DNA from: a virus | Taxonomy: Duplodnaviria; Heunggongvirae; Uroviricota; Caudoviricetes | Reading direction: 5' to 3' (one strand) | IMG/VR virus record: IMGVR_UViG_3300032220_000751 | Length of the DNA: 64,000 nt | Shown: one piece after another, positions 1-64,000 of the stretch | Layout of the letters: the number at the start of each line of letters is the position of its first letter | Position numbering within the stretch: position 1 is the first letter of the stretch | Notes under the pieces: generated by a model | Seen by the model: the letters and a program-made list of their open reading frames with translations, nothing else | Databases searched by the model: none | Told to the model about the DNA's origin: nothing | Translations under genes and position numbers: made by a program

Positions 1-1
1 C

Positions 2-172
2 AGCATTCCACTTGTGGAAGAAATCAAGCGTAGAGTTGCTGATCGAGATCTCGATCCACACTTCGATACCTTTGAATATCCTTTCACTCTTAAGGCCCCA
101 ATGAATGTTAAGTTAGGAGATATCTTAAGATGCGGCTCTACCATGGGAGCGCGTTCAAGCACACCGAATTAA
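2..172 (+). CDS. C-terminal fragment of an upstream gene (truncated by window edge)
   Basis: Open frame from nt 2 (SIPLVEEIKRRVADRDLDPHFDTFEYPF...) to TAA at 170-172; overlaps next gene by 43 nt, frame choice uncertain. Confidence 0.3.
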   Translation, partial: SIPLVEEIKRRVADRDLDPHFDTFEYPFTLKAPMNVKLGDILRCGSTMGARSSTPN

Positions 173-615
173 AGCCCGGATTTGAGCATTCAGGAGTCGA
201 AGTCAATTGGGATCAAACTGAATCCAATCGATTCCTCTATGCTCAAGCTTCCAAGATAGAAACGCAACTGCTTGGCTTGGCAAGCGCAATTGAAAAGAAG
301 TATGCATTAGCCCGGTATCAATATCGAGGGAAGAACATCACCATCGAGATTGATGAAAATAAACCATTACCCACCATGTCAGGGATACAGGCGTTGGTGG
401 TTTGGCTCTACGAGATTGACAAACGAGATGAAGATGGATGGGTTAAAAGCGATAACCCACACAACAACATCCACAATGAGTGGAAAACTACGAAGACAAT
501 CAAAGACGCTATTCTTAGCGTTAATCAGATTGACATCAAAGAACTACTCAGTGACCGACATGTCGTGATTCGTCACGTCAAGCCGGGATATGTCAGCTGG
601 AGTGAACAAAAGTAA
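130..615 (+). CDS. Hypothetical protein, possible ADP-ribosyltransferase-like fold (N-terminal LYHGS motif)
   Basis: 161 aa ORF, AGGAG upstream; LYHGS...LYA pattern resembles the H-class ART strand-1 motif. Confidence 0.7.
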   Translation: MRLYHGSAFKHTELKPGFEHSGVEVNWDQTESNRFLYAQASKIETQLLGLASAIEKKYALARYQYRGKNITIEIDENKPLPTMSGIQALVVWLYEIDKRDEDGWVKSDNPHNNIHNEWKTTKTIKDAILSVNQIDIKELLSDRHVVIRHVKPGYVSWSEQK

Positions 616-629
616 TAGGGGATCGTTGG

Positions 630-962
630 ATGGCAATTCAAGACGTGAGTTTAGTGTCAGCTAATCGCTTCTACAATCGCTGGAAAACACTAAACAAGAT
701 GTTTACTAATCCTAACAGTAAACACTACGAAGACTACGGTGCTAAAGGGGTGACCTTTAGTGAAGAATGGTCAAGTACTAATCCGGAAGGATCTAGGAAC
801 TTTGTGAACTGGATGGAAGAACAGTTTGCTAAGAATCCAGAATTAGATCCACATAACTCTGCGGTCATACGTAAAGACTTCGAAGGTAACTTCGGACCTG
901 AAACGTGTGTAGTAGCTAATCGCAAAGATGTCCGGATGCTGTCAGTGTTGAAACATAAGTAG
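630..962 (+). CDS. Degenerate HNH endonuclease-like protein
   Basis: YNRWKTL..NPNSKHYEDYGAKGVTFSEEW...F..WM matches the YxxWxxMxxRCxNPNxxxYxxYGGRGI HNH family; the usual IDRIDxNGNYxPxNCRW is here VIRKDFEGNFGPETCVV. Confidence 0.65.
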   Translation: MAIQDVSLVSANRFYNRWKTLNKMFTNPNSKHYEDYGAKGVTFSEEWSSTNPEGSRNFVNWMEEQFAKNPELDPHNSAVIRKDFEGNFGPETCVVANRKDVRMLSVLKHK

Positions 963-1052
963 TACAAGTTCCCCATCTCTAGTAATGCACCGCGCGTCAC
1001 TAGGGATGGGCTTCTTACACCTATGTGTTTTGGACTCAAAATAAAATAACAT

Positions 1053-1063
1053 ACATATCACTA
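1053..1063 (+). promoter_or_regulatory. Putative phage early promoter core ACATATCACTA
   Basis: Motif recurs in 6 intergenic regions upstream of + strand genes; preceded by TCAAAATAAA; similar to phiKZ early consensus TATATTAC. Confidence 0.65.
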
Positions 1064-1154
1064 AATTGATAATCGATTGTCAAACACCCCACTCGACTAT
1101 CAAATCCACCGTGCTATTAATGCACCTTTATCATTTTCTTGTTCAGGAGAAGAA

Positions 1155-1631
1155 ATGAATGCAGTGACCCAAACTTTTATTGATCCCCGCTTTCTTAACA
1201 GTATTGTCATTAAGAGGGAAATAAAAGACGGTTATGGTAAGACCATCTTACGAGATGAGTTAGTGCAGCAATGGGGTCTCATTCCTGAAGGGATCTCGTG
1301 GCGTCTGCCTTTTGGTTGGTGTTTCCTGACATGTTCCAAAAAAGAAGGCAACTACACTTACTACATCTTAGATAAGAACGGTAATCGACGCGCTCGCGTG
1401 AGCTTTTGCCGTTACGGAGAGAAGGGTGTTCTCTTCGGTTTACTGACCGTGTTTCATCGTTTTGTCATCAAGCAGTCGCCTAGCGGGAATAAGTTCTTCT
1501 TTATCCTTGATTTGAAAAAGAGTTCGAGGCTAAAGAATAATGCATCTAGCCCCTGCGAAGCAACATTAAGGGACTGGCTCGAAAACCACGCGCCAGATTA
1601 CAAGAACGTCTTTGCATATTGGGATCTCTAA
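1155..1631 (+). CDS. Hypothetical protein
   Basis: ORF track 1077..1631; ATG at 1155 with AGGAGA RBS chosen as start. Confidence 0.75.
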   Translation: MNAVTQTFIDPRFLNSIVIKREIKDGYGKTILRDELVQQWGLIPEGISWRLPFGWCFLTCSKKEGNYTYYILDKNGNRRARVSFCRYGEKGVLFGLLTVFHRFVIKQSPSGNKFFFILDLKKSSRLKNNASSPCEATLRDWLENHAPDYKNVFAYWDL

Positions 1632-1647
1632 TCCGGGGAGAGGTAAC

Positions 1648-1782
1648 ATGGAATTTGACGCATACTACAAAGTAGCAGGTGGCTTGACTGGCATTGTTGT
1701 TGTCATGTTCCTGATGTGGAAGTTGATCGGCTGCGACGATTTCATCGACGCGATGTTTGACTGGGATGAGGAGCTGCTGTGA
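1648..1782 (+). CDS. Small membrane protein (44 aa, not in ORF track)
   Basis: GAGAGG RBS, MEFDAYYKVAGGLTGIVVVMFLMWKLIGCDDFIDAMFDWDEELL*, stop overlaps next start (GTGA). Confidence 0.65.
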   Translation: MEFDAYYKVAGGLTGIVVVMFLMWKLIGCDDFIDAMFDWDEELL

Positions 1783-2285
1783 ATAGCCTGATGAAAATCA
1801 TGGGCATGATGGCCATTGCAATGACTTGCATTGGCTTTATCATGTATTACAAGAAGCCTCAGTTTGATGAGGAGCCCAGGGAACGTAATCTGCATGGATT
1901 GATTGATGACATTGGATCTGGTCGTATTTTCAACAGTCATGAAGTTCAGTCCTATCACTTACTCGATCCACGGTCTGGCAAGTCCCACACGGTCTTAGTC
2001 GGTACAGAAGATCAGTTCCATAACACCAAACGATTCCGGATCGGTTATACCACGCTCAGGACTCCAATTGGTGTGGCAGTACTCCTACATAGTCGCGTCT
2101 ACGTCATGTATCAGACCAGTCACGACATGGAGCTACTGCTGCGCATGATCAGTAACAACAAAATCACCTACCTCCCCATGCAAGTGGTGGAGCGTGGGAT
2201 GATTTGCAATGGCGGGGTCTTTATGACCGAAGAAGAATTCGAGATCGAGTCCCGTGAAAATACTAATTACTCTAATTACGGATAG
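1779..2285 (+). CDS. Hypothetical protein with N-terminal transmembrane segment
   Basis: 168 aa ORF, hydrophobic residues ~6-23, coupled to upstream ORF. Confidence 0.75.
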   Translation: MNSLMKIMGMMAIAMTCIGFIMYYKKPQFDEEPRERNLHGLIDDIGSGRIFNSHEVQSYHLLDPRSGKSHTVLVGTEDQFHNTKRFRIGYTTLRTPIGVAVLLHSRVYVMYQTSHDMELLLRMISNNKITYLPMQVVERGMICNGGVFMTEEEFEIESRENTNYSNYG

Positions 2286-2293
2286 GACTACCC

Positions 2294-2896
2294 ATGAAGT
2301 TAAATGAAGATGTGGTGAGAACATTAGAACTACTTGCTACGATTGGCTTGATCGTCGTTAGCATCTACTTCGATTTCTCAGCACCGGGAGGTCCAGCTTG
2401 GAACACACTGGGGTTACTGGTTGGGGGTGTTTGTCTGGGATGGATTGTCAAGACCTTATCAGTCACCGCTGATGAAGCCACCAAGCTTACCGGTAAGGTG
2501 GAACGCATTATCTGGGCACGTCATCCGCGTGCTGAGATCTGGCGAGGGTATTATCATCAGTTTTTACAGCGACTGTGGGCTCCGGTCAATACCGACGAGA
2601 GCATCATGTTAGTTGCTATTAAGCACCATCCCTCTGGTGTGATCTTTGCTATCAATCGTCCAGGACGACATCATGACCTGGTTCGTTTGATGGATGAACT
2701 GGGTTACGGGATTAAAGACAATGATCACCGTGCCTATGAAGACCAAGGCTTTATCACATCGCGTGGTCGATATGTGAACCGTTACGAAGCAGCGGCTATT
2801 GCCAAACGGTGCAGGCAGATCCTCCCACGCGGTATGACTGGATCGGATGATGAGTTGTATTCAGAAGATCTGTTTGAAGGTGGTTTAGACGTATAG
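2294..2896 (+). CDS. Hypothetical membrane protein with a common phage C-terminal domain
   Basis: Two TM segments then RHHD...QGFITSRGRYVNRYEAAAIA...LYSEDL, a motif pattern frequent in phage hypotheticals. Confidence 0.75.
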   Translation: MKLNEDVVRTLELLATIGLIVVSIYFDFSAPGGPAWNTLGLLVGGVCLGWIVKTLSVTADEATKLTGKVERIIWARHPRAEIWRGYYHQFLQRLWAPVNTDESIMLVAIKHHPSGVIFAINRPGRHHDLVRLMDELGYGIKDNDHRAYEDQGFITSRGRYVNRYEAAAIAKRCRQILPRGMTGSDDELYSEDLFEGGLDV

Positions 2897-2914
2897 TTGT
2901 ACTTACCGCGTATC

Positions 2915-2943
2915 GTCCAGGATAATCCCTGGACTTTATGCCC
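2915..2943 (+). terminator. Hairpin-TTATG element
   Basis: GTCCAGG/CCTGGAC stem followed by TTTATGCCC. Confidence 0.55.
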
Positions 2944-2961
2944 TTACTTTAAGGAGCTAGC

Positions 2962-3222
2962 ATGTCCAGAAAGAAAACGGTCGAGCAAAAAGGAGCACTC
3001 GATCATCTCAACCAAGCCATGTCGAATATCAGTCAGACGTTGGAAGACGACTCGGTCCCCGTCTCCAGTGAACTGAAGACCATCCAGCGTGGCTTGCGGA
3101 ACATCAAGATCAAGTGGATGAAAGCCATGGGAGATCCGGTGACGATCATTGCCGAAGAGACCGGTGTCTCGATCCCCCATGTGTACCACGTTCTCAAACA
3201 ACTGAAAGAGCCGAACCAATGA
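2962..3222 (+). CDS. Small hypothetical protein, possible C-terminal HTH
   Basis: AAGGAG RBS; PVTIIAEETGVSIPHVYHVLKQ is HTH-like. Confidence 0.75.
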   Translation: MSRKKTVEQKGALDHLNQAMSNISQTLEDDSVPVSSELKTIQRGLRNIKIKWMKAMGDPVTIIAEETGVSIPHVYHVLKQLKEPNQ

Positions 3223-3398
3223 ACCAGAACGAAACCAAGCAAGAGTTCTACCTGAACCGGTTGAATGAACTCCTCTGGGATGCGCGTGCAGCCGGTGTGG
3301 AACTGAGTGTGGAACGCGTCCCGCGTGATCCGTCGGCACCCAAGATGGGCGACATGCAGTACAAGACGACAGTCTGGGATACCCGTAAGCCGTCCTAA
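3219..3398 (+). CDS. Small hypothetical protein
   Basis: ATGA overlap with upstream stop; MNQNETKQEFYLNRL... 59 aa. Confidence 0.65.
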   Translation: MNQNETKQEFYLNRLNELLWDARAAGVELSVERVPRDPSAPKMGDMQYKTTVWDTRKPS

Positions 3399-3494
3399 GG
3401 GTAATATTTACTGCTATGCCTCATCTTCTGTAAAGGAGGATGAGGCTGTGCCCTACGTTGATGGTGTTTCAGTAGTTAAAATAGGAGAGTAATT

Positions 3495-4067
3495 ATGTTT
3501 AAGCAATACATCGATGCACTACCCATGGTGCTGCAACTGTTGGGTGGTGGTTTTGCACTCTTGCTGATCTCAGTGGGTGCAGCAGTTGTTTTCAACAAGG
3601 TCTTTGTTTGGATCAAGACCAAAGAAATCAAACAAGGTAAGTATCTCCAACAGATGCTCATCGAGCATACCAAGAATAACATCGGCAAGAAGACCATCTT
3701 CGGTACTCTGCGCGATGACTGGGACGGCTGGGAACATCTGGACCTAATCGTCGGTGAAGATGGCTGGCCCAAGTTCCGGTCTCTTCCTGGTGGTTGGGTA
3801 CCACGTCGCAATGATGGTCGTGTTAAGCTGGGTCAGCTGGGTATACTGGTTGCATCTGGTGAAACTCATTTCACCAACATCGTCACCGTCTATGACGATC
3901 AAGGTCAGTTGCGTCTGGTTGCCTATAAGGCATCACGCGGCAATGCCTCGATGCACGGATACCACGCAGTCATCCAAGGTATGATCGAAGCCGAACCATC
4001 CTTCGACAAACCGCCTTCCAACCCCAACAAAGCAGGCATTCGTCAAACTGTCCTGCAAACTCAATAA
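3495..4067 (+). CDS. Hypothetical membrane-anchored protein
   Basis: AGGAG RBS, N-terminal hydrophobic helix, 190 aa. Confidence 0.75.
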   Translation: MFKQYIDALPMVLQLLGGGFALLLISVGAAVVFNKVFVWIKTKEIKQGKYLQQMLIEHTKNNIGKKTIFGTLRDDWDGWEHLDLIVGEDGWPKFRSLPGGWVPRRNDGRVKLGQLGILVASGETHFTNIVTVYDDQGQLRLVAYKASRGNASMHGYHAVIQGMIEAEPSFDKPPSNPNKAGIRQTVLQTQ

Positions 4068-4079
4068 GAGGTTTTACCC

Positions 4080-4985
4080 ATGACATTCCCCGCACTCGAT
4101 GATATCGTCATCGATCACCCGATCAAACATCCAGGTTTCATCCTGGCAGTTGAAGACGAAGCACTCGGCAAAGAAATCCTGTCGAACTACGGCCGCAAGT
4201 ACACGCACGTCAGCGACACCTTGTGGGCAGACGGTTCTTCCCAACAGATCGTGCATGTGAATGACTTCCAGCACTTCTTCCAGTTCCTGAGCGAGAACCT
4301 GATCATCGCTCAGCGCGCTCAACTGGAGAAGAACTTCAAGTATCGTCAGCTGCTGCCGTACGCTCCGGTGATCCGTAATGGTGCTCCCGACATTACCAAT
4401 CTCGATACCGTGGAAGTGCTGACCTACGCTCGTCTGAAGGGTGGTGGTGAACCCGGTCTGCATGACAAGGAATCCATCGGTTTCGGCGGACATCTGGATA
4501 TCTCTGACATCGTCTACAACGACGCTGGACGCAATGTCCCGAATCTGCTGGCTACCATCATGGCTAACTTGCGCCGTGAGGTTCTGTCGGAAGAACTGCG
4601 TCTGATCTATCCGGAAGGTTGCGAGGAAAATATCAACCTCGGCTTCACTGGCATGATCCTGCTGGAGCGCAATGAAGCCGTCGGTCTGGTGCACTTGGGT
4701 CTGGTCTTCATGGTGACCTGCCCGGCAAACATGGGCGCAGAAACCCCGGAAGTCAACCAGATCGGTCTGTTGGGCTGGAATACCTTCGAGCATCTGCAAG
4801 CCAATCATCCGAAGCTGGAAGGCTGGTCGCGTGCGCTCGTGGACTATCTGGGCAACAAAGCTCGTGTGGAACGTGAAGAACGTCTGAACAAGCCTCAGCC
4901 TGACGGCAACGATCCAGATCCCAAGGGTGAAAGTGATTTGCCGCGCAATTATGGCGGCAGTGGTGGTGCGGGTATTTCTGAGTAA
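4080..4985 (+). CDS. NUDIX-family phosphoesterase (COG4112/YmaB-like)
   Basis: RQLLPY...RLKGGGEPGLH..SIGFGGH...RREVLSEEL...NEAVGLVHLGLV signature. Confidence 0.8.
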   Translation: MTFPALDDIVIDHPIKHPGFILAVEDEALGKEILSNYGRKYTHVSDTLWADGSSQQIVHVNDFQHFFQFLSENLIIAQRAQLEKNFKYRQLLPYAPVIRNGAPDITNLDTVEVLTYARLKGGGEPGLHDKESIGFGGHLDISDIVYNDAGRNVPNLLATIMANLRREVLSEELRLIYPEGCEENINLGFTGMILLERNEAVGLVHLGLVFMVTCPANMGAETPEVNQIGLLGWNTFEHLQANHPKLEGWSRALVDYLGNKARVEREERLNKPQPDGNDPDPKGESDLPRNYGGSGGAGISE

Positions 4986-4997
4986 TCAGAAATAGGC

Positions 4998-5040
4998 GGC
5001 ATAGACGGGATGGGGTGATGCCCATCCCGTCGTTTTATGT
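4998..5040 (+). terminator. GGCATA-hairpin-TTATG terminator-like element
   Basis: 11-bp stem GACGGGATGGG/CCCATCCCGTC, then GTTTTATG. Confidence 0.7.
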
Positions 5041-5083
5041 TGCTTATTTTTTGAAGTACTCCATCACTTAAAGAGGTAATCTA

Positions 5084-5386
5084 ATGGCGATCCAACAAGT
5101 GCTGTCACTGCGCATCCATTTCACTGACGAATTGTTCAATGTGGATGAAAGTAAGATTACCCGAGAGATGAAGGTCCATGAAACCGTCATCAATCTGACT
5201 AAACTCGATATGCGTCCAGAGGCCATCAGTACTGAGAATGATGGTGCATTGGAAGACATCTCTGATGAATTAGCAGATGAGATAGACGGCGTGATACAGG
5301 CCCGCTTCTTTGTAACGAACCCTCTGTACTTTACAGATGAATTCGAGTTGGGAACCGAATATCTGGGAGTGCATACTCTCCATTAA
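5084..5386 (+). CDS. Acidic hypothetical protein
   Basis: GAGGT RBS, 100 aa. Confidence 0.75.
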   Translation: MAIQQVLSLRIHFTDELFNVDESKITREMKVHETVINLTKLDMRPEAISTENDGALEDISDELADEIDGVIQARFFVTNPLYFTDEFELGTEYLGVHTLH

Positions 5387-5396
5387 TGGGAAACGA

Positions 5397-6767
5397 ATGG
5401 AACATTCGAATAAATTAGTAGTACTGTATCACCGCAATTGTGCCGATGGTTTTGCAGCTGCCTGGGTAGCTTTGCAAGCTGAAGCTGTCTCGCGTGGGAT
5501 TGATACAGTAGAAGAGTTGATGGTCCCCGGTAGTTCTGTGATTGCTACTCCTGTTGAATACGACATTCATCAAGAGGATTTAATTGAGATCTGCCGGGAT
5601 GCACGTGTTTACGTTGTTGATTACTGCTTTGCACCTAGCCAGACTACTCAGATCGCTAAGGTAGCTAAGTCTGTAGTGGTGTTAGATCACCATAAGACTG
5701 CTATCGAAAAGATGGCTGGTTATAAGCACCCCAACGTCAAGCTGTATTTCGATCAGTCTTATTCAGGTGCTGGCCTGGCATGGAAACACTTCTTCGGTGA
5801 CCAGAAGATTCCAACCCTGTTGACATACTTGCAGGATTACGATCTGTGGACTAAACAGTATCCACAGTCGATGCCATTGGTACGTGGTATGCAGCACATG
5901 CGCATTCACGATCGTCAGGATTGGCGTGCCTTCGACGTCTTGACTCGTAATGAGGATGCGATTGCTGAAGTCATCATGACTGGCCAGACTGCATTGGAAG
6001 TCGAGCAAAGCATCATTGATGATGCTATTCGTGAATCCATGGTCACCGGTGTGAAGATCAATGGCGTTGAAGGTGGCGTCTTACTGAATCTGCCTTACCG
6101 TATGTCCAATATGGTAGGTGACACGTTAAACGGTAAGACCGATGAAATCAAATTCACCTGCGTCTACGATTATGTCAATCCGGAACCCAGTTACCCAGCT
6201 GGTTATATCCGACTGTCCTTCCGTTCGAAACGCGGTAGTGATATCGATCTGACCAAGATGCTGAAGAAGTTTGGTGGTGGTGGTCATGAGTCTTCATCTG
6301 GTCTGAAGATCTGTCGTATGCAGTACTACACGATCGAAGACTTCCTGCGCTTGAATAAGGAAGAGAAGATTAGCAATCGAAAGCATATCGGTAATCTGAA
6401 AGAGTTCTACCAATACGTGACCGATCAGATCTACCTCTTCCAAGAATCGGTGGCGACTCTTTTGTCTGACGGTATTCCTTACCAGAAGACCGCTGCAGAT
6501 ATCGCCAAGATGTATCAGCAAAATGTCGGCGTTCTTGAAAGTATGATGATGTTCCATACCGACAAGAACTGGAGCAAGTACGAACCACAAGTCACTAAGT
6601 TGATTAATGCATTATCCGTAATTTATACCGTACACACTCACTTGTATGTTGGTGTAAATGCAGCCAAAGGGATGGTGCAAAAAGCATCTGATTACTTCAA
6701 GAGTGATGAGTTCGATGACCTCTTAAAGAAGTTCTGGGTGGATGTACGGACGTGGGATAGTCCGTAA
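5397..6767 (+). CDS. DHH/DHHA1-family phosphoesterase with C-terminal helical extension
   Basis: YHRNCADG, VVDY, VLDHHKT, SGAGLAW, QDYDLW, SFRS, FGGGGH motifs; start set at ATG 5397. Confidence 0.85.
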   Translation: MEHSNKLVVLYHRNCADGFAAAWVALQAEAVSRGIDTVEELMVPGSSVIATPVEYDIHQEDLIEICRDARVYVVDYCFAPSQTTQIAKVAKSVVVLDHHKTAIEKMAGYKHPNVKLYFDQSYSGAGLAWKHFFGDQKIPTLLTYLQDYDLWTKQYPQSMPLVRGMQHMRIHDRQDWRAFDVLTRNEDAIAEVIMTGQTALEVEQSIIDDAIRESMVTGVKINGVEGGVLLNLPYRMSNMVGDTLNGKTDEIKFTCVYDYVNPEPSYPAGYIRLSFRSKRGSDIDLTKMLKKFGGGGHESSSGLKICRMQYYTIEDFLRLNKEEKISNRKHIGNLKEFYQYVTDQIYLFQESVATLLSDGIPYQKTAADIAKMYQQNVGVLESMMMFHTDKNWSKYEPQVTKLINALSVIYTVHTHLYVGVNAAKGMVQKASDYFKSDEFDDLLKKFWVDVRTWDSP

Positions 6768-6792
6768 ATCGCATTCAAAATAAAGTGAGATC

Positions 6793-6858
6793 CATATCAC
6801 TAGAGTGTAGTAGGTAGAAGAAAAGAATCTTCATCCAGCTACACTCTAGTGATTTTTT
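6793..6858 (+). promoter_or_regulatory. Early-promoter motif embedded in a 15-bp terminator-like hairpin
   Basis: CATATCACTA 6793-6802; ATCACTAGAGTGTAG (6796-6810) / CTACACTCTAGTGAT (6839-6853) followed by T-tract. Confidence 0.65.
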
Positions 6859-6938
6859 ACTGGGGCTCTACATCGTGTAGAGAGTAGGATCTCTATCAAG
6901 TATCAATTTTAAACTTCATAATCAAAAGGATAAGAAAC

Positions 6939-7595
6939 ATGGCTGTGCAAGAAATCTCCATCAACCGGGCTCTGACTACTGTCAAGAACCTGAAGAAAGA
7001 AATCGAAGAATACTTCAACGAGCCGCGCATCTTCGTGATCGCTCTGCAAGGTACGGAAGACCGCGTGGTCGCACACGGCTTCGACAAAGCGTACATGGAA
7101 AAGCAGATGCAATCGGACTACGACAGCTACATCAACAAGCTGGCGCGTTACGATGCACTGAAGGCCGCGATCGTCAAGTCCAACGCTGAAACCAAGGTCT
7201 CCATCAACGGCCAAGAATACACGGTTGCCGCTGCTGTCGAACTGAAGGCCACGGTCAAGTTCAAGGAAACCCTGCTGACGCACTGGAAGAAGCAGATGGC
7301 TACGATCTCCAAGGTCGTCTCCGATGCCAATGCCAAGCTGGAATCCACGCTCAAGACCGACATCGACAACATCAACAAGTCCAGGACCGAAGCCGACGGC
7401 GACTCTGCCCAGGAATACATCGCCGCCCTGACTCGTCTGAACACCGAGCGCTACACGGTCAAGGTGCACGACTACCTGCAGCTGGCAACCAAGATCAAGG
7501 AACTGGAAAACGAGATCCGCACCATCAACGAAGAACTGGACTGGGCACTGTCCGATTCGAACATGAAGACCCTGATCTCTGTCGATCTGGGTTAA
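6939..7595 (+). CDS. DIP1984/DUF6847-like all-helical protein
   Basis: ALTTVKNLKKEI...LKAAIVKSNAETKVSINGQEYTVAAAV...LENEIRTINEELDWALSDSNMKTLISV pattern recalled for this family; codon bias as strong as the capsid gene. Confidence 0.55.
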   Translation: MAVQEISINRALTTVKNLKKEIEEYFNEPRIFVIALQGTEDRVVAHGFDKAYMEKQMQSDYDSYINKLARYDALKAAIVKSNAETKVSINGQEYTVAAAVELKATVKFKETLLTHWKKQMATISKVVSDANAKLESTLKTDIDNINKSRTEADGDSAQEYIAALTRLNTERYTVKVHDYLQLATKIKELENEIRTINEELDWALSDSNMKTLISVDLG

Positions 7596-7720
7596 GTCTC
7601 ATCGCTTGAAATAATCCCTGTGAATTGGTGTGCATGAAGTTAGCAAACCTTATTCACCTATACGGCCTGTAGGTAAAGTAATCTGGCCAACCAACCAACT
7701 ATCTTTTGCGAAGATACTTG

Positions 7721-7793
7721 GTTCCATTAGCTCACTTGGTAGAGCAACAGACCAATAATCTGTAGGTCGCCGGTTCGATTCCGGTATGGAACC
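7721..7793 (+). tRNA. Atypical tRNA-like gene, anticodon AAT (nominally Ile), probably degenerate
   Basis: Acceptor GTTCCAT/ATGGAAC, D stem GCTC/GAGC, anticodon stem ACAGA/TCTGT with loop CCAATAA, T arm GCCGG-TTCGATT-CCGGT; C33, C15 and no encoded CCA. Confidence 0.7.
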
Positions 7794-7815
7794 CCTATAC
7801 TAGCAGTAACCCCTC

Positions 7816-7900
7816 AAAGGTTAAAGCTTTAAAGGTCAAGTTTCAAAGATCTAAAGTTCATCTACCTTAAAGCTCAATGGTTAAAGCTTGTAGTTAAAAG
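7816..7900 (+). repeat. AAAG heptad-like repeat array
   Basis: AAAG at 7816, 7823, 7831, 7845, 7853, 7869, 7883, 7897 plus in-register variants (CAAG, AATG, GTAG); period 7-8 nt. Confidence 0.8.
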
Positions 7901-7958
7901 CTCTTGTAAGTCCACATCAAAAGCGCGTTCGAAAGAACTAGGTGAGAGTAAGCACCGA

Positions 7959-8122
7959 GCTACGCGTGTGGCAATGTACAGCGAGTCACAGGGACTCCGA
8001 ATTCGTAGTAGCAGTAAACGTGCCGTGTATCACGTCTGCCTATCGGCAATACATGTTGGACCTGGTCCTGCGTCTGGGCGGCCTATCGGCAACGCAACGG
8101 GTGAGATCGAAAGGTCTCACCC
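7959..8122 (+). ncRNA. Unassigned structured RNA with pseudoknot, 12-nt direct repeat and GNRA hairpin
   Basis: ACGTG/CACGT stem whose loop CGTGTAT (8024-30) pairs with ATACATG (8049-55); GCCTATCGGCAA at 8038-49 and 8081-92; GGGTGAGATC-GAAA-GGTCTCACCC 8099-8122. Confidence 0.45.
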
Positions 8123-8134
8123 AATCCCCATATA

Positions 8135-8712
8135 GCCAGGGTGGTGAAATCGGTAGACACAGCGGACTTATCGTCATGATTAATTCATGATATTGAGCAC
8201 CTTCGAAAAATGAGTCAGTAGTCTAGTGAGACAGCTAGAGCAGCAGCTGGGCGTAACGACTCAATCGAAAGACGTTGGTGAATCCTTTCAAATTCGGCGA
8301 ACACTAAACTTGAATGAATTGTGCCTGTCCGGGAACAGGGGAACAACACTTTAGTCCATTGTAATAGATGGTAAAGGTGCCAAGCGAAAGCATCCCAATT
8401 CAAGCATGTCAACGCCGAGCCAAGCCTAAACAAGAGATTACAGACTAAGACACTCTTGGGATTGTGATGTGTGCCGAAGTCGTGAATGTTTACGAGTTAG
8501 GATAGGCATAATCCATGGAAGGTGTAGAGACTATACGGAAGGGATCTAAGTTTGGCGTCACACTCCTATGTCGGGGGCTTCGTTCAAATATGATCAAGAC
8601 ATAGTCCAGACCACAAACAGCGTAAGCTGGTAGTGAAAACTATAGTGGTAAGAAAATCCGCCGCGTCAGTCTAATAAACGGCGTACGGGTTCGAGTCCCG
8701 TGCCTGGCACCA
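8135..8712 (+). tRNA. trnL: tRNA-Leu(UAA) split by a group I intron (exons 8135-8169 and 8653-8712)
   Basis: 5' exon GCCAGGGTGGTGAAATCGGTAGACACAGCGGACTT, 3' exon AAAATCCGC...ACGGGTTCGAGTCCCGTGCCTGGCACCA; spliced anticodon loop CTTAAAA, long variable arm, encoded CCA. Confidence 0.9.
8170..8652 (+). mobile_element. ORF-less group I intron (trnL-type core)
   Basis: P1 GACTTA/TGAGTC with U8169.G8212 wobble; P3 CCTTTC/GGAAGG; P4 TTCGGCG/CGCCGAG; P7 GACTAT/ATAGTC (R GTAGAGACTATA, S AAGACATAGTCC); terminal G8652. Confidence 0.9.
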
Positions 8713-8734
8713 TGAATTGCAGTAGTAAAAAACA

Positions 8735-8809
8735 AGTTACTCATGCAAGGTTCGAGTCCTTGAATGTTCTGAACTTTAATCGGTCAGAAATCCATTGAGA
8801 TGAGTAACT
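8735..8809 (+). ncRNA. tRNA-like RNA with T arm first (permuted, YrlA-like topology)
   Basis: 10-bp terminal stem AGTTACTCAT/ATGAGTAACT, T arm CAAGG-TTCGAGT-CCTTG, second stem AATG.TTCTGA/TCAGAA.CATT; no clear D arm. Confidence 0.5.
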
Positions 8810-8979
8810 AACCTAGTTAAACTTGCGGTGTATATCTAGGAAACATGCTCCTCTGAGTTAAGGGTGTTGTAATCGCTAGGTTGGGTTTAATTTTCATGTT
8901 TATACCAATCGGTAATTACGAAACCGCCTGTTTTTTAACCGGTTTACTTTATTAGTGCACGCGCAACGTATCTACTCCA

Positions 8980-9250
8980 TGGATGTAAATAGATGGAGTT
9001 GGAGAAATTGCCTGGTAGTTTACAGCGAGGTTAGGTCTCAAGGAGGTAGATTCTTCCTGAGTACCTTGACATGAGGCACTAGATGAGCAGGGTCGACTTC
9101 TCCACGGAAGTTCCCTCTCGTGGGAATCTGTCATTAGACGTGCTGAACTAATAGAGTGAACTGTCATTGTGATGCTTACGGGGACATCGGTAAAAACCCC
9201 TGCAATTACCAAGTGAGGCTCGCATGAAGTAATTAGACCCGAAACATCCA
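8980..9250 (+). ncRNA. Unassigned structured RNA with hammerhead-like junction elements
   Basis: TGGATGT(A)/GAAACATCCA, GGGTC 9090-94/GACCC 9236-40 abutting GAAA; core strand noncanonical. Confidence 0.3.
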
Positions 9251-9329
9251 AACCAAACAGTTGTAGTTTTAACCATTTTTCTATTCTAGTCAAATAGTAA
9301 ACGTGGATACGTAAGAGCGAACGGGTACA

Positions 9330-9414
9330 GATCAATTAGCCGGACCGTCAATCCGGAGAGTCCTAATTGATCAACAAGGGGGAGGGTGATCCACTAACGC
9401 CGCTTCATCCTCCC
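9330..9414 (+). ncRNA. Two strong hairpins 5' of the hammerhead
   Basis: GATCAATTAG/CTAATTGATC (9330-39/9363-72) and GGGAGGGTGA/TCATCCTCCC (9380-89/9405-14). Confidence 0.45.
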
Positions 9415-9423
9415 ACTTCTAAA

Positions 9424-9499
9424 CATTACTGACGAGCCGTTCAAGTCGGCATCAATGGGTGAAAGGCCCACGAAATCACAGTAGCATCGTGATCTAATG
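9424..9499 (+). ncRNA. Type I hammerhead ribozyme with branched stem II
   Basis: Stem I CATTA/TAATG, CTGACGA 9429-35, G9436-C9471, GAAA 9472-75, stem III ATCAC/GTGAT, cleavage triplet AUC ending at 9494. Confidence 0.65.
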
Positions 9500-10063
9500 A
9501 AGGGTAAAGTCTTACCCTCTACTGACTGCGCTTAGGCGTGGAGGTCGGTGAAGTTCTTGGAGGAGCCGCGAGGACACTATTCGTGACTGGATAGTGAACT
9601 ACCCGGTAGCTTGCCAAGAATGGCTACGCGCGCTTTGAATTTAAGCCCTCTCTGATCAATTGGGTTTAATCCTCAGACCGCGAAGTTGTAAGCGAAAGAA
9701 TCCTTACTTAAGGGCCAACCGAAAGGAAGCCGCGATGGGTAGGAAACATGGAAGAGTCTCCTTACGGGAGGTGGCCCCTAAAGTAGTACCATGTTGTGGA
9801 ACGTGGTGTTACCGATTTTCTCTAAGCCTTGAGTGGCAAGTGCCATGAGGTAAAGCTTCCATGTTTTTGATTCTAGTAGTAAGCAGCCTATAGTTTGTCA
9901 TCGCTTGCGTTTTTCGATTGACGCGGGATCACGCCTCAGATGGGCAAGTGTTGGTTGAAGCACCTACCACTTGCTCATTTGCGGCCTGGCTACTCCCTGC
10001 TGGCATGTCTCGGTCTAGTCAACTGAGTCGTCCTAGTATAGTGACTGGATGGTAAACTATGGG
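9500..10063 (+). ncRNA. Large unassigned multi-domain structured RNA
   Basis: TTCTTGG/CCAAGAA 9554-9620; 11-bp 9744-54/9856-66; 16-bp 9887-9902/10048-63; 13-bp 9938-50/9968-80; no credible ORF. Confidence 0.55.
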
Positions 10064-10085
10064 ATGTTTATTTAATGCATATTAA

Positions 10086-10121
10086 CCACATGGGGCTAGT
10101 CCTCATGTGGGTTTTATGCCC
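10086..10121 (+). terminator. Terminator closing the RNA island
   Basis: CCACATG/CATGTGG stem then GTTTTATGCCC. Confidence 0.65.
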
Positions 10122-10150
10122 TTAGTTTTCTTTTTGTTAATAAAGGAAGT

Positions 10151-10573
10151 GTGATGGATAAGTCTAAGTTTCCTGATAACTTCGATTTGTTTACTACGAT
10201 TGGGACGGTACGTCATCCTCCCCAAAGTCGTACCTCAGTGCTGGTATATGGGTTAAATCGTGACATTAATGATGGGATAAAACTTATTGAATCCTTGGAT
10301 AGTAATGACATGGTTGCCAAAATCTTTAATGACAATGGCGCTTTAATCTGGGAAGTAACCTATAGCGATAAAGTGATCGACTGGGCTGTAGAGACGTTGA
10401 TTCACTTGAGGGTGGTTCTGGTCAGGTCGCAGAAGTACATTGATACTGCATTCCCAGTTCGTGAGCAAGTACTCATGGATATAGTGGACTTCTTAAGCCT
10501 GGTGGCGTTCCGACGCAAATTCAGTGTGGAGATCCACATCTGTAAACAAAGGAAGAATGATGTACGAGAATAA
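10151..10573 (+). CDS. Hypothetical protein
   Basis: AAGGA RBS, 140 aa. Confidence 0.7.
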   Translation: MMDKSKFPDNFDLFTTIGTVRHPPQSRTSVLVYGLNRDINDGIKLIESLDSNDMVAKIFNDNGALIWEVTYSDKVIDWAVETLIHLRVVLVRSQKYIDTAFPVREQVLMDIVDFLSLVAFRRKFSVEIHICKQRKNDVRE

Positions 10574-11153
10574 AGGAACTAATACAGAGTTACGCAACCA
10601 GTGGGTCAAGCCTAATAAGATCATGCCTGCATCGATCCTGATCGATCTGTCGGATGCAGTTGATGCGTTCAGAACGGCATGTTGCGATACTCAATTGGCG
10701 GACAACTGGGATAATCCAGTCAATGATGAGATCAAGTGGGTGATGCCATTTATCTCCAAGGCACCGGCCGAGATCGATAAACTCATTGAACGATATCAAC
10801 CTCTCCAAGATCTCTACATGGAGACGAAGAAAGCGTTTGCGGTATTGGGTGAGGAAACTGCCGATCTCATCGCTAAGGCTCATTATGAACTCGCTGTGGC
10901 GATTTCTGATATCTTCAAAGAGTTGGAGTGCCATGATGAAGATGGAAACCTGCCATATCTGTTCGAGCGTCGTGTAACATCTGACGCATACCTCTTCATC
11001 ACTCCGGTATCTGCGACATGGGATCCTTTGTTGAAGTGGCAGTTCAAAGTACCAACGATCCAAACACGCGGTCGTATTCAATACAGCATCGGTAATTTGA
11101 TCATCCCTAAGGCGGGTGACGAAGTTGCCAACGAACAATTAATCGGAGAGTAG
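10557..11153 (+). CDS. Hypothetical protein
   Basis: ORF track 10524..11153; ATG 10557 after AAGGAAG. Confidence 0.75.
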   Translation: MMYENKGTNTELRNQWVKPNKIMPASILIDLSDAVDAFRTACCDTQLADNWDNPVNDEIKWVMPFISKAPAEIDKLIERYQPLQDLYMETKKAFAVLGEETADLIAKAHYELAVAISDIFKELECHDEDGNLPYLFERRVTSDAYLFITPVSATWDPLLKWQFKVPTIQTRGRIQYSIGNLIIPKAGDEVANEQLIGE

Positions 11154-11154
11154 G

Positions 11155-12006
11155 ATGGCTGAACGAAAGATAGACAAAGTAGTTATGCTGGATCTGGTCA
11201 ACCTTCCTGTGGAAGAAATGAAGACTGTCTTGATCCGGGAGCCATTCCCGGCTTATGATGAGGCTCAGTGGTATAAGCGTGAAGAAGGTATTCAAGGTCG
11301 TTCGGTGTCAGTGTTATTTGACTTTCGAGAAGCTGTCAACGGCATCAATATCTCCTTGGCCCCCCTAGGCATTGCTGTCAAGCCATTTGAACTGATCCAG
11401 TACCTCGCGCAGTACTGCAACGTCTACGACATTGAGGTTGATGAAATCACCTACATGTTGAATGAAGACATCAAGGCTATTCTGCACCGTTCAGGTCTGT
11501 TGCCTGAGATCACTGAGACACTCTCGTTGGATGATTGTAACTATGCCAACAAGGTCTGGGAATACTTCAATGCGGTTCGTCTGCAGATGATGGATGCTCT
11601 TGAAGAACTGGATGTTTGGACTGAGTCTGGTTATAACCCATACATTCCTGTCAAAGAGTATCCTGGCGGCTTGTATCTCTTTACATTGATCCCTCATGCT
11701 GTGGTGTACAAGAAGGCTTACAAACATCATGCGATCATTTCCACATCGAAAGCTAAACAGGATCACCCTGAATACGCAAACAGCTACAATGTGATCGAGT
11801 ATCGTCTGGTGAAAGATTCTCCACGCGCTCGTATTGCGACGCTGAAGGCTGAAATTGAAATACTCAACCATGAGCAACGTAAGCTTGAGAAAGAAGCTCT
11901 CAACAAATACAACGCTTCACGTCCTACGATAGATCTGCGTGATCCTTCGACGTGGACAAAAGAAATGCTGGAGCGTTATCCTGCCCACTGGCATGCCCGA
12001 GTATAA
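11155..12006 (+). CDS. Hypothetical protein
   Basis: 283 aa ORF, coupled to upstream gene. Confidence 0.8.
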   Translation: MAERKIDKVVMLDLVNLPVEEMKTVLIREPFPAYDEAQWYKREEGIQGRSVSVLFDFREAVNGINISLAPLGIAVKPFELIQYLAQYCNVYDIEVDEITYMLNEDIKAILHRSGLLPEITETLSLDDCNYANKVWEYFNAVRLQMMDALEELDVWTESGYNPYIPVKEYPGGLYLFTLIPHAVVYKKAYKHHAIISTSKAKQDHPEYANSYNVIEYRLVKDSPRARIATLKAEIEILNHEQRKLEKEALNKYNASRPTIDLRDPSTWTKEMLERYPAHWHARV

Positions 12007-12021
12007 AGCGAAAGGAACATA

Positions 12022-12582
12022 ATGGAATTCCATAAGACCGGAGGTCCAGGTGATATTGACCGAATGTACAAAATGTTTGACGAACTGAAGAACAAGGAAA
12101 AAGCCATTGTCTTACAAGCTCGGCCTGACATCCTTGATGTTCCTTATCAGTTCACGGTTACATTCGGTCATGGTGAATTTGATTTGCCAGAGATCATCTG
12201 CACCAGTCCAATGGATACAGCAGCACATGTTCCGTTCTTGGAACACGCTTTAGAGCACTGGCGTAAGCATCCTGCGTTGGTTGGTAAATCCATCGATGCT
12301 CATGAACTGTTGGGTACTGAGTACGGCGTCAATGCCGATAGCGACAGTATCACATTCAAGTTTGTGGAGTTTGATCTGGATCCAGATCACCCAGTGGCGC
12401 ATGTTTGGCATCAAGTTTATGTAGCTTATCGCAAATACATCAAAGCAGATAGCCTGACCTTCGGCATTCCTCGTTTTATGCAGATGGTCTTTGGTATCAA
12501 CGATCGCTATCCAGGCGAAGTTGGTGGTCCTCGGAACCTTAACAAAGATGGTTCTGTGTACCAGCCGTTGTTGTACGAATAA
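12022..12582 (+). CDS. DUF4262-like protein
   Basis: YQFTVTFGHGEFDLPEII...FMQMVFGINDRYPGE resembles DUF4262 (YTVGL..PEL...LQLVWPDxxGRFPW). Confidence 0.55.
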   Translation: MEFHKTGGPGDIDRMYKMFDELKNKEKAIVLQARPDILDVPYQFTVTFGHGEFDLPEIICTSPMDTAAHVPFLEHALEHWRKHPALVGKSIDAHELLGTEYGVNADSDSITFKFVEFDLDPDHPVAHVWHQVYVAYRKYIKADSLTFGIPRFMQMVFGINDRYPGEVGGPRNLNKDGSVYQPLLYE

Positions 12583-12645
12583 GTAGCACCCCGTCCAGGT
12601 ACCGTTCGCCGTATCTGGTTTAGTAACCTCCCTAGGAGTAGGATC

Positions 12646-13245
12646 ATGGAAGGCAAGAAGTTAATCGTGGAAGTCACTGCACGTATGCGTGTGGTGGCGC
12701 AAGTTAAAGGCCACGTATTGTTGGAACCTGAAGTCTTCAAGTTCAGTTTCGATCTGATGGAACGTGATGCTAAGATTTTTGGTGACTTAGTCGTCACCGA
12801 TGAATCCCATCGTCGTGCTTACAACCAGATCGTCACTGCATTAGCTGAGACGGAAACACGCGCACGTTTTGTCCAAGTTGTAATCGACCGTGTTCGCACG
12901 GATGTGTGGACCAAACGTCGCATTGGTGGTACGCAATGGAGCGTGGATGTCATGGATCTTTCCCGGTCCATGCCGGGTGACCCTCTGCGTCTTCTGGTAA
13001 ACAAGAAGAACCAGAAGCTCAAGCGCATTTGCAATGGTCGATTGTTTGCGCATGAGTGTAAGGTCGATGTCATGAAGTCGTCGGGTGTTAATGCTTCTGG
13101 TTTCTGCCAGAAGTGTTACTTCCCCGGCATCGAAGAGAAATACAAGAAGTACAAAGAAGATCGCACCAACGGCTTGTCTAGCCGTGAAGCTGCACAAAAC
13201 AACGGTTTCATTCCGTACCCCTTCGTCACTAAGGAAACAGCATGA
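12646..13245 (+). CDS. Hypothetical protein with C-terminal CxxC
   Basis: 199 aa, GFCQKCYF. Confidence 0.75.
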   Translation: MEGKKLIVEVTARMRVVAQVKGHVLLEPEVFKFSFDLMERDAKIFGDLVVTDESHRRAYNQIVTALAETETRARFVQVVIDRVRTDVWTKRRIGGTQWSVDVMDLSRSMPGDPLRLLVNKKNQKLKRICNGRLFAHECKVDVMKSSGVNASGFCQKCYFPGIEEKYKKYKEDRTNGLSSREAAQNNGFIPYPFVTKETA

Positions 13246-13586
13246 TCAGTTTTACTCCCGATATCGTCGAACGTGATTTCACGCCGGTGGCTGCTATCTG
13301 GCAAAAGAGCATGAACACGAAGTTGATTGACAAGCTCTTGGAAAGCAAACGTGGTCTTTACTTCACGTTCGATAATCAGGATCGTCTGGTGTTTTACCGT
13401 AATCATAGTCGTAACGGTAATACCTTCGATATCGTTCATCTGAAGGCATTGAAGTTCGCCCAGAGCAAAGCAACGAACTGGGTGATCAACAATGAGCAAG
13501 TCTTTTCGCATAACGACTATTCGAAGGCTGCTGAAGTCTTTATCAAGCGGTTGAATTCAAGAGACCCTGCAGCACCTTTGCATTAA
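13242..13586 (+). CDS. Hypothetical protein
   Basis: ATGA overlap, 114 aa. Confidence 0.75.
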   Translation: MISFTPDIVERDFTPVAAIWQKSMNTKLIDKLLESKRGLYFTFDNQDRLVFYRNHSRNGNTFDIVHLKALKFAQSKATNWVINNEQVFSHNDYSKAAEVFIKRLNSRDPAAPLH

Positions 13587-13588
13587 AA

Positions 13589-13631
13589 GGTCATAAATCC
13601 CACTACCTTAAAAGGTAGTGGGTAATGATCC
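13589..13631 (+). terminator. CATA-hairpin terminator-like element
   Basis: GGTCATAA, CCCACTACCT/AGGTAGTGGG, downstream T-rich tract. Confidence 0.65.
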
Positions 13632-13671
13632 CGTTCTTTCTTTTTTGTTAAAATTCCAATTACTTTCACAA

Positions 13672-13683
13672 ACATATCATCTA
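13672..13683 (+). promoter_or_regulatory. Early-promoter variant ACATATCATCTA
   Basis: Near match to ACATATCACTA in AT-rich intergenic region. Confidence 0.5.
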
Positions 13684-13730
13684 TTGGAGTAACGGAGTCA
13701 TAGCCAACTTTAAATAATAAGGAAACGACC

Positions 13731-14252
13731 ATGTCCGACCCAATTGAAGAGACCACCGTCAGCAGTGACGTGGCTCAGATGCGTGAAGATATCACGCAAT
13801 CCAAATACATGACCTACCGTAGCGACTTAGATGATAATGTTTACTACACTGTGGGCTTATCTCGCTACCTCGGTTTTGAACTGCTCATCAGTTTCTGTCA
13901 CGACTACCGTAGCTGCTATCAGTTACTGAACCAGCTGGCTGACCGTGCGCTGTACTGGTCTGAAATCAAACGCCACATCAAAGAGGGTCGCGTCGAAGGT
14001 TTCTTTGAAACAACAGATGGAATGCAGCTAGACTATCGTCCAGTCTACTTCCAATCCGTTGATCGTGACCTGTTCGATTGCTTAGCGGATGGCCGTCATT
14101 CTGAAGCTATGCCCGGTTCCAAAGAGTTTAAAGTTTATCAGGTTATCCTGCAAAGCTTTAACAATCAACTATTCCCATGGGAGGGTGGACCTTTCATTCC
14201 ATGGGAACCTGAGCAGCAGTTGGTCACTACCCCACCCCATGTGATGCATTAA
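13731..14252 (+). CDS. DUF4262-like protein
   Basis: VYYTVGLSRYLGFELLI...LLNQLA...YQVILQSFNNQLFPWEG. Confidence 0.6.
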   Translation: MSDPIEETTVSSDVAQMREDITQSKYMTYRSDLDDNVYYTVGLSRYLGFELLISFCHDYRSCYQLLNQLADRALYWSEIKRHIKEGRVEGFFETTDGMQLDYRPVYFQSVDRDLFDCLADGRHSEAMPGSKEFKVYQVILQSFNNQLFPWEGGPFIPWEPEQQLVTTPPHVMH

Positions 14253-14303
14253 GAAGTAATTGCGTGACGCGCTCTTACTAACAGCAAAATAAGGAGTAGT
14301 ATC

Positions 14304-14744
14304 ATGTCAGCATCAACGCAATGGAATCCTAACCACATCGGTTGGATGGATCGACCCACAGAACGTGATGAAACGTACCAGCGTAACATCCCTGTGACCG
14401 AACACAAAATGATTCGCCACACCAGTTACATGGAAGTGGCTAACCTTCTGAAAACGTCCGGATGTTCCAAGGACGAACCTTACTGGGACTGGACGGTTCT
14501 GGGTGTGGTGGAAACCAACAAAGGCATCCTCGTGCTGTCTCCTGGTGATTGGTTCAATGAATTCGATGACGGCAGCGTCTCGGTTTCCAAAGAACCGGTC
14601 TTCAAGGCTGAAGGTCGCAAGAAGTTAAGGCTGTCCAAAGATCCACTGCTCACCCAAGAGCAGATCGTCGACATCATGCTGTTAGTCGACAAAGGTGACC
14701 GTGAAGCCATTCGCGATCATCTGTTGAAATTATCTCGTGACTAA
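14304..14744 (+). CDS. Hypothetical protein (PGDY-like motif)
   Basis: AAGGAG RBS; VETNKGILVLSPGDWFNE. Confidence 0.75.
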   Translation: MSASTQWNPNHIGWMDRPTERDETYQRNIPVTEHKMIRHTSYMEVANLLKTSGCSKDEPYWDWTVLGVVETNKGILVLSPGDWFNEFDDGSVSVSKEPVFKAEGRKKLRLSKDPLLTQEQIVDIMLLVDKGDREAIRDHLLKLSRD

Positions 14745-14798
14745 TATGAAGGCCGCAACGCCTAAATAAACAAATCACGAAGATAAGGGGGGAGTGTT

Positions 14799-15233
14799 AT
14801 GAGTTACGCACATGGCTTCATTAGTAATGCTAATCGGGAATTGAGGGATTCCCTGTTAAATGAGTTAGCTGGTTACACACGTATGGAACATGGCTGGGAT
14901 GGTCCTGGTTCATATGCGCCCAGCATGCAAGCGTATTTAGCAGCAAGGAGCTTTATCATGCTGTTAAATGAGACGACAATCCATGGGGTTGAACTCTCGC
15001 TCGAAAACAATGGGACGTTCTCATTCGAATGGGATTCGGATGGGGTAACATTCTCCCACGTTCAAATCGGTAAAGAACGTGCGACTGCCTATGTAAGGAT
15101 GGTGTGGGACCCATCGCCAAATAAAATCAAATACTTTGATTGTCACGCAACAGACAAGAATGGATTTAAATCTGTTCTTGATGCTGTTAAATTGTCGATC
15201 ACTCAACGGGTGATTACGGCTAAATCTATTTAA
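14799..15233 (+). CDS. Hypothetical protein
   Basis: GGAG RBS; LNEL..GWDGPGSYAPS...FSFEW pattern common in phage hypotheticals. Confidence 0.75.
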   Translation: MSYAHGFISNANRELRDSLLNELAGYTRMEHGWDGPGSYAPSMQAYLAARSFIMLLNETTIHGVELSLENNGTFSFEWDSDGVTFSHVQIGKERATAYVRMVWDPSPNKIKYFDCHATDKNGFKSVLDAVKLSITQRVITAKSI

Positions 15234-15248
15234 TCTGAAGGATCTATA

Positions 15249-16316
15249 ATGACAGTTTTGTCTGACAAGGAAATTCGCGCACTGTGTGAGAAACCGGTGG
15301 CTTCTTACATGTTCATGCGCGATGTCACCAAGCGTAAGACGCACCTGCCACGTCGCAGCGAAGTTCGTCACCTCTATGGCAATCTGTCCATTGATGAGCA
15401 GAACGACATCATCATGGAACAGAAGAACAAAGAGGAATGGGATCAACATGTGTTCGTGGGTCCCAATGAAAACTTCCTGCCGATGATCGATCCATACGAA
15501 CCTGGTCAAGTCCGTGCTGTCAAGCCGTCTTTGAAGGACTTCGACATCGACAGGCAACTGGACTACATCTACGAGGTCGTGGAATGGGTCAAGAAGATCA
15601 CCGGGTTCGATGTAGTTGGTAAACTGCATGGCAACCGTCACAACATCGCGCGCGTCAATGAGGTGATGGACCTAAGCAATTCGGACATGGATAAGCTCCA
15701 GTTCTCGTTGGATCGCATCGGCGATGTTGCCAAGAATGCATTCCGTCGTGCAGACGGTGTATACCGTAATGTGCAGGAATTCGTCGATTACATCTGGGAT
15801 AATGTAATTCCTCAAGATTACTTCGAAGACAACATCGCCAACTACAGGAAGATCGTGTCTTACGGTACTTCTTCCTACGGCTATGACGTGCGTTGCGCCA
15901 ATGAGTTCAAGATCTTCACCAACGTGAACTCGACCATCATCGACCCCAAGAACTTCGATGAGAAATCCTTCGTGGACTTCAAGGGCGATGTCTGTATCAT
16001 TCCACCGAACTCGTTCGCACTGGCTCGCACAGTTGAACACTTCCGCATTCCGCGTGATGTGATCACCGTGTGCCTGGGTAAATCCACTTATGCCCGTTGC
16101 GGTATCATCGTCAACGTCACCCCCTTCGAACCTGAATGGGAAGGCTATGTGACTCTGGAGTTCTCCAACACCACTCCGCTGCCTGCCAAGATCTACGCCA
16201 ACGAAGGTTGTGCGCAGGTGCTGTTCTTGCAAGGCAATCAACCACCGGCTGTGTCGTATGCAGATCGCAAAGGTAAGTACCAAAAGCAATCTGGCGTCGT
16301 CACTCCCCGCATCTAA
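15249..16316 (+). CDS. dcd: dCTP deaminase with two N-terminal insertions
   Basis: [86 protein letters not shown]. Confidence 0.95.
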
Positions 16317-16324
16317 GGAAAGCT

Positions 16325-16729
16325 ATGTCTAATAACAGTGAAAGCACTTTCGTCATCGATCAAGCAGTGCAACTGAAGTCTGGTGGTCCCAAGATGACGG
16401 TTTACGAAGTCTCTCTGGACAATGATCAGAAAGAAGTTGTACTGTGCCGGTGGCTGGACGACAACGGTGAGAAGGTCGCCGATATGTTCTACCCTGCAAC
16501 GCTGCAGGTCTATGACAAGGCGAAAGACACGACCTTGATCAATGGCCATCCCAAGTTCGCTATTGCTCGTTTGGTCGTGGATGTCGTCTACGAAGTCAAT
16601 GGTGTTGAAACGGCCGAACTGGGTGCGATGTTGATTCACCATGCCAATCGTGCACGTGAGGAAGGTCTTCTGACTGGCAGTACCGATGCTGAAGTCCTGC
16701 GTTTCAAAGCAGAGGTTACTGTTTCTTGA
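16325..16729 (+). CDS. YodC/DUF2158-domain protein with C-terminal extension
   Basis: VQLKSGGPKMTV...VLCRWLDDNG...F.PATL. Confidence 0.75.
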   Translation: MSNNSESTFVIDQAVQLKSGGPKMTVYEVSLDNDQKEVVLCRWLDDNGEKVADMFYPATLQVYDKAKDTTLINGHPKFAIARLVVDVVYEVNGVETAELGAMLIHHANRAREEGLLTGSTDAEVLRFKAEVTVS

Positions 16730-16730
16730 C

Positions 16731-17207
16731 ATGACTGATAAAACCATTTATCGTGAATCGGCCAAAGCTGTTAATCGTGGGTATGCAGCTGTAGCGCTCT
16801 TTAATCCAAAGAATCGCGATAACGTGGGTTCTGCACTACGAGCAGTGGGTTGCTATGATGCAGCTATGCTCGTAGTGCAGGGTAAGCGTTATGTGCGAAG
16901 TGTTCTGGATGTGAATGATCAGTGGAAGCACACTCCGTTGATCATGACTGAGAATGTCATGGATAATATCCCTCATGGATGTGTTCCTGTAGCAATTGAA
17001 TTCGTAGATACAGCCAAGTCATTGGTTGACTACGTCCATCCTGAACGTGCTTACTATATCTTTGGACCTGAAGACGGTTCTATCCCTAAAGAGGTCATGA
17101 AACTGTGCCGTGATGTAGTTTATGTTCCCACGTCGTTGTGCATGAATCTGGCCGCCACAGTCAATGTGGTGCTTTATGACCGTTTATCTAAAATGAAGAA
17201 GAAATAA
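16731..17207 (+). CDS. SpoU/TrmH(TrmL)-family SPOUT RNA methyltransferase
   Basis: NPKNRDNVGSALRA, YIFGPEDGSI, VYVPT..CMNLAATVNVVLYDR; minimal 158-aa SPOUT domain. Confidence 0.9.
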   Translation: MTDKTIYRESAKAVNRGYAAVALFNPKNRDNVGSALRAVGCYDAAMLVVQGKRYVRSVLDVNDQWKHTPLIMTENVMDNIPHGCVPVAIEFVDTAKSLVDYVHPERAYYIFGPEDGSIPKEVMKLCRDVVYVPTSLCMNLAATVNVVLYDRLSKMKKK

Positions 17208-17208
17208 C

Positions 17209-17568
17209 ATGTCAATTGAACTCGATGGTGCCTTCGAAGTCCCTGATTGGCTCACTGAAAAGGTGGAGAAGTTGGAAGCGCAGTGGCAGATTAGCCGTTA
17301 TAACTATCGGTTGGTGCCATATCACTCGTACAGCTCTTATGGTCCTGATGGCTGGCGTCTGGCAGTTGAGGACATCACTGATAAAGAGAAGCCTGTGCGT
17401 GTGGTCGAGCACATCACTGCATCCAAGGATCTCGATGGCCATACACTGATGTTGTTGCTGGAAGGTATGCGTAAGTCCTTCCAGTTCGGTGTACTGCACG
17501 GACAGAATAAAGCCGTGGATAACTTGGCTAAAGGTATGGCCAAGATCATCATGGAAACTCGTCCGTAA
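17209..17568 (+). CDS. Hypothetical protein
   Basis: 119 aa, coupled to upstream gene. Confidence 0.7.
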   Translation: MSIELDGAFEVPDWLTEKVEKLEAQWQISRYNYRLVPYHSYSSYGPDGWRLAVEDITDKEKPVRVVEHITASKDLDGHTLMLLLEGMRKSFQFGVLHGQNKAVDNLAKGMAKIIMETRP

Positions 17569-17617
17569 ATCATATGGAGTACCCGGTACTCCTTAACCTC
17601 ATCAAGAAAGGTAACAC

Positions 17618-18046
17618 ATGACTGTTTCTGTTGGCGATACCGTACAACTTCGTTTCGATGGCACTCCTCGCGGCATTCTCATCAGCGGCCCCCGGATGGT
17701 TGCTCAATCCGTGTCCAGCGATGGTACTGTCTTCTGCGTGACTCCCGGTATTTCGGGTGGTTCTGGCTTTTACGCAGGTACCTACAAGGATGGCGAAGTC
17801 GTCGTCGTCGATAACGCCATTCCTGACGGTATGGTGGAAGCTCTGCAAGAGATCCGTTCGCAGATTGATCCGGCAGGTCCCTATGCAGTTGAGATCTACA
17901 CGGTGCCTGCTGTTGGTAACTGGCAGTTCATCATCTACCAGAAACATAACCCGCAAAGCGTGCTGGATGGTTTCTTGTTCGGCACTCCGCTGGCCGATCC
18001 GACATTCATCGCTCGCATCGTTCAGAACCTGACCGAGCTGTTCTAA
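17618..18046 (+). CDS. Hypothetical protein with divergent DUF2158-like N-terminus
   Basis: VGDTVQL...SGPRMV...VFC resembles the gene at 16325. Confidence 0.7.
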   Translation: MTVSVGDTVQLRFDGTPRGILISGPRMVAQSVSSDGTVFCVTPGISGGSGFYAGTYKDGEVVVVDNAIPDGMVEALQEIRSQIDPAGPYAVEIYTVPAVGNWQFIIYQKHNPQSVLDGFLFGTPLADPTFIARIVQNLTELF

Positions 18047-18107
18047 GCCCCAGAAGGCCAAAGGATCGGTCTTCTTAATCCATTGAAGTGTAATCTATAG
18101 GAGCTAC

Positions 18108-18395
18108 ATGATGCTTAAGATTCGCCCCATCACTGGTAATCTGGAGAAGTCCATCCAATTAACCTCGGCTATTGAGCCTACTCTGACGGCTACCATCGAA
18201 TGGTTGCAGAAGATGGAACTCTGTGAGAAGGATTCCAAGTACATCAACTTGGAAGACTTCTCCTTCATCAAGCACGGTCATTCGAACGATGCTGAATGGG
18301 CTAATGGCTACATGATTCGTATCGGCGACATGCCGGTGGCGATGATCAGCCATGAGATCCCAGACCTGGAACATCAGATTGCCGTCTGGCACTGA
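18108..18395 (+). CDS. Hypothetical protein
   Basis: AGGAG RBS, 95 aa. Confidence 0.75.
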   Translation: MMLKIRPITGNLEKSIQLTSAIEPTLTATIEWLQKMELCEKDSKYINLEDFSFIKHGHSNDAEWANGYMIRIGDMPVAMISHEIPDLEHQIAVWH

Positions 18396-18400
18396 ACTAC

Positions 18401-18446
18401 GCGCATACACTGGCCTAGGGATATCATTCCCTAGGCTCTTATGCCC
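18401..18446 (+). terminator. GCATA-hairpin-TTATG element
   Basis: GCCTAGGGA/TCCCTAGGC then TTATGCCC. Confidence 0.6.
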
Positions 18447-18480
18447 TTAATTTCATTTTTGTATAAGAGAGACCTATTTA

Positions 18481-19152
18481 ATGACTACCATCCTCTACCA
18501 CAAAGGTATCCTGCTGGCTGACTCCCGTACCACGACACGTTCTCGTACTGGCGATGAACCTGAATGCGTCAAGTGCGGTCATTCCGGTGCTCGCAAGTCT
18601 GATGATACAACGAAACTCCATATCGGCGACTTCAAAAGCAATAAATTCCGTGGTGATCCTATCCTTGCAGTTGGTCAGGTCGGTAAGATAACAGTAGCCA
18701 TGGGTCTTTTGCGCATACTGCGCGCAGGTGAAGACCTCGAAGCCTATATTCGCATGGCTTCCATTGCAAAGCACCACCATCACATCACCTTCGGTTCCGG
18801 TGGTCTGGTTATTGTAGGTGAAAAGAAAGTTTACCACGTCAAGATGTTAAATGCTGACGAAGGTAACTTCAAGAATTCCTTTGATGTGAAGGAAGTCTCG
18901 CGCGCTGACACGCTGGCCGTGGGTAGTGGGGGTGACTATGCCATGGGTTATCTGAAAGCCATCGATGATCCATGGAGTGCTCTGCAAGCTGCAATTGAAC
19001 TGGATCCGTCCACTGGTGGTTTGATTCGCTTTATCGATTTCAAAGAAGACAATCTGCGCATTCAGGCATGTGAAGTCAGTAAGATGCCTGACATCAAACT
19101 TACTGCACTCGCTATCATTGAAATGAAAGATACCAAGAAAGTAGAATCTTGA
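18481..19152 (+). CDS. HslV/proteasome-beta-like Ntn hydrolase with CxxC insertion
   Basis: MTTILYHKGILLADSRTT, K in DDTTKL, AVGSGGDYAMG, DPSTGG; CVKC insert. Confidence 0.75.
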   Translation: MTTILYHKGILLADSRTTTRSRTGDEPECVKCGHSGARKSDDTTKLHIGDFKSNKFRGDPILAVGQVGKITVAMGLLRILRAGEDLEAYIRMASIAKHHHHITFGSGGLVIVGEKKVYHVKMLNADEGNFKNSFDVKEVSRADTLAVGSGGDYAMGYLKAIDDPWSALQAAIELDPSTGGLIRFIDFKEDNLRIQACEVSKMPDIKLTALAIIEMKDTKKVES

Positions 19153-19186
19153 GACTGAATTACTGCCTCTAATACAAGGAAAGATT

Positions 19187-19924
19187 ATGTTGAAACCGAA
19201 ATTCGGATTGGATAACCCAGTCCTTGCCCAAAGTGTGCTTGCTCTGGGCATTGCAGCGCAAATCGCTTTGTCCCATAATGACAAAGCTCGTAGTTTGCAG
19301 TACTACGAAGAAATGAAACGTCTCTTGGATGGAAATGTCCCTCCCAGCGATCAAGCTGAACTGCCTTTGGATAACGTCGAGTTGGATCGTCTTTCGACAC
19401 TTGCCCAAATGTCGCTGGACTACGCTAACAAAAGCAAGCGGGTCAGTGATCGAGCACTGACGGCTACGGTTATCAATACCCTGAAAGATAACGGCTACCC
19501 CAACGTCGGTAGTTTGATGATGGCGCGTGAACGTGATCTGAAACGTTTGGACGGTATCGGGTCGTCCAAGTATCACGACATCGTTCTCTTCATGAATAGC
19601 CTGGGTGTAAGGATCGGTCAACGGTTGCCAAAAGTGAAGTTGACCAAAGAACAACGGATGTATTGGATGTTCCATCCGATTGGTGAATTCCACGATGTCT
19701 ATAACCGGAATTATCGCACCTACTCCACATCCATCCCACCACTCGATACCCGTGCACTGAACTGCTTGCGTGCTGCGGAAATCGAGACCATGGGCCAACT
19801 GGTTTCTAAATCTGAAGAAGATCTGGAAAAGCTGGTGAACCTGGGTCGCGAGTCCGTGAACAAGATCGTTCATTGGTTGGGTGAAGCTGGCCTGTTCCTG
19901 AATACCGACATCGAAGCAGTCTAG
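19187..19924 (+). CDS. Protein with two tandem RNA polymerase alpha-CTD-like domains
   Basis: LDTRALNCLRAAEIETMGQLVSKSEEDLEKLVNLGRESVNKIVHWL aligns to RpoA CTD; a second copy at VINTLKDNGYPNVGSL..LKRLDGIGSS. Confidence 0.8.
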   Translation: MLKPKFGLDNPVLAQSVLALGIAAQIALSHNDKARSLQYYEEMKRLLDGNVPPSDQAELPLDNVELDRLSTLAQMSLDYANKSKRVSDRALTATVINTLKDNGYPNVGSLMMARERDLKRLDGIGSSKYHDIVLFMNSLGVRIGQRLPKVKLTKEQRMYWMFHPIGEFHDVYNRNYRTYSTSIPPLDTRALNCLRAAEIETMGQLVSKSEEDLEKLVNLGRESVNKIVHWLGEAGLFLNTDIEAV

Positions 19925-19931
19925 GAGATAT

Positions 19932-20450
19932 ATGCATCCCATCACATCTAAACGAGTTGATCGCTTGATAGCGATTGCTCAAGTCCGCGCTACACAAGCC
20001 AGTGTATTTACTGTTTCTCACCCGCAACTGGAGAACAATGCTTACATGAAGCTAAATGAGAAGCGAACCGGCTACATGAACATGGCGGATCAGGCATTGA
20101 AAGATGCTCAATACTTGCTGTCGGGTAATGTGGACAAATTCACCATCGAAGAAATCAAGAACCTTCCTCTCAACGGCATCCACAAACGTCTGCGAGATCA
20201 TTTCGGTGTGGAAATGGTTGCATACATCTACGACAATCAGTATCCAGAGAAACTTTATTTCAATGGTTACGAAACTGTCGGTTCCATACTCGGTAGCGAC
20301 TTCGAAATCCGCATATCTCATCGCTGCCCTGCGTTCAGAGACATGAGTGAAGCACGCTCCGCCATGGAGAAACTCACAACCATGTTCTTAGCTATCGAAC
20401 AGGCTTTCGGTGTCTGGTTGCCAGAATGGAAGCCTGTTTCCTCAGGGTAA
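19932..20450 (+). CDS. Hypothetical protein
   Basis: AGGAG RBS; LLSGNV..LPL segment echoes LLDGNV..LPL of the preceding gene. Confidence 0.75.
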   Translation: MHPITSKRVDRLIAIAQVRATQASVFTVSHPQLENNAYMKLNEKRTGYMNMADQALKDAQYLLSGNVDKFTIEEIKNLPLNGIHKRLRDHFGVEMVAYIYDNQYPEKLYFNGYETVGSILGSDFEIRISHRCPAFRDMSEARSAMEKLTTMFLAIEQAFGVWLPEWKPVSSG

Positions 20451-20453
20451 CAT

Positions 20454-20520
20454 CCTCAGTTGGTTAATTTTATGCGGAGCAGAGATTATCTGTAAAGCAT
20501 AACCCATTAACCAACTGAGG
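20454..20520 (+). promoter_or_regulatory. RBS-sequestering hairpin with internal TATG
   Basis: Perfect 15-bp CCTCAGTTGGTTAAT/ATTAACCAACTGAGG; GAGG RBS (20517-20) of the next gene lies in the 3' arm. Confidence 0.65.
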
Positions 20521-20528
20521 CATTAACC

Positions 20529-20807
20529 ATGGCAGCTGCACAAGAAATTGAATTCAAGAAGAATGATCGCGTCAAACTGGACAAGATCGATTCTGAGAAT
20601 GTCTTCTACAAGAACCTCTTCGGGGTGTTCTTCGAGAGTAAGATGAAAGAACTGAAATCGTTCATGACGACTGTAGGGGTCGTTCTGGGCACGGGTGAGT
20701 TTAATCTCGGCGACGTTGCCGAGCAAGTCGTGACAGCTGAATTCAAGAAGGACGGTCAGTCCTACTACCTGAATCTGCCTGCTTCCGACTTGGCTGCCGT
20801 GGTTTAA
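20529..20807 (+). CDS. Small hypothetical protein
   Basis: 92 aa, strong codon bias. Confidence 0.8.
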   Translation: MAAAQEIEFKKNDRVKLDKIDSENVFYKNLFGVFFESKMKELKSFMTTVGVVLGTGEFNLGDVAEQVVTAEFKKDGQSYYLNLPASDLAAVV

Positions 20808-21064
20808 TGGAAAGAGTAGCAGTAATCTACCGCAGGATGCATGGGTATGATCCCGTGCCTTCTGCGGTAATTACACTACCTGATAGTGAGATCATCACCG
20901 ACGAGGATGCGTATTTTACCCGGCGCATGCAAGAGGTGTCACAGCGTTTCTTTGATCGCTATGGGTACGATAATGTCGTTTGGTATTACAAGATTCGTGA
21001 TCTTGAAGCTGAACGCAAACAACGGTCGTTCTTAGTGAGAGCTAAGAAGTTGTTTAAGAAATAA
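20807..21064 (+). CDS. Hypothetical protein
   Basis: TAATG overlap, 85 aa. Confidence 0.7.
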   Translation: MERVAVIYRRMHGYDPVPSAVITLPDSEIITDEDAYFTRRMQEVSQRFFDRYGYDNVVWYYKIRDLEAERKQRSFLVRAKKLFKK

Positions 21065-21087
21065 TCATTCTAATCAAAGGAGTAGTT

Positions 21088-21627
21088 ATGAGTAATGAAG
21101 TCCCCAAGAAAGTGCCGAAGTTGTCGAAGGGTCTGACCAAGACCGTGACCAATAAACCGGTCTATGAGCCTGGTAAGGGTCTTAAGAAGAGTGCCAAGGG
21201 CAAGAGCACCGGTGGAGTCGTACATCGGACACTCCCGATGGAAACCAGGAATGCACTCCTGGACGAGCATACCAAGGTCAACCCCACTGATGCAGAAGTC
21301 CAGCAATGTGCTGATGAGCGTGCATTCATGTCGCAAAGTCAAGTGGGGGAACGTCAATACAACATGACCGGCTACCTGATTCGTCAGGTCAAAAACATGA
21401 GGCCATCGGTCGTTCACACCTACCGTGTACATGGTGTAACGACTTCGACCAATGACAAGGTCGTAAAAGCACTGCATGCACATCTGCAGAAGATGACCAA
21501 TTCGATCCATACAGCGTTGCGTATGTACTTGCCTGAACTCCAGGATGGTGAAACCACATACACCGCAATCGTCAGTGAAGATAGCAACGTCGTTACCATC
21601 GACGCCAAAGATCTGATCGACCTCTAA
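21088..21627 (+). CDS. Hypothetical protein with Lys-rich N-terminus
   Basis: AAGGAG RBS, 179 aa. Confidence 0.8.
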   Translation: MSNEVPKKVPKLSKGLTKTVTNKPVYEPGKGLKKSAKGKSTGGVVHRTLPMETRNALLDEHTKVNPTDAEVQQCADERAFMSQSQVGERQYNMTGYLIRQVKNMRPSVVHTYRVHGVTTSTNDKVVKALHAHLQKMTNSIHTALRMYLPELQDGETTYTAIVSEDSNVVTIDAKDLIDL

Positions 21628-21645
21628 TCACCTACAAGGAACATA

Positions 21646-22269
21646 ATGACAACTATTGTCTACCATGATGGTGTAATGGCGTGTGATCGCAGGGTTACTC
21701 TGGTCGGAGTAGCCAAAGGCGATCGCACTGTCTGTAATAGCTGCGGTGACCATACCCCTATCATCGAACAGACTGACGAGAAGATCGTCCTGTTTGACAG
21801 CGATTCGACATCTACGTTCATGAATGAAGAAGTTGTTGCTGTAGGGATGTCTGGTAACATGCATCTGGGTCAGCGGTTAATCACATCGCTGAAGAAAGGT
21901 CGGGACATTGAAGTAATGATCGATGATTACTACTTCCTTAACCCGACTGCATTGCCGTCCACCTTCCTTCTGATTGTAACGAAGGAACATGCTTATACCT
22001 TCGAGGTACAAAGCGATGGTACTGATATCCACCGGTTTTCATTGAAAGACGCGGTGGTCATTGGTAAAGGTGGTATGGCAGCAATGACAGCCATCAAGTT
22101 CATGAATGCTGACCCTGTGTCGGCAATCGTGGTGGCTTCCGAAATTGACCTCTATACGGGTAATGGAATCATGAAAGTTAACTTACGTGATCCCAATCCA
22201 AAAATAAAAAGAGTCACCCCTGAAGAGGTTATGCAACTCTCTCAAGGAAATAACGATGAAGTTAGTTGA
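21646..22269 (+). CDS. Second HslV/proteasome-beta-like Ntn hydrolase paralog with CxxC insertion
   Basis: MTTIVYHDGVMACDRRVT, CNSC, VIGKGGMAAM, EIDLYTG. Confidence 0.7.
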   Translation: MTTIVYHDGVMACDRRVTLVGVAKGDRTVCNSCGDHTPIIEQTDEKIVLFDSDSTSTFMNEEVVAVGMSGNMHLGQRLITSLKKGRDIEVMIDDYYFLNPTALPSTFLLIVTKEHAYTFEVQSDGTDIHRFSLKDAVVIGKGGMAAMTAIKFMNADPVSAIVVASEIDLYTGNGIMKVNLRDPNPKIKRVTPEEVMQLSQGNNDEVS

Positions 22270-22492
22270 TAATTTCAGCAAAGGATTGAATCCTGAGCTG
22301 TTTAAGCCCTCCCCTAAGACAGGTGTTCCCGTCTGTCGAGATCGTCGTCAGGTCAACGAGGATCTCACCCTGTTAAACATGATGGGTCTTGAACCCAGCA
22401 TGCTGACAGGTCCCAAGCATAACTTAACCGCAGCTCTTTTAAAAGAGATGGGTGAGTTCATCTCAACGCAGAATCTGAAAGGAACGACATGA
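22256..22492 (+). CDS. Small hypothetical protein
   Basis: AAGGA RBS, 78 aa. Confidence 0.65.
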   Translation: MKLVDNFSKGLNPELFKPSPKTGVPVCRDRRQVNEDLTLLNMMGLEPSMLTGPKHNLTAALLKEMGEFISTQNLKGTT

Positions 22493-22968
22493 ACTCAGCT
22501 GCTGAAATTGAAAGCATCCGCAAAGGCATTCAGCGGATTAACAACTTCGGACACTATGGTGCGCATGCTCCGCGTGTTGATTGGAGTCTGTATTCGAAAC
22601 CCAATCCGGTCGCCAGTGCAGTCTTGGCTACCAAACATCGGTTCAGTGGTCGGTCGGTTGTTCGTCCGTCTCTGACTACCCTGTGCAAGATGCCTCCGAT
22701 CGCACCAACTGGCTCGTGGTATCATGGCCATTATCCTGATCTCGGTGAATTGTCCCAAGTTGCACTGGATCAATCTCACCGCATCCATACTGCACCGTTC
22801 TTCGATTACCGTGAAGGCTACCCGCATCCGGTTTACGGTCGTCACTCGGATTACTTCCAGCTGACGACTGCTGGTTTGTTGCTTCGTCAGTTTCCTGAAC
22901 GTAAGCAGGTGCCCACTTTCCTGAACTGGTATCTCAATGCAATCAGTGGGTTGAAAGACTTTAGCTAA
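22489..22968 (+). CDS. Hypothetical protein
   Basis: ATGA overlap, 159 aa. Confidence 0.7.
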   Translation: MNSAAEIESIRKGIQRINNFGHYGAHAPRVDWSLYSKPNPVASAVLATKHRFSGRSVVRPSLTTLCKMPPIAPTGSWYHGHYPDLGELSQVALDQSHRIHTAPFFDYREGYPHPVYGRHSDYFQLTTAGLLLRQFPERKQVPTFLNWYLNAISGLKDFS

Positions 22969-22970
22969 TC

Positions 22971-23016
22971 TAAATGGATAGGAGAAATCCTATCCATTTA
23001 TGCCCACATATCACTA
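22971..23016 (+). promoter_or_regulatory. Hairpin-TTATG terminator immediately followed by early promoter ACATATCACTA
   Basis: 13-bp TAAATGGATAGGA/TCCTATCCATTTA; motif at 23006-16. Confidence 0.65.
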
Positions 23017-23044
23017 GAATACATTAACCCAAGGAGTCTACGTA

Positions 23045-24112
23045 ATGGAATTTGAAACCATCCAAGAAGAACAAGAAGCCATTCAAGAATCGATCAAGAT
23101 CATCCAGTCGCAGGAACTGTTCCCCATTTTCGATCCCAAGATCACGGGTCAATTGATCGGTGGATCGTATTTTGGTGGTCCTGAAATCCTGGAATGGATT
23201 GAACAGCAAGAGTTCGAGTTGAACGATCATGGTACCAAGTATGACAGCTTGATCACCATGATGGCACGGGTCATGGCCAAGTTGGAAGATCCTATCGAGA
23301 TCAACCCGGCGGACTATTACTCCATCAACATGGTCGCTTACAAGAACGGTGTGGAAGTCATGATCCACATCCATGAAGTGCGTCAGATGGCAGAAGAAGC
23401 CAATACCCAAGGCACGGAACTGCGTCTGAACCAACTGGAACGGTTGGTGGTACCCAAGGTAGCGGCGACGTTCTGGCTGTCTCGTGAGCAACGCAAGCTG
23501 GTGGAATGGAACATCCATCCGGCAGGTCATGCTGACATCCGCATGCCGTGGCCGTATAACTCTGAACTCGGTCGCAACCTGCCAACGATCGTCGATCTCT
23601 TCCGTATCGGTGCTGGCAACTCCGGCGACAATATGGTAGTCATCAACACTGAAGAAGCCTTCAAGGAAGACTTCCTGACCTGTGGCTGGCATGGTAGTGA
23701 GCTGGTTGGTTACGCTTATTTCGGCCCCTACCTGAAAGCACCGATGGCTGATGGTGCTCCAGTTCATATTTCCACGCCGACCAAATGGTCGCACGATCCT
23801 ATCTTCTTCATGGTCGGTCTTCCTGAAAAAGAAGACGGTGAAGGTGACTGGTTCATGTTCGACATCCTGGACCGCGTTCAAGATGCTCATGCTCGTGGGA
23901 TGTTCTTGTCCGACAAGCCACGCACAATCGAGATCCGCATCGGTAAGCGTATCTTCCACGTATTCATCAACAAGTGGGATACCGAGAAGGAGTATGAAAA
24001 CGAGGTGGACGTCGAAGTCAACAACCACCTCAAACAAGCTGTGGAAGAAAACGCACTCATTCCTGAAAAGGTCCGTGTGTATTCGATCGCAGCATTTGAT
24101 ATCCCCAAGTAA
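23045..24112 (+). CDS. Hypothetical protein with DUF4262-like C-terminal region
   Basis: 355 aa; GYAYFG...FFMVGLPE...FDILDRV. Confidence 0.75.
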   Translation: MEFETIQEEQEAIQESIKIIQSQELFPIFDPKITGQLIGGSYFGGPEILEWIEQQEFELNDHGTKYDSLITMMARVMAKLEDPIEINPADYYSINMVAYKNGVEVMIHIHEVRQMAEEANTQGTELRLNQLERLVVPKVAATFWLSREQRKLVEWNIHPAGHADIRMPWPYNSELGRNLPTIVDLFRIGAGNSGDNMVVINTEEAFKEDFLTCGWHGSELVGYAYFGPYLKAPMADGAPVHISTPTKWSHDPIFFMVGLPEKEDGEGDWFMFDILDRVQDAHARGMFLSDKPRTIEIRIGKRIFHVFINKWDTEKEYENEVDVEVNNHLKQAVEENALIPEKVRVYSIAAFDIPK

Positions 24113-24127
24113 CTGAAAGAAAGAAAC

Positions 24128-25135
24128 ATGAAAACACTACGTGATGTGTTGAAACAATGGGATGAACTCGACTCCAATGAAGTCATCGATCTGCTGGTCC
24201 ATGCTGGTCTGAAGATCGAGGAGTTGAACATCCCCAAGGGTACACTCTACACCCTGACCTATCCGTTGGTTAATGAGAGTGCCACGCATGTTCATCTGTG
24301 GCTGCATACCTACGACCGTATGGTTGGATCGCATTACCAGACCAACGATGAAGAAGCAAAACAACTCGGGGTCAGGAACTGCCAGACTGCCACTCTGAAT
24401 AGCCTGAACAACATGGCTTGGCGCATCGAAGTTCAGTTCTATTTGGACGACGTTCATGTGGTTAAGGTCGTTCAGGACCGTGATCAAGAATCGCCACTGC
24501 CCATGCACCGCTTTAACCCAGATGACGAGCAACAAGAAGTTAATCTGGATAAGTTCAACGTGGATGGTAGTGACATGGTCTTTGTCAGTGCGTGGATGTC
24601 GGGACTGCAACGCCATGCTGACTACACGATCCAGCTCTGCTTGTCCAAAGGAAGCTGGAACAAGATCGCTTACATCGATCGGAAGGATCGATATACCCGT
24701 GAGTGTCCTGTTATAATCGACGGACGTAGTAAATACATCCACGTTGCCAAGCTCCTCAACTACCCCATCAACCACAGTAAGGGTGTAGAGGTGTGTGGGA
24801 TGCTCTTTACCACCATGCCAGATCAAGGTGATCAGACCTTCACACCTGAGCAGCTTTTGAATGTGGCGCAGACCATACTGGAGAAGAGAGACCCTTGGGG
24901 TCATGATCCTGAACCGGATGTTGTTTATGCATTGGTGGAGATGAGTTTCCAAATCCACCGCATGCGCATCGAACGCACGGAACTGGGCGATGATGAAGTA
25001 TCTGAAGTATTGCGTGAAGCCGTTAACGACTATCCTGGTGAAATCTATCAGGTGATGTTGGCAGATGCGAATGGTCACTATCCGGTGCCGGGTAATGCTG
25101 ATTTCGATCCTCTGACTGGTTTCCATCAGTTCTAA
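24128..25135 (+). CDS. Hypothetical protein with DUF4262-like C-terminal region
   Basis: 335 aa; LLNVAQTIL...IYQVMLADANGHYPVPG. Confidence 0.75.
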   Translation: MKTLRDVLKQWDELDSNEVIDLLVHAGLKIEELNIPKGTLYTLTYPLVNESATHVHLWLHTYDRMVGSHYQTNDEEAKQLGVRNCQTATLNSLNNMAWRIEVQFYLDDVHVVKVVQDRDQESPLPMHRFNPDDEQQEVNLDKFNVDGSDMVFVSAWMSGLQRHADYTIQLCLSKGSWNKIAYIDRKDRYTRECPVIIDGRSKYIHVAKLLNYPINHSKGVEVCGMLFTTMPDQGDQTFTPEQLLNVAQTILEKRDPWGHDPEPDVVYALVEMSFQIHRMRIERTELGDDEVSEVLREAVNDYPGEIYQVMLADANGHYPVPGNADFDPLTGFHQF

Positions 25136-25180
25136 GCGCATAAAGGGACAGGGTATTTACCCTGTCCCTATGACCTTTTT
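25136..25180 (+). terminator. GCATA-hairpin-TATG terminator
   Basis: GGGACAGGGTA/TACCCTGTCCC, TATGACC, T-tract. Confidence 0.7.
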
Positions 25181-25222
25181 TACAAATACCTTCAATTGGG
25201 TGTACACCCTACGGAGCTTATA

Positions 25223-26560
25223 ATGCCCTCGACTCATCTGAATACCTCTGACATCAACATCGCTCTGTTCTTCTTGAACACTATCCAAGAACACACGGAG
25301 CCTCACTCCAAAGCTGAACGTGCCATCACCGCTCTCCAGAGCGTGATCAGTAGTGAACACACGCTTGGCCGGGTCAAGAGCGTTGCGATTCATATCAGCA
25401 ATGTCGCTCAGGAACAGCTGACGGTCGTCATCACGACGCCGCATCCATTCGAGAGCTTCCATGATGACGAACTGACTATCAAGTATCCATCGTACTCGAT
25501 CAGTTTGCGCAAGGAAGAAGGTTTCAATCCGGACTTCCTGGCTCCATCTGAACCACCAGCGCGTAACATCCGTCGCGATGAATCACATCAACATCAGTCA
25601 TCGCCTGATGAAGTGGATGATGCGGTCAGTGCCGAGACGGATACCGTCATAGAACCCGTGTATCCAAGTGCTCAAATCAATGAGCGTGCTAAGGTAAATG
25701 TGGATCACGGTCGTGCATGCATGATGATTCGTCGTCGACTGTATCCGATTGAAATCAACCTGCTGTCAGACGATTCTGTGGTTGAATCAAGTGGCAAACG
25801 CCATCCGAAGGATTCTCACACCATCGAAGTGGCGTGCTATTCCAGGAGTATGGTTGCTGACAAAATGACGATAACTAAACGAATGGAGTCGAAACATTTC
25901 AGCTTCGACGCCACCACCAAGATGAATGGGAAGATCATGGCGTCGCATCTTGGCAATGCAGGTTTCCTCAATTGCCCTGAAGCACTTAGCGCATATCTCG
26001 ACGCCATCGGTAAGTCTTTCTTTAGCAATGATCGTAGCGATGAAATCGTCATCGTGCTGTCGATGTTACATGAAACCTACCGTGGGCTTGCTACCACTGA
26101 CGATGGTCGCTGGGTCCGTCCATACCACCTGCCGGAATACATCTACGGCGATATCCAGTATCAAGTGCATCATGTTGCTGGCAAACGCTACCATCTGTCG
26201 CTGGTGATCGATCCTGAGAATGAGGGTGCCACATCCTTCGTTGTGAAAAATGTGGATGACATTGTCACTGTGGTAGATAGCGTGGCGATTCTGAATACCG
26301 ACATCCCGGAACTTATCAACTTCCAACGTCCAGCAGCGTACTTCTACGGCTATTCTGACAGATCGAAAGATGTCGATATCGGTGCTTGTAACGTCATCGC
26401 TTTACCCAATGAACTCAATGCCATCCTACTGAACCTGCTGGATCGTCGTCGTATTGACAACGCTCGTAGCGGACCATTCAACCTATCCCTCCATATGTCA
26501 TTGGAGATGTTCAATAAGTTAAACGTATCGGACTTTCTGCCGATTTGCACAAGGAGCTAA
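25223..26560 (+). CDS. Hypothetical protein
   Basis: ORF track 25196..26560; ATG 25223 after GGAG. Confidence 0.8.
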   Translation: MPSTHLNTSDINIALFFLNTIQEHTEPHSKAERAITALQSVISSEHTLGRVKSVAIHISNVAQEQLTVVITTPHPFESFHDDELTIKYPSYSISLRKEEGFNPDFLAPSEPPARNIRRDESHQHQSSPDEVDDAVSAETDTVIEPVYPSAQINERAKVNVDHGRACMMIRRRLYPIEINLLSDDSVVESSGKRHPKDSHTIEVACYSRSMVADKMTITKRMESKHFSFDATTKMNGKIMASHLGNAGFLNCPEALSAYLDAIGKSFFSNDRSDEIVIVLSMLHETYRGLATTDDGRWVRPYHLPEYIYGDIQYQVHHVAGKRYHLSLVIDPENEGATSFVVKNVDDIVTVVDSVAILNTDIPELINFQRPAAYFYGYSDRSKDVDIGACNVIALPNELNAILLNLLDRRRIDNARSGPFNLSLHMSLEMFNKLNVSDFLPICTRS

Positions 26561-26563
26561 ATT

Positions 26564-27016
26564 ATGCTCAGATATCGATATACACTAGAAGTGGATCCAG
26601 GTGGTTTCTTCCGAGGTCAGATGATTGATTTCCCTGACATCGAAACCGGCTGGGGTAAAATGAATCAGGTCATCACTGAACTGTCGCTGAAGTTGCGGCT
26701 TCATTTCAGCGAATTGATTCAAGAAGGTGAGGCTATTCCTATTTTCCCTCTGGAAGATCGTAATGCCCGCACCATCTACCTCCCGGCCGCTACCAGCTGG
26801 CGCGTTCAACTGTGGAATCTTTTCGTCAGTCGCAACATGACACTGGCGGACATCGCAAAGTCGCGCGACGCAATCCACTACACACCACCTGGCGTGACTA
26901 CGTTGGACCACGTTCGTCATGTATTTGACTTGCGTGAATCCACGAAGTATCGCAGCTTGATTCCTTTCTCCAAAATGCTGGGGGTTGAAATCCAAGCGCA
27001 GGTGGTACCCATCTGA
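26564..27016 (+). CDS. hicB: Orphan HicB-like antitoxin
   Basis: YTLEVDPGGFFRGQMIDFPD...EGEAIP...LP...RVQLWNLF..MTLADIA...VFDLRESTK...LGVEI parallels E. coli HicB along its full length. Confidence 0.75.
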   Translation: MLRYRYTLEVDPGGFFRGQMIDFPDIETGWGKMNQVITELSLKLRLHFSELIQEGEAIPIFPLEDRNARTIYLPAATSWRVQLWNLFVSRNMTLADIAKSRDAIHYTPPGVTTLDHVRHVFDLRESTKYRSLIPFSKMLGVEIQAQVVPI

Positions 27017-27039
27017 TGTGATTCAAACCTGATTTAAGT

Positions 27040-27050
27040 ACATATCACTA
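27040..27050 (+). promoter_or_regulatory. Putative early promoter ACATATCACTA
   Basis: Exact motif, flanked by inverted repeat TGATTCAA/TTGAATCA. Confidence 0.65.
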
Positions 27051-27082
27051 GCTTGAATCAGGTTAATTAAGGAGACTATTTC

Positions 27083-27421
27083 ATGTCTTTTGAAACAGAC
27101 AGAGAGGCTATTGGCACATACATCATCGGTGTCTGGGTCTTCCTGGTCTTTATCGGCAATATGCGTTTGTTCTTTGGGAGTCACAAGTCTCCAGAGTCTA
27201 AGTTGGCGCGTCTGTCGGCACTGATCAGGATGAAAGATTTCATCACCAGTCCCGGATTGATTCTCTTCTCAACGATGATTCATGGATTCTTGGCTAATTT
27301 AACATTTACGTTAGGATGGATACCGGCATTCAAATTGCTGATATTCAATTACGGTATGGCTCTGGTCACAGGGTTATACAGTAAGATCGTCCTAGACGAA
27401 GAGTCAAGAGGAAAGAAATGA
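27083..27421 (+). CDS. Multi-pass membrane protein
   Basis: AAGGAG RBS; three hydrophobic segments. Confidence 0.75.
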   Translation: MSFETDREAIGTYIIGVWVFLVFIGNMRLFFGSHKSPESKLARLSALIRMKDFITSPGLILFSTMIHGFLANLTFTLGWIPAFKLLIFNYGMALVTGLYSKIVLDEESRGKK

Positions 27422-27903
27422 AAAAGATCTACGAGTACGTGGGTAAATTCGTTGTTGCCAATGCTATCCGCAGCTTCTTGGATAATTGGTTGCATAAGAA
27501 GGAAATCATCAAGGTTCCCACAGGTATCGATACGTTACTCGGTGCGTGTGTTAATCAAGCCATGGGTAACGTGTACGACACCACAGCCAAGTGTTTGAAG
27601 GTTAAGGTGGAAGTGCATTTCCGTCATCGCTTCACTGATGAAGTCATCATCGGACCGATGACCCAAGAGCACGTGATGTTTCCACCATCCTGGATGAAGG
27701 ATGAGAAACTGTTACGTGAATACGCCATGAACTGCGCCCAGAACGACATCGTCATCAAGATGCGTAATGGTAGCATCTTCAAGACGAAGTACAACGCCAT
27801 TTCGCGGATGAAGATCGACATCAACATCCAAGAACTGAAACTGGAGTATCTCACCAAAGCTTTGCTTGGTCGTGAACCTCGTCTCGCTGAGTCGCCTGCA
27901 TAA
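27418..27903 (+). CDS. Hypothetical protein
   Basis: ATGA overlap, 161 aa. Confidence 0.75.
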   Translation: MKKIYEYVGKFVVANAIRSFLDNWLHKKEIIKVPTGIDTLLGACVNQAMGNVYDTTAKCLKVKVEVHFRHRFTDEVIIGPMTQEHVMFPPSWMKDEKLLREYAMNCAQNDIVIKMRNGSIFKTKYNAISRMKIDINIQELKLEYLTKALLGREPRLAESPA

Positions 27904-27992
27904 GGCTTCAATGGGATAGGTGCTTCGGTACCTATCCCAGATTTGATGTATTTTGTTTTGATCAAAAATAACACTACAAGGAATCCTACATT

Positions 27993-28511
27993 ATGGATAT
28001 CAAGCTTTGCGATACACATGAAGATGCATCTAGCTACGGTCGTCGTATCTGGATCACCCAAGCTGGTGAAGATCACAGCAATCTGATTAACTGGACTAAC
28101 ACGTTTACCCAGGTATACGCTGGACTGGGTTGCTTTCCGACTCTGGTACGTGTGGGTGGTCTGCATGGTCAGATGTGTCTTTACCTGCATGGCTCGGACT
28201 TCCAGTGCTACATGCTCAGAGAATGGATCGATCGCATGCGTGGGTCGGAGAATTACATAACAGATTCACGTCTGTACACCAGTGCTGAAAAGAACATCCG
28301 TTCTTACAACATCGGTTACGCCATCAAGATCGCCAAGAGTAACATCACTGAACAAGGTCTGCGTTTCCACATCGATACCACCAGCTGGCAAACGATGCCG
28401 GGTCAGATGGATCCGGAAACCAAGCAGTTGTTCTGTATGTACGAGATCAACCGCATCGTGGACTACCTGATGAAAGCCGCCCATTCGGACTTTCATCGTC
28501 GTCGTTTCTAA
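27993..28511 (+). CDS. Hypothetical protein
   Basis: AAGGA RBS, 172 aa. Confidence 0.8.
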   Translation: MDIKLCDTHEDASSYGRRIWITQAGEDHSNLINWTNTFTQVYAGLGCFPTLVRVGGLHGQMCLYLHGSDFQCYMLREWIDRMRGSENYITDSRLYTSAEKNIRSYNIGYAIKIAKSNITEQGLRFHIDTTSWQTMPGQMDPETKQLFCMYEINRIVDYLMKAAHSDFHRRRF

Positions 28512-28532
28512 TCAACAACAGGGAGCTATTTA

Positions 28533-28898
28533 ATGCCAACCTTGGCTGAACAATTGGGTATCACTGAAGATACCCCGAAGTATCCCAACGATGGTGTCAC
28601 TCGCCGGGTGTACTTGAACTGTCTGGCTTGCGTACTCGAAAAGGGTACCAAGAAGACGTTCATCGAAGAAGAACCCTTCGAAGTCATCATCATGCCAGAA
28701 CGAGAAGAACTCGATGATGGTTTCGCCATCGAGTCTCATGCTTTGTGGCGCGCTAAGCACATCTACCTGAATCAAGGTCAGATCTACAGCCGCATGCGCG
28801 AGAAAGGCGTCGAGCATTTGGACTGGTACGTGGACATGGTGATCCTGTGGCAATTCCCCATTCCGATTAACAAATTGAAGTTACACAACCTAGGATAA
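28533..28898 (+). CDS. Hypothetical protein
   Basis: GGAG RBS, 121 aa. Confidence 0.75.
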   Translation: MPTLAEQLGITEDTPKYPNDGVTRRVYLNCLACVLEKGTKKTFIEEEPFEVIIMPEREELDDGFAIESHALWRAKHIYLNQGQIYSRMREKGVEHLDWYVDMVILWQFPIPINKLKLHNLG

Positions 28899-28901
28899 GC
28901 G

Positions 28902-29288
28902 ATGCAGTTGAAATTCATCAAGATGTTGCAAAACGTCGACTATCAGGCTCTCATCGATCGCGCTATCGAAGAGGTCACGCCATACGCAATCGACATGCCA
29001 GACCAAAGTCCACATCTGGTGCGTAACGTGATCATCACCACGCACCTGGAAGACTATGAGTTGGGTGCTGGTCTGGAGGTCTCTTTTGAACTCCAGAATC
29101 CCGTACCCCGTTACGCAACTATCGAAGGTCGTAATCAAAAGATCTTCTATCGTCAGTTCGTGGCCTTCATTCCTCAAAAGGAAATCGTTTATCTGGATGA
29201 AGTCAAACTCACCAAGAAGGTCAAGCGTTCCATCACTGACATCATCCCGAAGTTTCTCGACAAGATCTATCGCAAGATTCCAGGCTAA
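28902..29288 (+). CDS. Hypothetical protein
   Basis: 128 aa in operon. Confidence 0.75.
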   Translation: MQLKFIKMLQNVDYQALIDRAIEEVTPYAIDMPDQSPHLVRNVIITTHLEDYELGAGLEVSFELQNPVPRYATIEGRNQKIFYRQFVAFIPQKEIVYLDEVKLTKKVKRSITDIIPKFLDKIYRKIPG

Positions 29289-29297
29289 GGAGTAACA

Positions 29298-29729
29298 ATG
29301 GAAGTCAATGAACACGATGGTGACCCGATCGTTTTCTACGATCCGGAAACCAAGATCAGTAAAGGTAAAGGATCACGTGGCTTTGGACTGTTTGAATTCA
29401 GGGACCTGCATAGCGCTGAATGTTCCCTGCAAGAAAGCAGTGCTGCGACCATGAACTGCATCTGGCTGGGTATTTCTGAACCCAAGCCTAAGATCATGAC
29501 CGGTGACGCAGAACAGCTCGGTATCAAACACACTGTGGTTGGTCCAGGATGGTCAACCGTTGACATTCCTCCGGAAGCATTCATTCAGGGACGTATGCAC
29601 TTGTCCCAAGCCATGGTCAAACAACTCCTGCCTTACCTCACCCACTTCGCTGAGACTGGCTCTCTTCCAGCTGAAGTTCTGGATAAGGTAGCACCACTGG
29701 AGTTGCCCGATGTCACCGTTAAGGAGTAG
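29298..29729 (+). CDS. Conserved phage hypothetical protein
   Basis: FRDLHSAECSLQESSAAT.NCIWLG...RMHLSQAMVKQLLPYLTHFAETG motif, widespread in phages. Confidence 0.8.
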   Translation: MEVNEHDGDPIVFYDPETKISKGKGSRGFGLFEFRDLHSAECSLQESSAATMNCIWLGISEPKPKIMTGDAEQLGIKHTVVGPGWSTVDIPPEAFIQGRMHLSQAMVKQLLPYLTHFAETGSLPAEVLDKVAPLELPDVTVKE

Positions 29730-29731
29730 CC

Positions 29732-30322
29732 ATGAGTATCCGTAAGATCAAGAAACATCACATCGCCACCATCATGCACATTCTTGCTGAGCGTAAGGCA
29801 GTGCAAAAGCGTGTGGATATGTACAACAATCTACCCGAGTCGTACTACAAGAAGATCGAGGATGAAGTCATGTCGACACCTGAAAAACCTGCACTGACGG
29901 TAACCCAGAAACTGGAAGCCGAACTGACCAGCGGTAACATTACGCTGAACCCTTTCCATCATCAAGGTAGTCGGATTGCACGTGAGATGTTCGCAAGCCA
30001 AGTACAGTTCATGAAGAACTTGGCGCCAGTTGATGACATTGCACTCATCACCACGGGACATGGCAATAAAGACAAACTCGTCCATGAGTTGGCTGACCAC
30101 TACGTCGATCATCTCGACAATACTCAGTTCGCTGACAATCCCGGCTCGATCAGGGCTCAGTTGCTGAAGTCGCGTCATCTCGACAGCACACCTCCTCAGC
30201 ATCCTCAGGGTATTTATGAGTACAATCACGGCAAGATGGTCGACGGTTCGCTGATCATCGAGAATCGTCCGTCCCACAAGATCGACCCCCTTCTGATTGA
30301 ACCGCTCAAAAAAGCTGATTAA
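29732..30322 (+). CDS. Hypothetical protein
   Basis: AAGGAG RBS, 196 aa. Confidence 0.75.
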   Translation: MSIRKIKKHHIATIMHILAERKAVQKRVDMYNNLPESYYKKIEDEVMSTPEKPALTVTQKLEAELTSGNITLNPFHHQGSRIAREMFASQVQFMKNLAPVDDIALITTGHGNKDKLVHELADHYVDHLDNTQFADNPGSIRAQLLKSRHLDSTPPQHPQGIYEYNHGKMVDGSLIIENRPSHKIDPLLIEPLKKAD

Positions 30323-30369
30323 TCAAGTATCATCTTTTCGTAAATTTACTTAATAATTGGAGAGAAGTT

Positions 30370-31020
30370 ATGCATCAAGAAAAATGTTTCGTCGCTAGCA
30401 TCGGTTACATGCCCAATAACCTGGACGAACACATCAAGACACTCGGACGTGTCCGTGCTGTCAAGTCTCCCTCTGGCAACGTCTACGCCATCATCGTGGC
30501 CAAAGACGATGTCCCAGCAAAAGAACAGATCAGCCAGATCGAACGCGTTCTGCTGACGGCGCAGCATACTCGGATGGTCGTGGCAGACGCAGTTGATCTG
30601 GTTGTCGACATCCGTGACGGTACTCTGTTCAAGAGCGCCATGTGGACAGGTCGTATGGAGACGCCCTACATGTCGATCTTCGGTATTGATCTGAACCAAG
30701 ACCGCAAACAGAATTCCGACATCTCTTTGCACAGCTACATTGCTCAACTGCTGAGCCGTCATGCCATGCGTGGCGGCATCCAACGGCTCAGTAATGAGAT
30801 GGAAGAGATCCTGGGTAAGCATCCGGAGATCTCCAACTTCAAGTGGGCGACCTTCGGCTTCATCAAGGAAGTCAGTATCATCTGGGGCAAAGGTACTTTG
30901 CAAGTGGACTTCTGCCGCAATGACAAACACGACAGTAACGGCTACGTGCTGGAACTGACGGTGAACGTCTGGGGTTTCATCGAAAAGGTGGAACTTGCAA
31001 TTAACGTCGTACCTGCATAA
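30370..31020 (+). CDS. Hypothetical protein
   Basis: GGAG RBS, 216 aa. Confidence 0.8.
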   Translation: MHQEKCFVASIGYMPNNLDEHIKTLGRVRAVKSPSGNVYAIIVAKDDVPAKEQISQIERVLLTAQHTRMVVADAVDLVVDIRDGTLFKSAMWTGRMETPYMSIFGIDLNQDRKQNSDISLHSYIAQLLSRHAMRGGIQRLSNEMEEILGKHPEISNFKWATFGFIKEVSIIWGKGTLQVDFCRNDKHDSNGYVLELTVNVWGFIEKVELAINVVPA

Positions 31021-31472
31021 TGACCTCCACGGTCTTTGTGCATCAAAACGTCCGTGTCGAGAGTGTAGATAGCATTATTCTCGATACGGGTGAGGCTGTC
31101 CGTGCACTCAAGAAGTTCTTAATTAACTTTCCTGATGGCAAGGATATTTTTGAACACACGCTTCTTCAAGTCTTCGAGTATGTTTACGAAATCGCCGATG
31201 CTAAAGCGATGATCAAGGAATTTTGTAATGAGTCCTGTGATATCGTATACAGCAGAGGTACCAATGAAGAAGCAAGAAGCGCCTTGTACGCAGCGTTGTA
31301 TGAATTCGCTACCGCCGTAGTGGATATCGCAATTGCTGCAGACTTGGTAGTTGATGGGGTGTTGTTTTATACCTATCAAAATTTGGTGGGGGATGATATT
31401 GTCGTCGGATACAATCCTGATCCGAAGATGACTATCGAACCTGGTTTACTTTCAAGGAGGTTTACATCATGA
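31020..31472 (+). CDS. Hypothetical protein
   Basis: TAATG overlap, 150 aa. Confidence 0.75.
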   Translation: MTSTVFVHQNVRVESVDSIILDTGEAVRALKKFLINFPDGKDIFEHTLLQVFEYVYEIADAKAMIKEFCNESCDIVYSRGTNEEARSALYAALYEFATAVVDIAIAADLVVDGVLFYTYQNLVGDDIVVGYNPDPKMTIEPGLLSRRFTS

Positions 31473-31579
31473 CCCAAATCAAAGCACTGCTGTTCTTCAT
31501 TGCAGTTTGTTTGATTTACAAACTCGTTGCTGGTCATTCCAACCCAACAGTCAAATGGACTCGCACTGACTGGAACTAA
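31469..31579 (+). CDS. Small membrane peptide (36 aa, not in ORF track)
   Basis: AGGAGG RBS; MTQIKALLFFIAVCLIYKLVAGHSNPTVKWTRTDWN*. Confidence 0.65.
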   Translation: MTQIKALLFFIAVCLIYKLVAGHSNPTVKWTRTDWN

Positions 31580-31592
31580 GGAAAGGACATCG

Positions 31593-31964
31593 ATGAAGAT
31601 GTTAAAGAATAGCTTGAAGCTACTGTTCATTATCACGGTCTTGTTCTGCTGGGTCATGTACCTGGCCATGAATCAAGCCCATGCTAGTGAGTACAAGAAA
31701 GCTCCTCCCACGAAGCCTCAACATAAGAAGGCTAAGGCGGAGAAGGTTCGGAAGAAAACAGTACCCAACTTTGTCGAAATGACAGAAGCGGATGCTGCAC
31801 TACAATTAGTATGTCACAAGGGTCTCTGCAAAGATGTCTGGACTGGCAAGGTAGTGGCGACTGGACCTGATGGCGTGTTCTTGGCATATTCCGATACGCC
31901 AGGCAATCGTGCTAAGGCGTCATTACTTGGTTCGCACGTGATGTTTGTGCAGCCAGCTAAATGA
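31593..31964 (+). CDS. Secreted or membrane-anchored hypothetical protein
   Basis: AAGGA RBS, signal-like N-terminus ending AHA, Lys/Pro-rich linker. Confidence 0.75.
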   Translation: MKMLKNSLKLLFIITVLFCWVMYLAMNQAHASEYKKAPPTKPQHKKAKAEKVRKKTVPNFVEMTEADAALQLVCHKGLCKDVWTGKVVATGPDGVFLAYSDTPGNRAKASLLGSHVMFVQPAK

Positions 31965-32283
31965 TGATAAAAAGCAACAGAAATATCCTTATCCTTATGT
32001 AGAGATATTTCTCTGGGGGCTGACTTACCGTGATAAGCACAAAACCCCAGATGTGTTAGTGAGTTTGTCGCGCCTGTGCGACGGGTTATTTCCTTTTAAC
32101 CAGCAGACCTCATTAACGAACGGTACGGGTGGCATTGAGCGTAGTCGCGCTCTGCGCCAAGCTGCTGCTATTGGAGTTTGCCTAGCCATGGGAACTTCAG
32201 TAAGTGTGCAACCGTTAGCATCCCACCTAATCTTGTTCCGGATGACGTGGTTTATTAATTATGCTAACGAGTGTGCATTTTGA
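31945..32283 (+). CDS. Hypothetical protein (start uncertain)
   Basis: Protein-like 112 aa frame but only a TTG start and no RBS. Confidence 0.45.
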   Translation: MCSQLNDDKKQQKYPYPYVEIFLWGLTYRDKHKTPDVLVSLSRLCDGLFPFNQQTSLTNGTGGIERSRALRQAAAIGVCLAMGTSVSVQPLASHLILFRMTWFINYANECAF

Positions 32284-32318
32284 GTAGCGAATGTAGACTT
32301 GAGGGGAAGGCAACTTTT

Positions 32319-32351
32319 GGAGAGGACTTCGGTCCTCTCCTTTTTATGCCG
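32319..32351 (+). terminator. UUCG hairpin terminator with TTATG
   Basis: GGAGAGGAC-TTCG-GTCCTCTCC-TTTTTATGCC. Confidence 0.75.
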
Positions 32352-32384
32352 TTACTTTTATGTGTTGACTATTTGGAGAATTTA

Positions 32385-33008
32385 ATGTCCAAGACTAAAA
32401 TCAAATTGGATAGTCTGGTGCAAGAACCCCAACGTCCTCGTACTTCGTTGGAGGTACAGCAAATCCTTAATCGCTATCTGAAAAGCGATTGCATGCAGTT
32501 CTATCTTTTCCAACTCGAACGGTTCAGTAAAGAACTGGATCAGGCACGTCTGAATGGCGAGCCTAAGTTCTACTTCGAGGAAGAGAAGAATGCAGCTTCT
32601 GAGAAGTATCGTCTGTACTTCTCAGTTGCAGCCTATTCCACTGAACCTGAGCCGCTTTTCCGTATCCAACTCTCGGCTGACACATCTGGTCAGCCTTATG
32701 CTGGCTGGCGTGCTGAAAACCTGCCGTGGACTGATGCCCCACAGTGCGTCTGGAAACATGGTCTCGACGGTCGTGCAGTAGCGGCCTATCTGACGACCTT
32801 GTCGTATTACATGACTCCCCTGAACGCACTCTTGGCCAGGAATACCGGTGAACATCTGTCGAAGTACTATGGTCGTGTGATGGCGGGTCATCCTGACACC
32901 ATACCCAACCAAGTGCACTTCAGTGTTTACACCAATGACTGTCATGTGCACGTCGAGACTTACCACGATGGTAAAGCTCGTGGCACGATTGACATCTTCG
33001 CCAATTAG
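32385..33008 (+). CDS. Hypothetical protein
   Basis: ORF track 32271..33008; ATG 32385 after GGAG. Confidence 0.8.
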   Translation: MSKTKIKLDSLVQEPQRPRTSLEVQQILNRYLKSDCMQFYLFQLERFSKELDQARLNGEPKFYFEEEKNAASEKYRLYFSVAAYSTEPEPLFRIQLSADTSGQPYAGWRAENLPWTDAPQCVWKHGLDGRAVAAYLTTLSYYMTPLNALLARNTGEHLSKYYGRVMAGHPDTIPNQVHFSVYTNDCHVHVETYHDGKARGTIDIFAN

Positions 33009-33015
33009 GAGTAAC

Positions 33016-33471
33016 ATGGTTAAGTATCTCATGATAGTTATCGCATTCCTGTTGGTTGGTTGCGATAACCGAATTCCATCTCATGGTCAGTATGGTAGTG
33101 CTGCTGATCGTGATCGGTTCCAAGCTGATTACGAAAAAGGTAGTCCCAAAGTCACACCGGGATTCGTAGAGGAATGGACAGCCAAAGCTACCTGGAAACC
33201 CAAGGCAGAATACCAAGCTCAACAACCACCTAAGACTCCAGAGTCAGTGTACAAGATCAAAGATTTGTTCACGCACAATGGATGTACGGTAACCAAGTTC
33301 TACGACGACGGTCGCTGGCGTTACTTCACCAATTGCAAAGGTGAGACAACGTTTGTTGAAAGATGTGGCAAAAGTTGTACCAATCATGTCACTATCCCGA
33401 CTAACATCACTGAACCCAAACCAGTGAAAGACCAAGAAGCAGATACCGTCCTTAACGTGGACAAGAAATAG
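33016..33471 (+). CDS. Lipoprotein with DUF4884-like C-terminal domain
   Basis: AGGAG RBS; lipobox LLVGC; LFTHNGCTVTKFYDDGRWRYFTNC. Confidence 0.75.
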   Translation: MVKYLMIVIAFLLVGCDNRIPSHGQYGSAADRDRFQADYEKGSPKVTPGFVEEWTAKATWKPKAEYQAQQPPKTPESVYKIKDLFTHNGCTVTKFYDDGRWRYFTNCKGETTFVERCGKSCTNHVTIPTNITEPKPVKDQEADTVLNVDKK

Positions 33472-33478
33472 AAGTAAC

Positions 33479-33515
33479 CATATCCCTCTACCTTCGGGTA
33501 GAGGGAGTTATGTCC
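33479..33515 (+). terminator. CATA-hairpin-TTATG terminator
   Basis: TCCCTCTACC-TTCG-GGTAGAGGGA, later long T-tract. Confidence 0.7.
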
Positions 33516-33605
33516 TTACTCTTTTTTTTTTTGATTATTCAAGTCTTAATAAACTAAGTAGAAGATTATTCGTCTATTATATGACTAAACTAAAAGGAGT
33601 TTATA

Positions 33606-34412
33606 ATGGTTGCTAGAAATCAAAGAATGGATCTTCCGGAGTCTGGTACGAATGGTGTATATCGAATCATTCTTTCGAGTGGTTATTTCTACATTGGTAG
33701 TTCCAGTAATATTCGTAGCCGTATTATCCATCATCTTGCTATGCTACGTGACAATCAGCATTTTAATAAGAAACTACAAGAACAGTTTAATTTACAAAAC
33801 GAATACTCGATAACGTATTTCGTATCCAATGATCGTAATTCTGCGTATCGTGAAGAGATGAATGAAATCGGTAATAATCTTGATAACTATTTCATGTGTA
33901 ATGAGATTTCTGATCATCGTCCGTTATGGGATCTCGGTCATAGTGACCAAGCTAATGAAAAACGTAATGCTACTGTTAGATCCGTTGAGTTTGTTGAAGC
34001 TAGGTCTAAAGGAACCAAGAATCAATGGGAAAATACGAATCTACGTGAGAAACGTATGGTTCATTTGAGTAAGCCGGAAGTACGTGCTCAGTTAATTAAA
34101 AATCTAACATCACTTGAATCCAGAGCTAAGAGTAAAGCGATTCTCAATAGCCCTGAAACTAAAGCTAAAGCTAGTGCATCTAAAAAGAAAATGTGGGAAG
34201 ATCCCAGTTATAGAGAAAAAGTCTTAACAGCTAGAGCCTCCCCTGAAGCATTGGCTAAACGCGCAGCTAAATCTAAGCCAGTAATCGTAAATGGTGTGGA
34301 GTATCAGAGCACTAGAATCGCATGTGAAACTCTGAACTTGAATATCAGTACGTTACAAAGTAAGTTAGCGAAAGGTACTGACCCCAATGTTCAATATAAA
34401 CCAAGGGAGTGA
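33606..34412 (+). mobile_element. Free-standing GIY-YIG homing endonuclease with NUMOD3-like repeats
   Basis: GVYRI...FYIGSSSNIRSRIIHH; S.E.RAK repeats; C-terminal VIVNGVEYQS..A HTH; visibly AT-rich DNA. Confidence 0.85.
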
Positions 34413-34783
34413 ACATGTTTAGAAAGATAGGACTGTTATTCGCGCCGGTATTTAAGGATATGTTAACGAATAAAGTCCAGCAATATGAACCCATTCGTGT
34501 GGTTGGTATTCCTAGCTTTGCATTAGGTGTGATTACGTACTTAAGTGCCACCATTGTAACTGTGTGGAAACAAGGTACGTTAAACTGGGTGGAGTGGTCT
34601 ACTGGCTTTACAGCGTTGATGACAGCAGTTATTGCATTAGCTGCCGCAATGCGAGTCAAAGAAAACACGGAAGTACAACCGCATGAATTACCAGGCGGTC
34701 CTCCAGCACCTACTCCAGATCCACCTCCAAATGAAGTTGTAGTTACAACGTCTACTACGGTTCAACCAAAAGTCGGACCGTGA
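34409..34783 (+). CDS. Two-TM membrane protein (holin-like), Pro-rich tail
   Basis: Two hydrophobic helices, charged then Pro-rich C-terminus; holin role is inference only. Confidence 0.6.
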   Translation: MNMFRKIGLLFAPVFKDMLTNKVQQYEPIRVVGIPSFALGVITYLSATIVTVWKQGTLNWVEWSTGFTALMTAVIALAAAMRVKENTEVQPHELPGGPPAPTPDPPPNEVVVTTSTTVQPKVGP

Positions 34784-34784
34784 C

Positions 34785-34825
34785 GGCATAAAGGCCAGAG
34801 CCCGAAGGCTCTGGCTCTTATGACC
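34785..34825. terminator. Bidirectional GGCATAA-hairpin-TTATG terminator between convergent genes
   Basis: GCCAGAGCC/GGCTCTGGC stem. Confidence 0.7.
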
Positions 34826-34829
34826 TTTG

Positions 34830-35897
34830 TTACTCCATACGGGTGATGGACTTCTTGCAGATCAGCATGATGGTCTGAAGCTGACCGAAGTACGCACCTT
34901 GTGCTTTGTAGAACGGTGTCATGTACTCATCGATCTCGTGATAGATGATATCGAGATACCTGGCGAGTTTCTCTTTGACGATGTTCTCCATGTCGGTGAC
35001 TTCAGGCGTACGCACGAACGACAGGTAGGTGTTAATCGCAGTCGATCCTTGCGAATAAAGACTACGAGTACCTGCAGATGTATCGATCGAGTGTGCGAAG
35101 TTGTCAGCAGAGTCCGCACATGCATCGAGTAACTGCATGACTTCCTTCGGCTGGAAACCAGGAATCGAATAGGACGATTTCGCCAGTTCGGTTGCCTTCT
35201 TAGCCCGGCCGATCCACAGAATCTGACGAGGCTTGCTAAACGTGGTTTGTTCGTACGACGTCAGCACCCAGCAGGCCGCCAGAATGTCCGAAGCCGCATT
35301 GAACTTAGCACCCGTGACCATCACTTGCGGGGAGTTCTTGATCAGCTTCTTAGCAGCCAGATTCGGATAAGCTGCCTTACAGAGTGATGCGTATGCAGCG
35401 TCAATCTGATTCACGTCCTTGATAATCATCTTGGAGGTGTCGATCAACACGCGCAGGAAGTTCTCGTAGTCCTTGACTGCTTGTTCAGCGACGATCTTGT
35501 AAAAGGCATTGCCTTGTTCGATCGTCTGCATGAATTCTTCGAACGTCTTAGGAGTACCCGCCTGCGTCGTCATCAAGACGATATCAGGCGACGTAAGACT
35601 GATCATGGGAGCACCGGTCTTCAGCTTAGTCTTCTTGCTGAGGAACTGCTTCAGGTTATCGCCTTCGGTACGGATCTTATTCAGACCCTTTTGGAAGTTC
35701 ACTTTTTGATCGTAGAACTCAGCGTCATTCTGGAACCATTCTTTCACACGGATGATGGTGTTGTCCAAAATGCCTTCATTTGCCACAGACAAGTCAGACG
35801 AATGCGGTGCACCTGATGCACCAATCGTCATGTCGCTGATCATGTCAAGGTTTTCAGCGATTTCTTCCACAGAAAGTTTGTATTTCTTAGTAGTCAT
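34830..35897 (-). CDS. Probable virion internal head protein
   Basis: N-terminal SVEE/ANEG prohead-protease-type motifs; adjacent to other head proteins. Confidence 0.65.
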   Translation of the reverse strand: MTTKKYKLSVEEIAENLDMISDMTIGASGAPHSSDLSVANEGILDNTIIRVKEWFQNDAEFYDQKVNFQKGLNKIRTEGDNLKQFLSKKTKLKTGAPMISLTSPDIVLMTTQAGTPKTFEEFMQTIEQGNAFYKIVAEQAVKDYENFLRVLIDTSKMIIKDVNQIDAAYASLCKAAYPNLAAKKLIKNSPQVMVTGAKFNAASDILAACWVLTSYEQTTFSKPRQILWIGRAKKATELAKSSYSIPGFQPKEVMQLLDACADSADNFAHSIDTSAGTRSLYSQGSTAINTYLSFVRTPEVTDMENIVKEKLARYLDIIYHEIDEYMTPFYKAQGAYFGQLQTIMLICKKSITRME

Positions 35898-35978
35898 GAT
35901 GGACCATAATGGTTAGGGTTGTTCAATGCTTCATACGAATATGGAAGTTATTCACATTGTCGCTTTGACATGATTGAC

Positions 35979-36017
35979 GGACATAAGTGAATAGGGAAGT
36001 TGCCTCCCCTATTCACT
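35979..36017 (-). terminator. Hairpin-TTATG element (minus strand)
   Basis: AGTGAATAGGG/CCCTATTCACT with GGACATAA flank. Confidence 0.6.
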
Positions 36018-36032
36018 CAGTTTACTACTGTA

Positions 36033-37775
36033 TTACTGACGGAAGGAACGCATGTTGCGAGCGGTGAACCAGCAATACTTGGCGCCCTTGATCGCACGAG
36101 CCAGTTCGGAAGCAGCCGGGTTCTGATAACCACGAACCAGGTTCTTACCGATCTGTGCAACTTGATCCATACCGGCAATGACTTGCTGATCCTTCAGTCC
36201 CTTGGCAACCACACCCAGCTTGGACATAGCGGCATCAATCGACTTCATGATGGCATTCAGTTCATCCTTGCGACGCAGGAACTCTTGAGCGTTGGCCAGG
36301 TAAGCCAAGCCAGCATCCGCTACTTGCATAGCTTCGCCATCTTTGATGACGATCTTCTTCGAAGTGGCCAGTTCGGTACCCATCAGATTACCGGAGACCT
36401 TGGCTGCACGATGCTTGCCACTGGAAACCATCTTCACTTCGGTAGCGGTCGCCAGCTGTGCCATCTTGGTGAATTCCACACCACCCACGGTGACCGGTTT
36501 ACGAGCCGAACCGTAATGCACTTCCAGACCCTTGACGTTCAGGAGAGGGAAGTTGTTCGAGATCAGCTGCTTGGGGAACAGAGCCGCCGGGGAAGACAGA
36601 GCTTCGACACGCTTGAACAGGGCAGCGAAACCTTCAGCGTTCTGAGGAACAGCCTTGACGATAGAATCAAACTTCTTCAGCAGTTCCATCACCTTGGCAG
36701 TATGCTCCACCAGGATAGCCTTGTCGGCAGCCACGTCTTGAACAGCAGCCGCACCCAGAGCATTCACCTGACCAGCACCAGTCGAGAAGAACTGCCAGGA
36801 ACCAGCCAGGTCGAATTTGGCATCACCAGTCTTTTCCTTACCGTTACCAGTCTTGGTCTGGATGTCAGCCTTGAGTTTGGCCAGTGCCTTTTCGTACTTG
36901 CCGATTTCACCAGCGGTAGAACGGAAACTATCCGCCAGACCATGCCAGATCTTCTCTTCAGCGGTCAGACGCCACTGAGCGTAGGTAGTCAGTGCCGAAC
37001 CGATGGATTCCAGAGCGATCTGGTGTTTCTGCTGGATGGACAGACGACCATATTGTTCCATGGACGGCTTGATCAGCACGATACCCAGAGCTTCCAGAGC
37101 CGGAGTCGCTGCTTCATCGATCAGTTTCAGAGTCTGTTCGGAACCGGTACCGCTGTCGACGATCTCTTGAACAGTAGCTTGCACCACTTCCAGAGTTTCA
37201 GCAGCAGCTTCGGCTTTCTGTTCTTGGTCGAAGTCGTAGTCGGCTTCCTTGATGGCCATCTCCAGTTCCATCTCCACATCCGGTTCAACGGACATGGCTT
37301 GGTTGATGACGATCTCATCATCAGGAGCACCGGTCGGAGCCTTGATCTCGGTGGACTTGCCAGGTTCACCGCTGGGTTCAGCAGGAGTACCTTCACCTTG
37401 AGCACCCACGCCACCGTTGGTGGTGGTTTCGTCGGATTCAGTCGAGGGGGTCACTTGACGGGGTTGTTCAGGCACGCCACCCTTGGCACCTTCCTTGGCG
37501 ACTTTGTCCACGCTGGGTACGCCAGGTGCGCCGGTGTTGTCTTCGCCCTTGGGAGCACCGACAGCAGTAGCGAAGGAGTTCTCATCCTTGGGCAGAGCCT
37601 TCGGATCAGTGACGATGCCATCTTCGCCCAGTTTCTCCACAGGCTTCTGACCGTCGATTTCCGTCACGTCTGACGGTTTGGTTTCGACAATCGGATCACC
37701 GTTGGGAGCTTGTTCAGGGCTGGAACCGTCGAGCGATTCAATGCTCATGGACAGCTTGTAGTTACGTTTATTCAT
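36033..37775 (-). CDS. Virion internal head (inner-body-type) protein with acidic propeptide
   Basis: SIES, SMEQ, ALES motifs; ~250-aa E/P/G-rich propeptide; strong codon bias; resembles phiKZ abundant head paralog families. Confidence 0.7.
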   Translation of the reverse strand: MNKRNYKLSMSIESLDGSSPEQAPNGDPIVETKPSDVTEIDGQKPVEKLGEDGIVTDPKALPKDENSFATAVGAPKGEDNTGAPGVPSVDKVAKEGAKGGVPEQPRQVTPSTESDETTTNGGVGAQGEGTPAEPSGEPGKSTEIKAPTGAPDDEIVINQAMSVEPDVEMELEMAIKEADYDFDQEQKAEAAAETLEVVQATVQEIVDSGTGSEQTLKLIDEAATPALEALGIVLIKPSMEQYGRLSIQQKHQIALESIGSALTTYAQWRLTAEEKIWHGLADSFRSTAGEIGKYEKALAKLKADIQTKTGNGKEKTGDAKFDLAGSWQFFSTGAGQVNALGAAAVQDVAADKAILVEHTAKVMELLKKFDSIVKAVPQNAEGFAALFKRVEALSSPAALFPKQLISNNFPLLNVKGLEVHYGSARKPVTVGGVEFTKMAQLATATEVKMVSSGKHRAAKVSGNLMGTELATSKKIVIKDGEAMQVADAGLAYLANAQEFLRRKDELNAIMKSIDAAMSKLGVVAKGLKDQQVIAGMDQVAQIGKNLVRGYQNPAASELARAIKGAKYCWFTARNMRSFRQ

Positions 37776-37874
37776 TCGAACACCTAGGTTTTAGAAGTTA
37801 GTAATACGGATAAGGGTACTTCAGCGCTGATACCTTTCACGGTAACACATGATTTAAGGTATCAGCGTTCAGTA

Positions 37875-39899
37875 TTAGAACCAAGACCGACGCATTAAGA
37901 GTGCTGATAAATCAGCTGCCTCTAAACTAACATCGGTAAAGCATTCCATCCCAATTTCCAGATCGTCGACAACTGGCTTGCCCATCAATGCAGCAACGGT
38001 ATCACGACTCCATGTCATGATGTCGATATTGCGTGTAGACAAGTTAGTCTCTTTACCTGTGTCCAGTGCATAGTCAAAGATACTGACTGAAGAATCTTGA
38101 CCTTGACGCCAGCAACGAGCAATCGCTTGTTGACGTTCATAGTCACGATAAGGTGCATTGAACATGAGGATGTTGTTAGCCATGATCATCGGCACGGCAG
38201 TAGAGAGCGACTTGTAAGTAGCGATGACTGGATTCAAGTCAACGTCTTCTTCAAATTGCTTCAAGAGCGTGGAGAGATCTTTGTTAGTCTCACCATAAAT
38301 GAGAATAGGCTTGTAACCCTTCTCAGTTAAGTAGTCACCCATCTTTTTGACGACACCTACGTAAGTCGAGAAGATGATAGTTTTCTTGGTAGCAGCATCG
38401 ATAAAGCTTTCTGCTTTCGAATATTCCACCATGTCAACGTGACACTGCTCTCGCAACCGCCCAAGAACGCGTCCTAAAGCCTCTCCTTGCACTTTTAAGA
38501 AGTAATACTTCACCACACTACGTGCATCCTTAAACTCTTCCCGTAGCGCCTGTGGTAAGGTCGGGACGATTTTCTTCAACTCGTAGAGGTTGCAGTACTT
38601 TACCTCTTCTTTATGTAGTTTTGGATCGTAGCCTTTTCGGATCATGTACACAAAGCGCTTGTACTTCTCAAAGTCTGCTGACTCGCTCTTACGAATGGAG
38701 GCTGCATAGATACGCAAGCACTCGTTATACAAGTCCAGATAACGAGGCATCTCTTCTTCGTAATACGCCATACGTGACATGATGAAGTCACGCATCTTTC
38801 CACGCACGACTTCTAAGGTGTAGTCATGACCATTAGGCATTTCCACCTTGACTTCAACTGGAGGCAATAAGACCGAGGAGATCTCTGACTTATCGACCTT
38901 AATCATGTTGTTGCCAAGACGAGCCGCCAAGATATCCAGACCACGATTACTGTTCTTACCAAAGATCTGTAAGAAGCGATACTTCGCATCTTCGTCGAAG
39001 AACGGGTCAATCGTGACCAGTAATGGAATAACTTCCTTACCAACGGCTTTAAACGGCGTGCCAGAGGCCCAAACGGTGTGCTTACATGAAATGGCCTTCA
39101 CCAAGTCAACGACGAGCTTAGAACGCGCCGTATCCATTTCATTCAGGTTATGGGATTCGTCTAGCCAGATCATCGGCATTCTGAAAACTTTACCTGTGAA
39201 GAAGAGAACAGCACGCTCTAGTTGTTCGTAATGGAACACGTAGTTCTTGTAACCTGGTGTTAAGTCCACATTGCTGTCAGAGAACCAGCAGGTCTCCGAC
39301 TTCTTCAACTCGTTCTCTAAGGTAGCACGCCAGACTCGATCTACCGAGTTCTTCGGGACGATGAAGATATTGACGTCAGTATTTAAACAAGCACCTAGGA
39401 GCAAACCTGCAATTGTCTTACCTGTGCCAGGTTCAGCTGCTAACATGAAACCGTTTAAACCAAACTTAGGTACGATGTCATTGTAAGCATGCAGGAACTT
39501 CATCTGGCTATCTAATGGCGTCTTCTTCAACCGATTGATCTGGGTGAAGTCTAAGATGTCATTAGACGGAGAGACTGTACGCTTTAACCACGTATGTTCG
39601 TAGAGCAGCTCTACTAACTGACGCAGCGCACGATAGTTGTATCCCTCAAAGCGTTTCTTGTTTTCACGTTCAGACAAAATACGCTGGAGAGTATAAGCAA
39701 AGTCAGGAGCGAAGAACTTGTTAAACTTTAAGCTACTCTTCTTTAACTCCGTAAACATGAAGCCGGTGATCTTTGAGGTTGACCAGATCTTGAGGATGTC
39801 TTTCTCCACGAGATCGGCTGGTAAACCTTCAATACGGATTTGGTCGCGATCCTCGATCACCTTGATGGCCCCGACCAAACGTCGTACGCCTGAGAACAT
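37875..39899 (-). CDS. SF2 (SNF2/DEAD-like) helicase
   Basis: AEPGTGKT (motif I), LDESHN (II), ASGTP (III), STAV (V), QAIARCWRQGQ (VI). Confidence 0.9.
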   Translation of the reverse strand: MFSGVRRLVGAIKVIEDRDQIRIEGLPADLVEKDILKIWSTSKITGFMFTELKKSSLKFNKFFAPDFAYTLQRILSERENKKRFEGYNYRALRQLVELLYEHTWLKRTVSPSNDILDFTQINRLKKTPLDSQMKFLHAYNDIVPKFGLNGFMLAAEPGTGKTIAGLLLGACLNTDVNIFIVPKNSVDRVWRATLENELKKSETCWFSDSNVDLTPGYKNYVFHYEQLERAVLFFTGKVFRMPMIWLDESHNLNEMDTARSKLVVDLVKAISCKHTVWASGTPFKAVGKEVIPLLVTIDPFFDEDAKYRFLQIFGKNSNRGLDILAARLGNNMIKVDKSEISSVLLPPVEVKVEMPNGHDYTLEVVRGKMRDFIMSRMAYYEEEMPRYLDLYNECLRIYAASIRKSESADFEKYKRFVYMIRKGYDPKLHKEEVKYCNLYELKKIVPTLPQALREEFKDARSVVKYYFLKVQGEALGRVLGRLREQCHVDMVEYSKAESFIDAATKKTIIFSTYVGVVKKMGDYLTEKGYKPILIYGETNKDLSTLLKQFEEDVDLNPVIATYKSLSTAVPMIMANNILMFNAPYRDYERQQAIARCWRQGQDSSVSIFDYALDTGKETNLSTRNIDIMTWSRDTVAALMGKPVVDDLEIGMECFTDVSLEAADLSALLMRRSWF

Positions 39900-39913
39900 G
39901 GATTATTCCTTGG

Positions 39914-40945
39914 TTATTGATATCGATAGAGTTCTTCCACGAGACCTTCCAAAGCAAAGGCAATGAATGCCCTGAAGCTAGGGTAGTGAATCGTTTGGTA
40001 ATTACGCGGGAAGTCATCATCGAAGTGAGCGGTCTTGACGATACATCCTTTATGCTTACCTTCGTACGGTGCAATCGCCCAGACAAGGCTATCGTTGCGA
40101 GCCACTGGGATGAATCCAACATGAGAGCTATCAGGAGTCGCTTTAGCCTTCTCATCAACCTGCTTCCAGTAATTGATCTCGTTGGCGATACCTTTCAATG
40201 AGAAAATCTCACCATATTCAAACAACGCCATCGGCAAGCGCTTACGATAACGTAAGTTGAAATCGCGGATGTCACCGTTACACAAACTCAGGAAAGACCT
40301 AACGTCCGCTGGTAAGTGAACATTAGTTGCTTCTGTGAATGCCTGGAAGTCTTCATCGCTGGCTTTCACCAGTTTAGACATCAGTGCATTATAAGTCGCT
40401 TCATCCAGATGTTTTAATGTCGACATCGCGCGATGCCATGACGCCGAGATGGTTGGTGGATTGTTCTTGTCGATGACTAACTTTGTATACGACTCTTTTG
40501 GTTTAGGTTCTTCCTTCGGTTTACCGAAACCCAAGAAACTCTCCGTTGAGACGACTTCACCAGTGCGACGCTCATGCAGACGACGAAGACGATCATGGAT
40601 GTCAGGTTTAGCTTCAGCCTTAAACTTCTCGCCCAATTCCTCCATCGCACTCTTGGGAACTTCAGCAGGTTTCTCGCCACGGAACTTAGCAGCCAGTTCT
40701 TCCATGGTTGGCAGTTGCGCAGCCATAGGCGACAGAGTTTCTCCTTCAGCTGTCGGAGCCATCAGATCTAAGCCCACGTCTTCAGCAGATGCAGTGACTT
40801 TTTTCTCACCATCGATTTCTTTGCGCTGTTTGTCTATCACTTTAGCAGGAGCAACCACTGCTGGAGTATCCAGATCTTCACGTAAGTCTTCGACCGATAC
40901 ATTCTTCGTTTGGGGTGCAGCGCCCCAAGTCTTCATCCATTCCAT
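39914..40945 (-). CDS. SMI1/KNR4 (SUKH) domain protein with N-terminal propeptide
   Basis: LPADVRSFLSLCNG...IFSL...FIPVA...G.IV...SFRAFI; SVED, SAED, SAME, STES motifs upstream. Confidence 0.7.
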   Translation of the reverse strand: MEWMKTWGAAPQTKNVSVEDLREDLDTPAVVAPAKVIDKQRKEIDGEKKVTASAEDVGLDLMAPTAEGETLSPMAAQLPTMEELAAKFRGEKPAEVPKSAMEELGEKFKAEAKPDIHDRLRRLHERRTGEVVSTESFLGFGKPKEEPKPKESYTKLVIDKNNPPTISASWHRAMSTLKHLDEATYNALMSKLVKASDEDFQAFTEATNVHLPADVRSFLSLCNGDIRDFNLRYRKRLPMALFEYGEIFSLKGIANEINYWKQVDEKAKATPDSSHVGFIPVARNDSLVWAIAPYEGKHKGCIVKTAHFDDDFPRNYQTIHYPSFRAFIAFALEGLVEELYRYQ

Positions 40946-40954
40946 AATCCGTCC

Positions 40955-41512
40955 TTAATTAATCGTAAATTCAATATCAAAGGGTGGTAGGATAACTACT
41001 TCATCCTGAGTTTGAAGGTTGGTTATTTTCCTGCGGTCGCAAATGATCTTACTGAGTTCAGGCGTGATTATTAAAGCTAATTGCTTACTTGGATCACACA
41101 CCGTGCTAACCAACGTTGTACCAAATCCTCGCGCTATGAAAATATTCGTGCTAAATGAAATAGCTTTCTCAGTACTAGCATATCGGAACACATCGCCTTT
41201 CTTGTACTTCTTTACCTTACTGAAGATTGGACCATTGGGATCTCTGAGATCCATGGTATCTTGGTAATTAAGGTGTGGACTAATGCCTCGATATAAAACC
41301 AGACTTTGAGAATGCTTGTTTAACCCATTAACGATGACAGCTAACTTTTTCAGATCTTCAATGAGTCGGCGATCCGGGTAGAGAATCCAGTCGTCCAAAA
41401 CCTTTATTAGATCTTGATGTTTTAGCAATACCTGTAATTTGTGAGGATCAATCTCTGATAGCTCTAATCGTCGAGATCCCCTAACTGCAGACCACTCTTT
41501 CATCCATTTCAT
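40955..41512 (-). CDS. R-S-E class mono-ADP-ribosyltransferase-like protein
   Basis: VLYRG, ISFST, QDEVVILP. Confidence 0.7.
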   Translation of the reverse strand: MKWMKEWSAVRGSRRLELSEIDPHKLQVLLKHQDLIKVLDDWILYPDRRLIEDLKKLAVIVNGLNKHSQSLVLYRGISPHLNYQDTMDLRDPNGPIFSKVKKYKKGDVFRYASTEKAISFSTNIFIARGFGTTLVSTVCDPSKQLALIITPELSKIICDRRKITNLQTQDEVVILPPFDIEFTIN

Positions 41513-41550
41513 GATAGAAGTATAATAAAGGTTGAACTATACGATTTAGC

Positions 41551-41593
41551 GGCATAAGAGGGAGAGGATAACACCTCTCCCTAGTCCTTATGC
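41551..41593 (-). terminator. GGCATAA-hairpin-TTATG element after dnaB
   Basis: GGGAGAGG/CCTCTCCC stem. Confidence 0.6.
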
Positions 41594-43132
41594 TGCTTCC
41601 ATACTCCACCAAGGATTTTCTTCCGTACTACCGATAGGACCACCACCAGGTTTCTTCAGTGTCGTATCTGCACCATGGATATCGTCCCGGATACCACCGA
41701 TAGGATCGAATGGTAAGACGCAGTACAGATCTTTCTCTGGAGTCTGTTTAATGACCCGATGCTTACCACGTTGAACACACAAGTAACTCCGTCCGTTTAC
41801 CTTGACGATGTGAATGTGCAGTTCCAAGTCCACTTCTTGGTCTAACTGACGCGAACCTTCGTAGTAACCCTTACCAGCGACTTCTTGTACCAGTGTATCG
41901 GCACGACCATCACGCACCAACTGCTTAGCCTCAGTCGACATCTGGTGAGGAGTAAACAGAGTAATGTCACGACGACTCATGAAGTTACGAGTACGACGCA
42001 GCAAGTCACGTTTATCCACACCATGCGGGCCTTGCATACAACCAGTGGTTGGTACCAGTGCCAGATAGTCCAACTGACACATGATGATTTCGTAGCCTTC
42101 GGCCTCCAACTTCAGAATCAGGTTTTGAATATCCCGATACGTCCAGTTGGTTGGGTCGACACGCTTGATCATGATTTCCCAACCATTGATCTTCATGCGT
42201 TCTACAACGTAGCTGGTAACTTCCTTCGGATCCAGTTCGTTGTAGTCTGGCACCATCTTCAACGTTTCGTTCTCGTACAAGGACTGGTACAGGAACTGCA
42301 TGTTGTTCTTGGCTGGGTCTTCGAACGACAGGCGTAAGAGCAATGGCTTCTTGGTCTTATCGTTCAAGAGATCTTGAGCATCGTTATACAGCGCAGTATG
42401 CTTAAAGATAGACAGACCGAAACCTGTCTTGTAGTTGTGTTGCAGTGCTGACAGAAGGATCGCTTCTCCACGACGTATCCCACCTTGCAGCATCCGGTTA
42501 AGACCTTGCCAGCCTAACTTGATGATCTTCTGACCTGTCTCTTGTTCCTTCAGGTCTGAGTACATCGCTTGGACTGACTCTAAATTAGAGAAGTCAATCT
42601 CATCAACTACCGACGGGTCCTCATAGTCGTTGTTGGTTTGATAAGGTTCCAATGCAGCGCAGACTTCAGCGGTAAACACACGCAAGTCAGGAATCTTATC
42701 TTGTTCGAAACGCAGCTTCTGTGCTGCCCTCCATGTAATCTCGGCTACCTTTTGGTAGTCCAGGTAATTGCGCAGTTGCTGGCGCAGGTTCAAACAAATG
42801 CGACGCAGAGCCGCTTCGTTTAGTTCAGTAGTGATGCCTTCTGATAGGCCATCGTATAGACGATCATCATCGTCGCAATTGACTCGGATGCGTAAGAGCA
42901 GTTCCGATAATTCGTATTTATGCGATGGGGGGTTTAGTGACATCGCCAGTGCAGTTTTCTTCAATGCGCTGACGATACTCTTATCGCTGTCGATACCAAT
43001 CGACGTCTCTGGTAGCTTGACGTAATCGATAACTTGCTTGACCAAGTCGGCACTGTTGTCGACTGGATCGGCAAACTGGCTTTCTCGATAGAGCAAGACG
43101 ATGCTATTAGTGAGGAGAAGTTTGTTATCCAT
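41588..43132 (-). CDS. dnaB: DnaB-like replicative helicase (phiKZ gp118-like)
   Basis: LGWQGLNRMLQGGIRRGE, ALQHNYKT, QLDYLAL, FTPHQMS, QLDQEVD, QRGKHR. Confidence 0.85.
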   Translation of the reverse strand: MDNKLLLTNSIVLLYRESQFADPVDNSADLVKQVIDYVKLPETSIGIDSDKSIVSALKKTALAMSLNPPSHKYELSELLLRIRVNCDDDDRLYDGLSEGITTELNEAALRRICLNLRQQLRNYLDYQKVAEITWRAAQKLRFEQDKIPDLRVFTAEVCAALEPYQTNNDYEDPSVVDEIDFSNLESVQAMYSDLKEQETGQKIIKLGWQGLNRMLQGGIRRGEAILLSALQHNYKTGFGLSIFKHTALYNDAQDLLNDKTKKPLLLRLSFEDPAKNNMQFLYQSLYENETLKMVPDYNELDPKEVTSYVVERMKINGWEIMIKRVDPTNWTYRDIQNLILKLEAEGYEIIMCQLDYLALVPTTGCMQGPHGVDKRDLLRRTRNFMSRRDITLFTPHQMSTEAKQLVRDGRADTLVQEVAGKGYYEGSRQLDQEVDLELHIHIVKVNGRSYLCVQRGKHRVIKQTPEKDLYCVLPFDPIGGIRDDIHGADTTLKKPGGGPIGSTEENPWWSMEAA

Positions 43133-43240
43133 TTCTGTGAGCGATTACGCTGTATGTTTATGATTGAAGCTTTATTCCTTTCAGTACATAGGGATAGTCT
43201 GCTTCATTATTTTTTTACACTTGATGCCTTAGGAGTATCC

Positions 43241-43888
43241 ATGATTTTTACGAGCCACAATGGCAAGTTGGTCAAAGGTGTCAACTTCATTCCCTTCTGG
43301 ATTGTTGAGGCTGTGCAAAGCCGCAGGCTTCCCTTGAAGACCGTCTTTGAAGCTGACAAGCTCATGGGGATCGTCCCCAAAGCTGACCTGTGCGGTTATC
43401 TTGCATTAGATAATGTGAAGTTCCAAGACCTCCTGTTTGGTGGTCCGCCGCCTTTGATGGTCGGCAGTAACATCCCACAAGACACCCTTGTTGTCTATAA
43501 TCCTTTGAACAACTACAACACGCTGTACGACAGCATGGCTGGTAAGGATGCAGCTCAAGGCAATGACTTCATGCTCAACATCGCTGGCGTTTGTCATGAC
43601 CAGTCTGTTCAAGACGAAGTGGAAGCACGACTTTTCACGGAGGGATGCCGAAACCAAGAGCATAAAAAACCATTTATTATTTATGACATTACACCAGAGC
43701 GTTTCGGTGTAGTCATTTACCCAGGGTTCTTCACTGGTGGAGTCGATACACTCCCCCTGCAGATGGAACTCATGGAAAGCCTCCAGAAGGAATTATATGT
43801 GCACGTACCGTACAACGATGTGTGCGCATCGCCTTTGTTCGGAAGGTATCTGGCGCGTATGGGATCGCAAGATCTTGTAGCAACCTAA
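43241..43888 (+). CDS. Conserved hypothetical protein upstream of the major capsid gene
   Basis: ATG 43241 after AGGAG; position matches the phiKZ-type gene between dnaB and capsid. Confidence 0.75.
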   Translation: MIFTSHNGKLVKGVNFIPFWIVEAVQSRRLPLKTVFEADKLMGIVPKADLCGYLALDNVKFQDLLFGGPPPLMVGSNIPQDTLVVYNPLNNYNTLYDSMAGKDAAQGNDFMLNIAGVCHDQSVQDEVEARLFTEGCRNQEHKKPFIIYDITPERFGVVIYPGFFTGGVDTLPLQMELMESLQKELYVHVPYNDVCASPLFGRYLARMGSQDLVAT

Positions 43889-43939
43889 CTGATTGCCCCA
43901 AAAGCAAACTTTTCTCAACTGCATTACAGGAAGACAAAA

Positions 43940-46183
43940 ATGTCGAAATCCGCAATTCAACTGAAACAAGGCAAGAACGCTGGTGCTGGTTCGAGCCGTC
44001 AATTTCAATCGGTTAGCGAGACCGCCTTCAATGAAATGAAGTCCCACCTGATTCGCTCGGGTACTGGCTTCGAACAAGGTGATGCACGCAAGACCATCAC
44101 CCTGGAAGGCATGGGCGAAACTGACTTCGTCCGCGTCAACAACGCTCTGGATGGCCTGAGCACCGCCCTGGGCACCATCGCTCAAGAAGCCTACACTCTG
44201 GGTCAACGCGTGGATGCCGAAGGCAAGCCCATCGAATCCAAGCACACCCAAGCTCAAGTCGACGCTGCTGCTCTGGCTCTGGCCTATGCATCGGACCCGG
44301 CTTCCTTCTTCAAGACCGCTGGCCGTCGCGCCGTGTCGATGGAAGAAGGCGAAGTCATGATGAAGTCGCCCATTCAGTCGCTGCCGCGTCTGAAGGAATC
44401 GATGGAAGCGTACGACGAGAAGGAAAACCGCAATGCGGCTCTGTACTCGGCTACCTTCAACATGATGGCCGCTCACCAAGACGAATTCGGCGAAGCTTTC
44501 TTCCCGACCGTCGTGGTTCCTGTCGACCAAGCTGGCTACACCATCGCTACCCGTATCACCCGCGTGATCAACGACATCCGTCGCGATCCCAATGGCGATC
44601 CGCAAAGCCTGAACGCCAAGAACATCGTCCAAGCTGTGATCGATGCCTCGATCCTGCGTAACGACATCACCATGCTGTACCCGGTGGTTCGTGACGACAG
44701 CGCCAAGTACTTCGTGGACGCTGGCGACGTGGCTCCGTACAACGTGGAACTGGACGGCAACCCGCTGCTGACCGCTCCGCTGAAGATGGGCGTTGAGTTC
44801 AGCCTGCTGAACATCTCGCAATCGGAAATCGAACTCGCCAAGGGCGTGCAAGATATCACCGACTCCGTCGATCCGGCCATGTACCTGAAGGCTCTGTACA
44901 TCAAGCTGGGTACCGGCAACAGCGCTGAAGTCATCAAGATCCTGACTCAAGATCTGCCGCTGTCCGCTTTCAACTACTCGGTCCAAGACAACTACCGCGA
45001 CGTGGTGCTGAACTTCAAGTCCAAGCGCCTGACCGTGAACTCGAAGACCAAGAAGGCCGACGGTACTGACTCGACCCTGCTGGCTCCGCTGGCTACTGGT
45101 GAACTGAACGTTCGTCTGGGTCTGCGTGTCAACGGTGACTTCAACACCCAAACCGGTAACGGTACTCTGTCGGCCACTCCGGTGACCGTGCAACTGGTGA
45201 CCAAGGCTGGCCAATCCCTGGCTCTGGACGCTGGTGAAGGCAAGACCGCTGCTGACATCTTCGCTGGCGCAACCGTCATCGGCTACGATCTGGACGCTCG
45301 TCGTACCAACAGCAACCTGCGTAACCGTGGTCAACTGCTGGATAACACCTGGCAGTACCAGACCTACCCGCTGCCCATCGGCGCACCGATCTCGATCCTG
45401 CACCCGATGAGCCAAAGCGATGCCAACGATGCAGCTGAACTGTCCTCGCTGATCACCGCCGCTCGTATCACCACCTCGAACCACGCTGTGACTGCACTGC
45501 TGCGCGCACGTGACGCCCTGGCTTCGTTCGTCGTGAATGACGATGGTTTCGATGACAACGAAAACAAGCCGCAGATCTTCGGCGCTGCTTCGCTGTTCGT
45601 CAAGCCGCACTTCAAGCAAGTTCCGTTCGACGCTGAAAAGGTCGTCGACTCGCTGAAGTCGCAAGAGCGTGCACGTGACGTGCAAGAAGCTCTGGTGAAC
45701 GTGCTGCGTTCGGAAATCTACCAAGCGTATCGTGACTCCGGCTACAAGGCCGCTGCTGATGCTCGTGCCGGTGGCCCTGCCCCGACCCCGACCGTCATCA
45801 TCGGTACTGACCCGGTGATCGCTCGCTGGCTGATGGTTACCGGTGACCTGCGTCTGATCGGTCCTGACTTCAATGTCAAGGTCGTGTCGACTCTGGACAC
45901 CCGCATGAAGGGCAAGATCTTCATGTCGTTCGGTAACTTCGACGGCACCAACCAAGGCGTGCCTGACTTCCTGCACTTCGGTAACATGGGCTGGCGTCCG
46001 GAGTTGGTCCTGACCCTGCCGATCAGCCGTAACAACCAGATCTCCAAGGAACTGGTTGTGCAGCCGTCGTTCCTGCACGTGCCGAACCTGCCGATCCTGA
46101 TCCAGGTCGATGTCACCAACATCGAAACTGTGGTTGAGAACAAGGTCTCGGTCAACACCGTGGACGTCACCCCGGCTCCGTAA
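43940..46183 (+). CDS. Major capsid protein (phiKZ gp120-like)
   Basis: 747 aa, extreme codon bias, SMEA cleavage-type motif before YDEKENR, QDEFGEAFFPTVV and C-terminal HVPNLPIL patterns, synteny. Confidence 0.85.
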   Translation: MSKSAIQLKQGKNAGAGSSRQFQSVSETAFNEMKSHLIRSGTGFEQGDARKTITLEGMGETDFVRVNNALDGLSTALGTIAQEAYTLGQRVDAEGKPIESKHTQAQVDAAALALAYASDPASFFKTAGRRAVSMEEGEVMMKSPIQSLPRLKESMEAYDEKENRNAALYSATFNMMAAHQDEFGEAFFPTVVVPVDQAGYTIATRITRVINDIRRDPNGDPQSLNAKNIVQAVIDASILRNDITMLYPVVRDDSAKYFVDAGDVAPYNVELDGNPLLTAPLKMGVEFSLLNISQSEIELAKGVQDITDSVDPAMYLKALYIKLGTGNSAEVIKILTQDLPLSAFNYSVQDNYRDVVLNFKSKRLTVNSKTKKADGTDSTLLAPLATGELNVRLGLRVNGDFNTQTGNGTLSATPVTVQLVTKAGQSLALDAGEGKTAADIFAGATVIGYDLDARRTNSNLRNRGQLLDNTWQYQTYPLPIGAPISILHPMSQSDANDAAELSSLITAARITTSNHAVTALLRARDALASFVVNDDGFDDNENKPQIFGAASLFVKPHFKQVPFDAEKVVDSLKSQERARDVQEALVNVLRSEIYQAYRDSGYKAAADARAGGPAPTPTVIIGTDPVIARWLMVTGDLRLIGPDFNVKVVSTLDTRMKGKIFMSFGNFDGTNQGVPDFLHFGNMGWRPELVLTLPISRNNQISKELVVQPSFLHVPNLPILIQVDVTNIETVVENKVSVNTVDVTPAP

Positions 46184-46365
46184 CTGACGGACCTGGTTAA
46201 GGTGACAGACCTGAATGGGTTCTATCCATTTTGACCCATTCAGGTGTCCTGCTGGACTCTTCGGAGACACAGGACCTTAAGTGGGCCAAAGGCAGTTGAA
46301 AAGCTTTGGGGCTTGGTAGCTACCACTGGGGCTTCGGCTCTGGTGGTAGCTATTTATGCCGTCAG
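46184..46365 (+). ncRNA. Multi-helix RNA element and terminator 3' of the capsid gene
   Basis: CTGACGG/CCGTCAG closing pair, 12-bp 46209-20/46234-45, GTCCTG/CAGGAC, TTAAGG/CCTTAA, 16-bp UUCG hairpin 46317-52. Confidence 0.55.
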
Positions 46366-46408
46366 CTTACTTTTTCCATTTATGCCTTTACTCAATAAAA
46401 ACACAGAC

Positions 46409-46419
46409 ACATATCACTA
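46409..46419 (+). promoter_or_regulatory. Putative early promoter ACATATCACTA
   Basis: Exact motif inside inverted repeat TACTCAATA/TATTGAGTA. Confidence 0.65.
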
Positions 46420-46473
46420 TTGAGTACATAGACAGAGTGTCCTTAAAGAGACATTGAATCCTGGAGAAGTAAA

Positions 46474-47709
46474 ATGAACCCGCTAGCACCCGTACCCAGC
46501 AAATCTTCCCCGTTCAACCCAAATGGACATAATTACGCACTTAGCAATCGGATTAACCAAGCTAAGTACAGAGAAGAGATTGAGTTCTACAATTGCTCGC
46601 GCGCTAAAGTAATGATCCGTCGTCGTGACGGTACCATTATCCCAATGCCTGAGGGCTCTAATGGCCAAGCATCTTATCCGGCCATTGTCGTACGCATCAA
46701 GAAGATCATTCACACGTACGAATTGCAAGGACTCCATGCGGCACTGCGGTCTATCGATACCGCCCGGACTCGTGACTACGCTGAGGTCATTGAGATGTTA
46801 CAAAAGACTGAGATGATGATCAATCATCCCAGCAGCTCGATGGTGAATACACAAGCACTAGACTTCGATTATGTCGTAACGATCGAAGACTTAGAGGCAG
46901 CAGGTGGTGCTCTGTATGTACCTGAGTTGGATATGGTGATTCAATTAACGGCTGACCCCGCCGAGATGAAGCATCATCCCTACTCGAAAGAAGTGGATTA
47001 CTTAAAGACGATCACGAACTTAACTCAGAACCGAGTCAGTAGTGCTCCAGTAGATAAAGCTGGTGGTGTATTTTATTACATCGTTGATAACTTCGGTAAG
47101 TATGGCCCTAAGTTCACTAACATCGATGGAATGGTAATTGCAGTTCCAGTGATGAAAGATGAAGTCAAGCAACAGGGTGTGTATCGTGTCATTGTCAACA
47201 AGTGTCAGTCGGGGCTGTCCATGAAGACATTGGACGAACACTATACATTCGAAGAAGCTGAAAAACATTTCAAGCTATTTAAAACTTTCCAAGAAGCTGC
47301 CAACTTCAAGGAAAATGAGAAAGCTGAATTAGAAAATAGGAATAAAGAACTGAGTAAGGAAATAGATCGACAGAAGGATGAGAATGCATTACTCAAAGCA
47401 GCCCATGAGAGTGACGCCATTCGACTGAAGAAGGAGTTGGAGGACACGAAGCATGCTAATGAAGTAGCTCGCTTGAAGTTGGAACGAGAGCATCGTGAGG
47501 CATCTGCCAATGAGAACAGGGAATTGGAAAGATTGACTCAGGAGACGCGCCGACTGAAGGAGGAGTTAGATAGAAAACAATCTTTACGAAAGGATCGATC
47601 CGACAATTGGAAATTTATATCTGCACTGATAATGACTATGTTGACTGCGGGGCTCTCAGTCAATAAGATCAAGCGCTTCTTTGCAAGCGATGATAGTCAA
47701 AACAGATAA
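46474..47709 (+). CDS. Conserved hypothetical protein with C-terminal coiled coil and hydrophobic tail
   Basis: 411 aa; E/K/R-rich heptads ~aa 290-375. Confidence 0.8.
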   Translation: MNPLAPVPSKSSPFNPNGHNYALSNRINQAKYREEIEFYNCSRAKVMIRRRDGTIIPMPEGSNGQASYPAIVVRIKKIIHTYELQGLHAALRSIDTARTRDYAEVIEMLQKTEMMINHPSSSMVNTQALDFDYVVTIEDLEAAGGALYVPELDMVIQLTADPAEMKHHPYSKEVDYLKTITNLTQNRVSSAPVDKAGGVFYYIVDNFGKYGPKFTNIDGMVIAVPVMKDEVKQQGVYRVIVNKCQSGLSMKTLDEHYTFEEAEKHFKLFKTFQEAANFKENEKAELENRNKELSKEIDRQKDENALLKAAHESDAIRLKKELEDTKHANEVARLKLEREHREASANENRELERLTQETRRLKEELDRKQSLRKDRSDNWKFISALIMTMLTAGLSVNKIKRFFASDDSQNR

Positions 47710-47726
47710 ACCATAAAGGAGTTGGG

Positions 47727-49361
47727 ATGGCTTATGATTCGGGAAGGTGCATGGATCCAGAACTGGCACGGTTAATGGATTCAGTCACTCCTAAGCTTAA
47801 TCCGATATTAGCTGATGGGTTGGCGGTCCATCAAATGAAAGACGTCGCAAAAGAAGTAGATGACATGCTTCGTGCTGCTGCGGCTAGTTTCCCTCCAGGC
47901 TTCCAATACGTGACGTATGCCCTTTGTACGCCTGAGGAAGAATTCGCTGAAGTAACTAAACGTAAGAACAAGCGCTTTTTGGATGTAGCAAGAAGCGACT
48001 TATTCTTAATCAAGTTGTTGTTCAAGTACCAAGGTGAGGATCTTGACCCTCGCTATCTGTATCTGCCCTTCGTGGAAGATGCTGCTGGCATTGTCTTGTC
48101 CGCCTCGCGTTTCTTCTTCATTCCTATTCTGACTGACCCTGGTCTGTCGGTAACTGAAAAGAATGTCTTTATGCGCTTCCTGCGCGATAAGGTCACATTC
48201 AAGCGTATGCCGCATCAGTTCTTGGTACATGGAGAAAAGCGCCTGTTCCGTGAGACTGTTCAGATCGTGTGGTCTAGCATTTACCACACTGCTGAGAAGA
48301 ATGCAAAGACTACGTTGATGCATTACTTGTTGGCTAAGTATGGCTTCAAAGAGACGTTCCGTCGTTTTGGCAAGTGTGATCCGGTGGTGGGGGATATGCA
48401 CAAAGTCAATGAACAGAACTTCCCGCTGGAAGACTGGGTTATCGTCAGTTCAGCAGCCATCAAAGATCCGCACAGCCGTAAGGTCCAAACCAATTATGTC
48501 ACTTCTACTTTGCGCATCGCTATTCCGCGCAATCAGTATACCCAGCAAGTGCGCAATATGCTGGGTGGCTTCTACTACGTGATCGACATGTTCCCGCAAC
48601 GTGTTACTGAAGAGTATATCAACCATACCCGTCTCTGGCAGCAACTGATGGGCACCATCCTGTTTACTGATTCCATCGGTGCAGGTAAGTTGATTGACAA
48701 TGTGTCCAACCACATTGAATCTCTGGATCAGTATCTGGACCATCTGGTACAGAAGAAGCTGAAGGACACAGGCATCGACGTTCAAGACGTCTATGAACTG
48801 TTTGGCATTGTGATCGAACGTTTCGATGAGTGGATTGTGACATCGAATAAGAACGTGGGTACGATGTACGACAAGGAGTTGAGTATCTTGCCGTTCGTCT
48901 TGGAAGAGATCAAGCAAGGTATCTTTAACTTCTACTTCCGTATCACGGCTGCAAATCGTAAGGATGGCAATATGCGTCCTGATCAGATTAAGGCCATGTT
49001 CAATCAAACCTTGCGTCCCGGATTGATTCACTTGATTCGTGCTGGTCACGGTGAAGTGCAAACGATCCTGTATCCTGGTGACAATAAGGTCTTCAAGATC
49101 ACATCGTCGCTGGTACCACAAGAAGCCTCCTCTGGCACCCGGAACAAGAATGACCGCAGTGTAATGGAAGATCCAGCCAAGTGTCTGCACGTGTCTCTGT
49201 CTGAGATTGGAGCGTATTCTGCTCTGAAGAAAGCCGCACCAGACGGACGCAGTAGCTTGAACTGCCATGCATTGCTGGACGAAAAGGGTCGTGTTCAACG
49301 TCACCCTGATCTGGTACCTATGCTTGATCGAGCACAGGAAGTCTTTATCCAGCATCAGTAA
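47727..49361 (+). CDS. Non-virion RNA polymerase beta-subunit N-terminal part (phiKZ gp123-like)
   Basis: 544 aa; YLYLPFV...FF.IP.L.D, LEEIKQ.IF, GDNKVFKITS..VPQE, LHVS..EIG; size and position after capsid gene. Confidence 0.75.
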   Translation: MAYDSGRCMDPELARLMDSVTPKLNPILADGLAVHQMKDVAKEVDDMLRAAAASFPPGFQYVTYALCTPEEEFAEVTKRKNKRFLDVARSDLFLIKLLFKYQGEDLDPRYLYLPFVEDAAGIVLSASRFFFIPILTDPGLSVTEKNVFMRFLRDKVTFKRMPHQFLVHGEKRLFRETVQIVWSSIYHTAEKNAKTTLMHYLLAKYGFKETFRRFGKCDPVVGDMHKVNEQNFPLEDWVIVSSAAIKDPHSRKVQTNYVTSTLRIAIPRNQYTQQVRNMLGGFYYVIDMFPQRVTEEYINHTRLWQQLMGTILFTDSIGAGKLIDNVSNHIESLDQYLDHLVQKKLKDTGIDVQDVYELFGIVIERFDEWIVTSNKNVGTMYDKELSILPFVLEEIKQGIFNFYFRITAANRKDGNMRPDQIKAMFNQTLRPGLIHLIRAGHGEVQTILYPGDNKVFKITSSLVPQEASSGTRNKNDRSVMEDPAKCLHVSLSEIGAYSALKKAAPDGRSSLNCHALLDEKGRVQRHPDLVPMLDRAQEVFIQHQ

Positions 49362-49384
49362 GTCAACATAGTAAAGGAAGATGT

Positions 49385-51412
49385 ATGTATAACGGAATGC
49401 AGCAGCAATTGGTAACATCGCATCTGATTCACCCCTACGTGAACTTGGATCCGAATGTTGCGCTGCCCGTCCCGCAGTTCGCCACCCCCGTACCACAGGT
49501 CGATGCGTACGGGTCGATGATGTTGTTTTGCTTGATCAACAACATTCAAGCGAATGCAGAACAGTCCAGCTTGCGGCGCCTGTTCTTCAATCGCACTGCG
49601 GTGAATGGCTTCAATAATGACTTCATGAACAACAAGGTGTACAAGTCAGCAATGGCTTGGTTGTCCGCCAAGTGTGCCATGGGTCAAGTGTTCAACGTCA
49701 ATGACTTGCGTAACGATGTACAGCAAGCTGCTGGTGAGATTGTCTCTGCGATGGCTGCCAATCAAATCAACGAGTTCCAAGGCTTGTTGAATGAAATCCC
49801 GCCACAGTATCATCAGGTGGTGTGGAGTGATGCACAGGGCTATGCAGAGATCAGTCAAGCGGTCAATGCACACATGCAGCAAGCTTACAATTCGGCAGCT
49901 GGCATCGGTTCAGATGGTCGCTATAGTGCAGCAGCGATGTTTGGTGGTGGCCAATCACCGCGACCTGTACAGCAAGCACCACAGACTGTCGCTTATGGCG
50001 GTCGTCCTGCGCAAAGCAGCATTTCGCAATATCGCCAAGCTCAGCAACCCCCCGGCGCGATTCAGTCCGGTGGTACTGCAGTTGGCAGTCGTTATACTGA
50101 TGGTTCCATGCCTGACCATCAACAGCAGCAGCAACAGGCACAACGACCCCCTCAACATCCGAACCCCTCTAGTCACCTGGCTGGCGCTGTCGGATCTAGC
50201 GACATCTTTAACGATGGTGTCAACAACATGAAGGAGAATCGCACAGTGGATCAACAGAACCCGAGTGAAGTTCTGGAAGACGGATGGATCATTGTCAAGG
50301 CCAGTGAATCCGACTATGTATGGAAGCCTTCTGAACAACAGCGCTACTTCCCGGCGTACGCTCCCTCCAAGAGTGAGCTGTACTTGAAGATCAACCCTCA
50401 AACTGGCGTAGTTATCGCCATGCCTCGCCCTATGGATTACGACGAACACAGCATCCCGAATCTGGCTCGTGTGACCGCGTCGTCCTTCGATGACAAGCGT
50501 GAGTTCCAACAAAACCTGCTGGATCCCCGCCTGGTCAATGATCAGCTGGAAGATGCCAATGAACGTGTAGCTCAGGATAGCAAGAACCACAAGGTTATCC
50601 AAGAGCTGACTGAAACTGGCGCTCAACAAACCACCGTGCACCGTAGCTTGGACCTGGTTGCACATACCGAAGATAGCGTCTGGCATAAGGCGGCTATCCT
50701 GCGTGCTCGTGTCAAAGACGCACCGAAGATCTTCCGTACCTATGCGGTGGTATCTGCTCCCATCGTGGGCGCTGAAGATCAGACCTTCATCGACGTCATC
50801 AGCAACAAGAAGACTTATGCAGAAGTGCGTCAAGTCATTCTGGACAACGCTGAATCGGTACATCCTGAAGTGCTGGCCATGGTCAATCGTTACATGACCC
50901 GCGTCATCAACGATGTCCTGAAGTGCGAACTGTCGCTGAAGGGCTGGAAGATGGACTCGTTCGTCACCGACTATCCGGAACTGGAAGAGAAGCTGCGCGC
51001 CATCAAGGGTGATGTGATTGCCAATGCATTTGCAGACGGCGCTTACGACACCATCGAAGCTGCATTCCAGGAAGTCAACGAAGAAACCAAGTCGGCTCTG
51101 ACGGCTGGTCTCTTGGGTGATACGGACGATGAAGTTGCAGTGACTTTCATCACACACATCCAATCGCTGACTCTGATCGATCTGCTGGCAGTGGAACTGG
51201 ATATTCAACTGTCGAATGAATTCCCGTCTCAACTGCGCTCCAGTGAGCATCCGCATCTGTACAAGCTCGTCAAGGATCTGTACCAAGACGAACGTGTGGA
51301 TGGTTACTCGGTATATCAGAACCTGATCCGTACCAAGGATGGCGTGATTCTGAAGCTGACTCGTGGCCTGCTGGGTAACGAGAGCTATCAGCTGACGATC
51401 GTCGAGAAGTAA
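49385..51412 (+). CDS. Conserved hypothetical protein with central Gln-rich disordered region
   Basis: 675 aa, AAGGA RBS; follows the RNAP subunit. Confidence 0.8.
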   Translation: MYNGMQQQLVTSHLIHPYVNLDPNVALPVPQFATPVPQVDAYGSMMLFCLINNIQANAEQSSLRRLFFNRTAVNGFNNDFMNNKVYKSAMAWLSAKCAMGQVFNVNDLRNDVQQAAGEIVSAMAANQINEFQGLLNEIPPQYHQVVWSDAQGYAEISQAVNAHMQQAYNSAAGIGSDGRYSAAAMFGGGQSPRPVQQAPQTVAYGGRPAQSSISQYRQAQQPPGAIQSGGTAVGSRYTDGSMPDHQQQQQQAQRPPQHPNPSSHLAGAVGSSDIFNDGVNNMKENRTVDQQNPSEVLEDGWIIVKASESDYVWKPSEQQRYFPAYAPSKSELYLKINPQTGVVIAMPRPMDYDEHSIPNLARVTASSFDDKREFQQNLLDPRLVNDQLEDANERVAQDSKNHKVIQELTETGAQQTTVHRSLDLVAHTEDSVWHKAAILRARVKDAPKIFRTYAVVSAPIVGAEDQTFIDVISNKKTYAEVRQVILDNAESVHPEVLAMVNRYMTRVINDVLKCELSLKGWKMDSFVTDYPELEEKLRAIKGDVIANAFADGAYDTIEAAFQEVNEETKSALTAGLLGDTDDEVAVTFITHIQSLTLIDLLAVELDIQLSNEFPSQLRSSEHPHLYKLVKDLYQDERVDGYSVYQNLIRTKDGVILKLTRGLLGNESYQLTIVEK

Positions 51413-51494
51413 GTAGTACAGCTGTAAAAGGAAATGGGCTACCTTCGGGTAGCCCTTGTAGCCCCTCAATCTCTGAATCAAAAAGGAAATAGTC

Positions 51495-51809
51495 ATGCCC
51501 AATAACATCGACATCAAGGTCACCGGCGACAACCCCGAAGTGGTCGAAGCGGTTTCGCACGTTGTTGCTTCCTCGCTGCAAGAAGCTGGTTTCCACAACA
51601 CTGCAGTGATGTCCACCAACACCGGTGAACCCGAGAACCCCAATCCCAGCCTGCTGGACCTGATGAAGCAAGGCAATCCGGAACTGTTCAACACCAACAT
51701 CGCCGTGACTCCCGTCTTCGATGCACCGGAATCGGATGCTGGTGAAGCACTGGAACCGGCTGGCTCCGATGATGCTGTCGTCGAAGCCGAAGAACTGCAA
51801 GTCGCCTAA
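51495..51809 (+). CDS. Small acidic protein
   Basis: AAGGA RBS, strong codon bias. Confidence 0.8.
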   Translation: MPNNIDIKVTGDNPEVVEAVSHVVASSLQEAGFHNTAVMSTNTGEPENPNPSLLDLMKQGNPELFNTNIAVTPVFDAPESDAGEALEPAGSDDAVVEAEELQVA

Positions 51810-51822
51810 GCCATAAGCTGAC

Positions 51823-51863
51823 GGCATAAGAGCCCACTCCCTTCGGGGAGTGGGCTTTATGAC
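51823..51863. terminator. Bidirectional GGCATAA-hairpin-TTATG terminator
   Basis: AGCCCACTCC-CTTCGG-GGAGTGGGCT between convergent genes. Confidence 0.75.
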
Positions 51864-51884
51864 ACTTGCTTTTTTTTTGGTTAA

Positions 51885-54833
51885 TTACTGAGGTTGCTCA
51901 GGATTGTTGTTCTCATCCTCAGGATTATTCTCCGGAGTCTCAGAAGGTAATGCTAAGTTCTGATCTTCCAGATCACCACCCGGAGGCTGATCATTCATCC
52001 CTAAATCACCACCGTCTGGAGAGTTGGGATCGCCAAGGCCATCACCTGTGTCTCCAAAGCCGCCACCAGTATCACCGAAACCACCATCACCACCGAAGCC
52101 ACCGCCACCGAATCCGCCAGGTGCTTGGATGCCCATCTCTTCTAACTTCTCATCGGTCTTGTCTTTAGACTTCTCAGTCTTCTTAAAGATGTCCAGAACG
52201 ATCTTATTGACGTTCTCAACGTGACGAGCATGTTCATCGATAAACATCTTAGCAGCATCATCGCCATTACCAGACGCTGCAGTCAGACGAGTCAGTTCAG
52301 GCAAGATGCCGTTCTCAGACAGGTATTGACGCAGGAAGTAATCACGGCAGGCATTCTTAATCGAATCAATTTGTGGCGAAGAGTCACCAGCAACTTGATC
52401 AGTGAAGGTTGCGCTGTCGAAGAAGGCATTGAGTGCTTCATCCAGAGCAGTCTTGTACTTACCATAAGACTCCATCTGACGGTCCAGAGAAACAGAAGTC
52501 GGACGGGGAAGAGTTGCTTCCATAGACGAGATAATCTCGTTTAAGAGTTTGTCGATGATGTTAGTCTTCGACTTCTCAAACATCTCATCTGTGTATTCGA
52601 TCTTCTTACCTTCCTTCTGTTGTTCACGCACCTTAGCGTAATCCACCAGATCCGAACGAATGAAACCACGTTGGATCAAGTCATCCCGGTTACGCAGATG
52701 TTTCTTCAGGTTGTCGAAGTTATCGAACAGGATTGCTGACAACTTACCGTACAGATTACCAGAGGAAACCACGATACGCTTTAAGAGTTCAGTTTCCTGT
52801 GCCATGAAGATCTCTTGAATCATCGTAGCACGCTTGGCCATAATCACGTTGTTCTCAGTGAAGATGGTAGCGAACTCTGGCTGGTAAGCCGAATCAACCA
52901 TTTCTGGAGTAACACCAGTTGCCATGATGGACTGCTTACGCAGGTTATCGCGCAGGTCTTGGTCAGGCTTAGGGAAGTTGGTGGACTTCTCAGTGAAAGT
53001 CACATCGTAATCAGGCAACCCAGGGTGACCTGTGACGTGAATCTCAATACCGGCGCGCATGATACCATCGACCATGTCTGCAATGCTGTTTGCACCCAGA
53101 GGGAACGACGATACACGACTACGAGCGATTTCATGGATGATAGTTTCTTTGGACTTACCCGGATCCGGATCTTCTGGGTCCAGTTTGACTTGGACATCAG
53201 TACGACCGATGGAGTTACGGATAGAGGCCATGGTATCAGCCATCTGAGTCATCACACGCATGGAGTTAACAATGCGAGCATCGTCTAACAAAGACTTACC
53301 CAGACCATCATCATCGTAATCGAATGCCATGTAGCTAGCGAATTCAATCGGGATGAATAACAGCTGAGTGTTTTGCTCTTGTAAAGAACGAGCTAACATG
53401 ATGCGGTAGACTTCAGTATTGCGGGCTAATGCGACACCGTTATCATACATGCCATTGCGCAGACGAGCGGTCAGATCACGCTCGATGTAATCGCCATAAG
53501 CTGCAGCGCAATAATCGAAGGTACGCGGTTGACCAAAGTCAAAGCCTTCTTGCTGTTGCTTGACCTTATTCATCATCGATGATGCAAAGGTCGTTGTCGA
53601 ATTCATGCGCATTTGCATGCGACGGAATTCATCAGGCGCCGATGCCTGAGACAGCGGATAACCTTCAGCGTCGAGAATGACGAACATGCCAATCTTCTCT
53701 TCAGGACGTCCTGGTACGTGAACCGGGATCACCGATTCAGACGGCAGGTGCAGAATCAGAGGCTCACCCACGGTATAGCGGGTTAACTGATTCTGTGTCT
53801 TTAAAGAGACCACAGGGTTGTGTTGGAAGCGACGGCCTTTGTAGAACAGCGAACGGATCTCACGATCGTTAGCGTCTTCAGCCATGGCTTTAATCACACC
53901 GTGTGGGCTATTGGCATCCCCATTGGGTTCGATTAACTGTACGCCCTCCATACTGGGGGAGCGAATGAAGTTATCGTTAGGTTCGTAGGTCTCGCCAGCA
54001 GTCATCAGCGTGCGAACTTTCTGTTCACGAGCACGTTGATACAACAGGGGTAACTTCATCGCAAAGATGTTGTCTGTCACTGTGACGTGAGTGTCAATAC
54101 CATTGTCAAAGTCTTGCTCCAGACGCAGATTGTGATCAATACGTTGTTGAGCAGACGATACACCTGTGAACGATTCAGTTGTGTAACGCAGTCCGTTATC
54201 GGCAGTAGGCTTACTCTTTAACACTGGACCCAAAATGTTCTTTTGAGTCAGGTATTGAGACTTACTGTCAATGAATTCAGAAATGCTTTCGGTACTGAGT
54301 GTACGAGTACCATTGATAATGGCATCGATGGTATTTTCAGGTAAGACAGCAACCGGATAACTACCAGTGCGGAACAGAATGTCCTTTAACTGGCGTGGCA
54401 GCTTGTCTTTTATTTTATAGGTCTGGTCGAAGTACTCCGATAATTCTCCGATGATCAGCGAACCAACATCCGAAGGAAGCAGGTCCTCACCAATCTGGTA
54501 ATTAATTTCCAGAGTGGTCATATCCTTTGGAGAAAGTACCATGCTGATCAGGATCTGCGACGCGACATCGATGTCGGGTAGCATCTGCATCGTCAACTTC
54601 GAGTCGATGATGTCTTGTGTTTTCTGATTACCGATGCTTCGGAAAGCATTGATATCTGGTGGCAGCACTTCCTGATTGCCCTTTTGATCGTAGCGTGGTG
54701 GCATTCGACCAGGAATCAACTTACTTACCGTTGCGGCAATCTCAGGTTGGCGGCGCGCAATGTTCAAAGCTGGGAAGGTCTCCCCTCCGCTTCGAGCTGC
54801 GATCGTCTTCTTGACGCCGGGACTTCTTCTCAT
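51885..54833 (-). CDS. Probable portal protein (phiKZ gp129-like)
   Basis: 982 aa; LHLPSESVIPVHVPG..G.FV.LD..G, G.GKSLL; S-x-E motifs; synteny; assignment from recall. Confidence 0.6.
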   Translation of the reverse strand: MRRSPGVKKTIAARSGGETFPALNIARRQPEIAATVSKLIPGRMPPRYDQKGNQEVLPPDINAFRSIGNQKTQDIIDSKLTMQMLPDIDVASQILISMVLSPKDMTTLEINYQIGEDLLPSDVGSLIIGELSEYFDQTYKIKDKLPRQLKDILFRTGSYPVAVLPENTIDAIINGTRTLSTESISEFIDSKSQYLTQKNILGPVLKSKPTADNGLRYTTESFTGVSSAQQRIDHNLRLEQDFDNGIDTHVTVTDNIFAMKLPLLYQRAREQKVRTLMTAGETYEPNDNFIRSPSMEGVQLIEPNGDANSPHGVIKAMAEDANDREIRSLFYKGRRFQHNPVVSLKTQNQLTRYTVGEPLILHLPSESVIPVHVPGRPEEKIGMFVILDAEGYPLSQASAPDEFRRMQMRMNSTTTFASSMMNKVKQQQEGFDFGQPRTFDYCAAAYGDYIERDLTARLRNGMYDNGVALARNTEVYRIMLARSLQEQNTQLLFIPIEFASYMAFDYDDDGLGKSLLDDARIVNSMRVMTQMADTMASIRNSIGRTDVQVKLDPEDPDPGKSKETIIHEIARSRVSSFPLGANSIADMVDGIMRAGIEIHVTGHPGLPDYDVTFTEKSTNFPKPDQDLRDNLRKQSIMATGVTPEMVDSAYQPEFATIFTENNVIMAKRATMIQEIFMAQETELLKRIVVSSGNLYGKLSAILFDNFDNLKKHLRNRDDLIQRGFIRSDLVDYAKVREQQKEGKKIEYTDEMFEKSKTNIIDKLLNEIISSMEATLPRPTSVSLDRQMESYGKYKTALDEALNAFFDSATFTDQVAGDSSPQIDSIKNACRDYFLRQYLSENGILPELTRLTAASGNGDDAAKMFIDEHARHVENVNKIVLDIFKKTEKSKDKTDEKLEEMGIQAPGGFGGGGFGGDGGFGDTGGGFGDTGDGLGDPNSPDGGDLGMNDQPPGGDLEDQNLALPSETPENNPEDENNNPEQPQ

Positions 54834-54876
54834 TACTTAACCTCATCAGTCTGGGTTATACGAAAGGTGTTTTGAT

Positions 54877-57156
54877 ATGTCAGTGTCTAACTACTTTGAC
54901 ATCTATCGAGAGTTAGTATTTCAGTTAGCGTCGACTATCGTCGTAAAATCCACTGAAACCGCAGCACTCAATAACAAATGGGTAGCCGCGCATGGTTATG
55001 CAGTGGATGAGACAGATCCAACGACGTGGAAATACTATTTGAATATCTGTGGCAGGTACCATGCATCGGATACAATGATGCGGGTCAAGTCCATGGATAC
55101 TCTCGAAGAGATTGACTTTACCATTGAGAACTTGGTAATTCACCGAGCTACTGCCCGTGGTTATGCTTACGGTACGCGTGGCTATAGTGAATTGGTCACG
55201 CTCTATCCGAAACAAGAACGCCTAATCAAAGGCATTCTGTTCCCGGCAGACATGAGTGAAGCCATTGCCGGTGACAATGGTAAAATCCTCTCCTATGCGC
55301 CTGGCTCTGTGGAAGATCAAGAGCGTAGCCTCATAGATAAACTGCAAAAATGGATTTATAACTGGCATGCTATTAATATCAACCCGAACTACGCTTACGT
55401 AGACGAGTTGTATTTACCCGTGCTGTTAGGCATGATGTACCAGCACATGGTGCCTGCCATCTTCAACTTCCGTTTAGAAGCATGCAAGACCATCGAAGCT
55501 CACAGCTTCCATATTCAGCAGTATTTGGCATCCCATGGCGGACTAGATTCGTACATGGGAAACATGACGCTGAATCAGAAGTTATACTTCTACCGCAACA
55601 TCGCCTATCTTGAACGCAACAGCGGCAAGAGTGAGATCTTCGACACGTTAGTCGAGCATACAATGACACAGCGTAATCTGCCAATTGCAGAATACACGAT
55701 GAAGCATGATGTCAGTAATCAGCCGGATAGTTTCTATCCGACCCCAACCTTCAGAATGAAGGCGCTGAATATCCAGACAACAGCTGCTGTGCCTGAAACC
55801 ATTGACTTAGATACCATGCTATCCAAAGAGCAGTTACTTGCTCGCGATAACATCGAGTATCAGGCTGATGCGTTAGAATCGATTAATGAAGAACTGATCA
55901 ATGCACCGTCGAACGTAGAACTGACTAAGGCGTTGGAGTCCGCAATGGTGGACTATACCAACTCGACACCGTACACCATGGAAGACATCTTGTTGAACCA
56001 TTGGTTACTGTGGGCCAGTTCTGGTAAGTATCGTGCTTACATCTCCTTTGATGATCCTGTTACTGGAGATCCGATTCAGTTGATTGCTAAAGATGCGTTT
56101 ACCTTCATGTGGTATTCGTTCTGCGCATCGATTGGATTTAAGCCGGACTACGTTCCTCTTCTGGTAGCATGGCGGGTACAACGTGATCCGTTACCGTCTA
56201 TTGACGACTTGATGTCTGTGGTACCAAGTAGCTTTAGCCGTAACTGGGCAACCCTCGCTATTCAGAACCAGCCTGTCATTGGGCAGATCATCTCCACAGA
56301 AGACTTTTGGAATACTTGTAAAGAAGTGTTCGTCGCAGCTAATCAGCAACGTCGATTAATTGCGTATCAAGAGACTTTCATGGATCGCGGTTACATGCAT
56401 AACTTGGTGTCTCGTATCTATTCAGATACGGTTTGCCGAGTCGAGCCTGATAACACCACTTACGATCAATGGTTCAAAGACCACAACATCAACATCTCTG
56501 ACTTCACCCAAGATCAGTTAGGTCAGGTCTACGTCAACATCGTTAAAGCTGCAACAGGTGCAAACCTGGTGACAACGAATTCGGTACGTAATCTCCAGAA
56601 GGCAATGGTCAGCATGATGACTAAGCTCTCTAGTTATTCCGTGCAGTTCATGTCGCTGATTAACGATAGTGACTTGCGTCCTATTGACTTACCTGTCATT
56701 CGACCCGATAACATGACCGGGAAGGGTGCGGAGCTGATTCAAGCTGAAGTCATTGTTGCTAATGTCAATCACGAACGCAGTGTTTTAAAACATCACATCT
56801 GGACCGGCTTGAACTGGCCTAATGTAGATAGTGATTTCCAATCGACTCAGCATCATCATTTAAAAGTCGATATCCCAGTACGTGCAATGGGAGATCGCCC
56901 TGTTACCGTTAAACGCATTCGTGTGGAATCTGCACGTATTCGTGCTCGCTACGCAGGTCCTCCATTAACGCTGAATGATCGTGACATCATTCCAGTACCG
57001 GGGATTAAAGAATATCTGGACTTACCTATTGCCGATAGTCAACGATTCAAAGATCGCAATGGGAACTTCTGGTTCTACTCTGTCCCGCAGAAGAGGAACT
57101 TGGCAGAAGCAATTGCCAACAACGTTCTGAACGGTATTAACTGGATTCCGATGTGA
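54877..57156 (+). CDS. Virion structural protein
   Basis: 759 aa; WKYYLNICGRYH..D..M.V.S.DT.E.I.FT pattern typical of phiKZ-like virion proteins. Confidence 0.7.
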   Translation: MSVSNYFDIYRELVFQLASTIVVKSTETAALNNKWVAAHGYAVDETDPTTWKYYLNICGRYHASDTMMRVKSMDTLEEIDFTIENLVIHRATARGYAYGTRGYSELVTLYPKQERLIKGILFPADMSEAIAGDNGKILSYAPGSVEDQERSLIDKLQKWIYNWHAININPNYAYVDELYLPVLLGMMYQHMVPAIFNFRLEACKTIEAHSFHIQQYLASHGGLDSYMGNMTLNQKLYFYRNIAYLERNSGKSEIFDTLVEHTMTQRNLPIAEYTMKHDVSNQPDSFYPTPTFRMKALNIQTTAAVPETIDLDTMLSKEQLLARDNIEYQADALESINEELINAPSNVELTKALESAMVDYTNSTPYTMEDILLNHWLLWASSGKYRAYISFDDPVTGDPIQLIAKDAFTFMWYSFCASIGFKPDYVPLLVAWRVQRDPLPSIDDLMSVVPSSFSRNWATLAIQNQPVIGQIISTEDFWNTCKEVFVAANQQRRLIAYQETFMDRGYMHNLVSRIYSDTVCRVEPDNTTYDQWFKDHNINISDFTQDQLGQVYVNIVKAATGANLVTTNSVRNLQKAMVSMMTKLSSYSVQFMSLINDSDLRPIDLPVIRPDNMTGKGAELIQAEVIVANVNHERSVLKHHIWTGLNWPNVDSDFQSTQHHHLKVDIPVRAMGDRPVTVKRIRVESARIRARYAGPPLTLNDRDIIPVPGIKEYLDLPIADSQRFKDRNGNFWFYSVPQKRNLAEAIANNVLNGINWIPM

Positions 57157-57263
57157 CGTAAATCACGTTCAATAGTGTGATTACGAGTTTGATCATCACT
57201 GTCTTAGAGTAGGGAGTGAAGCTCAAATTTACTCCCTACTTATTTAACTTTTAGGATGTTTTC

Positions 57264-58112
57264 ATGGAGAATATTACTCGGACTATCGGCAGTGCTTATT
57301 TGCAGACAGTTCAATGGATCGGTGCACGTTTCGTCATGAAACAAAACTCCACTCTTAACGAGAAGTGGAACATCCAAAGCGGTATTGCACCCGGTACCAA
57401 TGACATGCCCCGCATCAAAGCCTACGGTATCGGAAACGGTGGACATGATCTGATCGTGGTCAATGGCATTGCCAAACCGCGACCGACTCAGTTCAAGACT
57501 CGCAATGCTTCTCTGTACAAACACATGCCTTTCGTGCTGCGTTTACCAGAAGCAGATCTGACGGTGGATGAGCGTAGTAAATACGCCATGCGTCGAATCG
57601 AAGATCACAACGGTACGAACTACGTGGCGTACTACTTAAAGCGTATTGACTTCACCAACGTCGTTCCGGTGATCAATTACCACCAAGTCGTTGAAGGTGG
57701 CGATGAAGTCGTCACTGCCTTTAACTACACCACGGACGACCTGAACCCGGTCGCACCAGCACTGTCTCCCACTGGCACGAACATCGTCTCGGGCGATTAC
57801 CTGTCGGCCTCGGCTCCGGTGTCGATTGCACTGACCGCTGCTGATGTTGAAGAACTGATCAACGTAGCACAGATCATCTGGAACGATGCTGACTTAGCCA
57901 TCGTCTCGGAAATGTGTCTGGTCTCTGGTGTGGATAAGACTGTGGCGTCTCCTTCAGTGGGTAACTCGACGATTAACTTCGTTGAGCTGATTGCTGCCCA
58001 AGTGTGCACCATGATCAACGTGTTCTATCCGATGAACTTCAACAACCAAGGTGTGGATATCGCTCTGGACCTGGGTGCAACGGAACCTCTGTTCAGCTTA
58101 ACCAGCAGCTAA
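57264..58112 (+). CDS. Virion structural protein
   Basis: 282 aa; IGNGGH, MPFV.R, VAYYLKRI, SE..LVSGVD patterns; strong codon bias. Confidence 0.7.
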   Translation: MENITRTIGSAYLQTVQWIGARFVMKQNSTLNEKWNIQSGIAPGTNDMPRIKAYGIGNGGHDLIVVNGIAKPRPTQFKTRNASLYKHMPFVLRLPEADLTVDERSKYAMRRIEDHNGTNYVAYYLKRIDFTNVVPVINYHQVVEGGDEVVTAFNYTTDDLNPVAPALSPTGTNIVSGDYLSASAPVSIALTAADVEELINVAQIIWNDADLAIVSEMCLVSGVDKTVASPSVGNSTINFVELIAAQVCTMINVFYPMNFNNQGVDIALDLGATEPLFSLTSS

Positions 58113-58220
58113 CCTGTTTAGAACGGTTTTAAGGTACCTTAGAGCCGTTTTATCCACGGGGACGGAGAATTTAGCGTCTATGGGATTTAAACGTCCTATA
58201 GACGCTCCTAAGGATTGTCC

Positions 58221-58823
58221 ATGTTAAGAATCCCAGAAGAAAGTTCTCCCATCTTACCCATGATAGGCATAGACCCCGGCTCAATGAAGCTAGGTCTAGC
58301 CGTCTTGTGGTTCGATGTGACTACTATGACCATCGTGAAAACGGAATCCCGCACAGTTCGTGTGGATAAGATGGTTAAAGACAACCCACTGGTAGAAACC
58401 ATGGGTGAACTGTTTGCTCGTTTGTACAAGCTGCAGCACATGTTAACTGGATACTTCAATGCGATCCAGCCAGTGATGATTGCAACTGAAACACCGTACT
58501 ACAATCCACGTCGTCCATCTGCTTACGGTCCATTGGTGAAAGTCATCACCATGATCGAAGAAGCTGTAGTGAAATACAATCCTGAAATGGGATTGACGTA
58601 CATTGCTCCGTCTACCGTTAAGGCACGGGTCAATGCTAATACCTTGGTACGTGACAAGGATAACGTGATCGAATGTGTTCGTAACCTCCCTGACTTGTTC
58701 TACGATGGTGAGATCCCATTTGATCAGCTCGATGACAACGGCGCTGATGGACTCGCTATTGTTTATGGAGCGTTCCATAACCTCGTGAGGGAAAAGTGTT
58801 TGATAACGTCAAAAACTACTTAA
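58221..58823 (+). CDS. ruvC: RuvC-like Holliday junction resolvase
   Basis: IGIDPGS..LG, IATETPY, P..VK, DGLAI. Confidence 0.85.
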   Translation: MLRIPEESSPILPMIGIDPGSMKLGLAVLWFDVTTMTIVKTESRTVRVDKMVKDNPLVETMGELFARLYKLQHMLTGYFNAIQPVMIATETPYYNPRRPSAYGPLVKVITMIEEAVVKYNPEMGLTYIAPSTVKARVNANTLVRDKDNVIECVRNLPDLFYDGEIPFDQLDDNGADGLAIVYGAFHNLVREKCLITSKTT

Positions 58824-59269
58824 TCGCAGCACTGGTTGCTGCAGTAGCATTAGCCGGTCTTGGTTTGTGGTACTTCCAAAAAGAATCCAAGAAGGATGCT
58901 GCTACAATCGCCGTAGAGAAAGTACGCGGCGATACTGCTGAAGATGCTCAGCAAAAGGGAGAGCAGTCTTCGGAGGCTACTAACAAGTCTTCAGAGAAGT
59001 TAGCTGGGGATCAAGATAAAGTTGATGCAGATGCTACCAAGCAAAAGGACACGACTGAACAGAAACGCCGTGAGGCTGAAAGTCAGTACACACCTCCCAA
59101 GCAGACTGCACCGATTGATGGTACTGGGATGACCTTGAGTAATAAGAATCCTGACCAACCATTGATTGACCAAAAAAGCCAAATCGCTATGGATCAACTC
59201 TGGGGACAGTATTGCCAGAATTATCCCACTAATGACACCTGTGTCAAATTGAAAGGACAACAGAAATGA
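58796..59269 (+). CDS. Inner-membrane spanin (Rz-like)
   Basis: N-terminal TM then helical periplasmic domain with C-terminal CxxxYPTNxxC; upstream of lipoprotein. Confidence 0.65.
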   Translation: MFDNVKNYLIAALVAAVALAGLGLWYFQKESKKDAATIAVEKVRGDTAEDAQQKGEQSSEATNKSSEKLAGDQDKVDADATKQKDTTEQKRREAESQYTPPKQTAPIDGTGMTLSNKNPDQPLIDQKSQIAMDQLWGQYCQNYPTNDTCVKLKGQQK

Positions 59270-59604
59270 AGTCCAACCTTAAACTCGCATTTCTGTTTAC
59301 CTTTCTGTTCCTGTTAGCTGGTTGTTTGCAGGGATGCGGTACCCAGATTGTGACGGTGACGAAGTATCAGTTCGTTCCTGTACCTAAAGCCTATACTCTA
59401 CCCTGCGTGGATGTAGCACCTCCTGATCCATTCGAATTCTTGACGTTGCCAACTCATCGTCGTATTGACTTGTTATCTGATCGCAGTTTCAATCAGAGTG
59501 TTGTGATTGTGAAATGCAACAACAAGTTAAAGACCATCTCTGACTGGAGTGATGAACAGGAAACGATTTACAAGAACAAGTCAAGTCAGGAGCCCAGTAA
59601 ATGA
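59266..59604 (+). CDS. Outer-membrane lipoprotein spanin (Rz1-like)
   Basis: Lipobox LLAGC/LQGC, Pro-rich VPVP..LPC...PP, KCN; overlaps Rz-like stop. Confidence 0.7.
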   Translation: MKSNLKLAFLFTFLFLLAGCLQGCGTQIVTVTKYQFVPVPKAYTLPCVDVAPPDPFEFLTLPTHRRIDLLSDRSFNQSVVIVKCNNKLKTISDWSDEQETIYKNKSSQEPSK

Positions 59605-60077
59605 CCACCGCCACTGAAGTTCTCCACAAGTTACCAGATGGCGCTGAACTTGGTCCACTGGAGGCAAAAGATGAAGTTCTGTCTGAACTCATCGAGGCAT
59701 ATAACGACCGTGTAGAGATCCGGCGTAACTCCTGCAATGTCACGTTGAAGAAGTTAACCCCGGAATCTACTGGTGCTGACTTGAAGACGGAAATCACCAA
59801 GCTCCCGATTGAAGATCAGTTAGAACTGCTGCAAGCTTATAAAGAAGGTAAGAAGGATAAGACCTCTGAAGAAGAAGCAGCAAAGGAAGAACGACAGCAC
59901 AAATGGAAGATCATTGACAAGTTGACCGATCTGGGCATCACTGTCATCTTTCTGATTGTGGTGACTTATTGTTATCATGGTATCACCACTGGTAACTGGA
60001 ACAATGAAATCATTTCCAAACTGATTGATGTCAGCGTTGACTTGATCAAGTACTTCTCAGGAACTAACAACTCATGA
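59601..60077 (+). CDS. Hypothetical protein with C-terminal transmembrane segment
   Basis: ATGA overlap, 158 aa. Confidence 0.75.
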   Translation: MTTATEVLHKLPDGAELGPLEAKDEVLSELIEAYNDRVEIRRNSCNVTLKKLTPESTGADLKTEITKLPIEDQLELLQAYKEGKKDKTSEEEAAKEERQHKWKIIDKLTDLGITVIFLIVVTYCYHGITTGNWNNEIISKLIDVSVDLIKYFSGTNNS

Positions 60078-61885
60078 AACCCTCTCTGATCCGAAATGCT
60101 TTCGGTAAACGGCCAGTGAAGTTCTTACTGCCCACTCCGGAAACAAAATTCACGGTCTCTTTGGAAGAGATCGCCACTGGCGTAGCCGCACCTGAAGTAG
60201 AACACGTGATCTATGGCCGTCTGCTTGATCTGGGTCAGTTAGCTCGCGCTTCTCACATGGAAAAGCAAGAGCAATGGGAAGTCAAAGTCCCAAAGACCAA
60301 TGACAATGCCACACGCGGTACCATTCGTGTTCGCAAGACCATGATCGAAGGCAGTCCGGATGAATACACCCTCTGCGGTAAAACTCCCGCAGGCGATGCA
60401 TCCAATCCACTGGAGCGTAAGGAAGTTCCTATTCCCTGCACTCAAGACATGTTCGATGTCATCAAATCCATGGCGTCAGCCGGGATGCGTAAGGATCGTT
60501 ACTTCTTCCCGGCTACTGCCACGGGCGAAGTCATTCCTCACGATGCTGCTAATCTCGGTGATCCCATTCCTGAAGACCAAGCAACAGATGCAGCGCATGC
60601 TGAAGGCGACAAGTGGGTCATGCCTTTGAAAGATGCTGTTACTGAGCACAAAGATCTGGTCAATGCACTGGAGTCTCCCGATAAGTCTGACGATCAGAAA
60701 GAGATCGCAGAACAAGGCGGTGAACTCAAGCGCATGGAAGCTGCTGAAGCCGAACAAGAGAATGTGGCAACTGAAGGCGATACAGTTGACATGATCAATG
60801 CATCTTCTCACTGGTTGCCTGAACTCGACTTCACCAAACAACCTGGCGTCTTCAAGAAGCAAGAAGTGGTGGTGGAAGCCATCATCTGGACGGGTAAGAA
60901 TCTGGCTCAAGTCCAAGCTTTCTTGTCGGGTAATGCCAAAGCTGGTGAAGAAATTGTCATCAGTGAAGATGACGGCAATGCTGATACCGATGGTGAACTG
61001 CTGATCGATACACTGGAAGATGGTGAAGGTAAGCAAGTGCAGCACATTGCTTCTCCTGGCGATTACATCATCAAGGGCGTCAAGGGTGAGTTCTATCCGT
61101 GCAAGCCTGACATCTTTGCTGAGACGTACGCACAGACCAATCTGGTGACACTGGAAGAATTGCCTCCTGAAGGTGTGGAAGCAGAACCCACTGGTGAACC
61201 CAGTGAAGCACCCGCACAAGCGGCACAAGAACTCTCTACCAATGCATCGCCTCTGCAAAGCCCGCAAGCTGAGCCTGAAGGTCTGGTATGGGAAGTTGAC
61301 TTGTTCCTGAAGGAAGACGGTTCGTACTACGACTGGGTGAAGATTGATCTGGAAGTCGGTAAGGGTAATGAGAACATGCCACTACCCCCGCTGCCTCTGA
61401 ATCTGTCTGACATCATCGCAGCTCCGTATGGTCAGCGCACTGAAGCCGAGGAAGCGACTGTTTCCAATCTGTACTCCACGATCTTCGTAACCCGTAATCC
61501 TGGCGCTACACCTCTGTCGACTCAACCGACTCCGGCATTCGATCAGTCCAAGGTTGCAGAAGATGGCACTCCTGCTGAAGGTACTCCTGCTGACAGCAAT
61601 GGTACTGGTGCCGCACCGGAAGGTGTCAATGATGTTGAAGTAGATCCGGCTGCTAAGGAAACTACTGAGGAACCCACCGCTGGTGAACCTCCTGCTGAAG
61701 AGAATGCACCTGATGCAGAAGAACCACCTGTTGGTGAACCTCCGGAAGAAGCTACTCCTCCGGCGGAAGATGAAGCACAACCTGAGACTCAACCTGAAGA
61801 AGTTACTGAACCTACCGCTGAAGCTCCTAAGGGACGTCAGCAACAGTTCACTGACGATCTGAAGCAAGCTCTCGGTCAAGACTAA
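60074..61885 (+). CDS. Acidic virion-type protein: CYTH-like domain interrupted by a PGDY-type domain, E/P-rich tail
   Basis: EVEHVIY, IRVRKT, YTL.GK, RKE, KDRY.F ... WEVDLF, WVKIDLE; insert ASPGDYIIKGVKGEFYPCKPDIFAETY. Confidence 0.6.
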   Translation: MKPSLIRNAFGKRPVKFLLPTPETKFTVSLEEIATGVAAPEVEHVIYGRLLDLGQLARASHMEKQEQWEVKVPKTNDNATRGTIRVRKTMIEGSPDEYTLCGKTPAGDASNPLERKEVPIPCTQDMFDVIKSMASAGMRKDRYFFPATATGEVIPHDAANLGDPIPEDQATDAAHAEGDKWVMPLKDAVTEHKDLVNALESPDKSDDQKEIAEQGGELKRMEAAEAEQENVATEGDTVDMINASSHWLPELDFTKQPGVFKKQEVVVEAIIWTGKNLAQVQAFLSGNAKAGEEIVISEDDGNADTDGELLIDTLEDGEGKQVQHIASPGDYIIKGVKGEFYPCKPDIFAETYAQTNLVTLEELPPEGVEAEPTGEPSEAPAQAAQELSTNASPLQSPQAEPEGLVWEVDLFLKEDGSYYDWVKIDLEVGKGNENMPLPPLPLNLSDIIAAPYGQRTEAEEATVSNLYSTIFVTRNPGATPLSTQPTPAFDQSKVAEDGTPAEGTPADSNGTGAAPEGVNDVEVDPAAKETTEEPTAGEPPAEENAPDAEEPPVGEPPEEATPPAEDEAQPETQPEEVTEPTAEAPKGRQQQFTDDLKQALGQD

Positions 61886-61897
61886 CTGAAAAGTTAA

Positions 61898-61937
61898 GGT
61901 CATAAAGCCCCACTGCCTAGGCAGTGGGGTCTATGAC
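61898..61937. terminator. Bidirectional CATAA-hairpin-TATG terminator
   Basis: CCCCACTGC-CTAG-GCAGTGGGG between convergent genes. Confidence 0.7.
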
Positions 61938-61938
61938 G

Positions 61939-62574
61939 TCAGCCGCCGTGTCCGTGCAACATCTCTCTCACAATCGATACCGTAGTAGCTACCTTGGGAA
62001 TCGTCGAAAGTGCAAAACGATATTTACCAATGATGGCAGCTTTACGTAACTGCATGTACCGATATTTGGCGATGACTTGCCGGATACGATCTTCTACTAA
62101 CTCATCTGACAATGCGTTAGCATCCTCGGCAGTTGCATTCGGCTTTTGTTCACATGCCAGCATCAGTCGGAAGGGAAGAACTTTACCCTGCTGCGCCTGA
62201 ACTGCTTGCTGATAGGTGAATTCGAATACTTCTTGATCGAATGGATTGAAGATCTTATTGGTTTCATTCAGACGATCTACTTCTTCCTGATGCAGCCGTG
62301 CGTATTTCAGATGCAATGCACTAGCAATCATCTCAGGTGTGATCGATTCCAGCTTAGGGCCAGAAGTCCAACCACGACCATCGAAATAGATATCACCCAA
62401 ACTAGCACGTTCCAAGGGAGGTGCAAAGGTCGAGTAATACTTAGGTAACTCCGCCAGTCGAGACTGAGTGATGGATTCAGTATAAATACCGATTCCCTCT
62501 TTCTCATTCAGGATCCTGTAGAGATGCAGAGTTACCATGTTGCTGTCTGATACTTCTGCTAATTGTGCTGACAT
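61939..62574 (-). CDS. Hypothetical protein, possibly tail fibre assembly
   Basis: 211 aa downstream of tail-type gene; Y...G.Y...P.....FDG..W pattern. Confidence 0.65.
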   Translation of the reverse strand: MSAQLAEVSDSNMVTLHLYRILNEKEGIGIYTESITQSRLAELPKYYSTFAPPLERASLGDIYFDGRGWTSGPKLESITPEMIASALHLKYARLHQEEVDRLNETNKIFNPFDQEVFEFTYQQAVQAQQGKVLPFRLMLACEQKPNATAEDANALSDELVEDRIRQVIAKYRYMQLRKAAIIGKYRFALSTIPKVATTVSIVREMLHGHGG

Positions 62575-62592
62575 GGTTTTCCTTAATGAAGA

Positions 62593-63852
62593 TTACGCGC
62601 CCTTAGGAACCCATGCATATGTCAAGAAACGCCCAGGTGGACATGTTTCAGAATTATATCCACCGTCACCGAAGTCATAGGACTGCCACATGTTAGAGTA
62701 GATCGTAATCGATCCACCCGCTGGCACCTTATAAAGACCCTGAATGGACTTGTTATCAGAATCCGAACTTTGGGTGTTATATGCCAAACTGATCAAAGAT
62801 CCATTGACATACGCTTCTTGACAGACGCCTTGATTACCTTGACCTGCCATGGTGTTAGAAACCACCACAGCTTTACTGTAGGGGTTAGTCCAACTCCACG
62901 ATGAACGAGGTGTAGGGTTATCAGGGACCGTTGGATCTGGTCTACCTGGTGTTCCGCTGAACAAGTAAACCCACTGTCCATCTGAACCAGCAGATAAACG
63001 CTTAATAGCGTCTGCTAACTTCGCTTGGAATTCAGCAGTCGTGTAAGCATTGATCTGGCCAGGTGTAACTCCGTGTGGGTTGCTCTTGTTGCTATCGTGC
63101 GCGAGCATGGTGCTGATGATGCTATTACCCCGATTGGTGAACTCGGTGTAAAGCGCTGACAGAATGGCGTCTGTTTCCTGTTTGGTGTAGACGTTAATCT
63201 GACCTGCATACAGTTGGTGAGGATTGTTAAAATCGGAAACGTGTTGTTGGAGTAAGAGCTTCAACGCGGCGTTATGATCTAACTGAGACTGATACTCTCG
63301 ATCCAAGTCGGCACGGATCTTGTCGTAAGTTGCTTGACGACCCTGAGCCATACCCGCCATCACCCCGTCAAGCTGACGAGTGATGTATTCCCAACCGTAC
63401 GTGTCATCAGTATCATGCTGGTGAGGTCCAGGGTTCAAGAACCAAGGACGTGCAACTAAATCTTCGTACTTCACTGGACGGTCATCTAAGTCCATCGCAT
63501 CTAAAGCTGCGAAGATGTTCTTGCGGTTGTTACTGTAACCACCACCTAAGGCTTGGTAGTCTAAGATGATGTTGTTCGACACTGTCGTGTTGTAGATCAC
63601 AATGGATGCACAGATCTCCTTACCATACTCCCGCGTAGGAATGGGATAGAGATCTGCTGGGGAGTAATCTACTCCCTTCTGGAGAACGTATCCAGTTGCA
63701 GCATCAGTGATCTTCAACGACTCTGTGAAGAAAGCCCCAAAGTCAGGCACAGCGGTCCGTACTTGACGATTGACCAATGTCTGTGCCTCGCCTACGATCT
63801 TATTACTGGAGGCTTTACCAGTACGATCGAGTGGTTTTCTGAAGTCAGCCAT
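62593..63852 (-). CDS. Tail/baseplate-associated structural protein
   Basis: H.SD.NNPH.L.A.Q.N.YT..E repeats; phiKZ-like tail paralog N-terminus (QT.V..R..VPDFGAFF.ESL). Confidence 0.7.
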   Translation of the reverse strand: MADFRKPLDRTGKASSNKIVGEAQTLVNRQVRTAVPDFGAFFTESLKITDAATGYVLQKGVDYSPADLYPIPTREYGKEICASIVIYNTTVSNNIILDYQALGGGYSNNRKNIFAALDAMDLDDRPVKYEDLVARPWFLNPGPHQHDTDDTYGWEYITRQLDGVMAGMAQGRQATYDKIRADLDREYQSQLDHNAALKLLLQQHVSDFNNPHQLYAGQINVYTKQETDAILSALYTEFTNRGNSIISTMLAHDSNKSNPHGVTPGQINAYTTAEFQAKLADAIKRLSAGSDGQWVYLFSGTPGRPDPTVPDNPTPRSSWSWTNPYSKAVVVSNTMAGQGNQGVCQEAYVNGSLISLAYNTQSSDSDNKSIQGLYKVPAGGSITIYSNMWQSYDFGDGGYNSETCPPGRFLTYAWVPKGA

Positions 63853-63863
63853 GAAGATCCTCG

Positions 63864-64000
63864 TTAAGCTGTCGGTACAAACCGCAGGCCATAGATGGTA
63901 CCAGAACCACCAGATGGAGTACCGGTATAGATCGTAATCGTTCCACGACCAGGGACCATGATGTAAGTCTGTACGGATTTAATCCAGTTGGTGTGTTGAT
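63864..64000 (-). CDS. C-terminal fragment of a tail-associated paralog (truncated by window edge)
   Basis: ...YIMVPGRGTITIYTGTPSGGSGTIYGLRFVPTA*, similar to VPAGGSITIY in the downstream gene. Confidence 0.6.
   Translation of the reverse strand, partial: QHTNWIKSVQTYIMVPGRGTITIYTGTPSGGSGTIYGLRFVPTA

What the first reader, a model, noticed from the sequence alone, without database searches (positions are those of the whole stretch)
6939..7958. DIP1984-like helical protein followed by a 7-nt-period AAAG repeat RNA: candidate oligomer-RNA complex
Seen: AAAG (or near variants) recurs every 7-8 nt from 7816 to 7900, about 11 units, inside an RNA closed by long-range helices (7625-31/7952-58; 7653-60/7939-46). 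It lies right after the stop of a codon-biased helical protein. By analogy with TRAP, which binds spaced (G/U)AG repeats with one repeat per subunit, evenly spaced single-stranded repeats suggest binding by a homo-oligomeric ring. My recollection is that homologous genes elsewhere are also followed by AAAG-rich tracts, which would make this a conserved, uncharacterised protein-ncRNA module. That recollection is unverified.
Basis: partly seen in the sequence, partly recalled or inferred. Interest (0 to 1): 0.85.

Follow-up and report, generated by a model that had tools for sequence, protein, structure and literature searches.

The report
Conserved phage heptad-repeat RNA with partner gene
Right after a very highly expressed gene of unknown function, this jumbo phage encodes a roughly 380-base folded RNA whose middle is a string of seven-base AAAG units; the same gene-plus-RNA pair is present, unannotated, in hundreds of large phages including the classic phage T5, so it looks like an undescribed RNA-protein module.

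Summary
The AAAG array is real: 8 exact AAAG in 90 nt against 0.48 expected, the only such cluster in 64 kb. The upstream gene (218 aa, phrog_1491, wrongly labelled "tail fiber") has homologues in over 700 phage genomes and about 3,500 protein clusters. In essentially every locus examined it is followed, on the same strand, by a 290-370 nt non-coding RNA.

That RNA has:
- a covarying closing helix (303 of 304 pairs kept; 55 G-U against 1 A-C);
- two further long-range helices, a hairpin and a pseudoknot;
- conserved junctions (CGAAA, GATAAAATCC, GGCTG);
- a central array of TYAAAGN heptads, with spacings of 7, 14 and 21 nt.

It matches no Rfam family and is unannotated in 440 T5-like records.

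The window's copy is divergent. Two covariance models of the family's 3' domain do not detect it, and a tRNA-Ile lies inside it.

The protein is DIP1984-like at fold level only.

The parts
6939..7595 (+). Gene for a 218-aa, mostly helical protein (phrog_1491; 'tail fiber' label doubtful); the conserved partner gene of the RNA
   Evidence: PHROG E 7.3e-42. 711 phage records by tblastn. 3,566 clusters at E<=1e-3. AF2 pLDDT 90.3. Highest codon bias in the window.
7615..7994 (+). Whole structured non-coding RNA (about 380 nt, about 305 nt without the embedded tRNA)
   Evidence: MFE -116.4 kcal/mol, z -4.7. With the tRNA deleted, z is -2.8. No ORF. Same position and strand as the family RNA in 70+ homologous loci.
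7615..7635 (+). P1, 5' strand of the closing helix (9+3+7 bp with two single-base interruptions)
   Evidence: Pairs with 7974-7994; pairing probability 0.97. The closing helix is the family's best-supported feature.
7974..7994 (+). P1, 3' strand of the closing helix
7636..7648 (+). 5' junction GAAG-TTAGC-AAAC, the counterpart of the family's CGAAA-P2a-GAAC (closest to the rV5-like form CGAAG-TTGG-AAAC)
   Evidence: Read by eye. Not statistically tested.
7649..7660 (+). 5' strand of a long-range helix to 7939-7952.
   Evidence: p 0.57-0.71. Family pseudoknot with at least 15 distinct complementary pairs.
7700..7716 (+). Hairpin TATCTT-TTGCG-AAGATA just before the tRNA. My1 and GAP31 have a similar hairpin just before their arrays.
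7721..7795 (+). tRNA-Ile (anticodon AAU) embedded in the variable domain of the RNA
   Evidence: ARAGORN. Rfam RF00005, 62.7 bits. tRNA or T-arm modules lie at the same place in L039, L040, L049, L065 and L032.
7816..7900 (+). Heptad array: 8 exact AAAG plus degenerate units, unit TYAAAGN; two further AAAG at 7920 and 7932
   Evidence: window. Family spacing peaks at 7, 14 and 21. The AA of each unit is strongly constrained.
7912..7916 (+). Candidate P3 5' strand (CCACA, followed by tcAAAAG as in the family), pairing with 7967-7971 (TGTGG)
   Evidence: Threaded by hand on the family model. p is only 0.06-0.26. The threading rules pass in 8% of controls, so this is a proposal only.
7938..7959 (+). 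Candidate P4 hairpin (CTAGGTG / CACCGAG, loop AGAGTAAG). It competes with the long-range helix 7649-60/7939-52.
   Evidence: p 0.17-0.33. Hand-threaded.

Best explanation
SHOWN. The region 6939-7994 is one copy, and a divergent one, of a two-part module that is widespread in large virulent tRNA-carrying phages: T5-like, rV5-like, Bastille/SPO1-like, lactococcal 949-like, Clostridioides, Vibrio, Pseudomonas and jumbo phages.

Part 1 is a small, mildly acidic, very highly expressed helical protein (phrog_1491, DIP1984/DUF6847-like fold).

Part 2, directly downstream on the same strand, is a structured RNA of about 300 nt. Its compact core has a closing helix P1, long-range helices P2 and P3, a hairpin P4, a pseudoknot from the P4 loop to the 5' junction, and an H-type pseudoknot. 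The core holds out a largely unpaired loop made of seven-base units (TYAAAGN, 7-12 units in about half of the members). In many phages a tRNA gene starts 3-10 nt after the RNA, so RNase P probably makes its 3' end. In this window a tRNA-Ile lies inside the RNA.

INFERRED (about 45% likely). The RNA and the protein work as one ribonucleoprotein. Many copies of the abundant protein bind the RNA periodically, one contact per heptad on the invariant AA dinucleotide, with the folded core as the nucleating or capping handle. This gives a ring- or filament-like particle. Its cellular target is unknown; the constant tie to tRNA clusters points to tRNA or translation biology.

The existence of the conserved gene-RNA module I rate at about 0.9. 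That the window's RNA is a true homologue, not a look-alike, I rate at about 0.8. The confidence value given for this explanation (0.45) is for the inferred ribonucleoprotein mechanism.
For: Array in the window.

Homologous gene followed by a non-coding gap of about 390-500 nt holding AAAG heptads:
- GAP31, My1 and Y1-MI;
- T5-like ev219 and BF23;
- Bcp1, AM11 and LIBA2945;
- 68 IMG/VR loci.

A covariance model of the 3' domain hits 58 of 71 loci. All hits are on the gene's strand and downstream of it, with no other hit in 255 kb. 54 of 60 non-redundant loci hit.

Covariation:
- P1: 303/304 pairs with 4-6 pair types per position; non-cognate partners give 3.7 of 8.
- P1: G-U 55 against A-C 1, so the RNA is read from the + strand.
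- P3 was found independently by RNAalifold, with 0 broken pairs.
- P3+P4: 89.5% paired against 64.4% in shuffles (0/500) and at most 49% when slid.
- P2: cognate run 7.1 against 4.7.
- Pseudoknot pairs.

Heptad phase: spacings of 7 (32 times), 14 (32 times) and 21 (12 times). Chains of 5 or more units occur in 22/42 RNAs against a maximum of 4 in shuffles.

Per-position mismatch in related pairs: A1 0.025, A2 0.037, N 0.46, background 0.195.

Codon bias is the highest in the window, above the major head protein.

The module is kept together although the proteins are only 25-35% identical and the neighbouring genes differ.
Against: There is no direct evidence of binding or oligomerisation.
- The protein is mildly acidic (median pI 5.9) and has no known RNA-binding fold.
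- The protein's invariant residues (K75, S81, N82, N208 and others) are the same in members whose arrays are not AAAG (L008, L010, L016, L072). Specific reading of AAAG by those residues is therefore doubtful; they may contact the invariant core instead.
- Heptad number varies widely, and the array is degenerate in about a third of members.
- Synteny could reflect co-transcription from a strong promoter, not physical association.

For the window itself:
- two covariance models fail to find the 3' domain;
- the junction motifs are altered (GAAG, GTAAGTCC, GGCA);
- my hand-threading of P2-P4 is no better than chance by my own control.
Confidence: 0.45

Rival explanations
1. The RNA acts on its own, and the gene is only its transcriptional neighbour. 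The strongly expressed upstream gene supplies the promoter for an RNA-plus-tRNA transcript. After processing, the RNA works as a decoy or sponge for a universal host factor that recognises A-rich single strands. Candidates are ribosomal protein S1 or the 30S subunit, or the U-rich anticodon loop of tRNA-Lys(UUU): UUAAAG is complementary to loop positions 33-38. That would, for instance, shield tRNA-Lys from anticodon nucleases.
For: - The array is unpaired, A-rich and multivalent.
- The module sits in or beside tRNA clusters, and tRNAs often start 3-10 nt after the RNA.
- tRNA or T-arm modules are embedded in several members.
- AAAG heptads are kept in phages of both Gram-negative and Gram-positive hosts, which calls for a universal or phage-encoded partner.
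- The protein is acidic with no RNA-binding fold.
Against: - The gene-RNA linkage is essentially invariant across phage families that share little else. That is more than promoter sharing needs.
- In My1-like phages a terminator-like hairpin separates the gene from the RNA.
- An RNase E decoy in particular is unlikely, because Gram-positive hosts lack RNase E.
- The tRNA-Lys idea rests on complementarity reasoned from textbook anticodon-loop sequence. It was not tested.
Confidence: 0.27
2. The RNA is a cis-acting 3'-UTR or processing element. It stabilises or autoregulates the mRNA of the upstream gene, or it organises RNase P/RNase E processing of the downstream or embedded tRNAs. In this reading it is not a trans-acting RNA.
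For: - It begins 0-150 nt after the stop codon (20 nt here) and often abuts a tRNA.
- The gene needs very high expression.
Against: - A pseudoknotted core of about 300 nt with four covarying helices and a phased repeat is far more than a 3' stabiliser or a processing signal needs.
- Many members have no tRNA within 1.5 kb.
- The embedded tRNA here would cut the RNA away from the mRNA.
Confidence: 0.1
3. The heptads are a DNA element: an iteron- or centromere-like array for a DNA-binding protein, as with the 7-bp heptads bound by ribbon-helix-helix proteins such as omega of pSM19035, or an origin.
For: Contiguous 7-bp direct repeats are a known DNA-binding format (established knowledge, not tested here). 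One Acinetobacter phage record labels a tRNA-Ile region 'putative replication origin'.
Against: - The array is always on the coding strand of the gene and always embedded between helices that covary as RNA, with 55 G-U pairs against 1 A-C.
- CTTT is not enriched on the other strand.
- Only the AA of each unit is constrained.
Confidence: 0.04
4. The window's RNA is not homologous to the family RNA. It would be an unrelated RNA, part of the phage's 2.5-kb RNA/tRNA island, that acquired an AAAG array independently or by recombination of the array alone.
For: - Covariance models R1 and R2 give no hit in the window.
- The junction motifs are not conserved.
- The threading test is not discriminating.
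- The 16 contigs carrying this locus are identical, so there is no covariation of its own.
Against: - It has the same gene, strand, distance, length (about 305 nt without the tRNA) and order of parts: closing helix, junction, variable domain, heptad array, 3' domain.
- R1 also scores undoubted members poorly: T5-like 21 bits, L022 26 bits, L005 missed.
Confidence: 0.2

Closest known systems
TRAP with the trp leader (11 (G/U)AG repeats) and HutP with its (UAG-N4)x3 sites in Bacillus
   Same: Short purine triplets or tetramers repeat at a fixed short period in unpaired RNA. HutP's period is also 7 nt. Only 2-3 bases per unit are constrained. The proteins need not be basic.
   Different: TRAP and HutP are beta-rich ring proteins. 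They act in cis on leader RNAs to control attenuation. Here the protein is helical. The RNA is a stand-alone, pseudoknotted molecule of about 300 nt downstream of the gene. The number of units is not fixed. No binding has been shown.
VIPR systems of phages: Vipr RAMP protein plus vrRNA with YNNGG repeats (bioRxiv 10.64898/2026.04.26.720920 and 10.64898/2026.04.26.720927)
   Same: Both are phage-encoded. Both have a non-coding RNA made of 9-16 very short tandem units, capped by a conserved, pseudoknotted handle, next to the gene of the protein. In VIPR that protein polymerises along the repeats, one protomer per unit.
   Different: - The period is 5, not 7, and the motif is GGY/NN, not TYAAAGN.
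- The Vipr protein is a RAMP (RRM fold), whereas this one is a helical bundle.
- The VIPR variable bases are hypervariable guides. Here the array evolves no faster than the genome: 304 of 440 T5-like copies are at least 95% identical, and only one free base per unit is available.
CsrB/RsmZ-type sponge RNAs
   Same: They carry many copies of a short motif displayed in unpaired segments of a dedicated non-coding RNA, which titrate a protein.
   Different: The motif there is GGA in hairpin loops, with no strict phase and no conserved tertiary core. Those RNAs are host-encoded and titrate CsrA. Here the partner is unknown.
GOLLD and ROOL large ornate RNAs of phages and prophages (Rfam)
   Same: They are large, covarying, pseudoknotted RNAs of unknown function, encoded by phages, often beside tRNA genes.
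   Different: There is no sequence or structure match (Rfam scans). GOLLD and ROOL are 580-800 nt, form RNA-only cages, have no heptad array and no dedicated partner gene.
DIP1984 family (NF038048; PDB 3kdq), DUF6847 (PF20935) and 'septicolysin'-named proteins
   Same: This is the best structural match of the protein. 3kdq: VIA Z 10.0, 151/152 residues aligned; Foldseek probability 1.0, E 8.5e-3. Further support: an AFDB cluster named Septicolysin and Atlas clusters with DUF6847 at TM 0.56-0.69.
   Different: No HMM-level membership. The phage protein is about 60 residues longer. The function of DIP1984 itself is unknown, so the match explains nothing mechanistically.

Membership tests
phrog_1491 protein family | Full-length match to the family profile | tested here: met
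   E 7.3e-42, residues 4-216 on profile positions 3-210 of 211. The profile of 48 relatives finds 3,566 clusters.
DIP1984 family (NF038048) / DUF6847 (PF20935) | HMM score above the curated cut-off | tested here: not met
   No hit for the window protein at E<=1 (NCBIfam) or E<=0.1 (Pfam). Only 1 of 48 relatives hits each model, at E 0.006 and 0.0032.
DIP1984 family (NF038048) / DUF6847 (PF20935) | Same fold as the solved member 3kdq | tested here: inconclusive
   3kdq is the top hit in both searches: Foldseek E 8.5e-3, TM 0.43/0.58; VIA Z 10.0, rmsd 5.0, 151/152 aligned. Z below about 13 is not decisive for helical bundles.
Unnamed phage heptad-repeat RNA family (defined here) | Lies directly downstream of a phrog_1491 gene on the same strand, about 290-370 nt, no ORF | tested here: met
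   Starts 20 nt after the stop. About 305 nt without the tRNA.
Unnamed phage heptad-repeat RNA family (defined here) | Central array of TYAAAGN heptads in phase | tested here: met
   8 exact AAAG with spacings 7, 8, 14, 8, 16, 14, 14. The family histogram peaks at 7, 14 and 21.
Unnamed phage heptad-repeat RNA family (defined here) | Long closing helix P1 joining the two ends | tested here: met
   19 bp, 7615-35/7974-94, p 0.97.
Unnamed phage heptad-repeat RNA family (defined here) | Conserved junction motifs CGAAA, GATAAAATCC and GGCTG flanking P1-P3 | tested here: not met
   The window has GAAG, GTAAGTCC and GGCA at the corresponding places.
Unnamed phage heptad-repeat RNA family (defined here) | Significant match to the covariance model of the 3' domain (P3+P4) | tested here: not met
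   R1 and the iterated R2 give no match at E<=10 with filters off. Caveat: clear members such as the T5-like copy score only 21 bits.
Rfam families (all 4,227) | Match at the gathering score, or any match at E<=5 in 7500-10400 | tested here: not met
   Only the tRNA, and a sub-threshold group I intron elsewhere, were found. Nothing is found in the corresponding regions of GAP31, My1 or Y1-MI.
TRAP / trp-leader type | (G/U)AG triplets spaced by 2-3 nt, bound by an 11-mer beta-sandwich ring | tested here: not met
   The period is 7, the motif is AAAG, and the protein is helical.
VIPR (Vipr RAMP + vrRNA) | RAMP/RRM-fold protein; YNNGG period-5 repeats with hypervariable NN | tested here: not met
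   The fold is a helical bundle. The period is 7. The arrays are not hypervariable among T5-like phages.
Type III toxin-antitoxin (ToxIN-like) | Tandem 34-36-nt RNA repeats upstream of an endoribonuclease toxin gene | tested here: not met
   The repeat is 7 nt and lies downstream of the gene. Not scanned against PADLOC.
tRNA (RF00005), for the embedded unit 7721-7795 | Cloverleaf match above the gathering score | tested here: met
   62.7 bits against a gathering score of 29. ARAGORN calls tRNA-Ile(AAU).

The most novel reading that the evidence does not exclude
Large virulent phages, T5 included, make a previously unrecognised ribonucleoprotein. An abundant DIP1984-fold protein polymerises along a seven-base-period RNA track, one protomer per heptad reading the invariant AA. 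The track is held out by a pseudoknotted core that is born next to, or around, tRNAs. This would be a third, independent invention of 'short-period repeat RNA plus protein polymer', after CRISPR Cas7 backbones and VIPR. Its likely role would be in tRNA or translation warfare with the host, for example shielding tRNA-Lys, whose anticodon loop is complementary to UUAAAG.
Probability: 0.3. Interest if true: 0.9.

Novelty: categorically new. Interest (0 to 1): 0.8.

Why it matters
If the module is what it appears to be, a textbook phage (T5) and hundreds of therapeutic-candidate phages (rV5-like, T5-like, Bastille-like) carry a conserved structured RNA of about 300 nt. With it goes a dedicated, very highly expressed protein that nobody has annotated or studied.

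The RNA has the hallmarks of a functional ornate RNA: four covarying helices, two pseudoknots and invariant junctions. It also has a feature with almost no precedent, a phased heptad track in which only two bases per unit are constrained.

The system is directly testable in E. coli with T5 or BF23 by Northern blot, pull-down, deletion and cryo-EM. It may reveal a new way in which phages handle tRNAs, translation or host defences.

It would also correct the 'tail fiber protein' label that has spread through RefSeq for this family.

Tried and rejected
1. DNA similarity search of 6800-8200 against phage records found only the tRNA.
2. The search for related loci with the single protein found nothing. 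It worked only with an alignment.
3. Rfam at permissive thresholds gave no family for the RNA.
4. Covariance models R1 and R2 of the family's 3' domain gave no hit in the window.
5. I wrote a rule-based test of my hand-threaded P1-P4/pseudoknot architecture. It passes in 8% of shuffles and 8% of natural 415-nt windows, and in only 23/41 true members. It does not discriminate, so I do not use it as support.
6. Other contigs carrying the identical protein (16 were read) are identical in the RNA, so there is no micro-covariation.
7. RNase E decoy idea (the heptad fits the RN|WUU rule from the literature): rejected as a general explanation, because the module with AAAG heptads also occurs in phages of Bacillus and Clostridioides.
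8. VIPR-like programmable guide: not supported. The arrays are not hypervariable and only one base per unit is free.
9. Ring of fixed stoichiometry: not favoured, because heptad counts vary.
10. Sequence-level link to solved structures: none.
11. Literature searches (DIP1984; T5 non-coding or stable RNA; phage structured RNAs; AAAG) found no description of this RNA. The 2023 catalogue of 10,006 viral candidate RNAs (PMC10690425) may contain fragments of it; I could not check this.
12. PAK_P3 sRNA1 and sRNA2 (PMC4933390) are about 100 nt and do not obviously correspond.
13. The look-up of sequencing runs and complex prediction were closed, so there is no expression or oligomer test.
Full report
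**Setting.** The window is part of a 310-kb jumbo phage genome with direct terminal repeats. It carries a phiKZ-type 747-aa major head protein at 43940-46183. The finding lies at the left edge of a 2.5-kb stretch (7596-10150) without credible ORFs.

**The observation**
- AAAG starts at 7816, 7823, 7831, 7845, 7853, 7869, 7883 and 7897, and again at 7920 and 7932. Eight copies in 90 nt compare with 0.48 expected.
- No other 90-nt stretch of the 64 kb has even six copies. The complementary CTTT never exceeds four.
- The ORF 6939-7595 (218 aa) is real and has the strongest codon bias of the 65 ORFs of 150 aa or more. NNC over NNC+NNT is 0.92 against a median of 0.56, and CTG makes up 95% of Leu codons. 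That exceeds the major head protein, which argues for a very abundant product.
- A tRNA-Ile(AAU) at 7721-7795 (62.7 bits) lies between the 5' part of the non-coding region and the array. This finding's text does not mention it, although a sister note does.

- In the partition function of 7606-8003, helix 7625-31/7952-58 has probability 0.00.
- The RNA is closed instead by 7615-7635 pairing with 7974-7994: 9+3+7 bp, p = 0.97.
- The second helix, 7653-60/7939-46, is part of a 12-bp helix 7649-60/7939-52, with p 0.57-0.71.
- The whole RNA folds better than shuffles: z -4.7, or -2.8 with the tRNA removed.

**The protein**
- It matches phrog_1491 (E 7e-42). That PHROG, and many RefSeq records, call it 'tail fiber protein'. 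In T5-like and rV5-like phages the gene sits in the early tRNA region, so the label is doubtful.
- tblastn finds it in 711 phage records. These include T5-like, rV5-like, Erwinia and Salmonella jumbo phages, and Bacillus, Brevibacillus, Clostridioides, Lactococcus, Vibrio and Pseudomonas phages.
- A profile of 48 relatives finds 3,566 clusters at 50% identity, nearly all 200-217 aa.
- Neither Pfam nor NCBIfam recognises the window protein. One of 48 relatives touches DUF6847 (E 0.003) and one touches DIP1984_fam (E 0.006).
- The AF2 model (pLDDT 90.3) is a helical bundle with a small sheet made of the N-terminal strand, a hairpin and the C-terminal strand.
- Its best solved match in two independent searches is 3kdq, an unknown-function protein of Corynebacterium diphtheriae, which I take to be DIP1984. 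Foldseek gives E 8.5e-3 and VIA gives Z 10.0 with 151/152 residues aligned. AFDB and Atlas add 'Septicolysin' and DUF6847 clusters. 'DIP1984-like' is therefore fair at fold level only.
- The family is mildly acidic, with a median pI of 5.9.
- The invariant residues cluster in two SNAxT motifs at helix-to-strand turns, plus K75, K103 and D201.

**The recollection is right**
- In GAP31, My1 and Y1-MI the homologue is followed by a gap of about 390 nt that holds AAAG units on the same strand.
- I fetched 68 IMG/VR loci, plus T5-like, Bacillus, Lactococcus and Clostridioides phages. All have the gap.

**The family RNA.** Reading the sequences side by side gave a common architecture. From 5' to 3' it runs:
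1. P1a (11-22 nt), CGAAA, P2a, GAAC;
2. the 5' strand of a pseudoknot;
3. an H-type pseudoknot around GGGTTA;
4. a variable domain;
5. the heptad array;
6. GATAAAATC, P3a, atAAAG;
7. the P4 hairpin, whose loop pairs back to the segment after GAAC;
8. P2b, TTGTA, P3b, GCTG, P1b.

**Tests of the family structure**
- The eight P1 pairs next to CGAAA and GCTG are kept in 303 of 304 cases, with 4-6 pair types per position. Non-cognate strands give 3.7 of 8.
- G-U pairs outnumber A-C by 55 to 1, so selection acts on the + strand RNA.
- RNAalifold found P3 on its own, with no broken pair in 38 sequences.
- P3+P4 are 89.5% paired, against 64.4% in shuffles (0/500) and at most 49% when slid.
- P2's cognate run is 7.1 against 4.7.
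- The P4-loop pseudoknot shows at least 15 different complementary pairs at the same place.
- A covariance model of the 3' domain (R1) hits 58 of 71 loci. All hits are on the gene's strand, all downstream of the gene, and nothing else matches in 255 kb of both strands. It also finds the RNA in Bcp1, AM11, LIBA2945 and a T5-like phage.
- The loci it misses carry recognisable variants.
- Rfam has nothing at these places.
- In 440 T5-like records the region is unannotated, apart from a few spurious ORFs and a predicted promoter.

**The array**
- Across 42 non-redundant RNAs, distances between successive AAAG peak sharply at 7 (32 cases), 14 (32) and 21 (12).
- The unit is T-Y-A-A-A-G-N.
- Chains of five or more in-phase units occur in 22 of 42 RNAs, against a maximum of four in shuffles. 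The span ranges from 1 to 12 slots.
- About a third of members have degenerate arrays or other purine motifs: AGCA in L010, AGG in L072, TTAGRA in L025.
- In related pairs the first two A's almost never change (mismatch 0.025 and 0.037). The background is 0.195 and the free position N is 0.46.
- That is the signature of a periodic contact on two bases per seven.

**Link to tRNAs.** In many loci a tRNA starts 3-10 nt after P1b, for example in L009, L017, L047, L048 and L064. RNase P would then create the RNA's 3' end. T-arm or tRNA-like modules are embedded in the variable domain of L039, L040, L049, L065 and L032, and in the window.

**Is the window's RNA a member?**

For:
- the same gene, strand and distance;
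- the same length once the tRNA is removed;
- the same heptad array;
- a strong closing helix;
- a junction (GAAG-TTAGC-AAAC) close to the rV5-like form;
- a long-range helix where the family has its P4-loop pseudoknot.

Against:
- R1 and an iterated model R2 find nothing, even in a 5-kb search with filters off;
- the three signature motifs are altered;
- my hand-threading of P2, P3 and P4 has low pairing probabilities;
- a rule-based version of that threading passes in 8% of random controls.

R1 is weak on undoubted members: T5-like scores 21 bits, L022 scores 26 and L005 is missed. Its silence is therefore not decisive. I put homology at about 0.8. All other contigs carrying this locus are identical, so the copy offers no covariation of its own.

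**Mechanism**

Shown: a conserved, co-oriented, tightly linked pair made of an abundant protein and a structured RNA with a phased single-stranded track.

Inferred: that the two bind each other.

In favour:
- linkage that survives across phage families sharing almost nothing else;
- the periodic constraint;
- conservation of AAAG in phages of both Gram-negative and Gram-positive hosts, which needs a phage-encoded or universal partner.

Against:
- an acidic protein of unknown fold class;
- invariant protein residues that do not track array variants;
- a variable number of units.

I give the RNP reading about 45%, a host-factor sponge or tRNA-directed RNA about 27%, a cis element about 10% and a DNA element about 4%.

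The nearest logic in print is VIPR: phage YNNGG-repeat RNAs with a pseudoknotted tail, coated by a RAMP filament (bioRxiv 10.64898/2026.04.26.720920 and 10.64898/2026.04.26.720927). An earlier scan note pointed me to it. This module fails every defining feature of VIPR. TRAP and HutP are the older analogies, and HutP shares the 7-nt period.

**Limits.** There is therefore no evidence of transcription, of RNA ends or of oligomerisation.

Noticed in passing
window 8134-8712: tRNA-Leu(UAA) split after U34 by an ORF-less group I intron of about 485 nt. Rfam RF00028 gives 39 bits, E 9e-8, below the gathering score of 50. The exons read GCCAGGGTGGTGAAATCGGTAGACACAGCGGACTT / AAAATCCGC...CCA. ARAGORN does not call it.
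   Followed up: partly
window 7596-10150: A 2.5-kb stretch with no credible ORF, in a genome otherwise packed with genes. The heptad RNA is only its first element. A motif like TAGTAGCAGTAA recurs at about 7800, 8006, 8714 and 9870, at boundaries between RNA units.
   Followed up: no
window 43940-46183 and 6939-7595: The 218-aa gene is more codon-biased than the major head protein (phrog_3231, E 2.5e-184). These are the two most biased ORFs of the window.
   Followed up: yes
L039:2130-2455, L040, L049:2147-2489, L065:1990-2298, L032 (about 100-130 nt after the stop): Other family members carry T-arm-like hairpins (GGTTCGAnTCC), in L049 apparently in permuted order (T arm before D arm). They sit at the same place in the variable domain where the window has a whole tRNA.
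   Followed up: partly
L009:2524, L017:2502, L047:2447, L048:2503, L064:2454, L063:2448, L070:2442: A tRNA gene starts 3-10 nt after the 3' strand of the RNA's closing helix. This implies that RNase P defines the RNA's 3' end.
   Followed up: partly
L006:2522-2612 and L047:3197-3283: ARAGORN calls tRNAs with the anticodon CUA (amber suppressor type, labelled tRNA-Pyl) in two uncultured phages, just downstream of the module.
   Followed up: no
RefSeq records such as NC_019400, NC_018837 and NC_134263: The 'tail fiber protein' name for this family is propagated widely. It has no visible support: the gene lies in the early tRNA region, and the protein is a helical bundle of about 210 aa.
   Followed up: partly
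window 5337-6767: The gene upstream of the module is a DHH/DHHA1 phosphoesterase (phrog_4771, E 3.5e-55), a class that acts on nucleic-acid ends or nanoRNAs. It is not conserved next to the module in other phages.
   Followed up: no

What the first reader, a model, noticed from the sequence alone, without database searches (positions are those of the whole stretch)
7596..10121. A 2.5-kb multi-RNA island in a jumbo phage: tRNA mimics, self-splicing tRNA, hammerhead and unknown large RNAs
In a genome packed with ORFs, this stretch has no credible protein gene. Instead it is tiled with RNA structure: an AAAG-repeat RNA with a nested tRNA-like unit, a pseudoknot RNA, intron-split tRNA-Leu, a T-arm-first mimic, a hammerhead and ~560 nt of multi-helix RNA. 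It lies between an insulated promoter (6793) and a terminator (10086). Inference: one transcript (DIP1984-like mRNA plus island) is cut into parts by RNase P/Z at the tRNA units, by group I splicing and by hammerhead cleavage. That would give a phage RNA-based system, for example anti-defence decoys for anticodon nucleases or an RNP scaffold. I do not recognise this combination as described.
Basis: partly seen in the sequence, partly recalled or inferred. Interest (0 to 1): 0.92.

Follow-up and report, generated by a model that had tools for sequence, protein, structure and literature searches.

The report
Jumbo-phage tRNA island with variant hammerhead
This gene-free 2.5 kb of a phiKZ-like jumbo phage is its tRNA/RNA-gene region: one odd tRNA-Ile, one tRNA-Leu split by a self-splicing intron, a hammerhead-type ribozyme of an undescribed shape shared with three other giant phages, and about 1.7 kb of folded-looking RNA with no known relatives.

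Summary
The core observation holds. Window 7596-10150 has no credible ORF under four genetic codes. It contains:
- a true tRNA-Ile(AAU);
- a tRNA-Leu(UAA) split after U34 by a 483-nt ORF-less group I intron, at the classical CUU/a...g/AAAA site;
- a hammerhead-type motif at 9424-9499, predicted to cut after C9494.

The hammerhead is the main gain of this follow-up. Rfam does not score it. Pattern scans found the same variant in three other giant-phage lineages, one copy per genome, always inside a tRNA island. In three of the four sequences stems I and III covary without a mismatch; the T-loop-like hairpin IIa covaries in all four. The stem II position holds two hairpins, one with a T-loop-like loop and one invariant (GGGUGAAAGGCCC).

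The other segments have no homologues anywhere I could search. This covers the AAAG repeat, the "T-arm-first" element, 8831-9290, 9495-9862 and 9880-10085. Only 9880-10121 is strikingly stable (z -6.8).

Not supported or untested: the nested tRNA-in-RNA model, the pseudoknot RNA, the "DIP1984-like" label, a single transcript, and any anti-defence role.

This scan has noted similar phage RNA islands on other DNA. Verdict: real and interesting, a new variant of known kinds; the proposed "system" remains conjecture.

The parts
6939..7595 (+). 218-aa protein gene directly upstream (context). It belongs to phrog_1491, not DIP1984.
   Evidence: PHROGs E 7e-42 and no NCBIfam DIP1984 match. Homologues at 28-33% identity lie inside tRNA arrays of other phages.
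7656..7674 (+). 7-bp hairpin in the tRNA-Ile leader
   Evidence: A7656-U7674 becomes G-C in a ~95% identical relative from run X5. See the permutation test.
7700..7716 (+). 6-7-bp hairpin 4 nt before tRNA-Ile
   Evidence: U7704-A7712 becomes A-U in the X5 relative. Two compensated helices of 7 bp or more: P 0.003 or lower under random placement of the changes.
7721..7795 (+). tRNA-Ile, anticodon AAU, anticodon loop C32 C33 A34 A35 U36; 3' end reads CCU rather than CCA
   Evidence: ARAGORN; Rfam tRNA 62.7 bits. The X5 relative has U32 and G34, i.e. anticodon GAU.
7815..7886 (+). YAAAG repeat: 7 copies spaced 7-16 nt, including three TTAAAGCT words
   Evidence: Genome-wide maximum; 0.26 expected per 96 nt. 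Repeat family D6. Tandem Repeats Finder finds no regular array.
7900..7986 (+). Helix-closed unit of about 87 nt
   Evidence: Three changes in the X5 relative (7901, 7979, 7981) all keep the closing helix paired.
8099..8122 (+). 10-bp hairpin with a GAAA loop, 12 nt before tRNA-Leu
   Evidence: Sequence; MFE fold; the 8010-8134 segment has z -2.0.
8135..8169 (+). tRNA-Leu(UAA) 5' exon, ending at U34
   Evidence: ARAGORN intron mode and in-silico splicing.
8170..8652 (+). ORF-less group I intron of 483 nt. GACUU/GAGUC (8213-8217) can form P1 with a U.G at the splice site. The last base is G8652. Three peripheral expansions lie at about 8308-8405, 8426-8517 and 8539-8595.
   Evidence: Rfam RF00028, 39 bits, E 8e-8. 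Environmental intron relatives skip exactly these three stretches (table 5). The P1 pairing is read from the sequence.
8653..8712 (+). tRNA-Leu 3' exon with a long variable arm and an encoded CCA
8735..8812 (+). Three-way-junction element: a 10-bp closing stem, a 5-bp hairpin whose loop UUCGAGU is identical to the tRNA-Leu T-loop, and a second long hairpin
   Evidence: MFE fold; z -2.1; T-loop hairpin census. No homologue found.
8831..9290 (+). Orphan segment predicted to be multi-helical
   Evidence: z -3.1 on +, -1.7 on -. No Rfam match and no BLAST match.
9424..9499 (+). Variant type I hammerhead. Order of parts: stem I CAUUA/UAAUG; core CUGACGA; hairpin IIa GCCG-UUCAAGU-CGGC; linker; invariant GGGUGAAAGGCCC; AC; GAAA; stem III AUCAC/GUGAU; C17. 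Predicted cleavage lies between 9494 and 9495.
   Evidence: Descriptor statistics. Homologues with covarying stems. A covariance model built without this sequence scores it at 41-43 bits, E 2e-10.
9495..9862 (+). RNA downstream of the ribozyme, with a terminator-like hairpin at 9783-9812
   Evidence: z -3.1; terminator scan. Shares a 19-nt word with 10041-10059.
9880..10085 (+). Very stable multi-helix unit closed by a helix of about 16 bp (about 9884-9899 with 10046-10062)
   Evidence: 9880-10121 has z -6.8 on + against -3.5 on -; fold.
10086..10114 (+). Intrinsic-terminator-like hairpin and U-rich tail that ends the island

Best explanation
WHAT IT IS. The stretch is the tRNA and non-coding-RNA gene region of an uncultured 310-kb phiKZ-type jumbo phage. 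All elements lie on the + strand. It holds four kinds of thing:
1. A tRNA-Ile with an unusual anticodon loop (C32 C33 A34).
2. A tRNA-Leu(UAA) that can only mature after a 483-nt IC3-type group I intron splices itself out at the classical U34/A35 site.
3. A self-cleaving ribozyme of the hammerhead class in a previously unlisted architecture. The usual stem II is replaced by a 4-bp hairpin with a T-loop-like UUCAAGU loop, a variable linker and an invariant GGGUGAAAGGCCC hairpin.
4. Several structured RNA segments with no known relatives.

LIKELY WORKFLOW.
- Rightward transcription produces one or a few precursors.
- Host RNase P and 3' trimming enzymes release the tRNAs.
- The intron splices itself out.
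- The ribozyme cuts after C9494. This separates the upstream RNA (about 8713-9494, ending in a 2',3'-cyclic phosphate) from a downstream RNA that starts at U9495 with a 5'-OH.
- Transcription ends at the 10086-10114 hairpin, or partly at 9783-9812.

SHOWN: the identity of the two tRNAs, the intron and its site, the conservation and covariation of the ribozyme motif, and its constant placement in tRNA islands.

INFERRED: catalytic activity, co-transcription, and any function of the orphan RNAs. The closest analogy for these is the large phage RNAs that sit beside tRNA genes.
For: NON-CODING.

tRNAs AND INTRON. The splice setting is identical to the classical Leu.3Ug type, CUU/a...g/AAAA (bioRxiv 10.1101/2020.01.27.920355, read).

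PHAGE TYPE: PhiKZ_MCP Pfam match, E 5e-191. The nearest cultured relative is Burkholderia phage FLC9, with 45.6% capsid identity.

POSITION EQUALS A tRNA CLUSTER: homologues of the upstream protein lie among 18-19 tRNAs in L002 and L006. L002 also has a group I intron in tRNA-Arg.

HAMMERHEAD:
- It is the unique descriptor hit in the genome; 0.05 are expected.
- Family members are L027/G001, L036-L039-L044/G002-G004 and L037/G003.
- Stem I reads CAUUA/UAAUG, GCGGA/UCCGC and UCGCA/UGCGA.
- Stem III reads AUCAC/GUGAU against ACUC/GAGU.
- The closing pair of IIa is G-C, G-C, A-U, C-G.
- The core C3-A9, G12-A14, A15.1-U16.1 and H17 are kept in all members.
- A model built from L027 and L036 alone finds the window element at E 2e-10. 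It finds exactly one copy in each of five phage records.
- Every copy lies 0.5-1.3 kb from tRNA genes on the same strand.

STRUCTURE ELSEWHERE: compensatory changes in a ~95% identical relative; z -6.8 for 9880-10121; 4 of the genome's 11 T-loop-type hairpins lie in the island.

TERMINATOR.
Against: - No RNA evidence: no listed run is reliably RNA, and the laid data were contigs.
- Rfam hammerhead models do not score the motif at E up to 10.
- The extra hairpin lies between stem II and G12, where canonical hammerheads have no insertion, so activity is not assured.
- In L037 stem I is out of register by one base.
- The intron scores below Rfam's gathering threshold (39 against 50 bits).
- The orphan segments have no homologue in GenBank phages, IMG/VR, JGI metagenomes or GTDB genomes at the sensitivity available.
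- Most of their z-scores overlap the coding controls.
- An internal terminator-like hairpin and a promoter-like site argue against a single transcript.
Confidence: 0.7

Rival explanations
1. Decaying tRNA array. The position once held many tRNA genes, as in other phages with the same upstream protein. Only two tRNAs, an intron and a ribozyme remain functional. The remaining ~1.7 kb (AAAG repeat, T-arm-first element, 8831-9290, 9495-10085) would be degenerating remnants and spacer with no function of its own.
For: - Homologous positions in L002 and L006 hold 18-19 tRNAs, and FLC9 holds 11. This genome has only two.
- The T-arm-first element carries a T-loop identical to that of tRNA-Leu (family D1), as a duplicated fragment would.
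- The orphan parts have no homologues.
- Most z-scores are unremarkable.
Against: - 9880-10121 is far more stable than shuffles, and more so on the + strand (z -6.8 against -3.5).
- Compensatory changes occur in 7656-7674, 7700-7716 and the 7900-7986 helix.
- The YAAAG repeat is the genome's extreme.
- In L036 and G001 the same ribozyme is also followed by 0.65-1 kb of ORF-poor sequence before the next tRNA, of which only about 200 nt is alignable between the two.
- A 90% coding genome rarely keeps 1.7 kb of junk.
Confidence: 0.2
2. The island is an integrated RNA-based counter-defence system in which tRNA mimics and odd tRNAs act as decoys or replacements against host anticodon nucleases, or in which the large RNAs scaffold a ribonucleoprotein.
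For: - The tRNA-Ile has a non-standard anticodon loop (C33, A34), and the loop differs at two positions in a 95% identical relative.
- Phage tRNAs with anticodon-loop changes have been proposed to evade tRNA-targeting defences (PMC10264068, listed).
- T-loop hairpins are enriched in the island.
Against: - Nothing links the orphan RNAs to tRNA nucleases.
- The 'mimics' lack an acceptor/T-arm stacking topology like that of tRNA (reading).
- No RNA-repair or defence-related genes flank the island.
- No conservation of the proposed mimics outside this phage.
Confidence: 0.1
3. Part of the region acts at the DNA level. The YAAAG/TTAAAGCT repeat block (7815-7905) and the stop-rich words (TAGCAGTAA, TAGTAGTAA at 7801, 8009, 8721, 9874) would be protein-binding sites such as iterons, an origin or a regulatory array, rather than RNA features.
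For: - TTAAAGCTTTAA is a perfect 12-bp palindrome, and TTAAAGCT recurs three times.
- The repeat block folds no better than shuffles (7796-8005, z -0.4).
- TAG[CT]AGTAA occurs 3 times in the island out of 6 on the genome's + strand.
Against: - The block lies between two tRNA genes on the transcribed strand.
- The repeats are strand-asymmetric: 7 on +, at most 3 in any 96-nt window of the - strand.
- No GC-skew turn appears at the site.
Confidence: 0.1

Closest known systems
Hammerhead ribozyme, type I (Rfam RF00163; natural diversity in Perreault et al. 2011, PMC3088659)
   Same: - Full catalytic core: CUGANGA, GAAA, the A15.1-U16.1 pair and H17.
- Three-helix layout with an open stem I and a closed stem III.
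- Found in phage DNA, where hammerheads are common and are thought to process long transcripts.
   Different: - Between A9 and G12 there are two hairpins instead of one stem II. One is a 4-bp hairpin with a T-loop-like UUCAAGU loop. After a linker of 4-42 nt comes an invariant GGGUGAAAGGCCC hairpin and then AC.
- Rfam hammerhead models give no match at E up to 10.
- There is one copy per jumbo-phage genome, inside tRNA islands, rather than pairs flanking genes.
Classical bacterial tRNA-Leu(UAA) group I intron (subgroup IC3, 'Leu.3Ug'; Williams 2020, bioRxiv 10.1101/2020.01.27.920355)
   Same: - Same host tRNA and the same insertion point, CUU/a...g/AAAA.
- U at -1 and a terminal G.
- No ORF.
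- The core is alignable to Rfam RF00028 and to many environmental introns.
   Different: - It sits in a phage genome.
- It is 483 nt long because of three peripheral expansions of roughly 57-97 nt that its environmental relatives lack.
- It scores below Rfam's gathering threshold.
GOLLD and ROOL large phage/prophage RNAs (Rfam RF01998, RF03087)
   Same: Several hundred nucleotides of apparently structured non-coding RNA carried by phages next to tRNA genes, with function unknown.
   Different: - No sequence or structure match to either family at E up to 10.
- Here the RNA is preceded by a ribozyme.
- No multi-genome conservation has been shown yet.
tRNA gene clusters of jumbo phages (for example Burkholderia phage FLC9, Ralstonia phages FLC1-1B and RP12)
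   Same: - Same kind of genome region.
- The same strand logic.
- Proximity to the dCTP deaminase gene.
   Different: - Those clusters are mostly plain tRNAs (11, 6 and 2 matches).
- They have no group I intron over threshold and no copy of the ribozyme or the orphan RNAs.

Membership tests
Hammerhead ribozyme | Conserved core C3 U4 G5 A6 N7 G8 A9 ... G12 A13 A14 | tested here: met
   CUGACGA and GAA are present in register in the window and in all three other family sequences.
Hammerhead ribozyme | Stems I and III flank the core, with an A15.1-U16.1 pair and a non-G at position 17 | tested here: met
   Stem I has 5 bp and stem III 4-5 bp, all Watson-Crick and covarying in the window, L027 and L036. 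H17 is C, A, C, A. In L037 stem I is shifted by one base.
Hammerhead ribozyme | A single stem II whose strands join A9 and G12 directly | tested here: not met
   Hairpin IIa starts right after A9. A linker of 4-42 nt, a second invariant hairpin and AC then precede G12. I therefore file it as a variant, not a canonical member.
Hammerhead ribozyme | Score over the threshold of a curated covariance model | tested here: not met
   No Rfam hammerhead match at E up to 10 in the window or at E up to 1 in L027, L036 and L037.
Hammerhead ribozyme | Site-specific self-cleavage giving 2',3'-cyclic phosphate and 5'-OH ends | not testable with these tools
   Needs an in-vitro transcription and cleavage assay, or end-specific RNA-seq.
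Group I intron (IC3, tRNA-Leu type) | Conserved catalytic core (P3-P9) recognised by a covariance model | tested here: inconclusive
   RF00028 aligns end to end (model positions 1-253) at 39 bits, E 8e-8 to 2e-9. This is below the gathering score of 50 because of long insertions.
Group I intron (IC3, tRNA-Leu type) | Insertion in the anticodon loop after U34, with U at -1 able to form U.G in P1 and a terminal G | tested here: met
   The exons join to a canonical tRNA-Leu(UAA). GACUU can pair with GAGUC at 8213-8217. G8652 precedes the 3' exon. The setting equals Leu.3Ug.
Group I intron (IC3, tRNA-Leu type) | Self-splicing with a guanosine cofactor | not testable with these tools
   Needs a splicing assay.
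tRNA | Cloverleaf with conserved D and T elements, over the Rfam and ARAGORN thresholds | tested here: met
   tRNA-Ile scores 62.7 bits against a threshold of 29. The spliced tRNA-Leu is called by ARAGORN. Caveat for tRNA-Ile: it has C33 instead of U33, A34, and no encoded CCA.
GOLLD / ROOL / other catalogued large RNAs | Match to the family covariance model | tested here: not met
   No match at E up to 10 anywhere in 7500-10250.
   No Pfam match and no such NCBIfam match. The protein matches phrog_1491 at E 7e-42.

The most novel reading that the evidence does not exclude
The hammerhead variant may be a tRNA-linked ribozyme class specific to jumbo phages. Its two-hairpin stem II domain (a T-loop hairpin plus an invariant GG-containing hairpin) would imitate the tRNA elbow. 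Cleavage, or its timing, would then be coupled to elbow-binding tRNA-processing factors. It would release a new class of large structured phage RNA (here 9495-10085) whose role is comparable to GOLLD or ROOL.
Probability: 0.15. Interest if true: 0.85.

Novelty: new variant of a known kind. Interest (0 to 1): 0.62.

Why it matters
- Hammerheads are among the best-studied ribozymes, yet this form escapes the curated models. It places a T-loop hairpin and an invariant second hairpin where stem II should be. If it cleaves, it widens the known tolerance of the hammerhead core and gives a new search pattern.
- Its fixed position, one copy per genome inside the tRNA islands of at least two unrelated jumbo-phage lineages, points to a role in maturing tRNA and non-coding RNA transcripts. 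This is an almost unstudied layer of giant-phage biology.
- The phage tRNA-Leu with a classical bacterial-type group I intron documents movement of this intron type into phages.
- The orphan RNAs, above all 9880-10085, are concrete candidates for new large phage RNAs.

Tried and rejected
SEARCHES FOR RELATIVES OF THE ISLAND
- Flanking proteins in IMG/VR: no close relatives.
- BLAST of the island and its parts against GenBank phages: only tRNA and intron-core matches.
- nhmmer and blastn against the tRNA regions of FLC9, FLC1-1B and RP12, and against L002, L005 and L006: only tRNA and intron matches.
- Identical copies in L008-L012 carry no variation.
- Scan notes on look-alike stretches: none.

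SEQUENCING RUNS
- No RNA holder is listed. The four runs laid were contigs only, so they say nothing about expression, ends or strand.

PATTERN SCANS
- Relaxed hammerhead patterns in IMG/VR and GTDB genomes gave only chance matches beyond the four family sequences.
- In the metagenome scan only L044 is a true member.
- Scans for the 19-nt repeated word and for the T-arm-first hairpin in GTDB genomes: chance matches or nothing.

OTHER CHECKS
- Alternative genetic codes open no frame.
- The MAFFT alignment of the four ribozymes misaligned the 3' stems. The model-based alignment misplaced the window's stem III. Pair counts were therefore taken from a scripted parse and not from the count of structure pairs.
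- ARAGORN at lowered thresholds with mitochondrial models produced dozens of overlapping calls on both strands and was discarded.
- The stop-rich word TAGTAGTAA as a phage promoter: rejected, because elsewhere in the genome it sits at gene ends next to ribosome-binding sites.
- Global alignment of the post-ribozyme RNAs of G001 and L036 was uninformative beyond the first ~200 nt.


Full report
WHERE THE WINDOW LIES
The window is bases 67394-131393 of a 310,114-bp IMG/VR virus record with direct terminal repeats. The ORF at 43940-46183 matches the PhiKZ major capsid protein family at E 5e-191. The nearest cultured relatives by capsid are Burkholderia phage FLC9 (45.6% identity) and Ralstonia phages FLC1-1B, RP12 and RP31 (about 39%). 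It is therefore a distant phiKZ-type jumbo phage. Near-identical copies of the island occur in several ENA, JGI and Logan assemblies and in public metagenome runs.

IS THE STRETCH NON-CODING?
Yes. Between the stop of the 218-aa gene (7595) and the next gene (about 10151) the + strand has no ORF of 100 aa or more. The only larger frame is a TTG-started 127-aa ORF on the minus strand with no Pfam match. Reading TGA, TAG or TAA as sense opens nothing. My crude gene map puts the genome at about 90% coding, and this is its largest gene-poor stretch.

tRNA-Ile
ARAGORN and Rfam agree on a tRNA at 7721-7795 (62.7 bits). It is a normal cloverleaf, not a mimic. Its anticodon loop reads C32 C33 A34 A35 U36, and the 3' end reads CCU rather than CCA. 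A ~95% identical relative in a biofilm metagenome (run X5) has U32 and G34, which is the usual GAU anticodon. The loop has therefore changed recently.

tRNA-Leu AND ITS INTRON
- ARAGORN in intron mode calls tRNA-Leu(UAA) at 8135-8712 with a 483-nt intron after position 35 of the gene. Joining 8135-8169 to 8653-8712 gives a clean class II tRNA with CCA.
- Rfam's group I model aligns over its whole length at 39 bits (E 8e-8 in the region, 2e-9 in the genome search). This is below the gathering score of 50 because of long insertions.
- The splice setting is CUU/AUCG...UAAG/AAAA. This is the classical 'Leu.3Ug' setting of bacterial tRNA-Leu introns, all of subgroup IC3 (bioRxiv 10.1101/2020.01.27.920355).
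- From the sequence, exon GACUU can pair with GAGUC at 8213-8217 to form P1 with the U.G wobble. G8652 is the terminal G.
- Contigs from wastewater runs align to the intron core at 80-95% identity but skip 8308-8405, 8426-8517 and 8539-8595, with a few to about 30 other letters in their place (tables 5 and 5c). The phage intron is thus an ordinary core with three peripheral expansions and no ORF.
- A distant phage that shares the upstream protein (L002) carries a 212-nt group I intron in tRNA-Arg(UCU). Introns in phage tRNA arrays therefore recur.

THE HAMMERHEAD
I wrote a descriptor with these requirements:
- CUGANGA;
- a 10.1-11.1 pair;
- GAA;
- a stem III of at least 4 bp closed by A-U;
- a non-G at position 17;
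- a stem I of at least 4 bp directly adjacent to the core.

It hits the 620 kb of both strands once, at 9429-9494, with 5-bp stems I and III. In 400 second-order Markov genomes, hits of that quality number 0.0475 per genome. Rfam hammerhead models do not score it.

A pattern taken from the core plus the first hairpin found a second example in a 258-kb IMG/VR contig (L027). A scan for the shared 18-mer found more: L036, L038 and L039 (one sequence), L037 and L044. A scripted parse gives these parts:

| Part | window | L027 | L036 | L037 |
|---|---|---|---|---|
| Stem I | CAUUA/UAAUG | GCGGA/UCCGC | UCGCA/UGCGA | out of register by one base |
| Hairpin IIa stem | GCCG/CGGC | GUGG/CCAC | ACGG/CCGU | CCGG/CCGG |
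| Stem III | AUCAC/GUGAU | ACUC/GAGU | ACUC/GAGU | ACUC/GGGU |
| H17 | C | A | C | A |

- The IIa loop is always UUCAAGU.
- The linker is 4-42 nt long.
- GGGUGAAAGGCCC, AC and GAAA are invariant.
- About ten pairs covary with no mismatch in three sequences.
- A covariance model built from L027 and L036 alone finds the window element at 41-43 bits (E 2e-10) and L037 at 28 bits. It finds exactly one copy in each of the five phage records searched.
- G003 (L037) has a phiKZ-type capsid gene. The complete 258-kb G001 (L027) does not. The element therefore crosses lineages.
- Every copy lies 0.5-1.3 kb from tRNA genes on the same strand, inside an ORF-poor island.

It departs from the canonical form. 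The covariation shows that IIa is the helix attached to A9, and the second hairpin is an insertion before G12. Natural hammerheads can have a very short stem II, and they are frequent in prophages, where they are thought to cut long transcripts (PMC3088659). I found no description of this architecture, nor of hammerheads in jumbo phages, in the held library. Activity remains to be shown.

THE REST OF THE ISLAND
- Leader and spacer. In the X5 relative, 7656/7674 changes A-U to G-C and 7704/7712 changes U-A to A-U. Both lie in local 7-bp hairpins. With randomly placed changes, two such events in helices of 7 bp or more occur with P about 0.003 or less. The thresholds were chosen after seeing the data.
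- Three further changes keep the 7900-7908/7977-7986 helix paired.
- These local hairpins contradict the long-range helices that would nest the tRNA inside a larger RNA.
- The YAAAG repeat is real. There are 7 copies in 7815-7882, the genome maximum, against 0.26 expected. The block is not thermodynamically structured (z -0.4), so a protein-binding platform on RNA or DNA is as good a guess as any.
- The 'T-arm-first' element (8735-8812) folds as a three-way junction with a hairpin whose loop equals the tRNA-Leu T-loop. Its strand topology is not that of a tRNA acceptor/T-arm stack, and it has no homologue.
- T-loop-type hairpins are enriched: 4 of 11 in the genome lie in the island.
- The large segments 8831-9290 and 9495-9862 have z about -3.1 on the + strand and about -1.6 on the - strand. 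The coding controls reach -2.2, so this is suggestive only.
- 9880-10121 is different. It has z -6.8 on +, a closing helix of about 16 bp and a long internal hairpin, and it ends in the terminator-like hairpin at 10086-10110.
- None of these parts matches Rfam at E up to 10, GenBank phages, or the islands of the phages that share the ribozyme.

CONTEXT AND TRANSCRIPTION
- The upstream 218-aa protein is phrog_1491 (annotated 'tail fiber', probably loosely) and not DIP1984.
- Its homologues at 28-33% identity sit inside tRNA arrays of unrelated phages. The locus is therefore positionally a tRNA cluster.
It looks like the terminator of the preceding gene.
- Inside the island the scan lists a terminator-like hairpin at 9783-9812 and a sigma-70-like site at 9867-9894. 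PhiKZ-type phages use their own polymerases (established knowledge), so neither can be read with confidence.
- Whether there is one transcript or several remains open.

VERDICT
The functional story (decoys, scaffold, a single processed transcript) is untested. Earlier notes of this scan describe comparable islands in other jumbo phages: a hammerhead feeding an unknown RNA, an oversized intron and tRNA-shaped RNAs. I did not check those notes. They share no sequence with this window.

Noticed in passing
window 6939-7595; L002 8001-8642; L005 8001-8627; L006 8001-8633: The phrog_1491 protein family (about 210 aa, helical, annotated 'tail fiber') is repeatedly embedded in or next to tRNA arrays of unrelated phages. 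This suggests a tRNA- or RNA-related role rather than a tail function.
   Followed up: partly
L002 6849-7135: tRNA-Arg(UCU) with a 212-nt group I intron (Rfam 53.5 bits). It lies directly upstream of a T5orf172-domain gene in a phage tRNA array with 18 other tRNAs.
   Followed up: partly
L018 1946-2700 (Ralstonia phage FLC1-1B) and L019 (RP12): An ORF-poor stretch of about 0.8-1 kb near the tRNA cluster is conserved at 74% identity between the two phages and is unannotated. It is a possible non-coding RNA or a missed gene.
   Followed up: no
window 6794-6852: A very stable 15-bp hairpin with an inner hairpin and a T run (z about -10 in a 150-nt window). It looks like the terminator of the DHH-phosphoesterase-like gene at 5337-6767.
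   Followed up: partly
genome 257874-260344 (outside the window): ARAGORN in intron mode calls a tRNA-Met with a 2378-nt 'intron'. No group I match lies there in the genome-wide Rfam search, so the call is probably spurious.
   Followed up: partly
genome about 268234-269582 (window-relative 200841-202189): This is the second-largest gene-free gap of the genome (1349 nt) in my crude ORF map. I did not examine it.
   Followed up: no
window 9583-9601 and 10041-10059: A 19-nt word (GTGACTGGATRGTRAACTA, 17 of 19 identical) occurs in both the post-ribozyme RNA and the terminal stable unit. It could be a shared binding site or a duplication trace.
   Followed up: partly
L017 4591-4703; L019 4081-4188; LC819005.1 127192-127300: In FLC9, RP12 and FLC1-1B some Rfam tRNA matches are 108-113 nt long. 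These may be tRNAs with short inserts or unusual arms.
   Followed up: no
L055 7100-10320 (G001) and L036 minus strand, locus 4946-7726: Other jumbo phages with the same ribozyme also have ORF-poor tRNA islands of about 3 kb. In them 0.65-1 kb of unassigned sequence separates the ribozyme from the next tRNA. The first ~200 nt after the ribozyme is 63% identical between L027 and L036.
   Followed up: partly

What the first reader, a model, noticed from the sequence alone, without database searches (positions are those of the whole stretch)
7693..7796. Degenerate tRNA with a bacterially unusual AAT anticodon, nested inside a larger RNA
The cloverleaf is clear, but it has A34 (in bacteria A34 is essentially confined to tRNA-Arg ACG), C33 instead of the invariant U33, a C15.C48 Levitt mismatch, CCT in place of CCA, and a possible G-1:C73 pair (a tRNA-His identity element). 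An upstream hairpin (AACCAA 7693-98/TTGGTT 7718-23) competes with the acceptor stem. It is enclosed by the long-range helices of the AAAG RNA. Inference: it works as a processing signal, a nuclease decoy or a conformational switch, not as a translator.
Basis: partly seen in the sequence, partly recalled or inferred. Interest (0 to 1): 0.7.

Follow-up and report, generated by a model that had tools for sequence, protein, structure and literature searches.

The report
Jumbo-phage isoleucine tRNA, odd anticodon loop
This is a real, well-folded tRNA gene of a 310-kb jumbo phage with a rare anticodon loop (C33, anticodon AAU); it most likely helps the phage read its many AUU isoleucine codons and is not a dead or purely structural tRNA look-alike.

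Summary
Window 7721-7793 is a strong tRNA (Rfam 62.7 bits, cut-off 29; ARAGORN Ile-AAT). It has C33, A34, C15.C48, C73, G-1 and CCT in place of CCA.

The reading "degenerate, not a translator, nested in a larger RNA" is not what the evidence favours.
- **C33 recurs in phage isoleucine tRNAs.** These include cultured phages PAK_P1, Acj9 and vB_AciJM_313. This scan has reported C33 phage tRNAs before on other DNA. The exact loop CCAAUAA occurs in other, unrelated tRNA lineages.
- **The anticodon fits the phage's codon use.** The genome has only two tRNAs, Ile-AAU and an intron-split Leu-UAA. ATT is the codon most over-used in bulk genes relative to the phage's own optimised genes; TTG and TTA rank 4th and 7th.
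- **A relative keeps the tRNA.** A roughly 95%-identical strain in another metagenome keeps the loop and shows one listed change in the tRNA (C73 to U), against 8 in the 101 bases upstream.
- **The enclosing helices are no better than chance.**
- **The upstream hairpin is real.** It shows one compensatory pair change.

Best reading (about 0.55): a working phage tRNA-Ile variant for AUU. Decay or a non-translating role remain possible. No RNA data were available.

The parts
7721..7793 (+). tRNA body, positions 1-73: 7/4/5/5-bp cloverleaf and a 5-nt variable loop
   Evidence: Rfam RF00005 62.7 bits, E 3e-11. ARAGORN Ile-aat. The cloverleaf energy of -23.3 kcal/mol is close to the minimum of -24.5 for the isolated tRNA.
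7752..7758 (+). Anticodon loop CCAAUAA: C32, C33 (7753), A34 (7754), A35, U36, A37, A38
   Evidence: Sequence and the Infernal alignment. The relative in run X5 has the reference letters here: at 7753 and 7754 the only other letters come from a second contig of depth 5.8, which reads U33 and C34 at 7753/7754, i.e. a CAU anticodon.
7794..7796 (+). 3' trailer CCT: C74 and C75 are encoded, A76 is not
   Evidence: Sequence. No CCA-adding enzyme domain (PF01743) in the phage genome, so host enzymes would have to finish the end (inference).
7693..7723 (+). Hairpin just 5' of the tRNA. Its outer stem uses tRNA bases 1-3. The inner stem is 7700-7705/7711-7716.
   Evidence: Present in the minimum-energy folds. 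Pair 7704-7712 changes T-A to A-T in the relative; pair 7698-7718 is broken there. Unique in the genome.
6939..7595 (+). Upstream 218-aa gene, among the most codon-optimised in the genome; probable co-transcription partner
   Evidence: phrog_1491. GC3 0.77, with 0 ATT among 16 Ile codons and 0 TTA. No terminator-like site between it and the tRNA.
8135..8712 (+). The phage's only other tRNA: tRNA-Leu(UAA), split by a 483-nt group I intron (8170-8652)
   Evidence: ARAGORN with introns allowed. Rfam Intron_gpI 39 bits, E 9e-8, below its gathering score of 50.
10086..10110 (+). Terminator-like hairpin followed by a T run, closing the RNA island on the + strand
   Evidence: Consensus scan: 10 pairs, 6 of them G-C, tail GTTTTATG.
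16731..17207 (+). 158-aa SpoU-family RNA methyltransferase. Any link to this tRNA is speculative.
   Evidence: PF00588 52 bits. Only weak likeness to TrmL (25.8 bits against a cut-off of 190.6).

Best explanation
It is a working phage-encoded isoleucine tRNA of an unusual type.

Proposed sequence of events:
1. It is transcribed on the + strand, probably together with the highly expressed gene 6939-7595 and the rest of the 2.5-kb RNA island (inferred).
2. Host RNase P and 3' processing enzymes cut it out, and the host CCA enzyme completes it (inferred).
3. Host IleRS charges it (inferred).
4. It reads AUU by a Watson-Crick A34:U pair.

This supplements a host whose own tRNA-Ile(GAU) reads AUU only by G:U wobble. 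Together with tRNA-Leu(UAA), it covers the A/U-ending codons that the phage's bulk genes use heavily and its optimised genes avoid.

C33 is not damage. It marks a recurrent class of phage and mobile-element tRNA-Ile genes. What C33 does is unknown. The leading ideas are resistance to nucleases that cut the anticodon loop, and avoidance of t6A37, because E. coli TsaBCDE does not modify U33C tRNA (PMC8887486).
For: **Shown: tRNA quality.**
- 62.7 bits, all 21 stem pairs formed, canonical T-loop and G18G19.

**Shown: C33 recurs in phage tRNA-Ile(GAU).**
- With a less restrictive pattern, about 5 of 113 are C33.
- In 45 of 48 loci the C33 gene is the only tRNA-Ile(GAU), and in most it sits among tRNAs that all have U33.
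- Cultured examples: Pseudomonas phage PAK_P1, Acinetobacter phages Acj9 and vB_AciJM_313, the last annotated tRNA-Ile-GAT.
- Only 74 matching stretches turned up in 185,579 species' genomes.

**Shown: the exact loop CCAAUAA recurs.**
- L004/L005.
- A gut, Oscillibacter-linked family with 9 full-length sequence variants (plus a truncated copy), an invariant anticodon arm and a covarying T-stem pair.
- A eukaryote-type family in aquatic metagenomes.

**Shown: codon use.**
- ATT ranks first of all codons by excess in bulk genes (20.2 per 1000) over the 15 genes with the highest GC3 (3.3 per 1000). TTG ranks 4th and TTA 7th.
- The major capsid gene has 3 ATT among 39 Ile codons.

**Shown: a relative.**
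- The roughly 95%-identical relative keeps C33 and A34. It shows 1 listed change in the 73-nt tRNA against 8 in the 101 nt upstream (one-sided Fisher p 0.05).

**From the literature.**
- S. aureus IleRS makes base-specific contacts with A35 only, and none with C32, U33 or U36 (PMC11685878).
Against: - C15.C48 replaces the Levitt pair (0 of 871 sampled phage tRNAs).
- The discriminator is C, and U in the relative, where E. coli tRNA-Ile has A73 (my recollection).
- Unmodified A34 is a poor IleRS determinant in yeast: the tRNA-Ile(AAU) transcript is charged 16-fold less well than its I34 form (PMC11685878). Bacterial IleRS reads position 34 through its zinc-binding domain (same paper). I found no data on how bacterial IleRS handles A34.
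- No adenosine deaminase domain is in the genome (PF00383, PF14437), and no IleRS.
- C33 blocks t6A37 formation by the E. coli enzymes (PMC8887486). I recall that t6A37 helps E. coli IleRS, but did not check this.
- The host is unknown, so 'optimal' codons were inferred from the phage's own high-GC3 genes.
- There is only one relative, and the conservation test is weak (p 0.05 to 0.15).
- The cultured relatives FLC9, FLC1-1B and RP12 carry tRNA arrays without any tRNA-Ile.
Confidence: 0.55

Rival explanations
1. A tRNA gene in early decay. It was once a C33-type tRNA-Ile(GAU) and has picked up G34>A, G15>C and A73>C, and has no encoded CCA. It persists because too little time has passed, or because it is harmless.
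For: - Four departures from the C33 GAU class, whose members mostly end in A73-CCA and have G15.
- C15.C48 was seen in 0 of 871 tRNAs.
- The discriminator differs between the two strains.
- The phage has only 2 tRNAs, where relatives have up to 10.
- The island holds T-arm-like hairpins that could be relics (first-reader notes; I did not test them).
Against: - Every stem pair is intact and the score is 62.7 bits.
- The changes avoid the stems.
- The loop is unchanged in a relative whose upstream 101 nt carry 8 changes.
- The 'mutant' anticodon happens to be the perfect match to the phage's top under-served codon.
- Infernal at E up to 10 finds no other tRNA remnant between 7300 and 10400.
Confidence: 0.2
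2. A tRNA-shaped RNA kept for a task outside decoding. It could be a cutting signal that lets RNase P and 3' processing enzymes release the neighbouring RNAs of the island, a decoy for host enzymes that attack or sense tRNA, or a fold switch with the upstream hairpin.
For: - It heads an RNA island with little coding capacity (a few short ORFs of 55-127 aa, none shown to be a gene), and the only terminator-like site downstream of the tRNA is at 10086-10110.
- Each tRNA is preceded by a stable hairpin: 7693-7723 here, and 8100-8121 before tRNA-Leu.
- In the precursor, folds with the full hairpin are about 6 kcal/mol better than hairpin plus cloverleaf.
- The anomalies at positions 15, 33, 34 and 73 could lower charging.
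Against: - Punctuation needs only the tRNA shape. It does not explain an anticodon matched to codon demand, nor the link to a recurrent tRNA-Ile loop type found in ordinary phage tRNA arrays.
- The outer stem that competes with the acceptor stem loses a pair in the relative, while the inner stem covaries.
- The proposed enclosing helices are at chance level.
- The hairpin is not a repeated element in the genome.
Confidence: 0.2
3. A mis-sense tRNA. RNase P leaves G-1, the G-1:C73 pair makes it a HisRS substrate, and His is inserted at AUU.
For: G-1 (7720) and C73 (7793) can form an eighth acceptor pair. From my recollection, G-1:C73 is the main HisRS identity element in most bacteria.
Against: - C73 is U in the relative strain.
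- The anticodon is not GUG.
- Systematic Ile-to-His replacement would damage the phage's own proteins.
Confidence: 0.03

Closest known systems
Phage tRNA-Ile(GAU) genes with C33, such as those of Pseudomonas phage PAK_P1, Acinetobacter phage Acj9 and Acinetobacter phage vB_AciJM_313
   Same: Loop C32-C33-N34-A35-U36-A37-A38, closing pairs G30-C40 and A31-U39 (PAK_P1, Acj9), and the D-arm of ANN-decoding tRNAs. They are among the nearest neighbours of the tRNA body.
   Different: Those have G34, G15:C48, A73 and usually an encoded CCA, and they sit in arrays of 5 to 24 tRNAs. This one has A34, C15.C48 and C73-CCT, and it stands with a single intron-bearing tRNA-Leu.
Eukaryotic tRNA-Ile(AAU), read as IAU after deamination by ADAT2/3
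   Same: Anticodon AAU. An aquatic-metagenome family of eukaryote-type genes even has the same loop CCAAUAA.
   Different: Eukaryotes convert A34 to inosine. This phage has no deaminase domain. From my recollection, bacterial TadA is specific for the tRNA-Arg(ACG) loop, so A34 probably stays unmodified here.
Phage tRNAs that escape host anticodon nucleases through anticodon-loop changes (van den Berg et al. 2023, PMC10264068; T5 tRNA against PARIS, PMC11464382)
   Same: A phage tRNA whose anticodon loop departs from the host rule at a position next to known cleavage sites. For example, CdiA-CT(EC536) cuts between C32 and U33 (PMC11724271).
   Different: No nuclease that targets tRNA-Ile at U33 is known to me, and none was tested. 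PMC10264068 does not mention position 33 or Ile.
Codon-compensating phage tRNA sets, such as that of T4
   Same: The two tRNAs match codons that are common in the phage but avoided in its own optimised genes.
   Different: Compensation is normally done with standard anticodons. An A34 tRNA for a U-ending codon is not the usual bacterial solution.

Membership tests
tRNA (Rfam RF00005) | Cloverleaf that scores above the gathering threshold | tested here: met
   62.7 bits against 29, full model 1-71. ARAGORN also calls it.
tRNA (Rfam RF00005) | Conserved tertiary nucleotides: U8, A14, G18G19, T54-Psi55-C56, A58 | tested here: met
   All present in the sequence and the alignment.
tRNA (Rfam RF00005) | Levitt pair 15:48 (G:C or A:U) | tested here: not met
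   C15.C48. 0 of 871 sampled phage class-I tRNAs have it.
tRNA (Rfam RF00005) | U33 | tested here: not met
   C33 at 7753. C33 occurs in 27 of 1260 (2.1%) other sampled phage tRNAs, and far more often in one tRNA-Ile lineage.
tRNA (Rfam RF00005) | Mature 3' CCA and aminoacylation | not testable with these tools
   CCT is encoded. No RNA run was on record as a holder.
Bacterial tRNA-Ile (IleRS substrate) | A35, U36, A37, A38 | tested here: met
   Loop CCAAUAA.
Bacterial tRNA-Ile (IleRS substrate) | G34, or lysidine 34 | tested here: not met
   A34 at 7754.
Bacterial tRNA-Ile (IleRS substrate) | A73 discriminator, C4-G69, U12-A23, C29-G41 (E. coli identity set, from my recollection) | tested here: inconclusive
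   C4-G69 and U12-A23 are present. C73 stands in place of A73, and A29-U41 in place of C29-G41.
Bacterial tRNA-Ile (IleRS substrate) | t6A37 | not testable with these tools
   E. coli TsaBCDE fails on U33C tRNA (PMC8887486), so t6A37 is probably absent (inference).
Phage C33 tRNA-Ile class | C32-C33 before an NAU anticodon, then A37-A38, in a canonical class-I body | tested here: met
Phage C33 tRNA-Ile class | G34 and A73-CCA | tested here: not met
   A34 and C73-CCT. 32 of 41 class members end in ACCA.
tRNA-His | G-1:C73 together with a GUG anticodon | tested here: not met
   G-1 and C73 are present, but the anticodon is AAU and C73 is U in the relative.
tRNA pseudogene | Broken stems, low score, no conservation | tested here: not met
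   21 of 21 stem pairs form and the score is 62.7 bits. One listed change in 73 nt against 8 in the 101 nt upstream. With only one relative this is weak.

The most novel reading that the evidence does not exclude
C33 plus A34 define a deliberate 'armoured' decoder. This would be a tRNA-Ile that lacks t6A, is not deaminated, reads AUU by a plain A:U pair, and is invisible to host enzymes that recognise or cut the canonical C32-U33-G34 loop of tRNA-Ile. The wider C33 tRNA-Ile class of phages (PAK_P1, Acj9 and many uncultured ones) would then be a counter-defence against an as yet unidentified anticodon-loop nuclease or modification-dependent sensor.
Probability: 0.2. Interest if true: 0.65.

Novelty: new variant of a known kind. 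Interest (0 to 1): 0.4.

Why it matters
Phage tRNAs are now seen as supplies for codon demand and also as replacements for host tRNAs destroyed by defence nucleases.

This gene combines two rule-breaking features in one otherwise intact tRNA: C33, and an A34 for which the phage encodes no deaminase. It sits in a genome where the codon-demand argument is unusually clean, with two tRNAs matching the top demand gaps. It is therefore a compact test case for three questions:
- Can an unmodified A34 work as a dedicated U-reader in bacteria?
- What does C33 buy a phage?
- Do bacterial IleRS and the t6A enzymes accept such loops?

The finding also corrects a tempting mis-annotation: C33 in a phage tRNA-Ile is not a sign of a pseudogene.

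Tried and rejected
- **Orthologous loci.** The search for related loci with the upstream 218-aa protein and with the major capsid protein found no close relative in IMG/VR. An exact-pattern scan of metagenome contigs for the tRNA body with a free loop found nothing. The flanking proteins have no tblastn match near the tRNA arrays of FLC9, FLC1-1B or RP12, so synteny could not be used.
- **Expression.** No RNA holder was listed. Three wastewater 'RNA-Seq' runs hold short exact pieces of the island at depth 2-3, but the tool flags them as probably DNA. Their deep cover at the tRNA and at the intron core comes from other organisms, with 13 differences in 72 nt.
- **Phage enzymes that could explain the oddities.** No PF00383 or PF14437 deaminase, no PF01743 CCA-adding enzyme and no class-I IleRS-type synthetase. 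The search for T4 Rnl1-type RNA ligase is uninformative, because its controls did not ring either.
- **Isotype by body similarity.** The nearest neighbours are Met/Ile2(CAU), Thr, Arg(UCU) and C33 Ile(GAU), which is the general ANN-decoding class. This does not discriminate.
- **Literature.** I found no paper describing C33 in phage tRNA-Ile.
- **Rejected hits.** The Rfam 'Plastid-ycf2' match on the minus strand is the reverse complement of the tRNA, below threshold. The ARAGORN 'tRNA-Met with a 2378-nt intron' elsewhere in the genome was not examined and is probably spurious.
- **A correction to my own count.** My first estimate, that nearly half of phage tRNA-Ile(GAU) genes are C33, was an artefact of the pattern, which fixed G30-A31. 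A looser pattern gives about 4%.

Full report
**Setting.** The window is bases 67394-131393 of a 310,114-bp viral record with direct terminal repeats. Its 747-aa major head protein (phrog_3231) places it among phiKZ-like jumbo phages. The nearest cultured relative is Burkholderia phage FLC9, at 45.6% amino-acid identity. The finding lies at the head of an ORF-poor stretch (about 7596-10150) between a 218-aa gene (6939-7595) and the next plausible genes. The only terminator-like site the scan found downstream of the tRNA on the + strand is at 10086-10110.

**Observation.** ARAGORN calls tRNA-Ile(aat) at 7721-7795. Infernal with Rfam's tRNA model gives 62.7 bits (threshold 29, E 3e-11) over the whole model. 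Standard position n is window 7720+n.
- All 21 stem pairs form, and the T-loop, G18G19, U8 and A14 are canonical.
- The isolated tRNA folds close to the cloverleaf (-23.3 against a minimum of -24.5 kcal/mol).
- With introns allowed, the genome's only other credible tRNA is tRNA-Leu(UAA) at 8135-8712, split by a 483-nt group I intron.

**Is C33 a sign of decay?** No.
- I scanned IMG/VR for tRNAs with the same D-stem and the same G30-A31/U39-C40 closing pairs. They gave 55 distinct genes with CUGAUAA and 45 with CCGAUAA. With the CAU anticodon in the same context, 110 had U33 and none had C33.
- In 45 of the 48 loci the C33 gene is the only tRNA-Ile(GAU). In most it sits in arrays of up to 24 tRNAs whose other members have U33.
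- Three are in cultured phages: PAK_P1 (L165 is 100% identical to it), Acj9 and vB_AciJM_313, where it is annotated tRNA-Ile-GAT.
- A looser pattern that does not fix positions 30-32 gives about 5 C33 in 113, so the class is a lineage and not half of all phage tRNA-Ile.
- Other phage isotypes show C33 in 27 of 1260 tRNAs.
- Across one genome for each of 185,579 prokaryote species, only 74 stretches match CC[AG]AUAA in this D-arm context.
- Earlier agents of this scan reached the same view of C33 on other DNA. I re-derived it independently here.

**Is the exact loop CCAAUAA seen elsewhere?** Yes.
- It occurs in an unrelated viral tRNA (L004/L005).
- It occurs in a family linked to gut Oscillibacter contigs. 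That family has 9 full-length sequence variants (plus a truncated copy), an invariant anticodon arm and an A-U/U-A exchange in the T stem.
- It occurs in a large eukaryote-type family (no encoded CCA, tandem copies) in aquatic metagenomes.
- An acidobacterial family shows both CCGAUAA and CCAAUAA members, the same G34/A34 exchange proposed here.

**Does the anticodon make sense for this phage?** I called 290 long ORFs and used the 15 with the highest GC3 as a stand-in for host-optimal usage. These include the capsid gene and the gene just upstream of the tRNA. ATT is the codon with the largest excess in the remaining genes (20.2 against 3.3 per 1000). TTG ranks fourth and TTA seventh. The capsid gene uses ATT for 3 of 39 Ile codons and never uses TTA; the upstream gene uses neither. 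So the phage's only two tRNAs, AAU and UAA, are cognate to its most under-served codons. This is correlative and rests on an inferred host preference.

**Comparative evidence.** One biofilm metagenome from another study (X5) holds a relative. Its 285-nt contig over 7590-7874 has 14 differences.
- Nine are listed. The tool lists no difference within about 30 nt of a contig end, which is probably where the other five lie.
- Only one listed difference is in the tRNA: 7793 C>T, the discriminator. Eight fall in 7620-7720 (Fisher one-sided p 0.05).
- At 7753 and 7754 the only variant letters come from a different contig, which reads U33 and C34 there (a CAU anticodon), so C33 and A34 are kept.
- In the hairpin, 7704 T>A and 7712 A>T exchange a T-A pair for A-T. 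By contrast, 7698 A>T with 7718 T>C breaks the top pair of the outer stem, which is the part that competes with the acceptor stem.
- The right part of the island (9026-10260) is nearly identical between the strains, so the island is mosaic.

**Nesting claim.** The two proposed helices exist as complementarity, but between the flanks there are 16 helices of at least 7 bp. Shuffled flanks give 10.2 +/- 3.5, with a longer best helix. The minimum-energy fold of 7596-7965 closes with a different helix (z -2.7, which includes the tRNA and the hairpin). The only variant inside a proposed helix (7656 A>G) keeps a G.U pair, which is weak. I cannot confirm a larger enclosing RNA.

**What argues against a translator.**
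- C15.C48 was seen in 0 of 871 phage tRNAs.
- Position 73 is a pyrimidine, and it varies between the strains.
- A34 is a poor determinant for yeast IleRS unless deaminated, and bacterial IleRS reads position 34 through its zinc-binding domain (PMC11685878).
- C33 prevents t6A37 formation by E. coli TsaBCDE (PMC8887486).
- The phage encodes no deaminase, CCA enzyme or IleRS.
- On the other side, S. aureus IleRS makes no base-specific contact with C32, U33 or U36 (PMC11685878).
- From my recollection, unmodified A34 reads U well and the other bases weakly (work on glycine and Mycoplasma threonine tRNAs). I did not check this.

**Verdict.** The most likely reading is a working tRNA-Ile variant that supplies AUU decoding (0.55). 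Rivals are early decay (0.2), a non-decoding role such as processing punctuation or a decoy (0.2), and His mis-charging (0.03). It is a new variant (A34, C15, C73) of a known kind. The C33 class it belongs to is present in databases, but I found it described in no paper.

Noticed in passing
window 8100-8121: A 9-bp hairpin with a GAAA loop (GGTGAGATC/GGTCTCACC) lies 13 nt before tRNA-Leu. Both tRNAs of the island are therefore preceded by a stable hairpin.
   Followed up: no
window 9026-10260 against 7434-8306: In metagenome run X5 the right part of the RNA island is 99-100% identical to the window, while the left part differs by about 5%. This is a mosaic pattern that suggests recombination inside the island.
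   Followed up: no
window 6939-7595: The 218-aa gene just upstream of the RNA island is among the four most codon-optimised genes of the genome (GC3 0.77, no ATT, no TTA). This implies very high expression of the transcript that probably runs into the island.
   Followed up: partly
L274, L266, L267, L280, L278 and about 40 other metagenome loci: A large family of eukaryote-type tRNA-Ile(AAU) genes with C33 (loop CCAAUAA), no encoded CCA and sometimes tandem copies, in marine and freshwater metagenomes. One copy sits on a contig binned as Cyanobium (L507), which is probably contamination.
   Followed up: no
L469, L472, L481 (Pyrinomonadaceae) and L517 (Blastocatellaceae): An acidobacterial tRNA family with C33. 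Three members have CCGAUAA and one has CCAAUAA, so G34 and A34 interchange within one C33 lineage.
   Followed up: no
L254:975-1051 and L324:929-1005: A copy of the gut CCAAUAA tRNA that matches only through about position 43 and then diverges, as at an integration site of a prophage in a tRNA gene.
   Followed up: no
L484, L519, L264, L283, L285: tRNA-like genes beginning CCACTGGATAGCTCAGTCGGGTAGAGC. They have C33 Ile-type loops and an imperfect acceptor stem, and occur in Luteimonas, Alcaligenaceae and soil metagenomes. They may be elements of mobile DNA.
   Followed up: no
window 16731-17207: A 158-aa SpoU-family methyltransferase (PF00588, 52 bits) with only weak likeness to TrmL or TrmJ. 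It is a candidate tRNA 2'-O-methylase of the phage.
   Followed up: partly
genome C1:257874-260344 (outside the window): ARAGORN with introns allowed reports a 'tRNA-Met' with a 2378-nt intron. This is probably spurious, but I did not examine it.
   Followed up: no
window 7794-7844: The first 51 nt after the tRNA, which include the start of the AAAG-repeat stretch, show no listed difference in the X5 relative, unlike the 101 nt upstream of the tRNA (8 differences).
   Followed up: partly
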